Below are positions 1 to 64,000 of a stretch of DNA of 64,000 bases, piece after piece. Position 1 is the first letter of the stretch. Every line of letters starts with the position of its first letter. The notes beneath the pieces were generated by a model. The model did not search any database. It saw nothing but the letters and a program-made list of their open reading frames with translations, and was not told where the DNA came from. A program made the translations under genes and the position numbers. Source of the DNA: Amphiscolops sp. MND2022 (taxonomy: Eukaryota); assembly GCA_964187785.1 (NCBI GenBank), contig OZ076409.1, positions 57,848,001 through 57,912,000 on the forward strand. The letters run 5' to 3'.

Positions 1-427
1 AGCACAAACTAGCTGTCGGGCTAGTCCAGACGGCTAAACTCAGCAAAAGTACATAAGAGCACACACCAAACCGGCAATTCACACAGCTACAAGCCGGTGC
101 GCAGGGGCTCCAAGCACCAAACAAGGATAATTAAACCAGGGTAAAACCAAGGTAAAACCAATTTGGGCAGTTTTAGTTTGCAGTACCACTTACATAGTTC
201 CAACCAAAAGCCAGCTAGCCTGCTATTTTTCGCATTTCTGTTATATAATAAGATATATACCATGCTGGCGAAGCGGTATGTCACCGCATCGTTCCAAATT
301 GAGAAACTGATAATAATTTGATAGGAGTAACGACAGTCAAGGTGGTTGTGGCAAGACTCCACAAACTCCCCAATCGATTTTCATTAAGGCGCTTTTGACA
401 GCCTAAATTGTCGCTTTAGACTGATGG

Positions 428-1206
428 CCCATGTTGAGCACTCCCTGCGAATTTGTACAGATCTGCACAGATCCTGACAGATATTCCAGGATTGTTCGAA
501 AATTGAATAGTCATAAATTCAGTTTTCGAAAATGAAATTAGTTGGTTAAAAAGTGCTCCACGAAAGAAACACGCCTCTTATTTGAAGTTTTAAAAAAGTT
601 TCTGTGCGAATCTGTAAAAATTCCAGGATTTGTTAAAAATTAACCATACCAATAAATTACTATAACGTATTCCGAGTTTCCAGCAATTACTAAACCTACT
701 CCTGCAAACCATTTTCCCGGAATATTACAATCACAGCACTCTATCAACACCTCTACCAACCCAGAAGGTTGTCACATGTCAAATTTCATCCGTCTAAACG
801 AAGTCAATATGGCAAACGAGCCTGTTGAAAAACCACTTCTGGAAAGTTCAAGTGAAATGGATAAATTCCAGTGTATAACCAACACCGAACATTCGCTAGA
901 CACCAAAATTACCATGATGGGGACAAGATTTCCTGCTCAAGAATTTTGAGTGATGGAGAGTTTCAACTGACTGAGCCTTGGTCAGCAAAAATATCTACTG
1001 AAGAAGCTTAAAATATGAAATGCATAGTTTCACTAGAAGGTCCGGAAAATGTTTCCTGAGAAACTGTACCGAAAATCTTTGAACATCTGTAAAGATCCTT
1101 GCAGATCTGCAGTTGTCCTTACGTAGCAGTGGCACGATCTTTACAGATCCTCAAGGAAAATTGGCTCACAGATCTTTACAGATTCTCAAAGAAAGCTCAA
1201 CATGGG
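428..1206. mobile_element. Non-autonomous DNA transposon (MITE), CCC..GGG termini, probable CMC/EnSpm type
   Basis: Perfect 12-bp TIR CCCATGTTGAGC / GCTCAACATGGG, flanked by GG on both sides (2-bp TSD); subterminal ACAGAT/ATCTG repeats; no coding capacity. Superfamily is inferred from the 2-bp TSD and subterminal repeats. Confidence 0.7.
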
Positions 1207-3117
1207 GGTTTTGTCTGATAATGCATTCGAAATTTAACTAACTTTGAATTCACTTTAGTATAGCTGATTTCCGAGACAATGTTTTGTTTTCGAGAGAAAC
1301 TTGTTTCGAAACAAATGACTGGCCTTTTTAACAACCTCGAAGATGGTATTGTTTCCCTACTTGCTCCTTTTCAGTTGCATTTGATAGGACTTCTTGAAAA
1401 TTGGCGTTAATTTTTGGGTTCATTTTTGACACTAAAGGTCTCTGTTTACTGTATACATTCGATCAATTCAATCAATATTGTGCATATTTTGGTTTTTATT
1501 AGAATTTCTTGAGATCCGGAAAAAAACATACTTGTTCAAAACTGTATAAATTCTGAGAAAATAAAACAATTTGAAAGATTTTTTTCTTAGCCCAGGACAT
1601 TTCTGTCAGCAATCAATTTTTTAATCAGCAACTTTCCAGAAATCAGGTCCTTTTCGAACTTCAGAAAACTTGAAAATGATACTTGATTTTTTTTAAAGTT
1701 TGAAAAAACTGAAGGTTCTGTAATGGTTGAAATTCAGAAATCATGAAAAAAAGTATTGAAAGATGAAAATCAAATTTTACAGTTAGTCTTGAAACAGAAA
1801 CAGGAACACATCGGTGACGGCTAAGAAATTGCTCAGGCGACTATAGTATAGTTTATGCATTTTGAGGCCTTGATTGGAGATTTTCGGGTTAAGTGAAGTC
1901 TTTATACCTGGGAATTCATGCAGCCCCATAAAATATCATAGTAAAAATTTTGCATGCATAACTAATGATCCTTACACACTTTTAAAATTATCAAAAAAAT
2001 ATTTGTGCCGGGAGGTAAATTTTCCTATTGATGTTTGAAGCCCAAAAAGACAAATAGTCTTTTGGCTCCCATGAATCTTTTTGTGAACAAACATAAGAGT
2101 GTCGATGGCACTTGCTTGAAAGATACTAGAAATACAGGCCAGCGGGATCTAAAAACGCAACTTCAGATAAAAGTAACTGGAAATTTTTTTGTGTCTTTTT
2201 GATCATGCCAATATTGCAATGCCAAAATCAAAGAAAAGTACTTTCTGTGTAATTACATCTCTTCAAACATACAGCGTCAGCCAAAGAACCAGAAAAACCA
2301 TGAACCATGCTAGGGCCTGCTAGGATCGATTAATCGCCATTCGGATAACGGCATCGCAATCGTCCACCAGGGAAAGGTGACTATGGAAAAAATTGTTGCG
2401 ATCAATCATTAGAGTGGAAGTCAATCGAATTTCATCACAAAAAGTAGTTTCCACAAACGTTCCACAATATGACCGGAAATTCCTAAATTCTGTCTGAACC
2501 AGCTGTCGTAGCCTTTATTTGTACTTCAGTTTGGTTCTTAGACCATTTTAGAGAGCTTTCGTTCATCAATTGGCCTCGGGTCTAGTTTTCTTATTCTTTG
2601 ACTCACATGGTTGATCGGTAAAAATTGGCATCAGACTTTTGTCTGACAAAATGTATACGAAAAAGCAACGTTTTTGGAACACAAAATCATGTTGAAATAA
2701 CTTTTCCTATTTAACGAGGGAGTCCTTAACATATAGATTTAGTTTTCAAGGTTTTTGGCAAGTTTTCATTTTTCCGTTCCTGGACAACGAAAGCATTGTT
2801 TGGTTGCTGGGAAGTGACTCCCTTCTAGTATTTCGGTAATAATCCTCGTTTTTAAAATAAAGAAAGTATTTTAGGCGTCTTTTCTTTAGGCCCTTCTATA
2901 AAATCATCAGTTAGCGCTTATGGGGACCTACGAGATGTCTTCGAGAATATAAGCCGGAAAATAGAAATGTCAATAAACAACCAGATACGTTGTATTCAAG
3001 TCTCATATACACTATGGTACCAGAAAGCTACGTACACCTGTTGAATTTTTAAAAACTGAGAGGAAAATTTGAAATTTAAACAGAAAAAAAATATAATCAA
3101 ATTAGGAGACAAACACA

Positions 3118-3686
3118 CTAATAACCAATCATATTTCCATCGTTTTTTATAGTTTTTACGAGGCGACTCTCATAAGATGCGTACATATTTCGGATAATTT
3201 CGGGACTGATATTGTTCCAAATATCAATCACTGTTTCTTCCAAATTTTCCCACGTTAGAGTTTGTCCTTGCAGGGATTTCTTCAGTATAGCCCAAATATT
3301 TTCCATGGGGTTCAAATCAGGACTATACGGAGGCCATTCGAGCACATCCCACTTCTTTTCACTTAGATAGTTGGAAACCTCTCTGCTTCTGTGAATTGGG
3401 GCATTATCGTGCTGGAAAACAATGTCCGGTAGGTGCAAATTTCTGTCATACTTTTCAAGAATTTCGACATAGCCGCTGCTATTGAGTGTTGCCGGGCATC
3501 TAATTAGCATCTTCCTGCCATCCGATCGAATAGCTCCCCAGAACATAAGCGAGCGTTTATCAGTGTTCTGCCCTTGAATATTTTTTGAGTGGAAACGCGA
3601 TCCTTTTTCTCGGAAAACTCTTACAATACCGTCACTGTTCAGACGCACACGAGTTTCATCAGTGAAAACCACATTTTCCCAGAATC
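3118..3686 (-). CDS. Tc1 transposase, DDE catalytic part, putative exon 2
   Basis: FWENVVFTDE, MFWGAI, FQHDNAPIH, WPPYSPDLNPMENIW; 34 residues between the second D and the E (DD34E); no stops or frameshifts. Confidence 0.95.
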
Positions 3687-3823
3687 CTTTTCCATCCAGC
3701 CAAGATTATTATGTAAATCTTCATGAGAAAAAGAATAGCAAAAGTAGAGTACTACAAAAATCTGCGATAATAAAAAACAAAAGAAAAAGTCAGAAAAAGT
3801 TGAAACACTTTGTCGATAAAGTT

Positions 3824-4500
3824 GAGGCTTAAGCAGGTCACCGACTTACGCTGTTCCCCGATTGTTTACGGTTCTTAGTCGGCGCTTATATCAAAAAGTG
3901 CCCGACTATTACAATGACATTTATTTTTTTTAGTCGCCGCTTTTAACTGTTCGAATTCAAGTAGATTTGGCGCAGCCGGTTGAATTCTCACTTTTGACAC
4001 CAAAGATTGTGGGTTCCACCCCAGGGCTGTCCCGTGTTTTTAGACGATTTCGCAAACAGAAGAAAAGGGTCACCCTGTGAATTTTTTTCGGCCCTGTGAA
4101 ACAAAAAAAATGAAATATTCGAAAAATCGAAATTTTGAAAAAAATTCCAAAATTCATGCATGGATTTTGTTTCAGTTCAAGGCCGTAATTGGAAGGTTTC
4201 AAAAATAAAAGAATGCATTCTTATTGTGAAATGTTGTGAAAAAAATTGGGAAAATTTCGAAGATTTTTTTTCGAAAATTTCGATTTTTTTTCTAAATTTT
4301 TGATTTTTTTGTCTCACAGTGCCGAAAAATTTCGAAGGGAGACCCTTTGGTGTTGAGAAAAAATTGTCTCACAGTGCCGAAAAGTTTGTAGGAGGGGCCG
4401 TTTGGTGTTGCGATAAAAAAATTAGGAAAATTCCGAAACTTTGAGATTTTTTTCGAAAATTTCCGATTTTTTTGCTGAAAATTTTCGTCTATTTGCGGAC
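3824..4500 (+). mobile_element. Helentron/HINE-like repeat pieces (tail followed by head and central repeats) inside the Tc1 insert
   Basis: Head hairpin TAGTCGGCGC..GTGCCCGACTA (3876-3908) as at 23550-23590 and 63545; degenerate tail CACCGACTT..CTGTTCCCCGATTGTT just before it; central repeats AAGGGAGACCCTTTG / CTCACAGTGCCGAAAA. Right boundary approximate. Confidence 0.65.
3961..4032 (+). repeat. tRNA-derived (SINE-head-like) Pol III module
   Basis: A-box-like TGGCGCAGCCGG (3968-3979) and B-box-like GGTTCCACCCC (4012-4022) at tRNA spacing; stems do not close. Confidence 0.55.
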
Positions 4501-4593
4501 TCTGTGTATGACTCTGTGTATGATTTTCCTTCCCAAAATTGAAAATTTTTTACTATGTACTTTTTTCAGTGAGTGCAAGGCTGGACAAAAAAC

Positions 4594-5026
4594 CGAGCGG
4601 CTTCTTGGACATTCGCAAGCACCATTTTTTCCTCGTTGTTCGTTGTTTTTTATTGAGCTGAAATTTTTTAGCCGCCACTCTAGAAACTAGCCCATACTTC
4701 TTCAGAACTCGCCGAATTGTAGATCTTGAGACACTTTTTGAGGTTGCAAAAGAATTATACTTTACCCTGATTCTTTGTAATGTAGTTTTGGGATCGTTTT
4801 TGACGCTTCTTATAATTAATCTTTTGTCTTTTTTGCTAAGTTTTTCCGGTCTTCCTGGTGGTTTTTTTGGAGAATAAGAACTGGTTTTCAAAAAGCGCTT
4901 GTAAGCTGACTGTGCTGTTGATCGTGACTTCAAACCCAATTTCTCTTTGATTTGATTGTAAGATAACCCAATCTCGCGAAGAGTAACAATTTTGCAAACC
5001 AAAAATGAATCAAGCGGTTTAACCAT
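4594..5026 (-). CDS. Tc1 transposase, N-terminal part (paired-like HTH DNA-binding region), putative exon 1
   Basis: ATG at 5026 (MVKPLDSF...), HTH-like GLSYNQIKEKLG, GRPEKL motif, second HTH (SVSRSTIRRVLKKYG), R..WC motif, ends KPL-G before a GT. Confidence 0.9.
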
Positions 5027-5504
5027 TTTCGAAGCACAACTTCCGGTAACTGATTGAAATTGTTCACAAATGTTTTCATTTTTTTTGACTTGAAAAAAAT
5101 TCAAAAAATTCAGCTGTACTTAGCTTTTTGGTACCATAGTGTATTTCACATCCGAAGTACCTATTTTATATTCGTATTTATGAGAAACTGGATTCAGTTC
5201 GACTCAATTAGAAAAGTCGATTATTCCGGGGGTGGCTGAATTCGCACCCACAGTTTCCACCTGGTAGCGATCAAAAAACCAGGAAAAACGCTATATCCGA
5301 ATTTTTGACGTTGTATCCGGAGATATCATTCGATAAAAGATAATTCCGAAACATTTCTGCGATTCAGTTGGATAAGATGAACACCCCGACATTAGATAGA
5401 TTCAAACACCCAACTGAAGTCTAGCCAGACGCAAAAAAGTCAGAGAAAACTTCATTATTATAAAACTTCATAAAATTCAAAACAGTCAAAATAGATTTTA
5501 AAAA

Positions 5505-5570
5505 TATTGAACCTGCGCAAGATTCGAACGGATTTCCATTGGCTTCTCAGTTAACCATTAGGCCATCGGA
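5505..5570 (-). repeat. tRNA-derived (SINE-head-like) module
   Basis: Minus-strand A box TGGCCTAATGG (5555-5565) and B-box-like GTTCGAATCT (5520-5529); tail resembles the module at 30853-30925. Confidence 0.5.
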
Positions 5571-6150
5571 CTTTAGATCTGAGACAACTCAGTAGAACCT
5601 ATAAAAGTACTTATAGTTGCTATTACAATTCAGTATTATCACTATAAACACCAAAGAACCATTACCAGAACCTGTTCTTGAAATGAAAATTTTCTCAACT
5701 AAACTCGCACAGTGCCAAACAATGCCGAAAAGGACGCTGCCTTTTGTCTCAAATGCTTTTGCATTATGCAAAAAACTAAAGAGGAATGTTCTTAAGGAAT
5801 TTTAAAATTTTTTCTCTTAAAGTCACACGTTTCCGGAAAAAAACACTCAATAACTTTTTCAATCCGAATCGAATCATCCATATAAGTTTGTCATTCTCTG
5901 AATGTCTAGACCTTTTCACTCAAATTCCAATCTCAAAGAACTTTTGTGGAACGTTTAAATTTTCTTTTCGCAGGATTGAAGTAAAACAACAAAAAGTCAC
6001 TAGAATAGTCGCGTTTTGTTCCATTATGCCTTGATTAAAAATATAGTGAAATGGTAAAATTCCACGAATTTAGACAATGTTTACAGGATACAGACACATA
6101 CATTTTTTTGAGAAAATTGGCAGCGAATTTTGTGGATGAACTCACTTTGA
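5553..6150. repeat. ~600-bp direct repeat, copy 1
   Basis: Collinear with 9779-10376 (roughly 80% identity by eye), e.g. AACCATTAGGCCATC..ATGAACTCAC. Confidence 0.9.
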
Positions 6151-9100
6151 ATTGAATAAAGTACTTTAACGTCTTTTTTGACGATATAATGTTAAAATGC
6201 AAAGTGTCAACAAATTAAACGTCAAAGGACGAAACATTTCAGGTCGACATTGAAGTTTTCGCCCTGAGAACCAACTTTACTTCCCAATGAAACCTATTTT
6301 GATTCATTGGTTAAGTAATGAATCACATGGAAATTCAGAAAGACTAGTAGTAAATACTGAAGTCATCAGACTTCTTTGAGATAAAACTGTTTGCAGTGTT
6401 TGTAACGACTTTTTCAACTGACGATTCTGACAACTTTGTCAAGTTACTTAGGTATTAGGTCGAGAGTGCGTAACCAATTGTATGTTCTAGCGATTGTCAT
6501 CTTCAAAGAACGCCGTTAGAGGATAGTTCGAGAGTAAGCCGTTGCTAGAAGACCTTTCGTTTTCCGCCGAGTATTCATATGGGCCGCAAAGTAAATGAAT
6601 GTAAATCCTGTATACAAAATAAAAACGGCGACTTGCCTCAAAGCTGCCTGAATAACTCCCGTACGAGCTCAACAACATACATTTCATAAGCAGCAAATAT
6701 ATTGTGACTTTCGTACATACACTGTAGAGAATTGCATCGCTTTTTGAAGAAAATTACCTTTAGTATTCTTCTCTGAGCTTTTTCAATCAGTTGAAGATTA
6801 GTCTTCGCAGTACCGCCATTAACCTACAAACCTTGTTTCAATTGGTTTTGCTATTGTTTTATAGAACATAAGTGAGCATCTGGTCAGAAACACTTTTATT
6901 ATATTAAATGTCAGGCAGCAAAAAATATTCAATTTTTATTGTTACGTAGTTAACGTGGTATTTGAGATTGAGTTGGTGTCAATTTGTAGGCAGAGGTATT
7001 CTCTGTGTCCTCTCAATAGTAGTTCGTTATCGAAAGGTATCGTTAGGGAGGGGTTGTGCACGGCCAAAACCGACATCGTCGCATTTTCCTACATTACCGG
7101 TCAGTTTGTTAGTGGCAAGCCACTTTATAAGGCGTTGAATATCGCTAGTAAATACATGTGATGTATTTCGACCAAGGTTATATACAGTTGTATCATCAGC
7201 CAATGACGTTATTTTACTCAGTAGACAATTCTTGGGAAGGTCAATAATGTAGATGGGAAAGAGAAATGGGCCTAGGTCGGAGCCCTGTGGATCTCCACAC
7301 GTTGTTTACTGCTTTCTGAAACTTTTTCGCGTTTACTTCAAAGAATTGTTTTCTATCTGTTATATAGTAGGTAGTAACTTTGAGTACTGATTCTCTAAAC
7401 CTATTCCCGTTTAGATTCTCCAAGAAAATTGAATGGTCTAGCGTATCGAAAGGGTTTCTTTAGATCAATGAAGCGTTCGATTCTTGAGCACCGCTTGTCA
7501 ATTTCGTTTCTGATGTAACCTATAACTTCACCTATAGCATAAGAACAAATTCGGTAGCTACGAAAACCACACTGAATGGACGAGAATAGGTTGATTTCTG
7601 TGAAAAACATTTTATTTGTTCCGAGAATACATTTTCAAAAACTTTGTCTATTGGACTCTATATACTGATGGGTCTGTGTTTTTGGGTTAATTCTTGTCCT
7701 TTTTTAAAATATTGGGACAACTTTGGCTATCTTGAAGTTTTTGGGAAACTCTGCCATGCATTTATTCACAATTTTGCAGATGTATTTATCGATTACCGAA
7801 CAGCAGTTTTTCAGAATTGCGTTACCAATACCTTCATTAACAATAATCTGTTTGTTCTCGAGCTTATTCATGATTGAGCTGATTTCTTCCAAATATACTT
7901 CATAAAAAACTATGGTGGAGTCGTTCTGAACAAATTGAAAACTATATTTTGAATCTGGTTAATGATTTGACAGAATATTCCTCCAGAAAAAGAAATGCTT
8001 AGGCTTTCAACATCAAGAAAATCTGGTGTTTTATTCTGATGGCTGTTGCGGCCTTTTAGTTTTTAGTACTCTAACGTGACGGTAAGAGTTTCACCTAATT
8101 CTTTGAAGTTTAGCTTTTTTTAGCATTTCTAATCAAACTTAAATGTCTGATGGCGATCGTTTTTGAAAACTTGTTATCCAATTTCGAAACAGGCTGTGGC
8201 GTTTCTTAATGCAGTTTTTAATTAGATAGCCTATCCACGAACTGTGTTTTTCTCTTCATTGTTGTTTCAGAGGCAAATCGGTCAACACATTCACGATTTT
8301 AATTTGTGATGTTCTCTATGTAAAGTTCAATGCCCATATCGTTGTCAATTTCGCGGAGTTTCTGATGTAGCACGTTTCTAAGCTTAATGATATTCCTTGG
8401 TAGTGGAATCAGTTGAGCGAATGGTTTTCGAACACTGTAACACTGGAATGTCAGGTTCGAGCTTGTACTGGTGACTAATCATTAGCTTGATAGTTTTTGC
8501 TTTCAGGAATGAGTTCGATGAAACGTGATCTGTACATGTCGCTCTAATAGTCGTAACACGTGTTGACTCAATGTTTTGCACGCTCAAGCCATATGCTCTT
8601 AATATGTTCAGGTTTTGTCGGTTTTCGCTGTTGTTAACCAAAGTGTCTACAATAAAATCACTAAAATTTATGCCGTCATTTTTCAAGTCTCTCAAAAATT
8701 GTAGTAAAGATTCGAACACTTCCATAATTTTTTATACCGTACTGCATCAGGTCGATAGACAACTCAATAGTATTTTTATGTTACCTTTATGAAATGTGAA
8801 CGTTCTTGCCAAACATTCCAGATCGATTCGTACTCCAGTATCTGATACTCAATATGTCTTTCGCATAAAAAGCCACTCCATCGCGTATTTCTGTTTTTAG
8901 CTGTTTTGATTCAAATATTTGATATCTCTCAGAGTCGAATTGTTCAAAGGATCATCTTGTGTTAACCAGACTGCAGTCAATAAAATTAGAGCGGGAACAC
9001 TGTCACGCAAAGTATTCGGAGCTCATCTAATCGAAATCATGAAGAACGGATTTTTAACGCGATGAGAAATGGTTTCCAATTCGGAAATTCAGTAAGTTGG

Positions 9101-9778
9101 TTCTCTGTAGAACATAACATCAAATAGAGTTTAGAATGTTTTACCACATCAACATTGCAGTCAAACTTAGAAAATCACTGTTAAGAAGCAAGCATGCGCG
9201 TTTTCTTAACATTGATATTTTTAAACATATCGATAGTATAAATATGGTTTTTTGAATGTGCAAGTTCGATTGCAATTTATTAGTAACGTTCACTTGGGTG
9301 GTAATCATCGTAGGTGCGAGTGTTTGAGTCTAAGCAGAGCAGAAATTTTGAAGCTCCGACACTCCGTCCCCGGGTGATTCTCGAATTTTCGAAGCGACTT
9401 TTCCTGCAAACAACTCGTATACCTGCAGACGAAGAGGCCTACCGTCAGTTGTTCGTGGCATGTTTTCGAAGATAAGAGTATATTTTCACATATACTTCTC
9501 TTGTCAAGCACTCTAGTCTCTAATTCTGATAAACGATTTTGTAAAGTGATGACAACATTGTCCTTCTTCGATAAATTTCCATAAAGTTTAAGCGAACCTC
9601 GTAATTTTGGGTCTTCAATGACTTTTTTCAGTTCAAAAAGTTTCATTTTAGGTAGTGCCTTGCAAGTGTTTAGTTCAAATGTTCTTTCAGTATTGCATAT
9701 TAAAGCTAGCTTCTATGCAGTGAATCACAACCGACAGCTTAATCATGCATTCTTGTAATTTTGTTCAGTCTATCTCTC
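6150..9778 (-). mobile_element. Degraded non-LTR retrotransposon (APE-RT LINE, CR1/L2-group-like), near full length
   Basis: Minus-strand fragments in order: coiled-coil ORF1 piece (9305-9646), APE C-terminus (SDF, STRVT, TCTDH, ISH; 8384-8725), RT pieces (FKIAKVVPIF, QCGFR, FIDLKKPF, GDPQGSDLGP, LADDT at ~7190-7205); many stops and frameshifts; ATTCAATTCA-like 3' end near 6150. Confidence 0.85.
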
Positions 9779-10376
9779 AACCACTAGGCCATCAGACATT
9801 AGACCTGAGACAACGCAGTAAAACCTATAGAAAAACTTATAGTTGCTAATGCGTTTGAGTATCATAACTATAAACATCAAAGAACCATTACCAGAAACTG
9901 TTTTCGAAATGATAATTTTCTCAAGTAAACTCGCACAGCGCCAAAAAAATCAAAAAGGACTCGGCTGTTTGTCTCAAATGCTTTTGCCTTGTACAAAAAA
10001 TTGTAAAAATAGGCCCTTATGGACATTCAAGAGTTTTTCGGTTAAAATCACACATTTCTGGAAGAAAAACACTCAATATCTTTTCATTCCAAAAATCCAA
10101 ATACGTATGTCACAATTCGAATGTGTGGACCTTTTCAATCCATTGCCAATATTGTAGAACTGTTGTGGAACGTTTATGTTTTGTTTCGCAGGATTAAAAT
10201 AAAAACAACGAAAAGTCACTATAATAGTCTTGTTTTGTTTCATTAGGCGCTGACTTAAACTCTACTGAAATTGTGGAATTTCAAGAACTTAGACATTGGT
10301 CACAAGATAACGATACAAACGTTTTTTTTTAAAAAAAAAAGTTGGCTGCATAGTTTTTTGAATGAACTCACCTTGA
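9779..10376. repeat. ~600-bp direct repeat, copy 2
   Basis: Collinear with 5553-6150. Confidence 0.9.
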
Positions 10377-13300
10377 CCGTTGTAAATCCCGATTACCGAT
10401 AAAAAATGAACCAAGCAAATGCTCATATTATAAAACAAGTTGACAAAAGTCTCCGACTAAACTCCTCGAAATATTGCGTATTATCTAGTATAAACCAAAA
10501 GTAGCGATAAATGTCGGGAAAACTGTGTAGTAATTGAGATTAATTTTAATTGCAGTGAGAACATGTCTCCGCAATGGAATTGATTAAGAATTTATATTGG
10601 GGAAGGAAGTGGTCTAATTCCCTAATCGATCCGTAACAAGCTGCAGGAAGACACCCAGATGAGAATCGGGAGCAACAGCGATCGCAATCTCCCCAACCCG
10701 CCATAAAAGGAAGGGTCTACCAATTGTGCACAAAGTGGGAGGGTACTGAATCTCTGTTCAGCTTGCTTCTCATTGGTAACGTGCATGAAAAAGAGATGCG
10801 AAGGTATTTAGTTTAGCTGTTGAGACGACAAGGCATCAAAATGACTTGCAAATATTTCAAGTGTTGATGGAAAGATAATTTTTAAGAGCCAATGTGCCAT
10901 TGGGGTGTCGCGAGCGCGTGAAATATTTCACGACGATGCCATAATGGATATCGAGCCGTACAGAAAAGGCGTCCGTAAGGACTAAATGCGTGCAAAACTT
11001 TTCTGTTTGTCTGATTTTGCGTCTTTAAAGAGGCTTTGTTCTTTTTGAGGAGGCAGTGCCTAGGGGTAAAGAAGAAAACAAAAGGTGAATGAATTCGATG
11101 GAACTTGTTGCTTAAAGATGAGCAGATTATTTTCTGCCTGTTGCCATTCCATCTCAGCGCGGTTGTTGTCATCATGAATTTGACAAGAAAAAAAAACAAA
11201 ACTTTAAGCAATAGAGATTAGGCGAAAATTCAATAAAACGCAACTTGTTAAAAGGTTCTTTCCACACTATTGTTTTTTGCTTGGGCTGGAATGAAACAAC
11301 TTCTGGGCTCGACATTTGCTTCTCTTGCTATTTACTACCCGAATGTTGTCGGCATTATTTATGAACTCTACAGCAATTGATCTTTTGTTACTGCAACAAT
11401 TTTTTGCCAGCAGAGACACCACAGAGTACAATTAATTTTATAACCAACTTCCAGTAGGAACCAACAGTTTTGCCGATCGATATCAACTATAAATTGAAGC
11501 TGCATGAAATCACAATTACAGATGAATTAATCGAAATTGTAATCCTACAAAATTTAATTAGAAGAATTTCCCAAGAAAAAATGTGCACGAAATTTTGTTG
11601 ACAATTGAGCATGTAATGTCGAGGTTATATTACAAATAAGGCCGATCCTGAGATCGATATATACAGAGGCATCAAATTCATAACAATACTGAGCTTGTCA
11701 TGCATAACAAGACGTTATGGAAGAACCAGATAAGGTTAAAAAGGCTGTCGGATAACAAACAAATACAGAACTAGAACTACAAGAATTTAAATTGTGTATC
11801 AGAATCTATGGTGACCTAATAAGCCGAAGCCAACGTTCTCCAGTATGCGCCAGTCAGTTGCATTTGAACCATGACAGACTATTTGGGCTGTTTGCTTTCG
11901 AGTTGTTTGACATTTTTACGTTTCGGTTCACTTTTCATAAAATGTCGGAAATTACACTAGGGTAACAACAATCTAAAGACACTCAATTTCGTTGACAAAA
12001 AAAATAAAATTCAAACTGCAGTATCTGTTTACAACATCAATTGATTCCAAAGTCCCCCAACGCAAAACTTTTCAATATTTGATTGGAATTACAAGGGTGT
12101 TTTTGTTATGAAATCAAACGAAAATTACAAAAGGTATAACGCTGTTGGACAACTGTGAGCCGTATGAATAAGTCGTAGGAGCAGCGTCCACTTGCCTATT
12201 CCTCTGGCCATTCTGTTCTAGTAAATTCTCTATCAGTGTCTTCAAAGTTGCCGTTCCATTCTGGAGCCGATCAAGTTTTTCCTCATTTTCTCGTTGAGTC
12301 TCAGGAAAAATCGAAGGAGAATAAAATCAAACTTGTCCTTTCTCATTTATAATACTATTTGTGTCTTCCATTTCGTTATTGCTTTACTTTGCAGAAGATT
12401 AAATCCTGAGTTTAAAATATTCGGTTTTCCCGTTTCTGATAATTTCATACGAAGACATAGGAAGAGATTGCTCATACGATGACAAAGACATGAATTTTGT
12501 AGGATAAGATGTGAATTGTAGAAATTGTAAGTGAATCACTAAATTTTACAGGCTAAGAGAACTAGCAACATAGTCTGATCAGACACGTACAAGTCGGGTT
12601 TATTGTGGTAAACGGTAGCCTCCCGTTGGTAGGTCGTAAGACGCTTTTCTTACCACCGAGCACTCTCATTGGTTTACCAACGAAGTGCTGATTAAAGTTT
12701 GGTCCCCTGACCGTTTACCATCTTTTACGTAGTGGGGCAACCGACTGCAAATTGCGCGCCAACGTTTATTTTGAAACAGGTTGCGTGATTATTAAATCAG
12801 TTCGAACCGCATTGGAAAATTAGCACCTTTGAGTCATTATAAGGTGGATAAATACAGAAAGAGATGTGGAAACAATGAAATTCGATCCTGTCATGACATA
12901 AATTACATCGAACGAAATTGATAGATGTATTAGCGATGCTTTCATTAAGATAATTGAGCAATTAGATGAAGAAACAATAATCCACTAATTTTTCTACCAT
13001 TTTTCTGTTTTTTGTGTATGTTTCATGTTACGTATATAAAATTTGATGTGAAAACGATGGTTGAATTTCAATTTTCTAGTATGACAGCGTTGATGATGTG
13101 AAAACAATTATAGTAAAATGGGGTCTCAGGATGAAAGTGGAAGGGAAGTTTATCGTTTTGTCATCGTTTTTGTATAATGAATAAATCGATGCGTGGACGA
13201 TGAAAGAATTTCATCGTTCTTTCATCGTCGAGGATTTAATAGCAATGTCGCGCGGGAGCGATGTTGAATTGAGAAGTAATACATTTGCCTTATAACAGTT

Positions 13301-14376
13301 GGTACATATAAGCGATGAGGGGAATTCATCACTTTTACATCGCAATATAAAATCTTCGTCAACTGCATCGCTCATGCGATGGGAAAGTGATGGAGTTGAA
13401 AATTAGGTCACGACAGTTCGTTGTGAGGCTCAACTGGCAGTCATCTTACATTTTTCATGGCTTTATCATCGGCTTGCGTACTTCCAGTGTTTTGGCTTTT
13501 CTCTTGTGACTTTTCTGCTTGGGTTTTGACCCGTTTCTCAAACATATACGCACAGTATTGATTCAGGAGGCTCATTGTACATATATGTCTTAAACTCAGC
13601 CTGAGGTTAGGGGATTAGAATAGTAACGCTGGGTTGGGCACAACTATGAATCTTATTACATAGCTTCATATTGCGCATAAATAAGTACATAAGATATATA
13701 TAATGTACATTATGTATAATAATAGATCTATATTTCCATCCTGTTGGCATGACAAACGCCTAACCTGTTTTTTACCTTCGGCATTTGTGAAATTTCTCTT
13801 GTCTTGAACTCGATGTCTTGAACACAGCTGTTCGTAACAAAAAAATTGGAAGTCTTTTACAATGAAAGATCCCGTTCAAAGAGTTTTGCCCCTTCCTTTG
13901 AATCTGTCCCTTCTCACTATATAGTTCCCCTTCGTGGAAATTCACAACAAATCCGTGTAAAGTATTTTTAGTTTCCCCGACTCAATTCGTCTTGAAAGAA
14001 GTAAACTGTGTGCCAATAAAAATTTTTTTCCAAAATTTGTTCCAAAGTGAAAACTTTAAAGTTGTTTTGTGATAGAACAAATATAACAAAAAATGAGGAT
14101 TATCCAAATTGATAACTTCCCCAATTAATTCGTGTAGAGAAATAAAAAGACAAGAGGAAGTTCGGGTTAGCTGGGTTTCAAATCATGAGGTGCATTTTAA
14201 TTGAGACTATTTCGTTGCTTTTTCGTTTTCAAACAATTGATTTTCAGAAGTAACGTAGTTTTCCAAAAACCTCTGAAACAGTAACAGTATACAAAAAAGA
14301 TCGCAGTGTCACTATGCCTCTTGTCTTTTCAAATTGATTCATACAAATTGCAGTTATTCTTTTTAGACATAACGTA

Positions 14377-14553
14377 CAGTAGACTTCGGATAATCGAATA
14401 TCGGCTAATCCGATATTTCGGGTAAACGAATAAAATTTTCAATCCCTGACTGTAAAAAATAAATGTACTAGCATGTTTTCGTTTAATCGAATATTTCGCT
14501 GAATTGGATGTTTTTCCCGGTCCCGCCAGTATTCGATCAGCCGACGTCGACTG
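14377..14553. mobile_element. Small Tc1/mariner-pogo-type MITE
   Basis: 24-bp TIR CAGTAGACTTCGGATAATCGAATA versus CAGTCGACGTCGGCTGATCGAATA (20/24), TA on both sides. Confidence 0.8.
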
Positions 14554-15399
14554 TATAAGTTTGTGGTTTAATCCTAGTATAAAGTTAAAAAACAGGACAT
14601 GGTGCTTATTTTTGCTTGTAATTTTTCACGAATAACTTTGTTTTCTAATTGTCTTTTTCGCGTTCAAAGTTTTGTGAAAAATTCCATTTCATCAAAGGTT
14701 TACCTTTTAGAACAAAATAGTATTTTGATTCAGGAAAAAAACTTTCAAAATCAAAAGCATTCCTACAGACTTTTCAAGAAAACAACATCTTAGCCGATTG
14801 TAAAGACTTCGAGCTTGTTGAGTTTATAAAGCGCCGACTTGAAAAGTTTCCGAATTTTTTTTTCATTGTGAGAACAATGATCTACGTTTTGGACGAAATA
14901 GTAATCGATGGTGCAAAATTTTCCGGTCTTTTACTGAGACCACTTTCTCACGGTTGGTGTTATATTCATATTCCGCCAATCTAAGGTTAGAAATGTTTTT
15001 TTTGTAAGAACCGTTTCTTCAAGTGTCAACTGAAATATTTCAACCTATGTTTATGTTTGAATTTTATATACAAAATATTTTGTTTTTTATATGATTACAA
15101 AATATAAATCTAGGAAAAGTCGTCAAAAACAACGAGTCGAAAACAACTCGCCGAAAATTCTCCGGCGAAAAACTCGTCGCAAGAACAAAAAATAATCTCA
15201 GACAAATATAGCGCTAACTTTGTGATCGTACTGTCTTAATAAGTTCTAACTTATTAAGAAGTATGACACTGTTAACTATAAAAGTGAAACACTTCAAGCA
15301 ATTATATAACTAGAAAAGCTATATTATGCATGATACTGAAAACTTCACGTATCAATTAATGAAAATTAATCCATAATTAGCACAGGATAATCCCTGTTT

Positions 15400-16405
15400 G
15401 TAATCTGCTATTATTCGACGAGTTTGCACTCAATAATTATTCGACGAAATAATTTTCCAGCAGTTTTCCGCCCTTTAATTTGGACGTTCGATAGGAAAAC
15501 AATATGCGAAGGTTCGTGTTCATTTTTTGGGAAAAAGTTCGTGGAAACAACAGTAGTTGTACACCATCGTTGAAATTTAAAATCACAGTTTGAAAACACG
15601 TTTCACGCTTTTTAATTGACAGCTCAGTTCGAACTTATTTCTGACTTCTAGCAAAAACTAATAAGTGTAACATTTCTTGCGCGTGACCTAATTTGCGCTC
15701 GAATCTCGGATTTGAAATAACTTATTCGAGACAGATCTGTATGTCGCATTGCAGCTTGTCATTTATTCGTAAGGACATTATCTGTTCGCATTGATTTAAT
15801 TTTCCACGTCCAAATTGAAAATAAAGTGTCAGGTTTGTATTTTGGCTCAAGATATTTGGACACGCTGAGAAGCTTTGAAATTCACTTTATTTTTAGGATC
15901 TTGGTTACGAATTATCTAGTGAAACCGGAGAAACTCTCAGTCACTTGTTGACGAACAACTAAATTTGCAAAGTTTTCCGTGGTTCGACTTTTTAGCATGG
16001 AGTTCTTTCAGAGTGATAGGAACGTGCCAATTTCTCTTTTTTGTGACGTATATATTTAATTAACAGTGAATGATTGACGGAGACTTTCGTTATGATTTGG
16101 ATAGGTTGGTGACAAATATTTCAAAGGTTTAAATGTTTCAAAGGTTATCGAAACGTGTTATGCAATGTTCTTCGCTTATCCAGTAGGCTTCTCCAGAATA
16201 GTTTCATATTTTGATTTTTGCTATTTTTGGCCGATTGAAGTTTTTTTTAGAGTTTAAAGATCATCTAGATGTTTTGAACTGGAATTCAAAAAGTCTAGAA
16301 ATTCTCGTTCGTTGATACAACTTGTCGAAATTACAAGGCGGAAAACTCGACGAAAACGACTCACCGATAAACTATTAGCCGAAATTTTTGTCGAAATTAT
16401 CATAA
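15400..16405. repeat. Degenerate foldback/MITE-like element with long imperfect inverted arms
   Basis: GTTTTCCGCCCTTTAATTTGGAC (~15463-15485) is inverted relative to GTCGAAATTACAAGGCGGAAAAC (~16324-16346); TCGACGA-type subrepeats in both arms and at ~15120-15180 and ~18330-18390. Ends approximate. Confidence 0.4.
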
Positions 16406-16866
16406 TGATGGTACATGTGGAAAATTTAGATTTTGGCGTTTAATAAAAATCCCATTGTTTTGCGGACCAGAACTTACACAGAGCTAAGATTATTTCGTTT
16501 TTGGACTCGTCGGATTAGTAAAAACAACTGAAAAGGCTGACTATAGCATATTTTGTTACGGCTCATTTGGTAATATCGGTGTTTACTCAATGAGACTCTA
16601 CTTCTCGCCACTTAAATATAAAATAAACTGACGTCAACGATGAAATTGTTCGAATCGACTCAGACAGAATTGATCTGGTAGAGCGAATTCTACTAAGTCC
16701 CCCTTTTTGTCGAAAACATTCTAAGATACCCAATGAAAAACCAATATTCAATAAACGGGAAACCTCCGCCCCCCCCCCCCAAAAAAAACGGTTTTTTATC
16801 AATGGCTATTAATCGTAGAGACATGAAATTTGGCACACGTATACCTGAGCTGCAATGCTACTTTTT

Positions 16867-18166
16867 TATACAAACGGAACCGAGCCGCGACCCATCGGAC
16901 CCGGGCTATTAGCACCGGAAGTGACGTACGTCGATTCCCTACGAAAACGTAAGCGAAGCACGAAATGATTATATAACGTATGGAAATGATGGCCCATAGG
17001 ATATTGAGCTTTTTGCGTATAACTTCGGAAACCTAAGACGCGCGTAGGAGGACTGGATGTGCGGGCCCGACCGATAAAATACATTTCACCTTAGCTTGTA
17101 ATACCTCAAACTAATCGCTATATAGGGCGTAGTCGATTAATAATGTGAATGAAACCGTATTTGTAGCCGCTTTAAGTAAACAAACCATACGCATATCATG
17201 TAACTCGGGAACCATTGACCCTAGAACCATACAACTTGGCATGTAGCAATTTGCATGAGTGCAAATAACTTCAAGGTCACTGACAAAACTCAAGGTCATC
17301 TCAGTTGATGACCCCTGAACACATGAAAAACGTATCTTGTGAAAAACTTGTGAATCAGCGTCTTTGCGTGATAATTTATGTTTTTCTGTCAGGCGAGAGT
17401 GTTTGAGATGCGCCAAGCTCAGAAGGTCAGAAAAGTACCCCTCTCACGTAGCGAACATGTAAACCATGTTTTTGAACGTCATTGGATGACTCTCTCGACA
17501 CTAGAAAACTCGTGGGACATTTGAATTATGACAGAAGGTGGACTTTGGACAAGGTGTTGAATTATTTGTCCTTGGCGGCAAAGAATATTTAGTCGAACTA
17601 CTACTACTAGTGGCGTTCGCCATGCCATAAACGGAATAGCAAACAGAAAAGTGAATGTAAAATATGCTAGAATGTCATAATTAAACCACCAGAAACTCGT
17701 GCGATGAACAACTACAAGTGAGGCGGAAATTTGATATTTTTGAATAGACATAACCGCGTTAGAGAGCTAGAATTCAGTTAAGCTTCGGGACGGCAAAATA
17801 TTAGATATAGCTAAAAGAACTGGTCGTCGTTAGCTCCGGGAGCTAGATAGAAATCGTGCAAGTCCGGGGCTTGTGATAGAACCGTAGTTGGCTGAATCGG
17901 AGATTGTTTCTTCGATTGATACATATTAGTTAGTTTGACTGATTTGAATTACCTAATGTTATTTCTGTGATGAAGTATTAATTTTATCATTCCATTACTC
18001 GAAGCTTTTGGAAACGCGAGTCGATATAGCAATTGGGAGAGAAACTAGTGTCAACTTAGCCTTATATGAGCATAAGCAAGAACCCACTAAATAAAAACCT
18101 TTTCTGATAGAGTTAGATACTCGTGAAATGTCTCCAGCCCTCGTTATTTAAATTTTCTACAGTATA
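16867..18166. mobile_element. Possible solo LTR-like element
   Basis: Compositionally distinct 1.3-kb block bounded by TATAC..GTATA, flanks TTTTT/TCTTT (4/5), AATAAA near 18090; no second copy in the window. Confidence 0.3.
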
Positions 18167-21100
18167 TCTTTCCAGCCAAATAAAGTACTTTTTGTGTAAC
18201 GTAGTTTTTTCATAAACAGACAGACATCTAATCTTCCCCAATCGAACCAAATGAAAACGCTCGCATGTTGGAATATAAAACAGGTAATTGGTAATTTTTA
18301 ATTATTCCCAAAATTTGGCCCTAATTATTCATCGACGAGTTAATTTTCGACCCGTGTTCTGTCCTCAAAATTTGTCTCCGATGAGTTTTCCGCATATTGC
18401 ATTCAGTTAATTCAAAAGACGTTTCAGTAAATATGAATCTAACTAGTACTAAGCGTTTCACCTTAAATCGCGGACACGTTTTACATCGATTCTTGGCCTA
18501 GTTAGTGTTATGCACACGTTTATTCTTTGTACTCAATGAAAAACTAATTTGTAGAAATAAATAAAGCATCCAATTTCCTGGAAACTCAAAAAAATTGCAA
18601 AATTTCACGATAACTTTAAAGTTTTTGAAGAAGACTAAGAGATGCTCTTTGATGTTTTTTCAATTCATAAAGTTCAATGCAATGCGAAACGAAAAACTAC
18701 TGAAAAATAACAAGAAAGAAAGACCAATATCAAAGTTGCGCCCCATAAAAAAATTGAAAATTAACCCAGGTTCCGCAGGAAAAAGGGAACAACTAGTAGA
18801 AAATTGATTGCCGAATTACACCAAAACATTGCTGATGTTGGAATTAAAAGTACAAATTTTATTTGAAACAAAACGAAGATCTTTATGGGGATCATGAATT
18901 TGGAAGTGTATATAAAATTGCCTTAGAACCTAACTTAAACAAGAGGTTTGAACCAGTGAATTTTGAGGCAAGTTATCAAAAACGTCGGCAAAGTTAAGAG
19001 GTTTGAGCGTTCCAATTAGTGTTGAGTTCATGAAAGAAAAAAAAACGTGTTTAAAACGAACAAAACAATTCTTAAAACAATTCTTAAAAATGGATAATGG
19101 AATTTAAAACCTTGTGATGCCCAAAATCATAACAAGACTCACCACAGCTGCGAGTCACAGGTCTTTCTCAGAGACTTTGAGAGAAAGCTTTAAAGTCAGA
19201 ATTTTGAATCAACATTGACTGTGAACCACTTAGCTGGCAAAGCTATCAAACGAACACCCAAAAAACCATTCAACAGACCTGATATTACACGCAATGACGT
19301 TAAACGAAGCTTAGAAGATGTTGTTGATGTACATCAGAATATTTTGTGCAATGGAATAACAACTCCAAACGGAAAGGACGTCAACCATAATGCCTCGCTG
19401 ATATTGGTAGCAACAGATAACGATCGTGCACATAACTAACGAATCAATTCTGTATAAGTTAGAACGCAATTCAGAAAACAAAAATTCTTGGTTTTTGAAA
19501 ATCTTTCAAATTCCCTTATGACGCATTGCTCGTTTGGCTTGAATGCAACGGTAATGTGAACTGGCAGTAAGCGTTACCACTTTATCGAATATACTCTTCG
19601 CATAGTTTGTAAACGATAGTGAACCGCATCGCTGTTTATGTTGAATCGAACTTAGACTGTAATCAAATCCGATTTTTTTTTCTGAAAATGAATCGGCCGT
19701 TTTTGAAGTGATTTTGGATACAACAGCTGAGAATTGTTTGTGCTTTTCAGCGACCCGCAACGTCGGATGGGTGAACTTTCGAATCATTTTCAACACCTCC
19801 TAGTGATTTTGAAAACAAGGTATGAAGCAAGACAATCGTCAACATCGTTCAAGGCATCGATAGTAAGAGATACAAAGGGCTACTAGTCGCCTTTTGGTAT
19901 GAAACTCTTAATTCCTCACCGACTGTAAGATTTTTGGTTTTCAGTAGCTTTAACTATTTGTTGAGAATAGCTCCACTAGAACTCAATTGAACCCGTAGGT
20001 ACCATGCACAAGACAAGAACTGGCTGACTATCTACATCAATTTTAATTAACTTCGAAAGAAAAGGAGAATCAACTCAAGCGAAGATGGTGGGAGTAAGTC
20101 TGACAAGGAAATCAGGATTCTTTACTACTTTGTCCCTTTTTCGGGGGGTCGTCTCGCTACTCTTTAGCTGTTTTAAGGCGCCCTTTTAACAACGAAAAGA
20201 GCAGTTTGAAAGTCAATTAATACACAATAAAACTATGAGACGATTAATAGATTTCATTTAACAAAAACACTACTTCACTACCACGAATAATAGAATGTAT
20301 TATGTGATAACATCGATAATAACGGAGAATAGTACGAATCGTATTAGAAGGCATATAACAAAAAAAATTAACAAGCGTTTCAGCGAGGTTTAATTTTAGT
20401 TATCCGTGAGGATTGGGTGTGATATGTGCCAGATATCAAACTCAGCAACTCGCCGCAATTCTTTTCTTCTTGAGGTGAAAGCAATCTGTGATACCGAAGG
20501 GCCGCTGAACCCGTATTACATGTTGAGACGACAGGCCAACAGACCACCCTGCTGCCGGGTCAAAGTACGTGCTAAGGGATGGCGGATCGGCGATCTGACA
20601 GGCAACTTCTAGAAGAGGCACGGGCGTCACAGCCAATCAAAGCAAATCCGCATTTTTGATAATCCGGTGCCTGATGTAAAACGTAAAGCCTCCGTAAAAG
20701 CTGCAAACCGTCTTCTAGAGATGGACTCACTTTGTGTGTCTTTGTATTGGCGCACATTTCGGTCAAAGTTTTTTTTCGGCCGTTTAGTCACTTAAGTATT
20801 CGTAATTTGTCATCATTCCTTTTTGGAGGCCTGACAAAGTGTTGAGTAGAATAGCTGTTCCTAATTCGGTACTAAAACTTCATCAGAAATACATTCTCGC
20901 AACATTAATCGATCCTGGTTCTACCTTCTTGTCAATCATGACTTTTACTTCGTGTTCAATAGAATTTAAGGGGAGATGTCAATGACTCCTTTTGCAAAAA
21001 CGACTTTGGCTCAATGATTGACATTTGCACTTTTTGTCAAGTCCTTTTTTCCCATACAACTCTTGACAACTCCTTTTAGTAAAATATGGCTGAAGGAAAT

Positions 21101-23051
21101 TTATTCCAACAATTTTCGAAAACCTAAAAGGCATATTCAGTTCAAAGCCTGAAAAGTCGATTTTCGAGTTACACTTCCTGAGGCCGAAACTAGTTGTTCC
21201 GATCTACGAAGGCTAAAAAAGTTGTACACTATCTATACACTATTAAGTACAGTATAAGTCAGTATCTCGCAATCAGGTCTTTTTTCGGAAAAGCGTTCCT
21301 GCTAAACGCTGTGCGCCATGCTCTTGTGCGTCTGGCCTGAATATGTCAGCTCGATATCGCCCAGACCGTGCGAAGGGAATTGGCATTTTGGTAGGTCGAT
21401 CATCCTATTATCAAAATGAATTCACAACTGTCAGTTCTTTAGGGTTTTCACTAGCGCCCGCAGCACTCTATTTACTATTTCATTCACTCATCCACTTCAT
21501 TTTTCAAATACGCTGCAAAAGGGGGGTTTGTGCGCTTGTACGTGGAGTACGAGGCGATAACATGTGCGAAAAACAGCTATTTTGGCCCTTCTTGGGCCTT
21601 TTTAACGTTTGCTGGATCCGATCTCAAACACTACTGAATATTATTTGTTTTCCAATTAACGCAACTTAGACAATTTTCTTTACCTTTAATTTAGGCCATA
21701 TCCGAAACTTTTCTGACAATTGTAGCTATCACACAAACTTATCAATGGAAAGAGTATTTACTTTCAAAGCCTTCGCCGGTCAAGTTCTTGTTGTAGCACG
21801 GGGCTCATATTTTCAACTTGAGCTCCATGGGTCAGGCTATCGAATGCCGGAATTCGTTTGTTGACATCTTTTTTTTCAGCGTCGAGAAATCGCGTTTTGA
21901 TTTTTAATTTGTATTTAGAGGGGGACTGTTTCCAAAGTGTCCAGCGGTCGTTTTCTTATCAGCTGTGCCTACAGCCACTCACAGGTGTTGTATTCTTTGC
22001 TGATTCCGCTCACTGTGAAGTTTTCACTCTCAAACACATATATTACCATGGCAATTTGACTGAAATTCTGTTCATAGTTAAAAGTGACTTCTAGTTCAAT
22101 TTCTGTGGAAATTCGTTTCTCAAAAGTTCTGTAAAATTTATTCAACACGTAGTCAGTCGAATAAGAACATTTATTCGTTCCAGTTTTTTTATATTCGCAA
22201 TAGTTGCCGAGAAATTCGCTGTCAATGTTTACTCTGATTTCAAATTTTCTTACAGATATTTAGGTGGTGGCGGCGGCGGCCAAATAGCATTACCTACAGT
22301 GCGCGGTCACTTCATAGCAGCTAAGAATGGTTATTTCGGTTGTCAACGGGACGAAACACAATATTATTGACATTAAACGAGGTACTTGAAGTACTTATTG
22401 TTAGCTTCACTTTCATAGATATCACATCCTAATAATCTACCTTGCTGAAGGTACAAAATAAAAATACACATCATATAATGATCAAAAAAATCTTATACCG
22501 ATTATGGTAAAGCTTGCATTCGTGAACCTGTACTGAATTGTGGCTAAGTGAAAATCCGGTAACAAAAAAATCAATGAAGTCTACAATCAGAGATCGATGC
22601 CCAAACTCTGCCAATTTGTTCATGAACTATTGCTGAAACTTAGCCGAAGAAAACCAATTGACGTACAGAAAACTGAACAGTATTCTGATGAAACACTGTA
22701 CACTGTCAGTCACTTCATCAGAAATTTGAAGAAAATAACTGCAAAACCAACAATCTGTGAAGAAATGAATTTGCTGCAAAATGACAAAGTAAGTTGACAA
22801 GCCTGCGCCAGAACAAATTGTTTGAAAAACTTGAAAACATAGTCATGGATAACGAGCAAAATCAATGACTTCATTATTAAGTTAGATTTTTTTTTCCAAG
22901 AACATATCAAAAAACCAACTGGAAAAAAATGAGAAATGTTTACAAACACTAAAGAAAGGGAAACCAAAAAATTTGATAGGAAACCAAAAGGATACAGATA
23001 GTTATTGTTAGCTAGGCACCGAGTCAAACAAACCTGTGCAACAGCTAAACG

Positions 23052-23590
23052 AACAAGCCGGGAACGGCCAAAGTCGGCGCCATATCTAAGGCTCAAAATT
23101 TAAAAGGGGGACCCTTCGGGCTTTGTGAAACTCCAGCTGGTTGCAAAAAATTTTTAAAAAATTGAAGGGGGGACCCTTTGGAGACATGAAAATTTCCGAC
23201 AAATTTTTTAATGAGGTTTTTGAACAGTGTCACAGTGCCGAAAAATGTAAAAGGGGGGACCCTTTGCGATTTTTTGACATCCATTGTGTTGCAAAACATC
23301 AAAAAAAATTGAAGGGGGGACCCTTTGGGGAAAAAATTTCAATCCAAAAAGTTTCAAAAAGTCGCATAGTTCCGAAAAAAAGTGCGGATCCTTAGTGTGA
23401 TTTCGAGGTTGTGGACGTCTGTTTTGTTTTTTCTTTTCGTTTTGGACGCTTCTGAGGTTGGAGTTGTTGAGGTTTGAAGTTGTGGAGGTTGTTGAACAAA
23501 TGAACAAAAAGTGGACCTTTCGTGTCTAAAAAAAAAAAAACTACCCACTGTAATAGTCGGGCACATTTTCTACTAAAATGCGCCGACTAA
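23052..23590 (-). mobile_element. Helentron-associated non-autonomous element (HINE/DINE-1-like), complete copy
   Basis: Minus strand: TT + subTIR AGTCGGCGC with nearby partial inverted copy GTGCCCGACTA, central tandem AAGGGGGGACCCTTTG repeats, second subTIR GCGCCGACT, terminal stem-loop GCCG-TTCC-CGGC, then TTGTT; no TSD. Matches the established Helentron/DINE-1 layout. Confidence 0.75.
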
Positions 23591-23963
23591 CAACAAAACG
23601 AGAAAATGAACCGTTAATGTTTCTACCAGAGCCATGTGTTAGGAATGAATATTTCGCATCCATAGGGCCTACATTAGCTTATGGTATGTCGGCTACGTTC
23701 AAAGTACAATGAAAATGTTATTCACTGTTGCACCTCAAGGACAAAAAGTACTGAACAGGATCAAAAAAGAGAAGCAGTCATGATGACATCTCCGATAGTA
23801 ATCCAAACAGAGTTGCTCACCAGTAATAGCACCAACTTATCTAGAAGTTTCATTGAAAACAGAAGTCAGAGTTTACTAGTTGGTTCTCAGAAGCAAAAGT
23901 TATTGTTTCGATCAAAAATGGTAATAGACAAAATTCAGAAAGCTAGAGACTGTTCAGTCACTT

Positions 23964-24834
23964 CCCAGTGTAAAAACTCTTGGAACTCTTGATAAGAATC
24001 TTGGATATTCTTGGATTTCTTGGTAAGAATCTTGCCAAGACTCTTACCAAGAAATCCAAGAATTTGCAAGATCTTGCAAGATCGTGCCAAGAAATTCAAG
24101 AAACCCCAAGATTCTTATCAAGAGTTTCAAGAGAAACCAAGAATACGCAAGAAAATGCAAGAGGATTCAAGATTCCCTTTAGAACCTCAGTCATCATAAA
24201 ACCTTCAGAAGTCTCGGCAAATGAGCTAAAAATTATCAAAAATATCCAGCATTATGGAATTAGGATCTTAAAATTACAAATTTGGACCCAAATCTGATCA
24301 CGAAAGATCGATAAATGTAGCTGAAGTTGGAAAATCATTGAATGTTGCTCTCATAATTGCAAATTCAGATCTAAAATGAGCAAAATTATTACCTAAAAGG
24401 ATTGAAAACAAGATCCAAATGGTATGTATCAAGGATCTAAAAATTACATGTTCCAGACCAAAAATTGATCATATAAGGTTGAAATTTTGCAGATTTGGTA
24501 ATTGCAGACAATTTGTCTCTGAAATTGGCCTTAAATTTACCCAGAAAAGGGTTTTACAGAGAAAATTTTACAGATTTTTCCATAACATGGCCCAGAATAA
24601 CTGTAAACAGGTCTAATTCAACAATTTGTGAAATTGTACTGAATTTTGAAATAATCGAAATTTTCATCTCCCGGATTTCTTGATAAGAATCTTGGCAAGA
24701 TTCTAGTCAAGAAATTCAAGATTTTCTGGAAGAAGTAAGACTTTCCAAGATCTTATCAAGAAATTCAAGAGGTAGCAGGATTTTGTAGGAAAATCCAAAA
24801 TCTTGGTAAGAAATCCAAGAGTTTTTACACTGGG
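23964..24834. mobile_element. Non-autonomous DNA transposon (MITE), CCC..GGG termini, probable CMC/EnSpm type
   Basis: Perfect 21-bp TIR CCCAGTGTAAAAACTCTTGGA, TT 2-bp TSD (23962-63, 24835-36), dense subterminal TCTTG/CAAGA repeats at both ends. Confidence 0.88.
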
Positions 24835-25425
24835 TTAGTTCAAAGACTGAAGTAAGAGGAGTGATTTCTATTCAGTCTTTCGCGACACTATCGAAGTTAC
24901 TGGATGAGCGAATTGGCAAAGACGTGACAGAATACGCTTGCTTATTACCCTTGAGAAACTTTCGACACCTCACTTGTACTAAAAACACCTGATTACTACT
25001 GGTTCAGATTACCGAAGTTTTAAAGAGTCTTCGTCAATATCGCTCACACTGTGTCAGAAATAATGGTAAGATATTTGGACGGCATCCTCTAAACACAGAA
25101 GTTCTTTCTCATTGGCATTTTTCCGTTTATTGAACAATAGATTGGAAGTGGCAGAATTTGCTGACGTTACTACGATTTTTCAGGTAGTTGAACGCTTGGA
25201 TCTTTGGCTTCAAAACTAGGTAGATCGCATTTGTAGCTTGTTTGACTCCTACAAAATTTACTCCTACTCGCTCAGATATCGTGAGGTTTCAGAAAAAGCA
25301 AAAACTCATAAAGGAGCTTGCATGTGCTAAGTCATTCATATTGACACAAAACTGTCTTTCTGAAAACTCCTCGACTTTGTTTTGAGAAAACTCAAAAAAA
25401 TTGTGATTTGTCTCATAGCGTCGAT

Positions 25426-25662
<237 letters not shown>

Positions 25663-28600
25663 ACTGCTACCCACGGAAATAACCTATTATAATTAGGGCT
25701 TCGAGTTTCGCGAATTTCCAATATGGTGACGTTTTGTTTTTTTTTCGCAAATTTCGTGACATATGCCTAATTTTCAATGCAAAATTCTCGAAACCGAGGA
25801 TAGATACGGATGCCATGTTTTAGCTGAAAAATGCGTAAGATCCTAGGCTACATCTTTGCCGAATAAAAGTTTCCAAAAAACTTTAGACTTCATAGTTTTT
25901 TGCAATAAAAAATTTTGAAAAAACGCAAATTTTGACCGGTTCTTATTTTGATCTCCTATATCACAGAACCGAGACCGACTAAAGAATAGATGATTTCGTA
26001 AATTTTACAAAAATTTTATGGGCTACATTTTAGCTTCAGAATGACGTCAATTTTTTCCTATTCTTAGTTCTTTGATGAAAAAAATGTCTAATTTTTCCAA
26101 TTTTTAACTCACGTTTCCCAAAACTGAAAATAGATACAGGAACCATTCCCCCAACACAAATTGTACAAGGGTTTCGCACACTACGTATTAGCTCAAAATT
26201 GACGTCAAAGTTTTCTCTTATTCTTGATTTTCTTTGGATGAATAAATAAAATGTAAGGCAAAAAAGGTTGTCTGATTTTTCTTCGAGTTGGTAGCTCAAA
26301 TTTCTCAGAACTGAAAAAAATGCAGAAACCAGTCTCCCTCAGAAATTATGGTTAGTTTGTAGGCTAGTTTTTGACCATCAATGTTTAAATCATCGGGTAT
26401 GACTCTTTGGTTTTTCGTTCAAAAATACATGGGAATTCTTAGCTCTTTTATCAAAAATTGTTAGGAGGCTATGGCAAAATATGACCTATAAATGAAACAG
26501 AACAAAGACGAATTATTCAAGGTATTTTCTTGAGGCGAAAACGAGGTTTGTTTGGAATCCATACAACTTTTGATTTGTTTTTGTTTGAAATCCTTTAGAA
26601 TAATTCAGTCACCTTTGAAATTGATACCAGATAACTTTTGTCCACAGTAGATTACTATTACTTCCTTAATAAAAAATCCATAACTTGGTAAAGTTGGGAA
26701 CCAAATATCCAAAAACCTGACAAACAAACTCCGGAAAACGGGTTAGGAGGTGTGCCATGAAGGTACTTACTGTATACATCGTAGATAACAAGGAAGGGTT
26801 GCGCATGAATTTTTAAGATCACCAGAAAACTCATCATAAGAAAAATCCGCACAAAACAAACCCAACACAGAACAATTACCCATTTGCATTGAAATTCTTA
26901 GTGATTTCTTAGCATAACTTATTCATTTCACCTTTCACAAATGTTGTGCACATTGACTTGTGCACACAAATTGAAAAAAAATATTTCCATTTAATCAATA
27001 TCGAAGAAACTTGATAGCTCTAATTTTCTCTGCCTAAATTCAAGAAAAAGTTGGTGGTGAAAAGTTCAAACCGTTCCTTCAACGTCCGTTTCGGATGGGG
27101 CAAGCTGCCGGGGGTTCCTTGCGCTTTGTGGTTGCAAAGACTGAGTACGTCTCCTCGTCTCCCTTTTTTTTTTTTAAAAAAAAACAATTTTTCCCTTTTT
27201 CCATTCAAACAATTAATGTAAATGACTTGAGCAGATCAAGTTTGGTAATGACTCTTTCTGGAATTGGTCATCGAGGAATTCGTTTGAAAGAAGCTCGAAA
27301 AAGTCGATAACTAGAACCACTGTTACGAACACTAAACAATAAAGAGGCTTTACTGTCAATCGGAAGTCGCTTAGCTATTGTGTTGTCTGACCATTTTCTT
27401 GAATATTACGAATGATGGATTGGCAAAGATGGAAGAATCATGCCATTTATATAATCAAGTGTGAACATAAATAATCCAAAGTTCGAAATAAAATGTTTGA
27501 AGCAGGCATGCCAAGTAATTTCTCATTTGTTACCCTAATCAAAAATGAATCGTGAAAGTGTGAACCTAATTAGAAATAAGATGCGAATGTGTGTTGAATT
27601 TTCTTGAATGGAATTTTCTGATTCTGCTGCGTGTTCTGTATTTGTAATCTTGGTGAACTTTTTTGTTGAACTTTCATGTGTTAAGTTTTATGAGTATTCG
27701 CTAGTCGAGATTGCTTGAACTTTTTACATGCTGCATGGAAACATGCAGGCTAATTTTTTAACAAAACATGGAAAAATTCCGGGAGCCTCTATGGAAACAT
27801 TTCGTAGGATTACAATGCAGCCTCCACTATTTGAATTAAAACTGAAAACAATTCCACTTCTTCACCGCCGCGATCACTTTGTTTTAACGCGTAAGTTTCT
27901 CAAGTAAGTACTTTATGTAATCACCGTTACTCAAATAGCACGCTGAATATGACGCTACTTTGAAACCTATATTGTGATTGAAGTTTATTTGCATTAAAAT
28001 TGCGGAAAAATTGATGAACAAAGCAACGGTCTCAGCTGCCTTTAAAAGTAGCACGACGTCTTAATGAAACCTGTCAAACTTTGCGGCACAGAATTGCCGC
28101 CAAATCAAAATTTAGGATGCATTTTATAGGCAGCTTGATAAAATTGAATGGAATCATTGAAGTTTAATTGCATGGACGTTTCTTTGAGAATTTTATATAA
28201 AATCATGAAAAATTAGCTTGCTGACCTACAAGCAGTTTCAACGGGGTATCTTTAGTATACATATTCTCTGTAACTCTAGGGCTCAGTTAAGATTTAATGC
28301 TGAAATTTTCTGTTCATGTATTTTGGTTGTGTTCTCAGCCTTGGGGCTCATAGGGGGCCACGTTCTCGTCGTGGGTCCTGTCATGTGAGATCTTTCAAGT
28401 CTCACTTGCGGAGTGCCTCCAAAATTTTAATATAAGGATTTCGGTTTTCAGCTTCTGCAAACTATGTTTGCAGTTTGGAACCGAGGCCGACATTTTCGGA
28501 TGTGATTTCCGTTTCTTCTTAGACCTTGTTCCAGTGGTTTTTTTCAGTAATTTTAGATCTTATTCTAGAGGTTCTTCTTGTTGTTTTAGATATTATTTTA

Positions 28601-28689
28601 ATGTTTTCGATATTTTCAGATGTCATTACTGTGGTTTCCTTCGTTTTCCATATCATTCAATCCGAGTTCATGCCTACAATTATATAATT

Positions 28690-28850
28690 CCTTACGATTC
28701 TATGCATGGAACCATATGATTCCATACGATTCCATCCATGGAATCATATCACTCCATGCGATTCCATGCATGGAAACGGCATGAAGTTATCGTATGGAAC
28801 CATATGATTCCATGCATGGAATCGCACGGAAGACTTATGAATTTGGATCC
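28690..28850. repeat. Array of short palindromic repeats (TTCCATGCATGGAA-like), probable subterminal repeats of a DNA transposon end
   Basis: Repeated GATTCCATGCATGGAA / GGAACCATATGATTCC units followed by ..CCGGG near 28852; matching left end not found. Confidence 0.5.
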
Positions 28851-30852
28851 GGGTACCTTCAAAATCATGTAAAATGTTCAAGCAGTTCCAACTAGAGTTG
28901 GCATTGTGTTGAATTTTTTGTGTTGATTTTCTGGTGTTGGGTTTTCCGTACCCCATTTTCAGGTTGTACTGATGATAATAGGAATTATTGAGACTGGCGC
29001 AAACCTGAAGAGCATTTTGGGAGATCCCATTGGATTAATTTATAAAAGTGTGTGGTCCCTGATATCTAATTTATCTCATTCCTGATCAAATTAACTGTTT
29101 TGTTTTTGTTTGTTTTCCGATATTGATCTCGTGTTCTGACTTTGCAACTCGAGTAGCCCTTTTCTGTTTCGCCATCGTCACGTGTTGCCTTCAGAGGTAA
29201 GACCTTCTGTTCGAATTGAGGTTGTTTTCCTGAGTGTCAGTTTGAAGGTCTAGCGAGCTGATGGGAACACTTGTCGGTTGAAATTCGTGCAATATTCCAT
29301 ACCATTGAGGCTTACCAAACGTACATTTCTAGAGTGACCAACCTATTTTCGGTTGATAAATTTTGCCAGTCAATGATCGCCAACTCAAAGAGAAATTCCA
29401 AATCAGAATAGAGACTGGCAAGTTTCAAATCGAATTCACAGGATTTATCCAGTCAACTGAAAGTAATAAAGTTGATACCGATGGCTGAAATCAAAGTCAC
29501 CAATTAAGCTTTGCTCTTTTTATCAGTGTTTCATTACTGCAAAATGATGATCACAAAGGGTTTTTTCAACAACATGCCTTTTTATAGCAACCTTATAAAA
29601 GCATAGATTTTCGGCAGTTTAGATTTTGGTTTGAGAAGAGTTAATCTTATATTTTTTCTCAAATATCGACCAAAAATGGTAACAAATTGAGTGAAAATGA
29701 TACACAAAAAACATTCAAACTCACGCATCGGTTGGCAAAAGAACAATGAATAAATGTCAATATAAGTAGACAATATTTTTTAATGCAGTTTTCCAAATTT
29801 TGAATGAAATTTTTCAGATCCCTTTTATTTTGCAAACTTGAATTTGAAGAAGGGCGAATTTTTCGGTTAGTATGTGCGATGTCTTCTTGCAAGTCTTACG
29901 AACTTCAATTAAAGATCGTTCTGTCAGGTCCGATAAAAGAGAAGAAATGCATGCAGACTACCAGTTCGTGCGCTCTAATTTTCCAACTATCAGTCAAATA
30001 CATCCGTTTGCTTTTTATATATATCTTCCAAAACGTATTAAAATGTTCCTTTATCCATAATTTAAGGAACGGAACTTTTGCAATATTTGTACTTATGAAC
30101 CACGACTCAGAAATGTCATAATGAATGATGATTTCCCGACTAAAAATGCCCATTCATGGCATCTTTTTGTTTATTTTTACGAAAATCAGAACGAAGGATG
30201 TTTGACTTCGGAGACACATGATTACTATTATTCACATTTTTCATTACCGTCTGTAGTTTCGAAGTCCGGATTTGGCTACGGAAAAACGTTTTGCAGCTGC
30301 ATGGCGACAAGTTTTGAATTGACAAAGTTTGATATTTCCATTCAGTATTCTGTTGTTTCATGATACCATCGCGAATGGCGTTAAACATTAAAAACAATCT
30401 GTATGACCATGGATTAGTTGTTTCGGTCTGAATAGTGTGTGTATAAACTTTGTTACCTTCAAAGAAGGCGTCTTTGTGCTTGCCGCTTTGAACACAAAGA
30501 ATTTGCTATGCGTATGATTTTGTAAGCCTATTGTGTTTAACATCATAGTTAGTAAACACAAATATCAAACGTTTCAAAAGTTTCGTCGCTAAAGAAAAAC
30601 CATTATAAACCATTATTACAAAAACATTCGACAAAAGTTGTAAATGAGAAAAAATACTAGATGAATAGAAAACGTTTTCGAAGTTGGAGTGAAACAAATT
30701 CGGAAAATCTTGAACTTTTGGAACATCTGAGTTTGTTATTTTTAGCGAACTTCAAAAATTTTTCAATGTCAACTTTTTATCCCACAAATTCCACCGAAAC
30801 TTCGAAATCACTAAAAACTTCAACTAAAAGAGGTAGATTCACTATTGTTGGC

Positions 30853-30925
30853 GACATGTTGGTTTAGTGGTCAGCGCGTTGGAAAATAATGAATGAAGGT
30901 CCGAACCCCCTTGCAGGGTTGAAAA
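30853..30925 (+). repeat. tRNA-derived (SINE-head-like) module
   Basis: A box TGGTTTAGTGG (30860-30870), B-box-like GGTCCGAACCC (30898-30908). Confidence 0.5.
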
Positions 30926-30964
30926 ATTTTCCTTTCCAATTTGAACTTACCAAGAGAAGTTTTC

Positions 30965-31194
30965 TGTTAGAAACCGATGAAGGTCAAAGGACCATTGAAG
31001 GTCAAATAACACAGACTATACCAGACTGAACTAATTTAGATTATTATTGTTGTTTGTAAACATGTACCTGTTACATTTATCTTCACTTGACTGAATCACT
31101 TTCTCAACACACACCTCAAAAAAAGTATTGACAATATTCGATCTTCAATAATCCGACAACCCAGCCACGATCAGAAAGAGTTCAGGCCCTAACA
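30965..31194 (+). repeat. 5' LTR of Copia element (start provisional)
   Basis: TGTTAG..CTAACA terminal inverted hexamers, immediately followed by a Copia-type PBS; no 3' LTR available to confirm the start. Confidence 0.65.
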
Positions 31195-31208
31195 GGTTAT
31201 AGGCCCAG
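31195..31208 (+). promoter_or_regulatory. Copia primer-binding site (internal tRNA-iMet fragment type)
   Basis: GGTTATAGGCCCAG, one mismatch to the classical copia PBS GGTTATGGGCCCAG, directly after CA. Confidence 0.85.
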
Positions 31209-31482
31209 CAATTTGGTGAGTTTGTTTTTTCACAAATTTTTCTGCTTCTCTAACTATGCTCGTCTGATTTTTATTTCTCGTTCTCAATTTTTGCTTTTTG
31301 CGTCTCGGATATCCACAATTTTTGCATTTTTATGCCGTCCGTTACCGCCGTTTTGCTTCTGTTAACTTTGTAGCTTATATCTTCGTGGGAATTCCTGTTT
31401 TGCTGCCCCAGTTTTGTTTCAGTTACTTCCTTCTGCCTGTTTCGGGCTTTTGCTTGGAGTTTGTGAGGGATGGATCGACCTT

Positions 31483-31886
31483 TGTTGCGGCAGCAATGTC
31501 GTTAATTAAAAGCAGTCAAACAATAAGGCCAAATAGCTCAGTTTGTTAGAGCACCGGTCTCGGGACGAAAAGATCGCAGGTTCGATTCCCGGTAACTGCA
31601 AATATTTGGGAAAAACCCAAATATTCAAAATATCGCTAACTTTTGCAAATATATCTCAAAATAACCTTGAAAACACTGCAAAAGGGTGTTGCTATCTTGT
31701 TATTTACCATTGTTTGTAATTGTTTGTAAATGTTATTGATCATTCGTCTGCCAAAAGCAATATATTGACCGTTTAACATACTCATTTTTGCCTCGATTTG
31801 TGATCAAATCCCGTATGTTTGGCCCTCAATACATTAATGAACTCTAAATACGAAGTCTAGATTACCGAGAATTTAGCCCTTTTACA
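31483..31886 (+). repeat. BEL 5' LTR (404 bp)
   Basis: TGTTGCGG..TTTTACA; about 22 differences from the 3' LTR by manual comparison (~94-95% identity). Confidence 0.97.
31527..31600 (+). ncRNA. tRNA-like Pol III cassette inside the BEL 5' LTR
   Basis: GGCCAAA-TA-GCTC AGTTTGTTA GAGC (perfect D stem, A box), canonical spacing to B box GGTTCGATTCC; acceptor and anticodon stems do not pair, so not a translating tRNA. Confidence 0.75.
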
Positions 31887-31903
31887 TGGTGGCCATAGAG
31901 AGG
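31887..31903 (+). promoter_or_regulatory. BEL primer-binding site
   Basis: TGGTGGCCATAGAGAGG directly after the LTR CA; complementary to a tRNA ending ..GGCCA-CCA (tRNA-Ile-like ending, inferred). Confidence 0.8.
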
Positions 31904-32498
31904 CACGAATTATTGATTGGTTATACTATTTGAAACCTACAATTCTTCAGCGTATTGTTACAATCGTAAACTGATTGATCCAGTATTAATCGATAATTTC
32001 TTACAACTTTAATTTTGAGTTCGTCGTTCCCAAAATTTATAACCAGGATTAAATTTGGGATATAAAACTCAATAAAAATCAACCACCACCACCACCCCCA
32101 GCACCAGTACCGCCACATCTACAGCTTCTCATTCTGATTGTGCCGACTACCCCCCTCAGAGTAAGAAGGCCGCTGCTGCTGATAAAGAAAACAACAACAG
32201 CAGTGACGTCGCCATCTCCACAACCACTACCCCCATCGTTGAAGACTGCTTCAAAAATGAGCATGAAAAGCGTGGCAACGGCGATTGTGTCGATTTGAAT
32301 CCTAATTGTCTCTCTGAACAGCAACAGTGTCTGGGAAACAGAAAGCGAAAAAATCGCAACTCAGCTGACTATAATACCCTTCGAGTGAATGACGGTCACT
32401 CTTCCACGATCAACGAGAGTGAAGCCCGAGATTCTAATAAACACAAATATGACGTCACTGATTTGGAACCTGCTCACAAAGCACACTTGACTTCCTGA

Positions 32499-32632
32499 CC
32501 GTGACCCCTGGACGCTCACCCCTCAGCCCTGGAAGTTTTTCCCTGACCCTGGACGCTCACCCCTTAGCCCTGGAAGTTCTTCCCTGACCCCTGGAGCTTA
32601 CCAGTGAACCCCGGAAGATATTGATACCCTGG
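32499..32632 (+). repeat. ~41-bp tandem repeat in the BEL 5' leader
   Basis: TGACCC(C)TGGACGCTCACCCCT(C/T)AGCCCTGGAAGTT twice plus degenerate partial copies. Confidence 0.85.
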
Positions 32633-32811
32633 TAAAATTCTTTAAAATCTTATCGATGTTTGTATTTCAAAAGTGTGATTTGTTTTCGGGTAGCAAGATC
32701 TGGAAAATAATTTTGAGAACTTTTGAAAACCGCATGTATTTTGCTCGCAAAAAAAGGTTCATTAATCTCGATAAACGTAACAACAAGTAAAAAAATTGCA
32801 AAAGAAACTGA

Positions 32812-33414
32812 ATGGTTCAAATATTAGCTGCTAGTTCGTTGCATCATGCATTAGAAACTGTTATCCCTGAAAATCAAAACGCACTAAAAGAAAAAGTTTA
32901 TTCCATACCGGGCCTGAGCTTGAACATTAACGCAAAAGATCCTCGAAAAAATGTACAAAACCTGATTGAAAAAGATTTCAAAGACGAAAACGAACTGACA
33001 ATTTGGCACGACGTCATAAATAACAGCATTTGTAAACATAAAAGCAACTTTTACCGTGCCTTGTCAGTAATCAACCTAGTAAATGTTCTGAAATCTTATC
33101 AAAACAGAATCAGGGCTCTTGTGTACTGCCAACGGAATCGAACGCCTGACATTTTCTTGCAATTGAAAGAGACAAACATTCTTGAATTGAACATTGAAAA
33201 AGATTTTATCTCGTTGCGTAAGCAAAAAGATCTCGATTATTTGCAAAATTTGAAGGCGTTACACCAGAGACATGATCTAGAATTGAAACATCTAAATCTA
33301 GTCTTAAAGCATGAAAACAACCTCACCGAAATTACTGCCCGCAGTCGCCCCAAACGTCTCTCTAAACGCGCCCGCAAGGCGATAAAAAACCAGTCACTTG
33401 CTGCTGATAACTGA
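32812..33414 (+). CDS. Accessory 200-aa ORF of the BEL element, putative SGNH/GDSL-fold protein with basic C-terminal tail
   Basis: Intact ATG-to-stop ORF upstream of gag; motifs ILAASSL, SIPGLS, IWHDVINNSI and ALHQ are placed like SGNH blocks I/II/III/V; tail RSRPKRLSKRARKAIK. Fold is inferred. Confidence 0.6.
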   Translation: MVQILAASSLHHALETVIPENQNALKEKVYSIPGLSLNINAKDPRKNVQNLIEKDFKDENELTIWHDVINNSICKHKSNFYRALSVINLVNVLKSYQNRIRALVYCQRNRTPDIFLQLKETNILELNIEKDFISLRKQKDLDYLQNLKALHQRHDLELKHLNLVLKHENNLTEITARSRPKRLSKRARKAIKNQSLAADN

Positions 33415-33620
33415 CTTCCCTCTTCTTTTCTGTGTTGTGGCCGCGTCCGGACTTCATTGTCTGGTTGACGCTGCAACCAGTAAAAGTTTCTTTTCTGTGT
33501 TGTGTCCGAGCTTCACTGCTCGGTTGATTCACAGAAAGAACCCTCCTCCCGTAAAAAAGCAGCAGTCCTTTTTACCATCTGTACGTCGTGTAGATCATCG
33601 TAATCGTCCTCAGAATAATT

Positions 33621-36600
33621 ATGACTGATTTACAAGAGAAAGTTCAGAAGTTGCACGAAAGTCGATTGAAGGCGCAAACCGAACTAAACAGCTTGCAACA
33701 GAAGATCTCTGATTCCATTGCCAACGCAGACAGACGAGTAAAAGTTGAACGTCTCGTGAAAGAAGCCGAAGATGCAATGACGAGAGCATTTAGCAAAAAC
33801 GAACAAATTTTTGCGCTTGCATCAAAAACTACTAATGCTGAGGCACTCAAAGCGGACTTAGAACAGTGGTTGAAAGAGGTCACTGAGCAGAACGACAAAA
33901 TTTTGAGAAAAGCCTGTGAATATATTGATGCTTGCCCAGCAGCTGATGAAAAGTCACATTCTTCGGTCGGCACTGTTAACGAAAAGGCTTGGAAAAGATC
34001 TTCGATATCAACGAAAACGAAAACATTAAGTCAGAAACAGAAAGAACTTGTTTTAGCAATGCAACGTCGGGAAGAACTGGCACGACAGAGTGAAAACGCG
34101 CTACGTTTAGCCAAGCAGAGACATGAGTTCGCATGGAAACGCTTAGAAGAGGAACAGGGCCTCCAACTGGAAGAAATGGCAGAAGAAAGCCGACGAAAAC
34201 TTGCGGAAGCAAGAATTACCGAACTGGAGTTGACTGAAAACCTTTCTGAAGCGCCTGATGAATTCCACGAAACACTGTCTCGCATTAGCAATTACAGTAG
34301 ACAAACCGCAACCCAGAGAGTGTCCGACTGGGTCAATGATGTTGATTCGGAACCGCCACAGGCCGTAACTACTGAGGCCAACGCAGTAGCCGAATCTTCA
34401 AATCCGCCAGTTGCTTCAACAACACCAACAACAGAAGTTGTTCAAAGCGGCTATCCTAACCAACTCGCAGCGCTTGCATCTGGACTGAACACTTTTCCGC
34501 CTGAACAGCAGCTCAACGTTGCCGCTGTCAACTTTTCCATGCCAGTTATAACAAACAGCTCTCCTCCGTCACTGGCTGCGGTCAGTCACCTACCTTTTCG
34601 ACACGTGCCGTCTGCAGCCGCTCCTACAACAACCGTGCCCCCCATATCTCAGACCCCAAATTTGCCTTCGCAAACACAACAGCCTGTTATTCCGATTACA
34701 ACACAGCCTCTGCTCACCATGCCATCCAGCCATGCTGTTCCTAACTTGTCTGCTTGGACGTTCCCGGTTGGAAACAGCCTTCCAATAACACAATATACTG
34801 CCCCGCCTTCTACTGGAGGTCAATTTACTTCTTCAGGTACAGCCGCAGCGCCAATCGTGACTGAAACAACTGGTACCAAATTACCAGAGCGGAGGAACAA
34901 CTTATTACTGCAACCCTCAAGGCGTTACGGTTCCTACAGCGACCGTACCAATAACACAACCTACAACGACACTGATACCGGCTTCTATTTTCCCGAACTT
35001 TCAACATCCGATCGTTCCACCACCGACGCCAACGACCGTAACGGTGAACGATCTTGCTCAACTTTTGTCAGCAGCGCAAAAGGACCATCTTCCTGAGTGG
35101 AAACTGGCGCAATATAATGGAGATCCACTGCAATGGCATGAGTGGATAGGCCAGTTTAGGAGTGCCATTGACTCCGCACCACTTTCGAATGATGTGAAGC
35201 AGATGTATCTGAAAACACTCGTAACAGGCAAAGCGAAGACTGCAATTGCGGAGTTTGCATACTGTGGGACAAGGTACCAAGATGCACTGAAGACGCTTGA
35301 GCGTAAATTTGGTCAACCACAGGCAGTTGTGTCTACTCACCTTGAAAAACTGAATAGCTTTCCGCCATTGAAAATGCACAATAGCGACAATGTGATAGCA
35401 TTTTCTGCAACAATTCCGCTATGGTTGGTGTGTTCCGCTCGCTGAAATACGAACACGATTTGTCAAGTACAGCCTTACTGGGTCAAGCTGTGCAGAAACT
35501 TCCTCCTAACATGAAAGAAACTTGGTCTCTGCATACTGTGAAGAAAGATTGGACCCGAACAACCCCTTTGGATTTCAACGACCGGAAGGCCAACGAAAGT
35601 GCTTCCACTGTTACGCGCACCAAGACTGGAGCAAAAGTATTCGCCGCGGCTAGTTCTAGCGCACCTTCAACTGGAACTGCAACCAAGACAAACAGAGTAC
35701 AATTAGCTTGCATTGCTTGCAAAGAAATTCATCCTTTATGGCGATGTCGCGTGTTTCTCAGTAAAACACCCACCGAAAGAGCAAAAATAGTTGCCGAAAA
35801 CAAACTTTGCTTCTCGTGTTTTAAAGAAAATCACTCTTTCCGTCAATGTCCGCAACCACGCAAGTGCAATAAAGATGATTGCTCCAGTTCTCATAATACT
35901 CTGTTACACGGTGCTGAACGAGTCTTGCAACCAAGAACCACTCCAAAAACGTCACGTAACCAAGTAACTAGTTCTTGTAGCTCCACAACACGAAACAGCC
36001 AAACGGGTGAAAGTTCCGGCGTGTGCTCGATAACCGACATGAAAGGACTTCTTCAAATCACCGAAGTTGAGGTACATACTGGAACCAATCCCACAAAGGT
36101 GTTAGCTTTGTGTGACTCTGCTTGCAGTCACTCGTGGATTTCCGAAAATCTTGCAACAAAGCTTAACCTGAAAGGTTTACCAACCAAGTTAACAGTCCAT
36201 GGGATAAACTCACAACAGGTTGTTGACACTGAGATAGTTGAGCTCGAGTTGACGCCCGTTCATTCAGGTGGCTCTTGCTCTACTTTCGATGTCAAGCCTT
36301 ATGTGAGGAAGACTTTGCACGTTGGAAATGATGTCATTGATGTGGACTATCTGAAAACACTCTACCCTCACTTGGAGCCCATTGCTCTGAAGACGTACAG
36401 TTACGGAGATGTCGAAATGATACTGGGTCAAGACGTGTTCCATTCAATCCGCTCGTTGGAGTATTTTGAATCCGACCGAAAAAATTCTCCAATTGCCGTT
36501 TGAATACCGTTGGGTTGGGTTGGTTTTTGAGTGGACCATTGCCTTCGACTTCAGGACTCGTTTCGACGTGCTTCAAAGTTGTGACTCAAAGTGAGTGTGA

Positions 36601-39600
36601 CTCCCAGTTAGCCGATCAACTTCGGAGCTGGTACGAAATGGAATCCTTTGCAGCGAAGAAACAAGTCGACCCGCTCTCAGCTGCCGGTGCTAGAGCGTCG
36701 AAACTTTTGCAAGACACGACATACCAAGACGGATGCCGATATCAAGTCGGTATGTTGTGGGCTGATGACGACAGTAGCCTTCCGAACAACTACTTCTCAG
36801 CCTTAGTGCAACTGAAATCCCTCGAACGCCGACTCGAACGTACTCCGGATCTGAAAGCAAGCTACGCTCAGACGATAAAAGACAACTTCGACAAGGGATA
36901 CATCGTTAAGGTCCATAAGCCCGATTGTTTCAAAGTTGACAACCCTCGTGAGTGGTACCTACCGCACCACCCGGTGGTACACCTACACAAGCCAGGTAAA
37001 GTTCGCAGTGTACTTAATGGCGCTGCCAACTTCCACGGTGTTTCACTGAACAACGCACTACTTACTGGTCCAGATTTGTTGCAAACATTGATTCATGTGC
37101 TAATGCGCTTCCGACAACATCCCTACGCTGTCTCCGCTGACATAGAAGGAATGTTGTTGCAAGTTGGCGTGATTCCTCAAGACCGACCGTCTCTTCGTTT
37201 TCTGTGGCGGGAGGACCCAGCAACAGACGTCGCTGTGTACCAGTATATACGCCACATTTTGGGTTCAAAGGATTCACCTACTTGTGCCAACTATGCGCTT
37301 CAACGAACAGCACGTGATAACTGCAAAAAATTCCCGGAAGCCGCGAAAAGTGTCGAAAACTATTTTTATATGGACGATTATCTTGAGTCGAGCGCGATCA
37401 TTGACGAAGCAACCAAGAAATCTCAAGACCTTGTGAAAATGTTATCGAAAGGCGGTTTCACGTTAACCAAGTTTGTCAGTAACGTCCCCAACTTATCTAA
37501 CCGCCTCGACCCGAAAATTGAATTTGGTACCAAAACCGATGAAAAACTTTTGCAGCCGAAGATAAAAATTCTCATGTCTTAGGCTTGAATTGGAACCACT
37601 GGTTTGACACATTAGTTGTCAGTCGCGGAACCAGTGCCGACTTGAACCGACCTATAACACAACGCGTTGTTTTAAGCCTGGTCTCGGCAGTTTACGACCC
37701 CATTGGACTTGTTGCGCCACACACTGTAACAGCCCGGCTTTTGTTAAAAGATAGTTGGCGCCTTAGCGGGCAACAATGGGACAATAACCTACCGGAAGAC
37801 ATCTGTAAAAACATCCTCGATTGGGCTGAAGAACTTCCCACTTTGAGTTGCACATATTCGGCGACAGCTCTCAAAACGCGTTCTCGGCAGTTGCCTATCT
37901 CCGTGCGAAGTGAACAACGGCAAAGGTATGACTACCGAACTAGTCTTTGTTTTCGGGAAAGCTCGCGTTGCTCCAATGAAAGCACTCACAATACCGAAGT
38001 TGGAACTTCAAGCAGCTCTTCTCGCAGCCCGATTGAAAAATGAAGTTCAAAAGGCACTCACCCTAACTGTCGAACGAACGCTTATGTGGACAGACAGCAC
38101 CACTGTACTACAATGGTTTCACTCCATTGACAAACAACCCGTGTTCGTCGCCAATAGAGTTGCCGAGATACTTGAGCTGACGACAGTTGTTGAATGGAAC
38201 CACGTACCAACAGTTGACAATCCGGCCGACGCAGGCACCCGTGGCCTGTCAGCAAAAGCTCTTTTAGAGAGCACATGGCTGAAAGGTCCCGACTTCTTGA
38301 GGACTTCTGATTGGCCCTTCAAACCATCAGATGAAATTATGAAGTCAAAATCAAAGAAACTTGACTCCGAAAAAGTCCCTACCGAAACCAAATACCAAGA
38401 GACGACAGAGACGAATACCGCAAATGTAGTCTTCAATGCCCTAACTCTGGAGTGGCAAAAGTACAGCTCTTACGAGAAACTTTTGCGCATTTTGGCTTCT
38501 ATTTTGCGCCTTTTGCCGAAATTTTCCAACAACCGAACAAAAACAGGGTCAATAACGGATCCGTCCGAACTTGAAGTTGCCGAGCAGAAACTTATCTACT
38601 TAGTACAATCGGAATCGTTTCCGAACGAGAAGAGAAGTTGCTGAAATGTCTGGCGATCAGTAAACCCTCAGCAATAAAGGACTTTTCACCCTTCATTGGT
38701 CCAAACGGTCTCCTCCGAGCACAAGGTCGTACAAAACAACTCGAAGTTGCCATATTTGACGTCAAACATCCCATCTTGCTTGACAGTCGCCACACAGCAG
38801 TTCGATTATTCCTTGAGCATCTCCACGAGAAACACTGCCATCAAGGTGTCGAGTACCCGAGAGCCTTGATACAGCAGAAGTATGCCATTGTCAAATTGAG
38901 AACTGCATTGCGATCAATACAATCCAGATGCGTAACCTGTTTGCAAACGCAAAGCGGAAACGTTGACACCGATGATAGCTGATTTGCCAAAAAAACGCCT
39001 CGCCTTTGCATCACCACCATTCACCATCATCACCATCAACACTGGATTAGATTACTTTGGTCCCTTTTACGTTTCTGTCAAACGCTCCACAGAGAAGCGG
39101 TGGGGATTCCTCTTCACATGTCTAACTACCCGCGCTGTCCATTTTGAAGTTGTGCCGTCAATGGATACAAGTAGTTGCGTCAAGGGAATTGAGAGATTTG
39201 TCTCACGTCGGGGCATTCCCGCCGTCATCTGGTCGGACAACGGGACAATTTTTGTGGCGACTGAGAAAGAACTTCTTCAGAACGTTCTTAACTGGAATCA
39301 GCAAGCCATTACTGAGTCTATGGTCAAGAAAGGTATCAACTGGAAATTCAATCCTCCTAGCGCGGTGTCTGGGAAGGGCTAGTGAAACATTTAAACACAC
39401 ATTCTATGCGATACTTGGCAACAGACGTTTGACAGACGAAATCCTAACAACTGTTTTCTGTCTCGTAGAGCAGAGCCTCAACGCTCGCCCGTTAGTTCCA
39501 GCAAGCGCAGATGCCACTGATATGGATGCTTTGACACCCAACTACTTCCTGCTTGGAACCGCTGTCTCGTCTCTACCATGTCATTCCAACTGTGATCTCG

Positions 39601-39926
39601 ACCACCGCAAGCGATATGCACGCGCGCAAGCATACTCTGACGCCATCTGGAGCAGGTGGCTGAAAGAGTATGTACCGACTTTGAATCGTCGCGCCAAGTG
39701 GTCAACACAGTCTGACAGACAACTGAAGACCGGACATCTCGTTTGGATGGTAGAAGCCACAAGTCCTAGAGGCTACTACCCTCTCGCACGCGTAGTCAAA
39801 CTCCACTTTGGCAACGATGCCGTCGCCCGTTCTGCTGAAGTTAAAACCACGTCCAGAAACCTCGTCCGTCCGGTCGTGAAACTAGCTCCAGTTCTCCATC
39901 CCACCGATCTTGCCGATTCCCATTAA
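33621..39926 (+). pseudogene. BEL/Pao gag-pol polyprotein, frameshifted
   Basis: Coiled-coil N-terminus, BEL gag core (YNGDPLQWHEW..LERKFG), three Cys/His knuckles (CIACKEIHPLWRC, CFSCFKENHSFRQC, CNKDDCSSSHNTLLH), protease LCDSACSHSW, RT WYLPHH / ADIEGM / YMDD, RNase H ARVAP..IPKLELQAA / WTDS / NPADAGTRG, integrase GLDYFGP / SDNGT, C-terminal RPVVKL; many frame breaks. Confidence 0.96.
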
Positions 39927-40105
39927 TTTCCCTTCTTGTTATGCATTAATCACATGCACCTTTCCTGTTTAACCACATGTATCTTTGTTACACATGTATC
40001 ATATAGTGTCGTTGTACCAAACCGACCAAAAAAATTCAAAAAAATGAAAAAAACTGTTTTTTTCCTTTATAAAGAAACATTCCTCATCTTCTTGGGCCCG
40101 GAGGA

Positions 40106-40510
40106 TGTTGCGGCAGCAATGTCGTTAATTAAAAGTAATCAAACAATGAGGCCAAATAGCTCAGTTTGTTAGAGCACCGGTCTCAGAACCAAAAGATCGC
40201 AGGTTCGATTCCCGGTAACTGCAAATTTTTGGGAAAAACCCAAATATTCAAAATATCGCTAGTTTTTGCAAATATATCTCAAAAAAAACCTTGAAAACAC
40301 TTCAAAAAGGTCTTGCTATCTTGTTATTTACCATTGTTTGTAATTGTTTGTAAATGTTATTGATCATTTGTCTGCCAAAAGCAATAATTTGACCGTTTAA
40401 CATTTTCATTTTTGCCTCGATTTGTGATCAAATCCCGTATGTTTGGCCCTCAATACATTGTTGAACTCCAAATACGAAGTCTAGATTACCGAGAATTTAG
40501 CCCTTTTACA
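40106..40510 (+). repeat. BEL 3' LTR (405 bp)
   Basis: Direct repeat of 31483-31886, preceded by a purine-rich tract and followed by the TSD. Confidence 0.97.
40150..40230 (+). ncRNA. tRNA-like Pol III cassette in the BEL 3' LTR with T5 terminator
   Basis: Same A box/D stem and B box as the 5' copy; TTTTT at 40226-40230 immediately after the tRNA-length body. Confidence 0.75.
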
Positions 40511-40515
40511 ACCTT

Positions 40516-43500
40516 TGCAGTATCTCTAGTTCTCTGACAAGGAAGAAGACTTCGCTGTGTGGCAGGAGCGATTCGAGGTGTTCTGTTTCACGAAGAAGCT
40601 GCTGAAAATCCTGATTGGAACAGATGCTGGTTCGAATGACAAGAAGTACGAAATTTGGGCGTACTTGGTACAGTGTCTCGACAGCCGCAGTAACATGATG
40701 CTAACGAACGACTGCAAGGGTGATGGTCCGAAGGCATGGCAACTACTGCAGGACCACTTCAAAAGCACCGAAACACCGAAGTTGATGAACCTATTGGAGA
40801 AGTTCACAACCCTGCGATTGGAGCCCACGGAGAGCATGGTTGACTACCTGACTCGATCGTAGTATGTGAGTATGCGAGTATGTGAGTATGAACTTGCTGG
40901 TGAGAAAGTTTCTGGAAACATGTTAACTTCAATAGTTCTCAAGGGTTTGCCTCCCGAAGATGACTACTTTAAAACTGTGCACAATTTTTCGAAAGATAAG
41001 GCGTCTTTCGCGGAAGTGAAGAAGGCATTTAAAAAATTCGAATGTTCTCGTAACCTACAAACTGCGACAGCTGCCAATGAAATTGTTGCTTTGTTATCCA
41101 AAGGAACTGTTGCGAAAAGTTCCGCGCGAAAACCTGAAAAGTTCACTGGGAAGTGTATGCGTTGCGGTAAAAGTGGACATAAACAAGGCAGCCACTTGCA
41201 GAGTATCTCAGTGCAACTTTTGCAGGCGTTTTTGCCATGAAGAGAATATGTATTTCAAGAAAAACCCTCTTTTAAACCCTAGGTCAAGTGCTGAGACAGG
41301 AGAGTCAAACCTAGCTGAGGACTTAGTTTTCTTTTGCGATGGTAGTGAGACTGCACTCACTAGCCAAAAATGCGAGGTGAAGAAGCACACTTTGGTCATT
41401 GATTCTGGTGCTTGCTCGCATATGTTTTTGACCGTTCTCAGTTCTTCGACTTTAGCGAAGAAACACAACGCAAAGTAAAAAATGCGAATGGGACTTTTTC
41501 GCAAGTTAAGGGTATTGGAAAATTTTACTTTTGGACAAGGATGGGATCGAACAATGTGTGACACTTTCGGACTGTCTTTTTCTTCCCGATCATTCTCATA
41601 AGTTGTTCAGCGTTAGCAAGTTGAGACAAAACAGGGCTCACGTGGACTTCGGACAATCTCTGAGCGTTTTTGTCAATGGAAGAGCAACTATTTCTTTTGA
41701 AGAGCACGCTAATCTTTACGTTTTGGAAAGGAAAGACATTTGATCTTTGTTCTTTTCCCGGCGAGAACGAAGAAGCGGTGCTGTGGCATCATCGCCTTGG
41801 TCACAACAATTTCAAAAATCTGAAATGTTTGGCTCATCGTGTTTCAGGAATGAGCTTGAAATACACTGCTTTTGATGACCTTTGTTGTTGTGAATTTGGC
41901 AAAATTTCGAAGTCACCATGGCAACCAGTATCGCGAAAAATGGAGAAAAGAAAATTTTCGAAACTTGATCTCGTTTCCACTGACATTTTGGGACCGATGC
42001 CAACTACTTGGTGGCAACCAATACGCTATTTCTTTTACAGATAGCTACAGCAGGTACTCAGCGGAATGGTTCCTCTAATCGAAGTAGGAGAGAGATCAAT
42101 TCAAAGTTCTTTGTGAGCAAGGGGGAACGCCCAGAGCAATCCGTTCTGATAATGGAAAAGAGTACATTTCCAAGTCTTTCCGAAGTTTTTGTATATCAAA
42201 CCGAATCAAACGTGAGCATACTGCCTCTTATTCGCCTCATCAAATGGTGTGAGTGAACGTCGCTGGCGAACAACAGTCGAAATGGCTCGCTGCATGCTAA
42301 AAACAGCCAATATCGGCAAAGAGTTTTGGGTTCGGCCTTACACACTGCTATTTACATTTCAAAACGTTGCCTCACAGTCAATTTCCCAAAAGGTAAAACG
42401 CTCTTCGAAATGTTCTTTGGTGAAAAACCAGATCTTTCCAATTTGAAAGTTTTTGGTTGTACTGCTTTCAAACTCAATGAAACGCATCAAGACAAAGTTT
42501 CCGATAAAGCCACCGAAGAACTTTTTGTTGGTTATTCTGAGGATTCCGAAGCATATATTTTGTACAATTCTTACTCTAAAATGACTTCGTTTTCTCGCAA
42601 CGTCTCCTTTGATGAGACTTCTTTTAACTCTTTTGAAGCGCCGCACCCAAGTCAGAACATCCAAGCATTTGTAACCGAAAAGCCGGCATCGAAGCAAGGT
42701 TTGCCTGAAACACAGAAACATTTTTGCGAAAAATCTCAGTTCCTATTCCACCGACTGAAACATTGAACGACTTCGAAACTGAAACAACTCCTTCCCCGTT
42801 GATGTTGTTTCATCTGAAAACATTGATGCTATTGAAAGTAGTGTTTTTTCGCGGTCTAGAAGTGGGAGAGTTATCAAACGTCCTGCGTATCTCGACGACC
42901 ACGTTCTTTTAACGGATGACAGCGATGAGAATCTAACTTAACGTGAAGCAATGAAGTCATCACCTAAAAGCGAATGGATCGAAGCTACTCTAAAGGAGTA
43001 CAATGCGCTCATTGAGAACAAGAGATGCGTGTTTTCTCCGCTTCCCCGGGCCAAAAAGCAATTGGAACCCGGTGGGTTTTCAAAATTAAGCGACACGACG
43101 ACGGAACTATTAGGAAATTCGAGGCTCGTTTCGTAGCCAAGGGTTTTCGCAAGTTTTTGGAACCGATAACGATAAAACTTTTGCGCCTACTGCCAAACTT
43201 TGTACATTGAGGTTTTCTTTTGCGCTCGCTGCTTCTTGGTCGACTTCTGTTTTTCAGTTAGACGTCCGTTCATCCTTTCTCAATGCGAACTTAAGTGATG
43301 AAGTTTACATAGCCAGCAGGCTTTGCGCAAGCAGGGGCTAATGGTGAAACACTTTATTGCAAGCTTCAAAAATGTCTTTATGGTTTAAAGCAAGCAGGGA
43401 GGGAATGGAACAAAACCTTAACCCAGTGGTTTTTGAAGAACGAATTTATACAGTCTGCCGAAGGATCATTGTCTTCTTCGTTGCGATGGGAACAATGTTG

Positions 43501-44125
43501 CCCAACTTTTTGTACGAGTCTAGGTCGACCACGTTTTGTACTTTCCAAACAACGACAAAATGCTGCATGATTTCAAAGCGGAACTCAGCGATGCATTCAG
43601 CATCGATGAACGTGGGAAAATGACTTGGTTTTTGGGACGCAATGTTGAAAAGTTGCATTTCCGTTAGTCAGCAGTCGTATATAAAGGACATTTTGCGCAA
43701 AAGCCATATGTCTGATTGTAAATCCGTCAGTACGCCAGCTATACCCCATACGAAACAGTCTGAATCGGACTGCCCTATCGAAGGCAGTAAAAAATCACTT
43801 GAGTTTTGCGAGCAGAAACAATATCGTAGCTTAGTTGGAAACTTATTGTATTTATCCGTTGTTAGTCGCCCCGATATTTGCTTTGCTGTGTATAACTTAG
43901 CGCAATTCGTGTCAAATCCCGGTAAAGCCCATTGGCGTGCATTGAAACACCTTCTCCGTTTTCTCAGGGGCACCGAATCTATCTCTTGTGTATAATCGCT
44001 CTGAAAATCTTGAACGTTTTGGTTTTTCGGCTTCCGATTGGGCCACCGACAAAGATGATCATTAGTCAACTTCGGTTTTTTGCTTCAAACTAAGTCGTTT
44101 TGGTAGTGTTGTCTCTTGGGCGTCC
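40516..44125 (+). pseudogene. Copia gag-pol polyprotein pseudogene
   Basis: Zn knuckle CMRCGKSGH, protease VIDSGACSHM, LWHHRLGH, integrase TDILGPM / RSDNGKEY / SERRWRTTVEMARCML, LKVFGC, RT KAIGTRWVFKIK / YRSLVGNLLYL..RPDI, start of RNase H SDWA..STSGF; many frameshifts and stops. Confidence 0.92.
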
Positions 44126-44481
44126 TATGTGTCCTAATTTTTCCTATGTGTCGCGGGAATATCCGTGCGAGATGTACGGAGCGCAACATAATTGAAGCAG
44201 TCAACGTCACCACATGACGACTTTACATCTTTGTGCTTTTACTTTATGCTGCATTATGCGGTTTGTAGAACAACATATGCGGAAACTTCACAAAACAACA
44301 TGATGTTTACACTTGGAAACAGCAAATTGTTTATCTTCCTGACAGTGCTAGTGAGTTATACTGAGTTATGCGGTTTTCATAAAGCAGTAAATGCGGAATT
44401 ATAATAGCAAACAGCACAGTTCCCACAATATTCGGCATTAATCCGCCGCTACTTCGGAGATATTTTTTAACTTCCTAGGGA

Positions 44482-45700
44482 TGTGACGTAATGGTTTATT
44501 TTTAACTTCTGACCCTAAAACAAGTATTATTGATATAAATGAAACTGATGGTCATACTACTGAAACTACCATCCAACAAAATCATTTGGGCAGAAACCCT
44601 TGAAAAGAGTCTTCCACACAATCATTCAACAAAAAACACTCACACAGTACAGTTTCTCAGGTTTGCCAAAAACACTTACAGTACCTAAATTTTACAGTTT
44701 CTTATTCTCTAGTTTCATTTACCCCAATTTCGTTGGAATTTGAAAATTTTCGCGCCTAACAATAACTTCATCATGAGAAACAGATAACGAAATAAACGGT
44801 CCAGGAGAGTCGAATCTCAATGTTCAGACAGTGATGAAAACACCTCAGAAACAAGCTTCACACAGAATAATGCGATTTCAGTTAATATTTCTTAGACTGG
44901 TAATGACACCTTCGACAGGAAATAAGGCAGCGAAGTACCAGAACTTTCACAATTCAGTAACGAGACATAAGTTATGTCTCAGAGTTTGACTGAACAAATG
45001 AACAAAACAATTGAAAAACGCATTAGATTGAAATACAACTACAACTTAAACTTGAAGAAATACTCACAGAAATTGGAGCAATAAGACACAACTGAACAAG
45101 TGGAGAAAACGATGCTCAGAACAACAATGCTGATCATTCTCTTTCAGAAACTAACCATCTCAGGAGAAAACACTCATCTAACACTGAAATTGATAAAAAC
45201 AAAAATCCGGATAATCACTTCCAGTTTTCAAATATGAATAAACTAGGACATCATTCAACTCCTCTGGGAGATGTAACCGAGATCGAACGGAAAATATAAA
45301 CTAACTGAAGATAGACCGGAAGCCGAATATCACATGGTGACAGGACCTACCAAAAACATCCTGAGACAAAGTTCTTACAATTCAAACACGGCAAATACAC
45401 AAGGATCACAACGCAGAGCATCTTTTTCTCGAGCATCCTAAACTATCAGACCTCATCAGTCAGATTGCCCAAGCAACCCAGAAGCTAGTAAGCAAAAACC
45501 CAGAACCATTATTCTTTCATCCGAAAATACAGTTTTCCATTATTTTCAATGCAAAACTAGACAGAAACGAGACGTTTGAGTACTTCGAAGACCTCTTTCA
45601 CACAACACTTAAAATAAAACCACATCTCAATCTCACTGAAGAGATGAAATAAAACAATTTTTGCGCCCATATCGAATTGGCGTTGAAAATTGCGAACTTC
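44482..45700 (+). mobile_element. Truncated Gypsy-like element: 5' LTR (44482-45334), PBS and degraded gag start
   Basis: TGTGA..TCACA termini, PBS-like TGGTGACAGGA at 45335, then gag-like remnants (ISQIAQA, ETFEYFEDLFHTTLK..EEMK). Superfamily assignment is inference. Confidence 0.65.
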
Positions 45701-45731
45701 GACGACACTATTATAATTATTTGAAGATCGA

Positions 45732-46199
45732 TCAGAAGTTGGTTATAACATTATGGTTAGCCATCTTTCGTGTTTTCGGCACTGTATTTCTGATAGTTTC
45801 TTCTTTGTTTCGGCTGCTTATTGGAGTGGTTTTAGAAGTAGTCGCTTCTGATTTTAAAGATGGTTTTGAGTTTATAGGTGTTGATGTAGATGTAGGATGG
45901 TTATTTTCCGTTTCAGAGTCGGAATCTTCTACATTTTGGTGGATCACTAGTTTCTTGATAACGCTGGCTATAAGTTTTAACATCTCCTTTTGGTTCTCAG
46001 CTAGAATTTTTGTCATATCAGACAATTTCTCTTTTCTCAAGGATGCTTTTATTCCATCTAGTTTTTCGGTCTGACTTTTAGGCGACTCACCGGGTCCTGC
46101 TACTAGGTTCTCAGGTTGACTACTGGCCGCTACAGAGGCTTCAAACTCTCCTGATGCTAGCTCTGCTACAGCTTTCCTTTTTCGACTTCGGGTTGTCAT
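45732..46199 (-). CDS. Retroelement-derived ORF fragment (basic N-terminus, coiled coil, S/T-rich), probably LTR-borne gag leader
   Basis: 155-aa ORF MTTRSRKRKAVAEL..KILAENQKEMLKL..TPISSRN; same layout as the LTR ORFs at 44773 and 48851; possible LTR end (CA) at 45806. Confidence 0.4.
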   Translation of the reverse strand: MTTRSRKRKAVAELASGEFEASVAASSQPENLVAGPGESPKSQTEKLDGIKASLRKEKLSDMTKILAENQKEMLKLIASVIKKLVIHQNVEDSDSETENNHPTSTSTPINSKPSLKSEATTSKTTPISSRNKEETIRNTVPKTRKMANHNVITNF

Positions 46200-46765
46200 T
46201 TTTAGAGTTTAAAAGTAGAAAATTGATCTCTGGAGACAAAGAAGTCTTCAAAAAAATTTCTTCTTCAACAACGAAGATTGCGATTTCGTAGAACAACAGA
46301 AATGTTAACTAACTCCTTGCATGTCGGGTTTACAAATTTATACTTTTCTAGCATCATTTGTTCCTCACCCAAAATTTCTAGGAATCACAAAACTCGGGTT
46401 CATTCACAGAAAATCCTTAAAAATCAAAATCATTTGCGACCCGCGTCATTAAATTGGGTATCAAAATTCCTAGAGGCGTCACCCTTCTGTAGCATTTGCT
46501 GAAATCGTTTTTGTTCATGCTAATGCATTTCCTGTTTGGACTTGAAATGACGGCAAAGAAGTCTACTCAAAAATTTCACCGACAGAGGCACGTCGGAGAG
46601 ATCAATTAGTCAATTTCCAAGTTGAGATTAGAGCACAAATATGACCCGCAAAATTGCCAACGCAACTGAAACGGAGCACATAATTTCAAGATTGGAAATA
46701 TCTAAGTAAAAGCTGACAGAGGAACAATTGATGCAGAGAAGATTTTCTACATGAAGATTGAAACG

Positions 46766-47730
46766 AGTTTTGCCCGGAGCAGGCTAACTGCTTTCATTTC
46801 AAACTACTACATTACATGTTTAACAACAACAAAATTAAAGTACATATTAACTCAAACTAATTTCCAAGTTTATGACATTTTCAATGGGTATTGGTACAAC
46901 TATAGTAATTGACCAGTATAGCTAGTACATGACTAACTTCAATGATTACAAATTACATCATCACTGCTTTTAAGGATTCAAAACAATATGATCAAGGAAA
47001 TTAGCATTGAAAAGAACTTGTTACAAACATTAGAAATTAACGCGTTGAGCACGCGAGATTAAGGACATATTTCACTGAGGTGGAGATCTCATCATTTACT
47101 CTTTCATCACCAAAACGGTGACCTTTCGTATTATATTAGGAATCTTCACCTAAAACGCAAAACGGTATTTAGGACGCTCAGGAATCGCACTGGCTTGGAA
47201 GTTAATTTATACAACGTTTGTTTTGCCCGGAGCTAGGACGCTCAAGATTAGCACTGGCTTGGAAGTTAATTTATACAACGATTGTTTTGCCCGGAGCAGG
47301 CTAACTATATTTGTTTCATACAACTACGTTACATCTTTAACAACAACAATGAATACATAATAACTCAAACCAATTTTGTAAGTTTATGACATTTTCAATG
47401 GGTATTGTTACAACTATAGTAATTGACCAGTATAGATAGGACGCGACTATTTTCAATGAATACAAATTACATCATCACTGCTTTTAGGGATTCAATACAC
47501 ATGATCAAGGAAATTATCATTGAAAAGAGCTTGTTACAAACTTTGAAAATTAACGTGTTGAGCACGCGAGATTAAGGACATATTTCACTGAGGTGGGGAT
47601 CTCATCATTTACTCTTTCATCACCAAAACGGTGACCTTTCGTATTATATCAGGATTTTTCACCTAAAAAGCAAAACGGTTTTTAAGTCGCTCAAGAATAG
47701 CACTGGCTTAGAAGTTACTTTATACAACGT
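46766..47730. repeat. Tandem duplication of a ~450-bp unit with a ~63-bp hybrid junction copy
   Basis: Units start TTTTGCCCGGAGC at ~46768, 47221 and ~47285 and end GAAGTTA(A/C)TTTATACAACG. Confidence 0.9.
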
Positions 47731-48630
47731 ACGGTCAGCGTTGCATGAACAAAATTTTATTTTCACAGATGTAGAGAATAGCACTTCAATTCACCTTACG
47801 GTACAGCTTTTGACATACAAAATCTTATCCTTAAAGTTCTTTTATTACATTTTTTCTCGAAACGATCCCATTCAAAACTAGCTCGCAATATCATTCAATA
47901 GTTACAATGTTACTATTCGCCCTCGTCGGAGCCTCGGCTCTGCGATGGAGCCATAGTGAAACCATGAACAAACAGAAAGGCCCCATCCACCTAAACGTGA
48001 GAAACTAATTTTATTTTATACGTAATTGAAGGTCATCTGAATGTTAAATATTTTCCCCATTCAAAGATTCATTGATTTGATGCTAATGTTAAATTGACAG
48101 TCTGAATGTCATTTTTGTCATGAATATTTGAAACTTCGAGCCTATTCATCTCTGTGTGACGTAATCTTGAAGCTACAGCGCTTTCGTTAATTCACCCTTG
48201 CAGTAATGAACATTTTCATTCATTTTCGACATACGGCATTATGCAGTTTAAAGACTGCCAATTCTGCGGCTTCATACAATTTTGCACAAAATCACTGTGC
48301 GGCAATTTACGGTTCTAAGAGTGACGCATATGCGTTCTCATGTGTTTTGCCAGCTTACGATATCAAACGTTTTTCCTAATGATGTTTACACGGTACTATA
48401 CATTTCCTGCAGAAAGAACTGTCATGTATAGATAATGCATATATGATTCCGTATGTCATTTGCAATACCTTGTACGTTGCTTTGTATTACCTTTTCTAAG
48501 GTCCAAAACGACCGCCAAGTTTGATTTGAATGTCATGGTATGATGATCGCAAGATATAAGTAGAATGCCTCTCTTTTGATGTAATGCTTTTTTCGTACTT
48601 TTCCCAACAATGACTCTTTAAAAAAAGGGA

Positions 48631-49409
48631 TGTCGAGCTTTCAATTTTGAGACCAGAAGTGTAATAGGAGAATCAATCATTCTTTTTCCTACTTTTATTG
48701 AGTGCAGCTGCCTCCAATTGCATTTCATTTGCTCAATCTGTAAACTTTTCTTCAACAATATTGATCAACAACTGACTCCTAGTTTCATCAACTCACTGAA
48801 GGAATTCATTTGTTTTCCCTCCGCAAATCCCAGTGTTTAATTAAGAAGCGATGGGAAACAAAAGAAACAGACGGTCTAGGAGATTAGAGACTTCTTCCTC
48901 GGAGAGAGAAGCCAACAACACTCAGTTAGAAACACCTAATACAGGTAACGAATCTTTAACTAATTCAAATGTGAATGTTCAGGTAGATTTAGGTGGTAAT
49001 AGCTCAGAAAATCAACTAGCCGAGCCTAGTCAAACTAGCAACGAAATACACAATAGCACAGAAAATTTGAAACAAAAAAGCAATGACCAAAAATACTAGA
49101 ATGAGAGAGGAAATGGACAAGAAATTGGAAACTATATCGAAAGAAAGTAGGTCCAAGAAAAGATTGTCAACAACCATAAATCCCAGATCAGAAACAGTAG
49201 AAAACAAGATCCACAACCATCGGGATCCAGGTCTATAAGAGTTGACGCATCCAACGGTGAAAATTCTGAGTCAAAAAAGGAGGATCATCCTCTAAGAACC
49301 TCAGGGTCCAAGGATCTGAGACATTCTGCAAAACCGTTTTACCGTGATGAGATAGATCTAGATGCAACATCGATTTCAAATGAGGACTCGCAGGAAGAGG
49401 ATTATCACA
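48631..49409 (+). repeat. 3' LTR of a Gypsy-like element, containing a degraded ORF (from 48851)
   Basis: Purine tract AAAAAAAGGGA then TGT..; ends TATCACA like the LTR at 44482-45334; ORF MGNKRNRRSRR..EDYH homologous to that LTR's ORF. Confidence 0.65.
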
Positions 49410-51718
49410 GCTCCGTAGCGTCTCCGTACGTATTAAGATTATCTATGGCTAAGTAGCGGTGAACGCAGGGATGCGGAGTGCGTAGGAGTGCAAATTCGTT
49501 CTTAGCTCGTGGCGTCACGTCACTGTGAAAGCATTCTTATTGGACTGAGCGCAAATAACTCAGCCAGCGGACGACGCTTTTGGTCCGTAAAGAAAACGAA
49601 ACACCGGTTACTTGTTCTTCTGAGTGACGTTGTCGTATCATGGTAACTATTCTTTTAAAGTGCTTGACTGTAATTTGAGTGAAATTTGACAACTACTTTA
49701 GTACTGGAAAACAATCCACTATACTTTTGGTATGTTTGTTTCATTTTACACCGTTTGAGCTCAGTTAGGATCGCCGAATTGAATAATGTTTTGTTATTTC
49801 AATTCAGGGTGGAAAAGAAGAGCTAATTTTCATTTCTGAATTTCGTGTCTGTTTCGTTATTTAGGTCAGTATGTGAATCTCAGAAGATGAAACCGGAAGT
49901 TAAAATGATCACTCGCATGTTGCTAGGCCGGAAGGTTAAAGCGTTTTGTGAAATATTACGCTGTCCTTACGTTAACATCTTTTATCCGGAAAAAACAGCC
50001 TCGCAATTTTTTTGTCTGTACTGTAAGTAGAATTTTAATTAACTAACGTTAATAGTTTAATAATCTGTTGTGGCCAGACCGTCCTGCAAATCGATGAACT
50101 GCATCATGGCAGGTGAATCACCGACCGGGACCGGGTCGTGACATTCACAATAGTGTCTCTTTGCATATTTAAAAGGATTTGTTCTTTCGAACCTTCAGAA
50201 GGCGCCAACTTGGGCTGTTCCCGGCTTCCTCAGTTTTAAACCTAACATATGATAGACTGTTGAGACGATGAAATCTGTAGGGGAATCGACAAACAAAATC
50301 CTCACTCAAAGGCCTTTTCTCTCGAAATTAACCATAGAAACAATGAAACAGTTAATGATCTGTTGAGTCATTTTTCCTTGTCTCGCTGAGGCGCGTGTTT
50401 TTGGTACTTTCTGAGGAAATTTATTCTGCGTGGAACTATCGATGCTCTAATGGTCTTTTTCGCGAAACTTTTCCCCTTCTAATCTACATACCACAGTGTC
50501 ACTGCGTGTTTTGCTTGAACGAAAACTGGGCCTCGTTTTTATAGGGTTGGATGATAGAACAAATTGTCAACTAAAAATGCAATGCTACTTTTGAAAACAT
50601 AGTCGAAGGTCTTTCATTTATTCATCAATGCATCGTATTGCATTTCGTTTTTCAAGCACTCATCTGCACAACTTGGGATCATCAGCAGCGAACCTTCGAG
50701 GCAAGCTTAGCATTGTTGATTTCTGAAAGAACGTTTTTTCACAAAAACAGTCTTTTTCCAGAAACAAGGAGCAAAACATGACTACTAAAATCCAATTTTA
50801 CATCGTATTAACGTTGTTTTGGCAAACTCAATGAATCTAGCGCGTCTTTTTCTTCTTTCTCTCATGAAAACGACAAATCCTGCAACTAGCCTTCAATTCT
50901 TTACCTTCAATCACATTCTGTCAAGAAGTTAGCACGCTTCCATGTGCTGTTAGGCAAAAAGTCATCAAATAAATAATTTCGAACTTTTTCATCTTTCCCT
51001 CTTGAAGCGTCATCGTAATCGGTGCAATCACATAATTCAACTGGGAATTATTTGTATGCTACACGTTGTAACGTATGAGAACGAGAAGTTCCTGAAAAAC
51101 ACTATTATGAAACTATAGATTCACAGAGGAGTTTTCGACTTGCACGATTCTAACCCGACAATATTTATACCATTTAAGTCGAAAACTCCTCTGTAAAATT
51201 ATATTCAGGCCAAACCATCTCATGCTACAGTGGCCTGGACAATTGAGACGTGATAATGTTGAAGTGAATTCCAGCAACTGTTTGTCACAAATGCTCACTC
51301 AAAAGGGGCGCGAAACAACACGTATGGTGGAAGACTGAGACATACAACTAATCTTTTGAGCTCAATTTGTATATGAGTATGTTCTTCCTTGGACTATGAC
51401 TTAGAAGCTTTCAAACGGCAAAATCGCGCAGTGACAAAAAAACGAATGGTGCCTTATGAACAGAGGGTCAATATCCTAAATGAAAGAATCAAAAAATCAT
51501 GCGGACGGCCTTCTGTAAGATAAGAAGTGTTTCAAAAAAAGTCGCACAGTGCCGAACAAAACCTATATACAGCTTTATACTTTGAATGAAAATGTCAAAA
51601 ATGATAAGGCGGACACTTTGGTTCTCTTTAAATTTATTCTGAAAAGAAAATTTATCTGGAGATATTTTAGTCATTTCACGCTGATTAAAAAAATAACATT
51701 TTTTATAATCATCGGTTT

Positions 51719-52201
51719 TTAGTCGGCTCGTTTTCTAGCAATGTTTTTTTCCGTAAGATCACAGAATGCCTGCAAATTGTTAACTTTTCAACAGTTTGTT
51801 CACGCCGCAAATTGTAAGGATGCTAACTTCCCAAGCAGACGACCGTTGGTTCCATGTCTGCATAGGACTAAATTTTTTTGTTTGCAAACCCTTGACGTGT
51901 CATAAGGTCCTCCTTGTTTTTTTCGGCACTCTTCGCTTTTTTCGAAAACTTCTATTTCACAGTTGCTCTTTTATCTCAACTTTCAAAAAAGGCGTTTTTA
52001 AGCCTAAGTGGTCCTATCTTTGGGTTTTTTGGCAGTGGCTTACTTTTTTCAATTTTTTTTTGGGCCCACAGGTCGCCCATGTGGATATTTTTGCCACTTT
52101 GAAAGTTATGAAAAATTGTCACCCCGAACCATTTATTTGAGACTGCACTTTTTGAACTTCAAGCGGGGCGCCGATTCTAGACGGTCCGGTCCCGTCTTGT
52201 T
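51719..52201 (+). mobile_element. HINE-like element, diverged copy
   Basis: Head TTAGTCGGCTCG, internal TTTTCGGCACT repeat, tail GGCGCCGATT followed by hairpin AGACGG..CCGTCT and TGTT. A similar isolated tail lies at ~50195-50230. Confidence 0.55.
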
Positions 52202-54023
52202 ATTTTATAGAGCGCAAACTGTGGTCAGCACATGGAAACTTCCAGTTTGGAACTTGGAAGAACATTTTACTTGTGCACTGAAGGGTCTGCCAAAAATTAT
52301 TTTAAAATAAAACTATTAATGAAGGTTATTGATGAAATGATTTGCTAAACTAATGCTAATATTTCACAGCAATTCGACACTTTGCTGATGTTTTTGAAAT
52401 GGGATGTTTTATGTTTTGAAAAGTGCAAGGTTCAGTAATACTTTACGTTGAGGAAAAAAGGAAGAAACTTTGCATTTTTAAAAATTGTATGGCTCCGAAT
52501 TTAGAAGTTAACATTATAATGTTTATCAAAAATATGTTTTCTACCTAGGTTCACGTGTGTGAAGTAAAACTTTATTCCAGTTCTTTTCCAAAAACAATGC
52601 TCTGCCTGTGGGATGGATTTACTTTCAAATCCGTTCCCTCCAAACTTATCATCAGTCAGTGACCGACAGTACTTGTTAAAACCTCAGTCTTTTTAGCGGA
52701 ATCCTAATTTCCTACAACGGAATTTAGTCCGAAATTACTGGATGCTTGAAACATTTCCCAACTCTTGGAAACGAAAAAAAAAAGATATTTGATCATGAAG
52801 TTGCGATTTTTTTTACAATTCATGAGTTCTCCAAATTTAGAAGTGAAGTGAATCATTTTCAATGACTGATTTTTGCGCTCATTTTGTCCTAATTCAATTA
52901 GTTTCATTTCGCTTTCCTTTCTATTTCGCAATTGTTCAATTGAACTAGCACTGCTCTCCCTAATAAGTCTCGACTTCATCCCTACTCATGCCAAATTAAC
53001 ACATCTGTTATTTTCTGTCAGGCACAACTTGGAGAAAGGGGGTAGATGAAAAAATTTTATTATATTGCAACAATTAGCCGAGTCATTTGCAGACATGAAA
53101 TTGGTTGTTTTCTGAAATTGAAACTGGATTATTTAAAAGCATCATGGTCATCGAAACAGTATATCCCTACACTCTGCTGTTGCTTGCAAGTTGCAGGCAA
53201 GTTGAAAAGGGGAGAAATAACATCTAATTTGAAAGAAACATACCATATAAAATTCTGTTGGAAATACAAAATATTTTAAGGACAAAAAGACATAGAAATG
53301 AATCTGATAAAGCTATTGATTAGATATTATGGTTTGGAAAGCTGGATAAAACTTTCATCGTTGGATCGATTGCTGGATGGTCAATGGTATATAGTGAGAG
53401 TAATTTGGCTACTTGTGAACATAACTTCCGATAGGTATTCAATCAATAGTTGCACCTTGGGAATAAAGCTAAAACCATTGATGGCAAACACTAACCCGCA
53501 AAATGGTGGGGGTATAAACTGCACAGGTGTTTGATTAAAACAAAAAGTGTGGCCGCATCACTGCATAGCCTTTTAAGGGGTTGTGGAACTTTTTTATCCA
53601 TGAAAAAAAGGTCCCAGAAATCCAACACTTGATTTGACGACTTGAAATATTAGATTTATCGTCGCACAGAGTGCAATTGTATAGATGCTTAGCAGTTTAT
53701 CTAACTACACGTAAGGAATTATGACAAATCTGGGGAATATATAAAAGATAAAATGACAGAAAAACTGAGACATTTTCCCAGATAAAACTGAGTTCTCATA
53801 AAACATTCATACCGACGGCAAACTTGCTGTGAATCAGTTCAACAATAACACCGTCGCTGCTTCTTCGATTAAGGTCCTGGTGACCAAGTGTCGGGAATTT
53901 TCGAGTTGATATAGTTTTGGCCCAGCCAAATTTTCATTATTTAACTTGAAATAAAGTATGATTTGTATGCATTTTGCTCGTTTTCTTCAGGGTCAAGCCA
54001 CGGTTGCGTAATGGTTACGTCAT

Positions 54024-54696
54024 TCAGCTGCTGGCTGTCGAGTGTATATTGTGGGGAAAGAGAGCAGCTGTGCTGAATTGGTGGTGCGGGGATGACGAGA
54101 AGGGTAACGAGCTGACCATGTTGCCAGCGCTGGTTGGGAGTCCGTGAAACCCGCTGTGTTGACTGGACGCCACAGCTGCGAAGAATGGTGCCAGATTTTG
54201 CTGGGTGTGAGCCGCAGCAGACACACTTCTCTGACCCGGACCTGCACACCTGGACAGGGAACTCTGGGGTAACAGTGTCTGATTGGCTGCCAGAAGAGCC
54301 CCGGCAGCAGCCACGTGGGCAGCCACTGTCGAGTCTGCGGAGCTGGGGGAGAGACAAGGATCGATCTGATTGGTTGATGAGTTTGATGACGTAATAGAGT
54401 TGGGATTGTTTTTGATAGTCATATCTGTGGCTGCAGGAATTGTAGAAGAAGGAGGGGCGCTTGAAGTGTTGATATGTTGTTGTAACGGGGACAATCCTCC
54501 CCCCACTGAAGACTGGGTGTTGGGTGTCCCCACTCCCCCAAAAGCTGCCCCCAGTTGCTGCATCTCAGCTCGTTCTGCTGCGAGACACTCTTCTGACTCC
54601 GAGCAGTGATCCTCACTGTCCTCATTCCCGGAATTGGCAACTGTCATTTGGTATCCGTCTTCGGTCTTGATCACGAACTGACACTTTTTCTTTCGT
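54024..54696 (-). CDS. TCF: TCF/LEF last coding exon (end of C-clamp RKKKC, low-complexity tail, stop)
   Basis: Acceptor TTTGTTTTAG, phase 2 matches the previous exon to give CKHCR-RKKKC; open to TGA at 54024. Confidence 0.9.
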
Positions 54697-56084
54697 CTAA
54701 AACAAAAAAAACATTCCATAATCATGCTTCAGTTGAAAATCCAATCTTATATTTCTCTTCCAAAATGGTTCTCTATCTTTTTAAATTCAGGTGCGCAACC
54801 ATAATAGTAGCAATAGAACTTTTTAGCTTTTCGAAGATTCGGTGAGAAAAGTGGTGAATGTCTAGGTTCAAAACTACCCCAGGTCAGCTTTTTATTTTTG
54901 TCAAGATGAAACAGAGGACAGATTCAAACAAGTTTTTGCGGCAACTCAGCCAAGCGGAACGGGGAATCGCATCTGTTTATACTCTTGTTTCATCTGTCCC
55001 ATTAACAAGCGTGATGTTACTTGTGATCAGCCAGGCATGAAATATTTCATTGCCATAACCGCTTTTCCTTCTTTTTCATCTTATTCTCACATCAAACTCA
55101 TTTACGCTCAGCAAATTTCAATTCAACGCAACTTCTGCATCCGTGTATTTTCCCGGTGATTCATGAACAAACTTCTACTCCTTTCTCTTATTCACGCGCT
55201 TCATTCTCCTTCTTTGGCGCGGCCAGATGACATTTTTCCAGTGCGTGGTTATCCCAACAGGTTAAGTTGTTTGCCGATGCACGTCTCTTATTTATCCCCC
55301 GCCTGTTAAATGACCTCAGAAAGAACATGGAGTTTATTTTCCCAAAAAGGCAGCAAACATTTTGGAATGTCTCTCTCCCATATGAAAGCAGAGAGCCTGT
55401 TGTAGGTTACGAAGCACGCGACAAGGGCCTTTTCTACGACCACGCATCGGTCACATTTTGGACCAAAGATAGCAGTAGTGGTGGTAGTAGTAGTGATAGT
55501 AGTAGGTCCGCAGTTTTCTGTAGTTCTTGGCTATATCTCTTCTTTTGAGACATATATGCAGAAAGATGATGGTACTATTAGTAATAGTATGATATGCGGC
55601 TGTGATGTGCTTGCTAGATGTACTATGTTCGCTGCTTCTGGACTACTTTACTTTACTTTTCCCTTTCTTCTTTTCCTTTCATGCCGGCACCGCCGCCGCC
55701 GCCGCACTCCGGCCGACAAGACTGGTGCAGTAGTCCGGCAAGGGACACATGAGAAGAGAGGACCAAAAGTACCGGCGCATCATCTACTACTCTTATGGTT
55801 CATGTTGGAAGCAGCACTTCTTGTGCTCTTTAGCTCCTCTTCTTTCCCAGAGTGCTAGAGCCGACCGAGCTGAGAAAGTAGAGCCGAGCGGGCAGAGAAA
55901 AGACAAGATAAGATGAAACAGAAGAGGGATTTTGTTTACTGTAAATGAGACGCAATTAGTTTGCGTGCGGAATAAAGAGATATTGTTGCAGTAATCTTGA
56001 GGCTGTATAGAAATTAAGAAAGTTGCAAAAATGATTTTTGCTCAAGGGAGTTTCAACCTCTAATCACTTTACTCGTTCTCAGCT

Positions 56085-56139
56085 AGATCAAAGCATTTAG
56101 CCGCCAATTCAAGTCAGCGCCAATTCACAGACATCAAAG
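56085..56139. promoter_or_regulatory. Candidate bipartite Wnt-response element in a TCF intron
   Basis: AGATCAAAG (56085-93), helper site GCCGCCA (56100-06), ACATCAAAG (56131-39); match established TCF HMG (CTTTGAT) and C-clamp helper (GCCGCCR) consensus. Confidence 0.45.
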
Positions 56140-57139
56140 AGACTTTAAAGCAGTCTTCATTCCTTCTGTTCTCTATCGCGTGTCCCATTCAGCCGCTGTT
56201 GATCTTCTTTTTAACTCCATGCACTTCTCAACTAAACTCAATTCCACTCTCTCTCCCTCTTTCTTCCCTCTTTCCTGCTCCTCTGTACTTCCCCTCACCC
56301 CTCACCCCTTCACCCTTATATCCCAACAATTGTTCACCTCACCCAAGTCAACAACCCCCCCCCACATTCTTACTCCCTATACATCTCCCTGCACACTTTC
56401 CCGCGCTCTCTACTTTGGCCCCCGTTTCATTTCACACTTGAAACACATCTCAAACCAAGGAAAAAGCGAGCAGTAAGCAGGCCTCCTGCCATTGTGCTGA
56501 GCGGGAAAAGTCTCAAAGCCTATCAACCAAACGTCACTCGCGAGGAGATGAAAAAGTTGAAAGCTTTGTCATCTTTCGAGTTTGAAGTTAAAAAGTGAAG
56601 CGAGAAGAAAAAGAAAAAGTGAGAAGAAAAAAGCGAAAAAGTGAAAAGCAGTTGAAAAACGCGGCGAAATTGGCCCCCGAGTAGAATCCATTATTTCCCA
56701 GCTGCTAATTTTTAAATTTGAATGCTTTTAGAGAACCAATCTTCTAATTATAGCTCACTCAATGAAATTCGACCTTTGAGTGACCTAGCAAAAAGTGTTC
56801 CCGACAGGTTAAGATGACTACTCAAACTCAAGAGCTAGCTATTTTTGAATACTTTGTTAAACAGAGTGACATTTTTTTTAGATTGAAAGCTGAAAAAGCT
56901 AAATATTGCTTTAGATCATTAGTTGAGTTACTTTCTGATCTTAATTTCGTGTTTTGCACATTTTCAGTTACTTGAGCCTCTTTCTAACTATTTCTGACTT
57001 CGTGCCTTTTTTGGTTGACGAATACTTTTGAGAAACCTGATTTGCACGGTCCCCTTTTGTTTCAAGTCCCCTCCTCATTTTTATCAAGGTTTCAATTCTA
57101 GAAATATTTTCCAATTGTTTTGAAACTGATAGTACATAC

Positions 57140-57200
57140 CTGCAATGTTTACACCAAGCTTCTTGTTGATCCATTCCAAATCTCGCTCTGCATTTCTTGT
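57140..57200 (-). CDS. TCF: TCF/LEF C-clamp (CRARF) exon, 61 nt
   Basis: TTTCTGTTTTAG acceptor, GTATGT donor, encodes DKKCRARFGMDQQEAWCKHCR; phases 1/2 fit the neighbouring exons. Confidence 0.95.
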
Positions 57201-59711
57201 CTAAAACAGAAAACTTATTTTTTTAATTGGTCTTGACGGCTAAAGTTTTGAGGCGAAGACTTTGTTTTCCCAAATGATTAGTTAAAATATGCTTCCAAAA
57301 TTTGCGAAATGCGTCAAATTAACGAGTCATTTAATTTCTCTACATGACGTTTCATCAGATAGTTTCTAGCTTGCTATTTCAAAAGTAATTTCAGACTTGC
57401 TTCGGGAAGAACATTGCTCTTTGATCAAAGCCAAGACATTCGAGAAGTCATTTTATGCAAAGTTTTTGTTGGCTCCTCGTAAATGTAAGACAAATTAAGT
57501 ACAAAGGAAGCTCGTCCATTGATGAATTGACCAATCGGCAGGGCTTCTTTCAATAGCAGCCAATCGCCAAACACATCGGAATTAAAATTAGCCCCAAGTT
57601 TAGAATCTATTTATTCAAGTAGCATTATAGCGCTCTAGCGCTCACAAAACAACAAATTAGGTTTACGTAACCCAAAGGAAAATTTTACTGAGAAAAGCAA
57701 ATCTTCACTTGTGTCGTAAAATGTCTTTCTATAAATATTTGTATTAAGATATGGGATGGAATCATTTGTTCTTAAAAGCCCGCCGCCCAAGGGCAATTCT
57801 AGTACGGGGAGTCACGAAGCCCAAACTATGTATCCCTGTGGATATCATTCATTGTACAGGGTTCTTAGGATGTTTGTAGTAGATTCAACATTTGATTGTG
57901 GTCCTTCTGAGGTGCACTTTCAAAGGCAATAGGGGGCTATGTGGTTTGATGTTTGGGGAGGGGTGTTGGATTACATAGCTTGAGCTCTTTAATCCGGCCG
58001 GCCTGGGTTTGAGACTTTCATTGTATTAGAGCGACAGTGGTTTGTGTTTTGCTCCTTGAGTGATCGGCCGCCGCCGCCGTCACCACAGCCGTCCGTCCGT
58101 CCGTCCCGGCGACCGACCGCAGTCCTGTCTTTCGTAGAGAGTATCAATGTGTGGTGCTTGTACATATTGGTTGTAAGTATGGGTTTAGTGGTGTGTTAGT
58201 TAGTTAGTTGAAGGGTAGAAGAAAAGAGAAAAGAAAGAATGAAAGAGTTGAGTTGGTTGTTTGGATTTGTTGTGTTGGCTTTGGAGCCTGAGCTCAAACT
58301 TGTCAGCTGCTCATTTCGCTATATGACAACAATTACTTGTTTGAAGTCGGCACATGAAAAGAACTTCAAAGACTTCGGTCATTGAACTAAAGTAGCACTT
58401 GAAAGGCATCAAAGGCGTCTTTGCAAATCAATCATAAATTTTGACTGTGAAAAACCAGCTGAAAGAAGAAATATACACGATTGTGATCCGAAATTCACTT
58501 GAAACATTAGTGCACACACTTCTAAAGATAGCGGGTAATTGTAATTAGATTGGAGCAGGTGTTAATAACTACACTTGCCGGCGGTGGCGGTGGCTAAAGC
58601 GACTCCACTGCTCAAGTTAGAATAGCGAGTGGTTCCCCTAGCAGTCCTCCGACGGCTAGCCTCTAAGCTAACGGCGGTATCAGCGGTAAATTATACTAAC
58701 ATGAAAGAAATATTATTTCACACATCTCTCAACTCATTCACACCTTCTTTGGTTGATGCTGTCAACTGGTATTATCACTGTCTCTACCTGTCCCACTTCT
58801 GGTGTTAAGCGACCGTCAGTAATAATCGAACCGAGTCAAAAGTTATAACCGACGTTTTATGTCCTGTCAATCATTATCTCTTTCAATAAGTCATTTCCAG
58901 TTTCAAACACTAGCATTTTGTCGCGACAAGCGCTTTGTACAAGGATAAAACTTAGTACTTTGTAGTATCTCGATATACTTAAAATCCCCCTGTAGTTTTA
59001 TAAACTTTTATCTCAAGTAATTTACATCAAAAAACTTGAGTTATCACCAGAATTACGCAATCAATAAATTCCCACCATTTTCCAGATATTTTTCTCCTCT
59101 GTATGCAAATTATAAGTAATCGCAAACGCAAAAATTGCTCAAAATTGATGCTCCAAGCTTGCTATCAAACAAAATTGGTGTTGGAATTTACCAGTCAATA
59201 ATTATATATTTATTATCTCAGACTATTTTTAAAACTGGTAAAATACTTAAAGTGCCGGAATCATTGGGAAAATAGCTGCTTTTCAAATCTCTTGGGTGTA
59301 CAAAAATTGATCCAAAACATACATTTTCCTGCTAGCACAAATTGAAGACAATTTGGCAAAACAAAGACAGGCCAATTATTAACGAACTGCTTACAAGTTG
59401 TAAAAAATAAATACAAAAACAAACATTTCACGACCAAGAATTGTTACTTTTTCCGTGTCAGAAGTTCCAACAAACGATATATCTTGCACCAAAAGATTCT
59501 TATCTTACAGTTGCAAGATGGTACAAAAATCAAATATTGATGTGACTAACTTTATTCTTCATGTTCTACTTTTTGGTATAATTCGGTCAAAATGATTCAT
59601 GACCGAAGCTTTTTTTCTTAATTCTCTTCAACACATAGTTCCAGTTTCTGACAAAACACCTGATACTAGGCTTAGTTGGAATTTTAGCGGTAACAGACAA
59701 AAAAAGCTTAC

Positions 59712-59931
59712 CAATATCGGGAAATTCAGGCTTAGGGTTGTGGGCGGTGACTCCAGGCACCCCGGGAAGAGTCTGTTGAGGGGGTCCCTGTCGCTTCCTC
59801 TTCTTCCTGTGCTTGCCCATGGCGTAGTTGTCACGTGCACTCCATCCAGGGTACAGTTTCAGGTGGATGGCCCTCTCCCGTCTGGCCATCTCGTAGTACT
59901 TGGCCTGTTCTGTTCTATCCAGTTGGTGCCA
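59712..59931 (-). CDS. TCF: TCF/LEF exon: HMG box second half and basic tail
   Basis: TTTTGCAG acceptor, GTAAGC donor, [42 protein letters not shown]. Confidence 0.97.
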
Positions 59932-61588
59932 CTGCAAAACATGGAAAGAATGTATGAAATGTGTCAAAAACATCTAATTTTCTCAATCACAGAGCAACCT
60001 TATTTACTTTATCTAAGCCTGTGTACAGTATCATCAAACCGGAATCATCGATGAGTTTGATTGATTTTCGAATGCAGGAGCAAAACTTTCCTCTCCGTAA
60101 AAAAAGCAACTTTACTGAAAAGCTTTTCGCTTCAATGCAAAACTTTGCCGGAAAATAACGAGAAAAAAAAGGAAAGGAAAAGAAAAGAAACCAAATATTA
60201 AGCAATGGTATCTAGGCAGTCGGACAAAACTGACATGTGGCGCTACTCAAATTTGAGAAATTTCGAAACTGTTTTGAATTCTCGGACTTGAAGCTGTGAA
60301 CTATTGATAACACAAACTATGAAAGAATGTCCCAAAATAAATCAAAAATGCAACATCACTCGAGTGAGTGAGAAACCGAAAGACCGCAGAAAGCCCTGCG
60401 CATGCATACTTAAGTATTTCGAGAAATTTCGAGAAATTTCTAGAATGAAAATGTTCATGACATTGGAAACTTCCTTCCATGAAATAATTGAGTATGGTCA
60501 AATTTTAATGAGGATTACGCCTCTCTGAGAAACTTTCTCTCTAAGGAACCGTCGCAAATCAAACGAGCCGGTAGCCAGTATAAAAGTCAACAGGTTACTT
60601 GGAATTGAATGAATGCTCTCTTTGGATCTTCGAAAGATGCAACAACATTTGAATGTTGAATAACTTTTTACTTTGCGGCTCAGGCCTTTGAATGGCGTCA
60701 TGAATTGGAGAGATGACATGAGATTGACTTGACTTTCACCGCATTCTTCCCTTTCGGGCTCTTCATGATAGTTTGTTGGGAATATGAATCAGCGATTAAG
60801 AACATCTTAATTATGTTTAATTGCAATTATCATTAATAAACAAATATGAGAAATGGCATCTACATGTATTTAATCAGTAGTTATTACAATGATAGGAGCT
60901 TGAGAAACGTTTGAACTTTTCGGCGGCACGGTCGGAACATCAGAGAGCGTTGATGAAACGCTAGTAAGTAGCAAAAGCATTAGAAACAAACAAGCAAACT
61001 GTCCGCTACTTCTTTTCTCTTCACTTTATTTAAGTCTTGAAAGCCGAAACCGAAACTTTCACAAGCCCAACAACTGAGCCTGAATCAAAGAACCAAAAGT
61101 TATCACCATGAAAGAAATAACCTTATTTTACAACAACGCTCAAAATTAGGCTTATATTGGTTTTTACGAATCAGTAAAATTCTTTGATATGTAATGGTTC
61201 CTACCATGCGTAAAGCTTTTTGCTTTTCCCAGCACAACGTTTCTTTTCAAGGGTTGCTAAATTCCAAAATCCTGGTCTTTTGGAAAAATACTGGATCAAA
61301 GTATGATTGGAAACAAAAACCAAAACCATTCGGACGATCTGGCAAAATGGAAAGACATAAACGTCAGAAATTCAACTTTTGACATGAAAGAAAAAATTCA
61401 AGTGTTCACGGATGACTTTTAAATGATCAAAGCTCTCTAAAGGAGTCTTTAAAAATGAAACTAAAGAAATTAAATTTCTTTGTGAAGTTTTATAATTTTC
61501 AACAATTGGGTCCCAATAATTACAATAATTTTAATTTCGTTAGCAATTTTATTAGAAACGTGGTGATTCGAAATGTGTTAGTACTAAC

Positions 61589-61848
61589 TTTACGTCCGAG
61601 AATCTGATTGATAGCTGCCGATTCCTTCAGGGTGCTTTCCTGCATGACCTTTTCCCGGTTTTCCTTCATGAAAAGCATGAACGCATTCAGAGGTTTCTTG
61701 ACATAGGGCTTGTACGATTTCTGCTCCTCCACTGCTTGCTGTTGTTGGTGGGCTAAAACAGCCGCGTGCTCTTTGTTGCGTTTCTCGAAGTCTTCTGCTG
61801 TCATGTTTCCGCCCAGGTAGAAGGGAAATGCGGCCCGGTGAGTTGCAC
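61589..61848 (-). CDS. TCF: TCF/LEF exon: HMG box first half
   Basis: TTTTCTAG acceptor, GTTAGT donor, [38 protein letters not shown]; phase-0 intron before W as is typical for TCF/LEF genes. Confidence 0.97.
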
Positions 61849-62076
61849 CTAGAAAAGTTATATAGGTTATAAATGGAGAAAAACGGCTTCTTCCGAAAGT
61901 TTGTCGATAACATTGATATTCCATTGCTTTCCAAAGTCATAGAAAAGTAACATCACTTTGTACTTTGGAGAGTGTGAGTAGCCTTTAGTTTATTCTCATC
62001 AATTGATAGCACATTTTCCAGAGCTGATATGTCATGACTACTATTTATTGGAACGAACAAGAGTTGATAAACTGAC

Positions 62077-62253
62077 CAGGTAAAATGGCTCCGGCTCCTG
62101 GATGGTAAGGGTTGTGGTGTATTCCATGGGCGCCGCCCGGGAACATTGCACCTGCTCCGGCCCACTGGTGAGGTAGACTGAAATCGTGGTATGACGTAGG
62201 AGGAAACGGGACCCCTCCTGTGGCCCCTTGGGGGAATCCAGGTCTGGGCATAC
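62077..62253 (-). CDS. TCF: TCF/LEF exon: Pro/Gly/His-rich context-dependent region
   Basis: ATTTTAG acceptor, GTCAGT donor, 177 nt, phase 1/1 in frame with the next exon (GMPRPGFP..HPGAGAILPG). Beta-catenin-binding exons not in the window. Confidence 0.82.
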
Positions 62254-63543
62254 CTAAAATAACACATAAGGCTCGACTCAGGAAAAGTATACCATCAAAA
62301 ACACAACAGAAACTTCAGTTTGCCGACTAATGGTTTAGTCACTCAAATGGATAATTTGAAGTACGTATGGCTGTGGATCTGCTCTGAGTTGCGCAACCAC
62401 CTCCATTCCCAAAAAATTAAACTGAAACCCGGGTAACTGAATTACACATACGAGAAGTGAAACGCATCATACAAAGTCTGAAACTATTTAGATTTCTTCA
62501 TTGGAATACGCTAAAAGGTATTTCAGATACAGAAAAGGTATTTCGAAATACTTTATTATTTTTCATATCGGATCGTATGAAGGTATGATTTTGTGTACGT
62601 TTTGAATAGCACAGAGACATAAGATTTTGACTCCAAGTGTTAGCTAGGGAGAGCAAAACTTCTTTCCCTAAAAAATTTCAAAAATTGCATAAAAATATCA
62701 ATTTTTGCTATATTTTGCGTCTATCAGAACATTTTGAATTGCGCTCTCCCTTAAAATCAATTTTGAATCCTTTCAAGAATTCACGCGACTATAAATTACT
62801 TCATTACCAAGTTTATTCGCGCAGATTGACAAAAATGCCATTCCGTTTTAGTTTCTGAATCTCATTGTTCATATGAAACATCTATGAATCTTCTTTTTTT
62901 TCTGTTGGTTTTTTGCTGTTTTTCACACAGACTGCAGTCCTACATCGATCCAGGTAGGAGCTGTTGGATCTTGGAAGAACAAAGTGTTTCAGTGGTCGTT
63001 AGTGCGTGGTTGTTATTGCGTTGGGCGCGTCCGTTTTATTCAGGCGACGACGCTTATTGATTGATATTATTGGCGTTTTCTGAAACTCCTGTTCAATTTT
63101 GTAAGCACTGATTGCAATGTCAAAAGAAAAAAGGATGAACGTCAATCGGGATAATAAAACGATATTTTACCGCGGCTATAAAGACATTCAAGACTATATC
63201 GAGCTGCTCTTGTCTTTGATGCGCACTTCGCTTGAATATTCTTTGAAATGGAGGCTTTGATCTTAGACCGTGTTCAGATTAGATGCACCGTGTCATTAAA
63301 TATGAAACACATTTATGGTTTAACATTTTCTTTAATTTTAGGTCACCTAGTCACCATAACCATCATCTCAAAACTTGGAATCAAAAATCAAATTAATTAA
63401 TTCGAAAATCCAACAAATTTTTTTCAACTATTCACTTTTGACGGCCTAGATCATTTGTCTGTTCAAGTGTCTGGACTTCCATTCAAAAATTACAGATCTG
63501 TACAGATTGCTGCAGAAAAATGTTTTTAATTTATATAACATTT

Positions 63544-64000
63544 TTAGTCGACGCTTTTCTTAAGAAAAGAGCCCGACTATTACAGTCACTTGTTTTTTTT
63601 ATTATTTAAGACAGACTCGAAGCGACGAACGTTAAAATTAACGTTCAACTACTAAATACAGTACTAAACTACTGGACCGGTAAAGGCAAACGGGGAGCGC
63701 ATTCATTTACTTTTTAAACGTTACCTACAAGCCCGGACGGGACTAAAGGGTCCCCCTTTTGATTTTTTTTGGCACTGCGATTTTTTATCGAAAATTTTTT
63801 AATGTCCCCAAAGGGTCCCCCCTTTGAGTTTTTTGTTATTTTGCTACAGAATGCGTGTTTATAAATCAAAAAGGGTCCCCCCTTTTACATTTTTCGGCAC
63901 TGTGCGACATTTTCCGGAAGAATTTTTTTTCGAAAATTTCAAGTTTTTTTCCAAAAAAAATGTTTTGCGCTTTTTGAGCCTTAGATATAGCGCCGACTTG
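63544..64000 (+). mobile_element. HINE-like element, runs off the window end
   Basis: Head TTAGTCGACGC..GAGCCCGACTATTACAG, AAAGGGTCCCCCC central repeats, tail GAGCCTTAGATATAGCGCCGACTT matching the reverse complement of 23071-23095. Confidence 0.8.

Follow-up and report, generated by a model that had tools for sequence, protein, structure and literature searches.

A tRNA-shaped cassette with Pol III promoter boxes in the LTRs of a coding BEL/Pao retrotransposon clade

Both LTRs of a BEL/Pao retrotransposon copy in the genome of Amphiscolops sp. MND2022 (OZ076409.1:57848001-57912000; this 64,000-nt stretch is the window in what follows) contain a segment shaped like a tRNA gene, which raises the question of whether a coding LTR element carries a Pol III promoter of its own, and to what end. 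The copy is assigned to BEL/Pao by its domain order, its LTRs ending in TG...CA, the primer-binding site, the polypurine tract and the 5-bp target site duplication (TSD), and at the family level by coding capacity (Table 1). DUF1759, RVT_1, Peptidase_A17 and DUF5641 were found in that order (Pfam; 5/10 frames scanned), the RVT_1 match in the window copy being weak and below the cut-off. The LTRs of the window copy are 94.8% identical. The gag-pol region of young relatives is a single frame of ~2100-2160 codons, and comparison with a long-frame relative, in which the YMDD and HHCC motifs are present, showed six frame changes in the window copy. The protease motif looked for gave no match. The extra 200-codon frame is common to the lineages with and without the cassette. 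The TTGCTA motif may represent a Pol II start or a poly(A) element; almost every LTR type has it, whether the cassette is there or not, and it is followed by a U/GU-rich stretch resembling the region behind a poly(A) site. The TATA-like stretch is also retained in the lineages without the cassette.

Table 1. Features of the BEL/Pao copy, in window coordinates
Feature	Position	Strand	Remark
BEL/Pao LTR retrotransposon copy	31483..40510	+	9028 bp; coding region broken
Target site duplication ACCTT	left 31478..31482, right 40511..40515	.	5 bp
5' LTR	31483..31886	+	404 bp
AT-rich TATA-like stretch	31502..31511; 3' copy 40125-40134	+	16-25 bp upstream of cassette
tRNA-shaped cassette, 5' LTR	31527..31600	+	
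A box	31534..31545; 3' copy 40157-40168	+	one departure, position 18
B box	31579..31589; 3' copy 40202-40212	+	perfect
10-bp hairpin 3' of cassette	31601..31625	+	z -3.5; some types only
Shared T-run, candidate Pol III terminator	40263..40267 (T5); 5' LTR 31641-31644 (T4)	+	
TTGCTA motif	31689..31694; 3' copy 40313-40318	+	
Primer-binding site	31887..31904	+	complement of host tRNA-Ile(AAT) 3' end
Leader	31905..32600	+	copy-to-copy variation high
Extra 200-codon frame	32812..33414	+	upstream of gag-pol; no Pfam match
gag-pol region	33594..39926	+	several frames in window copy
Polypurine tract	40094..40105	+	
3' LTR	40106..40510	+	405 bp
tRNA-shaped cassette, 3' LTR	40150..40223	+	
T5 run	40226..40230	+	3' LTR only; private to window copy

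The preliminary description of this locus had placed a 74-nt segment of tRNA geometry 44 bp into both LTRs, with an AT-rich stretch upstream, a perfect D stem, unpaired acceptor and anticodon stems and three differences between the LTRs, all in the anticodon arm. These features were recovered, with 4/4 pairs in the D stem, 2/7 in the acceptor, 1/5 in the anticodon stem and 3/5 in the T stem, and with the differences at LTR positions 80, 82 and 85. The A box is the same in both LTRs, as had been stated, but imperfect, with T for G at position 18 in both. The cassette does not show the paired cloverleaf by which ARAGORN or Rfam recognizes a tRNA gene: no tRNA gene was found in the window by ARAGORN and no Rfam tRNA match at E<=10, and the two 74-nt cassettes fold no better than their shuffles (z 0.10 and -1.28). 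Apart from the one departure in the A box, the sequence agrees with a type 2 Pol III unit, for which an A box, a B box 30-60 bp away, a body free of T4 and a T4+ run behind it are expected. Among the host arrays sampled, the 5' half of the cassette best matches tRNA-Ile(AAT) (26/31).

The clade of the window copy is recently active and comprises more than 120 BEL/Pao relatives in the same genome. A survey of 94 copies (101 stretches minus 3 without an integrase match and 4 in which no purine tract was found) showed an A and a B box at a matching LTR position in 87, which disposes of the possibility, raised beforehand, that most members lack the cassette. Selection by integrase only gave 70/77, from a set of 80 stretches among 144 listed matches in which high identity and long frames were favoured. 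The place and orientation of the cassette are fixed, 45-60 bp inside the LTR across the clade; in the 87/94 LTRs that carry it, the A box begins between LTR positions 52 and 65 and the A-B spacing is 43-48. When six LTR heads were shuffled, a perfect B box combined with an A box of no more than one mismatch arose at this position in 0/9000 cases. A 5-bp TSD flanks 47 of the 48 copies in which both LTRs were resolved, and 31/94 contain a frame of 2000+ codons. The B box is perfect in 28/28 cassette-bearing copies with such a frame versus 13/16 whose longest frame is below 700. The locus L213 carries the cassette as well. The earlier claim of a built-in promoter cassette in a gag-pol-coding BEL element is supported for the clade, the window copy itself being frame-broken.

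No intact cassette is present in 7/94 copies. Three cassette-less lineages are young, with LTR pairs of 99-100% identity and three copies with frames of 2100+ codons, indicating that the cassette is dispensable; it would be helpful rather than essential. In two metagenomic relatives, L320 (63% RT identity) and L324 (55%), the 3' LTR contains both boxes and a T-run; the two fall into one clade with the copies of this genome (support 100/99). The LTR cassette is absent from 21 BEL elements outside the clade. Among other BEL families of the same genome (33-43% integrase identity), an A+B match was seen behind the integrase in only 1/30; it lies ~1 kb from the integrase and is absent from its 6 sister copies. 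An A/B-box match in L346 was discounted, as it lies outside the LTR of that element.

About 20 cassette types occur in the genome, in which the box letters are retained and the cloverleaf is not. The invariant positions over 22 types make up 9/11 of the boxes versus 2/47 of the rest of the cassette, so that the boxes vary far less than the remainder. For 19 types compared pairwise, mean identity is 1.00 at the B-box invariants and 0.90 at the A-box invariants, with 0.44 in the anticodon arm and about 0.5 in the acceptor strands. Across types, 1-6/7 pairs form in the acceptor and 0-4/5 in the anticodon stem; ARAGORN at a lowered threshold called a tRNA in 4/94 LTR heads, and the cassettes of L265 and L266 pass the Rfam cut-off. 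As the stems are not retained, the constraint lies on the promoter letters rather than on an RNA fold. The types are not independent samples, being linked by common ancestry and recombination. Changes within types point in the same direction in an underpowered test that does not reach significance (boxes 3/143 sites vs. others 42/740, p=0.09; in copies with verified TSDs 1/99 vs. 20/512, p=0.23, a rerun that left out the tandem duplication from which 2/3 box variants stem). From these comparisons we infer that the boxes are under selection.

The T-runs around the cassette bear on the transcript that Pol III could make. T4 occurs inside the cassette in 0/19 types, and T4+ occurs within 60 nt behind it in 19/19 (9.7 expected from shuffles) and T5+ in 15 of 19 (3.9 expected), in a region where A-runs equal T-runs in frequency. 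The TTTTT reported directly after the cassette exists, but in one LTR of the window copy only and not as a feature of the family: T4+ directly 3' of the cassette is found in 23/87 copies, 19 of the 23 in two other types, and in 1/14 copies of the types nearest the window copy (A2, B, C1). An ~80-nt RNA ending at 40230 is therefore not supported as a family trait. The shared T-run lies ~40 nt beyond this private one and predicts an RNA of about 105-117 nt in most types, the first T-run varying in position from 75 to 117 across types. A hairpin behind the cassette (z -2 to -3.5) is present in several types and missing in at least 5. Between the cassette and the 3' LTR, the sense strand has 42-61 T4+ and 8-17 T5+ runs in 17/17 long-frame copies; the window copy has 47 and 8. 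The first run lies inside the LTR. Unless Pol III of this host ignores T5, such runs imply that it cannot make the genomic RNA, and a full-length RNA driven by Pol III is not supported.

Two cassette types share exact blocks with host tRNAs. The cassette of L266 contains an exact 26-nt block of host tRNA-Lys(TTT) and that of L257 the exact first 20 nt of host tRNA-Ile(AAT); two Ser arrays excepted, no block longer than 14 nt is common to different host isotypes. The comparison set comprised 7 arrays (Lys, Arg x2, Ile, Gln, Ser x2); its "Pro-cgg" row is the L266 cassette and not a host tRNA, and pattern searches for host tRNA-Gly and tRNA-Asp gave no match. Most cassette types have no match longer than 14 nt to the sampled host tRNAs, and the T arms reach at most 19/25 versus true host arrays. 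The types are scattered over near-identical pol genes, with 41 changes of type on 98 rows of the RT tree (a raw, uncontrolled count); because of this shuffling, the cassette was not gauged against RT divergence. In 53 copies, the cassette 5' half is unlinked from the other LTR parts and the 3' UTR (rho 0.02-0.19), which are linked among themselves (rho 0.24-0.87), and no clear break marking R was seen. It is likely that the cassette is refreshed from host tRNAs.

Judged from its sequence, the cassette is on balance probably a working type 2 promoter that gives a short non-tRNA transcript and acts in cis as a barrier or booster for the Pol II promoter of the element. The A and B boxes would bind TFIIIC and Pol III at the LTR, Pol III would make only the short transcript, and the cassette would serve as a portable barrier or booster, so that the Pol II promoter of the element stays open. 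The A-box half would be refreshed by template switching of the reverse transcriptase onto tRNAs in the particle. The cassette may sit in the transcribed R region and not before the promoter. tRNA genes and B boxes can act as chromatin barriers. TFIIIC binds boxes A and B, and through it the cohesin loader and condensin are also recruited at tRNA genes (PMC5911963). A more far-reaching version is conceivable but doubtful, in which a protein-coding BEL lineage of acoel-type animals keeps an LTR slot for a Pol III promoter, fills it with A-box halves taken from host tRNAs during reverse transcription and trades these between sister lineages, so that the tRNA-gene insulator it carries would be disguised again and again. 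If so, new copies would escape sequence-specific silencing with TFIIIC binding retained.

The same observations can be read in other ways. That the short Pol III RNA is itself the product, as a small-RNA precursor, a decoy against silencing or tRNA-fragment defence, or a packaging aid, agrees with the T-free cassettes followed by T-runs in all 19 types, with the hairpins of several types and with the simian foamy virus precedent (PMC3993851); neither the sequence nor the fold of such an RNA is retained, however, and with its end and hairpin varying between types this is rather unlikely. An RNA of genomic length made by Pol III, as proposed for Cassandra and Helenus, would suit a cassette of the kind found in TRIMp3 elements (PMC10886601), but the T-runs between the LTRs make it very improbable. 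Alternatively, the boxes could position TFIIIC and TBP in a hybrid internal promoter, from which Pol II would begin genomic transcripts at the cassette or close to it, leaving U3 very short. The fixed site near the LTR start, downstream of the TATA-like stretch, and the U/GU-rich sequence after TTGCTA accord with such an arrangement; it is nevertheless distinctly improbable, for cassette-less lineages transpose with TTGCTA and the TATA-like stretch still in place, and the linkage analysis revealed no clear boundary of R.

Recurrent recombination of tRNA sequence into a neutral hot spot would make the boxes seem conserved simply because all tRNAs have them, and repeated capture alone would bring them along. 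The exact Lys and Ile blocks, the unlinked 5' half, the young lineages without a cassette, the non-significant test within types and a leader that is likewise extremely variable are in keeping with it. Against it, most types have lost the stems and retained the boxes without a match above 14 nt to the 7 host arrays sampled, the B-box invariants never vary although the T arms are so far from host tRNAs, and the cassette persists over 37-45% RT divergence; this reading is unlikely. That a SINE inserted once into an ancestral LTR as a passenger has a parallel in the proposed origin of TRIMp3 (PMC10886601), and a very old SINE origin would still be compatible with the data. Sixty loci were read, 30 from the B-box pattern (68 matches) and 30/40 matches to a cassette-only query, and all but one lie within whole, interrupted or 5'-cut LTRs; the exception, L108, is a 60-nt fragment from the same place as L248. 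The tail and the TSD of its own that would have marked a passenger were found with neither query at these loci, and a single such insertion is hardly credible.

The one paper devoted to tRNA-bearing LTRs assigns them to very small elements without coding capacity and expects ordinary LTRs in the coding partners (PMC10886601); here an entire coding clade, from more than one DNA source, has a tRNA-bearing LTR. Young copies with near-identical pol genes and about 20 cassettes or none constitute a natural experiment, in which the effects of a TFIIIC/Pol III site on neighbouring Pol II promoters and on escape from silencing are directly testable. The findings also suggest an origin of Helenus-like elements by internal deletion of such a coding parent, a route by which LTR elements capture tRNA sequence, and one way in which tRNA genes come to be called falsely.

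Pol III transcripts have been reported from the LTRs of Drosophila mdg1, HTLV-1 and Moloney MLV, and the BEL clade would share with these a Pol III activity in the LTRs of coding elements; to our knowledge, none of them has a whole tRNA-shaped cassette that is clade-wide and exchanged. In the literature covered, with Repbase and most subscription papers outside its scope, no tRNA-shaped LTR cassette is reported for a coding BEL element. The nearest known systems are Helenus, which is non-coding, and the Pol III units of foamy-virus LTRs. Helenus/TRIMp3 elements carry tRNA-like sequence in both LTRs and are non-coding, at 311-1263 bp (Kojima 2024, PMC10886601). The animal families have 4-bp TSDs, a presumed dependence on Gypsy and a template RNA presumed to be made by Pol III; the paper argues that Pol II is obligatory for autonomous partners, and only matches under 1000 bp were retained in it (PMC10886601). 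It also notes a resemblance to part of a tRNA in "not a few" LTRs of Repbase, so uncharacterised coding cases may exist among them. The BEL cassette is similar in its presence in both LTRs, its constancy around boxes A and B, its mostly lacking a working tRNA, its many diverged types per genome and the possibility of tRNA-gene mis-calls. It differs in belonging to a gag-pol-coding element of ~9 kb with a 5-bp TSD and BEL domains, in which a Pol III template RNA from LTR to LTR is barred by T-runs.

Cassandra, as described in PMC10886601, is short and non-coding, with a 5S-type promoter in the LTR and a transcript that has both its ends within the 5S copies. An internal Pol III promoter within the LTR is common to Cassandra, Ajax and the BEL elements, whereas the cassette here is of the tRNA type and the element codes for protein. 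Foamy viruses have LTR microRNA units with an A box, a B box and a T terminator (Kincaid et al. 2014, PMC3993851); as in the BEL clade, the carrier is a coding LTR retroelement in which these parts are overlapped by a long Pol II RNA. As described there, the viral units are not tRNA-shaped and it is their miRNA hairpin product that matters; the BEL cassettes have retained the tRNA geometry and not the RNA fold, and their halves have apparently been exchanged with host tRNAs. A conserved pre-miRNA stem-loop before the terminator is the mark of the viral units; in the BEL clade a short hairpin is found in some types only. Ty1, Ty3 and TRE elements insert beside Pol III genes (PMC5911963). TFIIIC-bound sites would in both cases provide a favourable chromatin setting, which Ty1, Ty3 and TRE reach by targeting host tRNA genes, whereas the BEL element carries its own site.

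The element copy in the window is flanked by a 5-bp target duplication; its LTRs are 404/405 bp long and 94.8% alike, and it has both a primer site and a purine tract. The BEL/Pao domains are in order and spread over several frames, with six frame changes in comparison with one long-frame relative. The tRNA-shaped segment (the cassette) lies 44 bp into each LTR, exactly where the preliminary description had placed it. Its D stem is fully paired (4/4) and its B box perfect; the A box has one departure. The TTTTT reported immediately downstream is present in one LTR only, and 1/14 copies of the nearest types is in that state. The remaining stems are poorly paired (acceptor 2/7, anticodon 1/5, T stem 3/5), neither ARAGORN nor Rfam calls the window cassette a tRNA, and the folding z values of the two cassettes are 0.10 and -1.28. 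The window cassette does not fold as a tRNA. The hairpin ahead of the T-run is strong in the window copy (z -3.5) and absent from several types. Behind the cassette, most types carry a palindromic AAATATTT motif, which we take to resemble a forkhead double site.

Features of the window and host tRNA arrays
Feature	Position	Remark
LTR element	31483-40510	9028 bp
Cassette, 5' LTR	31527-31600	74 nt
Cassette, 3' LTR	40150-40223	74 nt
TTTTT	40226-40230	3' LTR
TATA-like head	31502-31511	5' LTR
AAATATTT motif	31600-31607	repeats behind
TTGCTA	31689-31694	5' LTR
Variable leader	31905-32600
41-bp tandem repeat	32506-32608	within leader
200-codon frame	32812-33414	upstream of gag-pol
Decayed copia-like element	40520-42766	holds or adjoins the LTR element
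Retroviral SH3-like domain	in 42257-42766	in the copia-like element
Long CT microsatellite	25430-25660
Patch of short inverted and direct repeats	23977-24820
Host tRNA arrays	G000:C3:50.9 Mb, C3:15.5 Mb, C2:36.0 Mb, C7:5.2-5.3 Mb, C8:47.9 Mb, C9:57.6 Mb	host genome contigs

Querying the genome with the LTR gave at least 41 matches (40 of 337 candidates scored), and the integrase query gave 144, more than 120 of them at 75-91% identity. We fetched 100 stretches; with the window added, the integrase matched and the 3' LTR could be located in 94/101. A 5-bp TSD flanks 47/48 copies with both LTRs resolved, and the LTR pairs of these TSD copies are at least 99% alike in 31/47 and identical in 14/47. 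Frames of 2000 or more codons occur in 31/94 copies. The clade is thus coding and recently active. The named proteins nearest to it (57-60%) belong to two acoel worms, Convolutriloba macropyga and Symsagittifera roscoffensis, which makes an acoel host probable. The primer of the clade is the host tRNA-Ile(AAT). In 9/58 copies the PBS match extends 4-5 letters past the usual 18, as if copying had passed the modified A58. Directly after the 18-nt PBS begins a leader of 400-900 bp that is wholly different among copies with near-identical pol, with 32 distinct starts among 44 copies. One leader has six genome matches: two other places are elements with the leader behind a PBS, one matches at 78% and has no PBS ahead of it, and two are 33-nt pieces. 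The separate 200-codon frame is found in 89/101 stretches at 54-91% identity and has no Pfam match; most young copies have it open, whether or not they carry the cassette.

An A box and a B box occur at one LTR place, on the sense strand and at a spacing of 43-48, in 87/94 3' LTRs (70/77 among copies picked by integrase alone), and the concern that most members might lack the cassette is dispelled. None of 9000 shuffles gave both boxes at this place, and the cassette is absent from the genome's other BEL families (1 stray match/30). Among 80 relatives on metagenome contigs, 27 had 400 nt or more behind the integrase; two of these (L320 and L324) show the purine tract, TGT start, A box, B box and T-run. 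In the RT tree a single clade (100/99) unites these two with the copies of this genome and the named acoel proteins; outside it lie 21 elements scored as cassette-negative, with the LTR confirmed by eye within the stretch for a minority only. The cassette is real, family-wide and older than the radiation in this genome, and neither chance nor a SINE accounts for it. Three lineages lack it (L160/L171/L182, L205/L206 and L220); of these six copies, three have long frames, and in the five with a resolved pair (all but L182) the LTRs are 99-100% alike. Because cassette-bearing relatives exist outside this genome's radiation, the absences look like losses.

The cassettes sort into about 20 types, scattered over the RT tree, with different cassettes in copies that differ by about 1% in RT. 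The 5' half, which contains the A box, shows no linkage to its surroundings apart from the anticodon part next to it (rho 0.02-0.19; the remaining LTR parts and the 3' UTR correlate with one another at 0.24-0.87). One type (L266 and its near copy L265) contains 26 exact letters of host tRNA-Lys(TTT), and in another (L257 and kin) the opening 20 letters are those at the start of tRNA-Ile(AAT). Exact matches between different host isotypes do not exceed 14 letters; a single ancestor cannot account for both blocks, which indicates at least two tRNA donors. The simplest refreshing route would be template switching of the reverse transcriptase onto tRNAs in the particle. Most types have no match longer than 14 letters to any of the seven host tRNA arrays sampled, and are older or derived from isotypes outside these arrays. 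The host's own tRNA genes are arranged in tandem, in very large arrays of a single isotype each (pattern matches: 527 for Ile, 717 for Gln and 1021 for Ser), and show many anticodon variants. The cassettes of L265 (G000:C3:92935757) and L266 (G000:C7:53501721) score above the Rfam tRNA cut-off (41.1 and 37.9 bits), and ARAGORN calls one of them tRNA-Pro; both are false tRNA genes.

Over 22 types, 9/11 box positions are invariant vs. 2/47 elsewhere, the stems are largely unpaired, and the B box is perfect in 28/28 cassette-bearing long-frame copies. As judged from the sequences, constant boxes with lost stems are the pattern of a DNA promoter rather than of a structured RNA, and the boxes are probably a selected Pol III-type site, whatever its use. 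The box constancy is counted over non-independent types, and within types the selection test falls short of significance (p=0.09 and 0.23). Neutral capture, by which the cassettes would persist without selection, is rather unlikely. A passenger SINE is extremely improbable, since the 60 loci from two cassette-only queries all lie within LTRs, except for one short fragment. Transcription of the element from the cassette, raised in the preliminary description, founders for the genomic RNA: 17/17 long-frame copies carry 42-61 sense-strand runs of at least four T and 8-17 of at least five, which would bar Pol III from making the genomic RNA; a full-length Pol III RNA is very improbable.

A short RNA is a different matter. 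No type has four T inside the cassette, and 19/19 types tested have a run of at least four within 60 nt behind it (9.7 expected); for most types this run is found around position 105-117, for two at 75-78. The cassette could thus give a short RNA. That this RNA itself is the product is unlikely, as its sequence and fold vary. With the promoter letters constant and the RNA not, the likeliest function would be in cis, which we favour with modest confidence on sequence grounds. TFIIIC, TFIIIB and Pol III would sit at the outer LTR edge, where they would hold the promoter for Pol II accessible or protect it from silent chromatin on the flanks, and the short RNA would be a by-product of Pol III at the cassette. 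The TATA-like head and the TTGCTA motif are kept in the cassette-less lineages and are therefore the likelier Pol II elements; a hybrid promoter that includes the cassette seems quite improbable.

No report of a tRNA-bearing LTR in a coding BEL element was found in the literature searched. In the parts consulted of Kojima 2024 (PMC10886601), tRNA-bearing LTRs are described solely in non-coding elements of 311-1263 bp, only hits shorter than 1000 bp having been retained; the autonomous partners are expected to use ordinary Pol II promoters, and not a few Repbase LTRs are said to resemble part of a tRNA. The BEL cassette would work as that of Helenus, one of these short elements, whereas the clade differs from Helenus in size, coding, TSD and read-through. 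As simian foamy virus shows, Pol III units can be maintained within the LTR of a coding retroelement; however, as far as the consulted part of that report goes (PMC3993851), these are microRNA units, whereas the BEL cassette is tRNA-shaped.

Follow-up and report, generated by a model that had tools for sequence, protein, structure and literature searches.

The window analysed here is a 64,000-nucleotide stretch of DNA from Amphiscolops sp. MND2022, and it houses a complete but decayed BEL/Pao element at 31483-40510. The element begins and ends in TG...CA long terminal repeats (LTRs)—a 5′ LTR of about 404 nt (31483-31886, + strand) paired at 94.6% identity with a 3′ LTR (40106-40510, +)—and is flanked by a 5-bp target-site duplication, ACCTT, at 31478-31482 on the left, beside the 5′ LTR, and 40511-40515 on the right, beside the 3′ LTR (neither copy is assigned a strand). 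A primer-binding site whose complement ends in CCA (31887-31905, +) lies directly after the 5′ LTR; a further stretch at about 31200, before the 5′ LTR, bears what we take to be a likeness to a primer site. The host site of the BEL element is itself a decayed Copia element, with copia gag, pre-integrase, and SH3 matches at 40530-42766, past the 3′ LTR. Elsewhere the window contains a Tc1/mariner transposase in two pieces (3118-5119, − strand; DDE_3 and HTH_Tnp_Tc3_2), inverted copies of a dispersed repeat (23147-23578 and 63555-63909), a CAAGA-rich palindromic array (23977-24820), a long CT microsatellite (25420-25660), and a 513-nt tandem duplication (46767-47746).

The BEL/Pao gag-pol (33621-39926, +) is spread over nine open stretches that encode DUF1759, zinc knuckles, protease, reverse transcriptase (RT), Peptidase_A17, integrase, and DUF5641. 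The Pfam matches fall in BEL/Pao order (DUF1759, aspartyl protease, RVT_1, Peptidase_A17, integrase, DUF5641); DUF1759, Peptidase_A17, Integrase_H2C2, and DUF5641 score above the Pfam cut-off, and the protease, RVT_1, and rve score below it, yet in the expected order. At least eight breaks, be they mutations or assembly errors, interrupt gag-pol within 6.3 kb, and no env-like ORF was found after it. The element is assigned to BEL/Pao by its TG...CA LTRs, target duplication, primer-binding site, and gag with PR-RT-RH-IN domains, and it shares with the Belpaoviridae the LTRs, the primer-binding site, gag and pol, the PR-RT-RH-IN order, and a length below 10 kb (PMC8742986); the ICTV profile of that family, which describes BEL/Pao elements as metazoan, however, gives only gag, pol, and env, whereas the element in the window has an additional ORF.

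Both LTRs contain a tRNA-like stretch, at 31533-31593 (+) in the 5′ copy and at about 40156-40216 in the 3′ copy, with a B-box-like GGTTCGATTCC and an imperfect A box. An earlier reading made from the letters of the sequence (hereafter the sequence-only reading) had called this a Pol III LTR cassette; the stretch is indeed present in both repeats, but it scores just 12 bits against the Rfam tRNA family, below the gathering threshold of 29. ARAGORN reports no tRNA in the stretch, and a strict A-box/B-box pattern does not match it. A literature search that covered titles and the starts of abstracts returned no description of an LTR with a tRNA-like stretch.

Upstream of gag lies a stand-alone ORF (32812-33414, +) that runs unbroken from ATG to TAA and encodes a 200-aa protein, P0001, with a predicted SGNH fold. 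The protein displays the motifs ILAASSL, SIPG, WHDVINNSI, and ALH and an Arg/Lys-rich tail, and the sequence-only reading was correct in describing an intact ORF with such motifs apart from gag-pol: the gag ATG (33621) stands in another frame, 206 nt past the ORF stop, and there is no ATG within the spacer between them. Resampling the surrounding 1.7 kb 1000 times produced a stop-free frame of 200 codons only twice. At the break density of gag-pol, chance alone would leave 47% of neutral 603-nt stretches open; the intactness of the ORF therefore proves nothing—the same reading had already cautioned that it is weak evidence—and the case for selection is made by conservation among relatives.

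The 925-nt leader that precedes the ORF holds six short upstream ATG frames, which argue against simple scanning to the ORF ATG; all six ATGs share one frame, other than that of a 140-codon open frame without ATG (32076-32498, +). This open frame is rich in Thr, Asn, and Asp and has no Pfam match; possibly it is what is left of a further gene of this additional kind. Repeat analysis places short tandem direct repeats with a 41-nt unit at 32506-32608 (+), and a simple pattern search found no consensus splice acceptor in the leader or the spacer. A nested insertion was considered as the source of the ORF and rejected, since neither terminal repeats nor a target duplication flank it.

Relatives of P0001 are numerous. 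A protein search returned 164 among 354 candidates, and the 120 that are listed are almost all ENA proteins without a name, about 200 aa in length and encoded on long contigs, with identity tiers of 70-90% and 50-62% and clusters of up to 43 members. A profile search over 1.84 billion representatives gave 872 clusters (defined at 50% identity) at E 0.001 or better, 567 of them at 1e-10 and 125 at 1e-30. In a tree of 47 sequences P0001 is nested in a graded series of subfamilies within a deep radiation; the relatives grade from 90% to 55% identity, all of them about 200 aa long and with the same residues kept, and such a series requires selection between successive subfamilies. No fused form of 523-2000 aa was seen among 7,999 candidates, which is weak evidence, and the viral contigs and prokaryote genomes scanned contain no relatives. 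The N-terminal extensions of longer relatives are mutually unrelated and look like gene-calling extensions. Metagenome contigs provided three loci of 1.1-1.7 kb with relatives at 34-44% identity; no gag is seen beside the ORF in these short loci, whose flanks are uninformative. At one of them (L001:1385-1545) a 47-nt direct repeat starts at the stop codon of the 44%-identity relative, an echo, in unrelated sequence, of the repeated hairpins that follow the ORF in the window.

The ORF also keeps company with sister copies of gag. Members of the clusters of the window's two gag pieces occur on 13 other contigs, and 7 of the 13 also carry a listed ORF relative, with contigs equated between the ORF and gag listings by equal size alone. 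The relatives on the seven shared contigs comprise five from the closest ORF cluster, one from the next cluster, and one single protein-search match; one of the shared contigs measures just 18,249 bases. The closest ORF cluster has 17 members, and 5 of its 15 listed contigs also bear sister gag, versus 0 of 97 listed for seven more distant clusters (Fisher p 2e-5), each cluster being listed in part and four of the seven control clusters possibly stemming from other assemblies. On the shared contigs, the ORF products share 86-91% and the gag products 89.5-93% identity with their counterparts in the window. The ORF and gag have been amplified jointly, an observation that says nothing on their order or distance in sister copies. 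The ORF is very probably a regular, selected part of a BEL/Pao family; its recurrence on contigs with sister gag bears out the earlier assignment to the element family and is not that of a one-off insertion.

Two confident AlphaFold models of P0001 were built, one from 50 closer sequences (pLDDT 83.9) and one from 79 diverse sequences (pLDDT 96.2). Over residues 1-174 the 79-sequence model has five short strands interleaved with helices, and the basic tail follows. Against 48,161 solved chains it gives 29 matches at Z ≥8, with SGNH/GDSL esterases in the lead: an acetyl xylan esterase (7ddy) is the best match (Z 10.7, rmsd 3.8 Å, 154 residues aligned), and the GDSL lipase 3p94 (Z 10.6) and the catalytic domain of OatA (6vjp, Z 10.4) come next. 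By title, SGNH/GDSL enzymes make up the majority of the best 50 structural matches; Ca_00311, Ca_00815, CgnD, OatA, the phage tail proteins, and ISAV HE are matches that we take to be SGNH members. The 50-sequence model agrees and matches SGNH structures too. The structure of the ZfL2-1 esterase, a LINE protein discussed below, is absent from the best 50 matches of each fold search.

Pfam assigns P0001 to no Lipase_GDSL, Lipase_GDSL_2, or other SGNH family, and no GDSL/SGNH family is among the 25 best families for 50 members or the 25 best for 79 members; sequence and profile searches of the PDB (P0001, 50 and 79 members) found no match. Weak Pfam hits (TPR_ZFYVE26, KaiA_N, and others) were discarded as below cut-off or at odds with the model. 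An Atlas search with P0001 gave nothing usable, and one with the relative P0228 reached Lipase_GDSL clusters at 0.88, which we treat as a lead only. Homodimer prediction without an alignment scored 0.00, which is no evidence either way. The SGNH fold named in the sequence-only reading is upheld by both AlphaFold models; Foldseek likewise ranks the SGNH family first, but has no match at E 0.001 or better. Judged from the models, P0001 almost certainly adopts an SGNH fold; it belongs to the SGNH superfamily by this fold and by its Ser, Gly, Asn, and His residues, and it stands outside the Pfam GDSL families.

Conservation was assessed in an alignment of 79 sequences of 188-235 aa with a median identity of 32%—75 full-length sequences of the 150 listed, plus 4 closer ones—that left out shorter, partial, and longer sequences and is hence biased to intact ones. 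The putative catalytic positions are Ser8 (32833), Gly34 (32911), Asn70 (33019; with Asn71 as the alternative), and His151 (33262). His151 is kept in 77 of the 79, Ser8 in 75, Gly34 in 73, Asn71 in 71, and Asn70 in 64 (with Ser in 13); Ser8, Gly34, Asn70, and His151 occur together in 55/79. Among 197 close full-length relatives, Ser8 is kept in 192, Gly34 in 191, Asn70 in 196, and His151 in 194, and P0001 itself has all four. Other well-kept residues are His66 (75/79), Tyr105 (72/79), Asp67 (71/79), and Glu157 and Ser134 (70/79 each), and Trp65 and two Leu are also as conserved as the presumed catalytic residues. Because His66, Asp67, Trp65, Tyr105, and the two Leu are equally conserved, conservation alone cannot single out catalysis.

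The equivalence of the Ser, Gly, Asn, and His blocks is drawn from strand and helix position and from spacing, rather than from superposition. In block I, Ser8 follows the strand at residues 3-6 and starts the helix at 8-15, within a G/A-A-S motif (Gly6 in 53/79); in block II, Gly34 follows strand 2. Block III places Asn70 after strand 3, with the Gly of G-x-N-D replaced by V/I/L/A, and the oxyanion-hole Asn would be Asn70 or Asn71; in block V, His151 comes before the domain's last helix. The step of four residues from His66 to Asn70 resembles, in spacing only, that from H191 to N195 of ZfL2-1, and Tyr105 lies near the site that matches the partner Ser of ZfL2-1 (S228), at the end of strand 4, where there is no Ser. 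Position 148, where the canonical D-x-x-H has its acid, is Asp or Glu in 2/79, and P0001 is not in the canonical D-x-x-H class. Across SGNH structures the Asp is present in 23 of 30, and a main-chain oxygen serves instead in five, according to the accessible text of PMC10792757.

As far as the aligned sequences can tell, the Ser, Gly, Asn, and His positions are clearly under purifying selection. The sequence-only reading had described the protein as possibly non-catalytic and lipid- or RNA-binding. A rival explanation of this kind is a catalytically dead SGNH-fold protein, like the OSK domain of Oskar, that binds element RNA or lipids and in which the kept residues hold the fold or the pocket. 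The lack of a block V Asp (an acid in 2/79) and of a block III Gly speaks for such a protein, as do its very basic character and conserved basic tail, the presence of OSK (5a4a, Z 8.0 against the P0001 model) among the matches, and the liposome binding of ZfL2-1, which needs no active site in the sections available of PMC3905857. OSK shares the SGNH fold and the basic character of P0001, but it is described as without the catalytic triad in the text seen of PMC10792757, whereas the P0001 family keeps Ser8, Gly34, Asn70/71, and His151 at a median identity of 32%, including the catalytic Ser and His that an Oskar-like protein has lost; active enzymes also outrank OSK by more than 2 Z. A dead domain is thus unlikely, and since Ser8, Gly34, Asn70, and His151 are kept in 75, 73, 64, and 77 of the 79, among the best-kept positions at this level of divergence, 'non-catalytic' becomes the weaker reading. 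The conserved positions make an active esterase without the Asp a likelier identity for the P0001 family than a dead domain, and on balance we lean towards catalytic activity.

SGNH esterases are known in other transposable elements; for BEL/Pao, we found none described in the papers searched. SGNH/GDSL esterases occur in ORF1 of LINEs (CR1/L2/RTEX) and in Penelope-like elements, and the accessible sections of the same paper describe the ZfL2-1 esterase as active but slow, as binding liposomes by charge and independently of the active site, and as having an arginine-rich motif, with H191 belonging to a pair of residues conserved in transposon esterases alone and N195 as the oxyanion residue (PMC3905857). 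P0001 resembles the LINE ORF1p and ZfL2-1 esterases in having an SGNH fold upstream of the polymerase gene and in keeping Ser, Gly, Asn, and His, and resembles ZfL2-1 further in the His four residues before the block III Asn, a high pI, and an arginine-rich motif in the same protein. Unlike the LINE ORF1p esterases as reported there, it belongs to an LTR element, is encoded by a 200-aa ORF of its own that accompanies a true gag, and has no coiled coil; unlike ZfL2-1, it has its basic motif after the domain instead of before it and no block V Asp, and no sequence match between the two was found. P0001 stands outside the LINE ORF1p esterase class.

SGNH/GDSL genes are also reported from ORF3 of the Vesta LTR elements of bdelloid rotifers and from Terminons (accessible text of PMC5408684, PMC6431247, and PMC5718144). 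Vesta ORF3, like the ORF in the window, stands by itself as an SGNH ORF of an LTR retrotransposon and has its catalytic residues intact; it sits after pol, whereas the P0001 ORF precedes gag and is without the Asp (PMC5408684). The sections available of that paper name the lineages as Vesta, Juno, TelKA, and Mag, not BEL/Pao, and report that Vesta ORF3 does not deviate clearly from neutrality within the genome (PMC5408684). An SGNH ORF is borne by amphibian Ngaro elements (PMC9210276) and an SGNH gene by a platyfish Helitron (PMC4021074; cited in PMC7599744), each of unproven function in the text available. These too are extra SGNH hydrolase ORFs in transposable elements, but Ngaro is a tyrosine-recombinase element and Helitron a rolling-circle element, and in Ngaro the ORF follows the recombinase and a standard domain search picks it up (PMC9210276). 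No SGNH/GDSL ORF in BEL/Pao or before gag was found in the full-text literature searched, a scope outside which lie Repbase, supplements, and most subscription journals; the accessible text of two BEL surveys (PMC3118150, PMC8556966) and of the Troyka paper (PMC12440569) does not contain 'esterase' or 'hydrolase'.

Two features at the 3′ end of the ORF are relevant to what the protein may bind. The first is the Arg/Lys-rich C-terminal tail (residues 177-193; 33340-33390, +), which lies outside the SGNH match, is mostly helical in the model (H185-199), and is found in most of 91 representatives; the median pI of the family is 10.5, that of P0001 is 9.7, and P0001 has no hydrophobic, signal, or membrane segment. 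The second is the spacer, the best-folding region of the element, in which two related tandem hairpins with the same 21-nt opening repeat (33425-33540, +) are followed by a small hairpin and by a predicted hairpin with the gag AUG (33621) in its 3′ arm (33589-33634, +). This fold (33425-33634) has a predicted energy of -70.7 kcal/mol and a z of -6.2, with 0 of 200 shuffles as good. Because the segment had been picked by gene ends, an evenly spaced scan was added, and of its 148 windows over the element 33403-33552 was best (z -5.5; the next was -3.9). The opposite strand of the spacer folds nearly as well (-62 vs -71 kcal/mol), and neither the spacer hairpins nor the leader match an Rfam family. 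The predicted fold is a candidate packaging, export, or internal-initiation signal.

We propose, with a probability of about 0.5 for the explanation as a whole, that the ORF is a selected accessory gene of a BEL/Pao family and that its product is an Asp-less esterase that binds element RNA and membranes. The product would be a soluble protein, small and basic, that has the SGNH fold and acts as a serine esterase through a catalytic pair of Ser and His; a main-chain oxygen, or the conserved Asp67 or Glu157, may stand in for the missing acid. The ORF would be translated as the first cistron, and gag-pol would be reached via the structured spacer or from a separate transcript. The C-terminal tail may bind element RNA—the adjoining tandem hairpins are the obvious candidate site—and acidic membranes would be bound by charge, as they are by the ZfL2-1 LINE esterase. 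RNA and Gag particles would thereby be brought to membranes, for assembly or transport there, and slow ester hydrolysis would serve as the release step. The targeting of RNA and membranes is drawn by analogy and is the tentative part of this proposal, a little short of an even chance.

The enzyme could instead be an active acetyl-esterase or acyl-transferase that works on a glycan or protein of the host, as it might to evade defences or to pass between cells, and not on the element's own particle. The top structural matches include acetyl-xylan, sialic-acid, and peptidoglycan O-acetyl enzymes, the matches also contain a viral haemagglutinin-esterase, and the element is without env; however, the SGNH Z values are tied within about 1 and are silent on the substrate, a signal or membrane segment is absent, and the basic tail and adjoining RNA hairpins point to RNA binding, so that a host substrate seems distinctly improbable. 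Very unlikely is a passenger gene, selected elsewhere (in another element or a small mobile unit), that entered the leader once and was copied along unused: the three short loci of distant relatives that show no gag, the 47% chance of intactness, and the movement of esterases between element classes (accessible text of PMC5408684 and PMC3905857) would fit, but the ORF has no terminal repeats or target duplication around it, ORF and gag have diverged alike in sister copies, and the 90%-55% series of proteins of about 200 aa keeps the same residues throughout.

An accessory esterase encoded before gag would matter for several reasons. Esterases recur in LINEs, Penelope-like elements, Ngaro and Helitron elements, and a small number of rotifer LTR elements. 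A soluble esterase of 200 aa that stands alone, next to an ordinary gag, is uncoupled from the part of Gag substitute that LINE ORF1p plays, and such a protein is easy to express and assay. The family, with at least 872 clusters, was missed by Pfam and by PDB sequence searches, and an Asp-less active site with a conserved Trp-His-Asp (Trp65-His66-Asp67) would be of interest to SGNH enzymology. With this ORF, BEL/Pao acquires a position for a gene ahead of gag as well as another kind of gene. A bolder and rather doubtful extension is that the hundreds of divergent lineages are the first genes of a large, undescribed, env-less BEL/Pao radiation, and that the protein is a new Asp-less SGNH class that grips the tandem hairpins of its own RNA and tethers assembly to membranes. 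If that were true, the protein would open to an LTR element a way to membranes like that of LINEs, and perhaps a way into other cells, with no need of an envelope protein.
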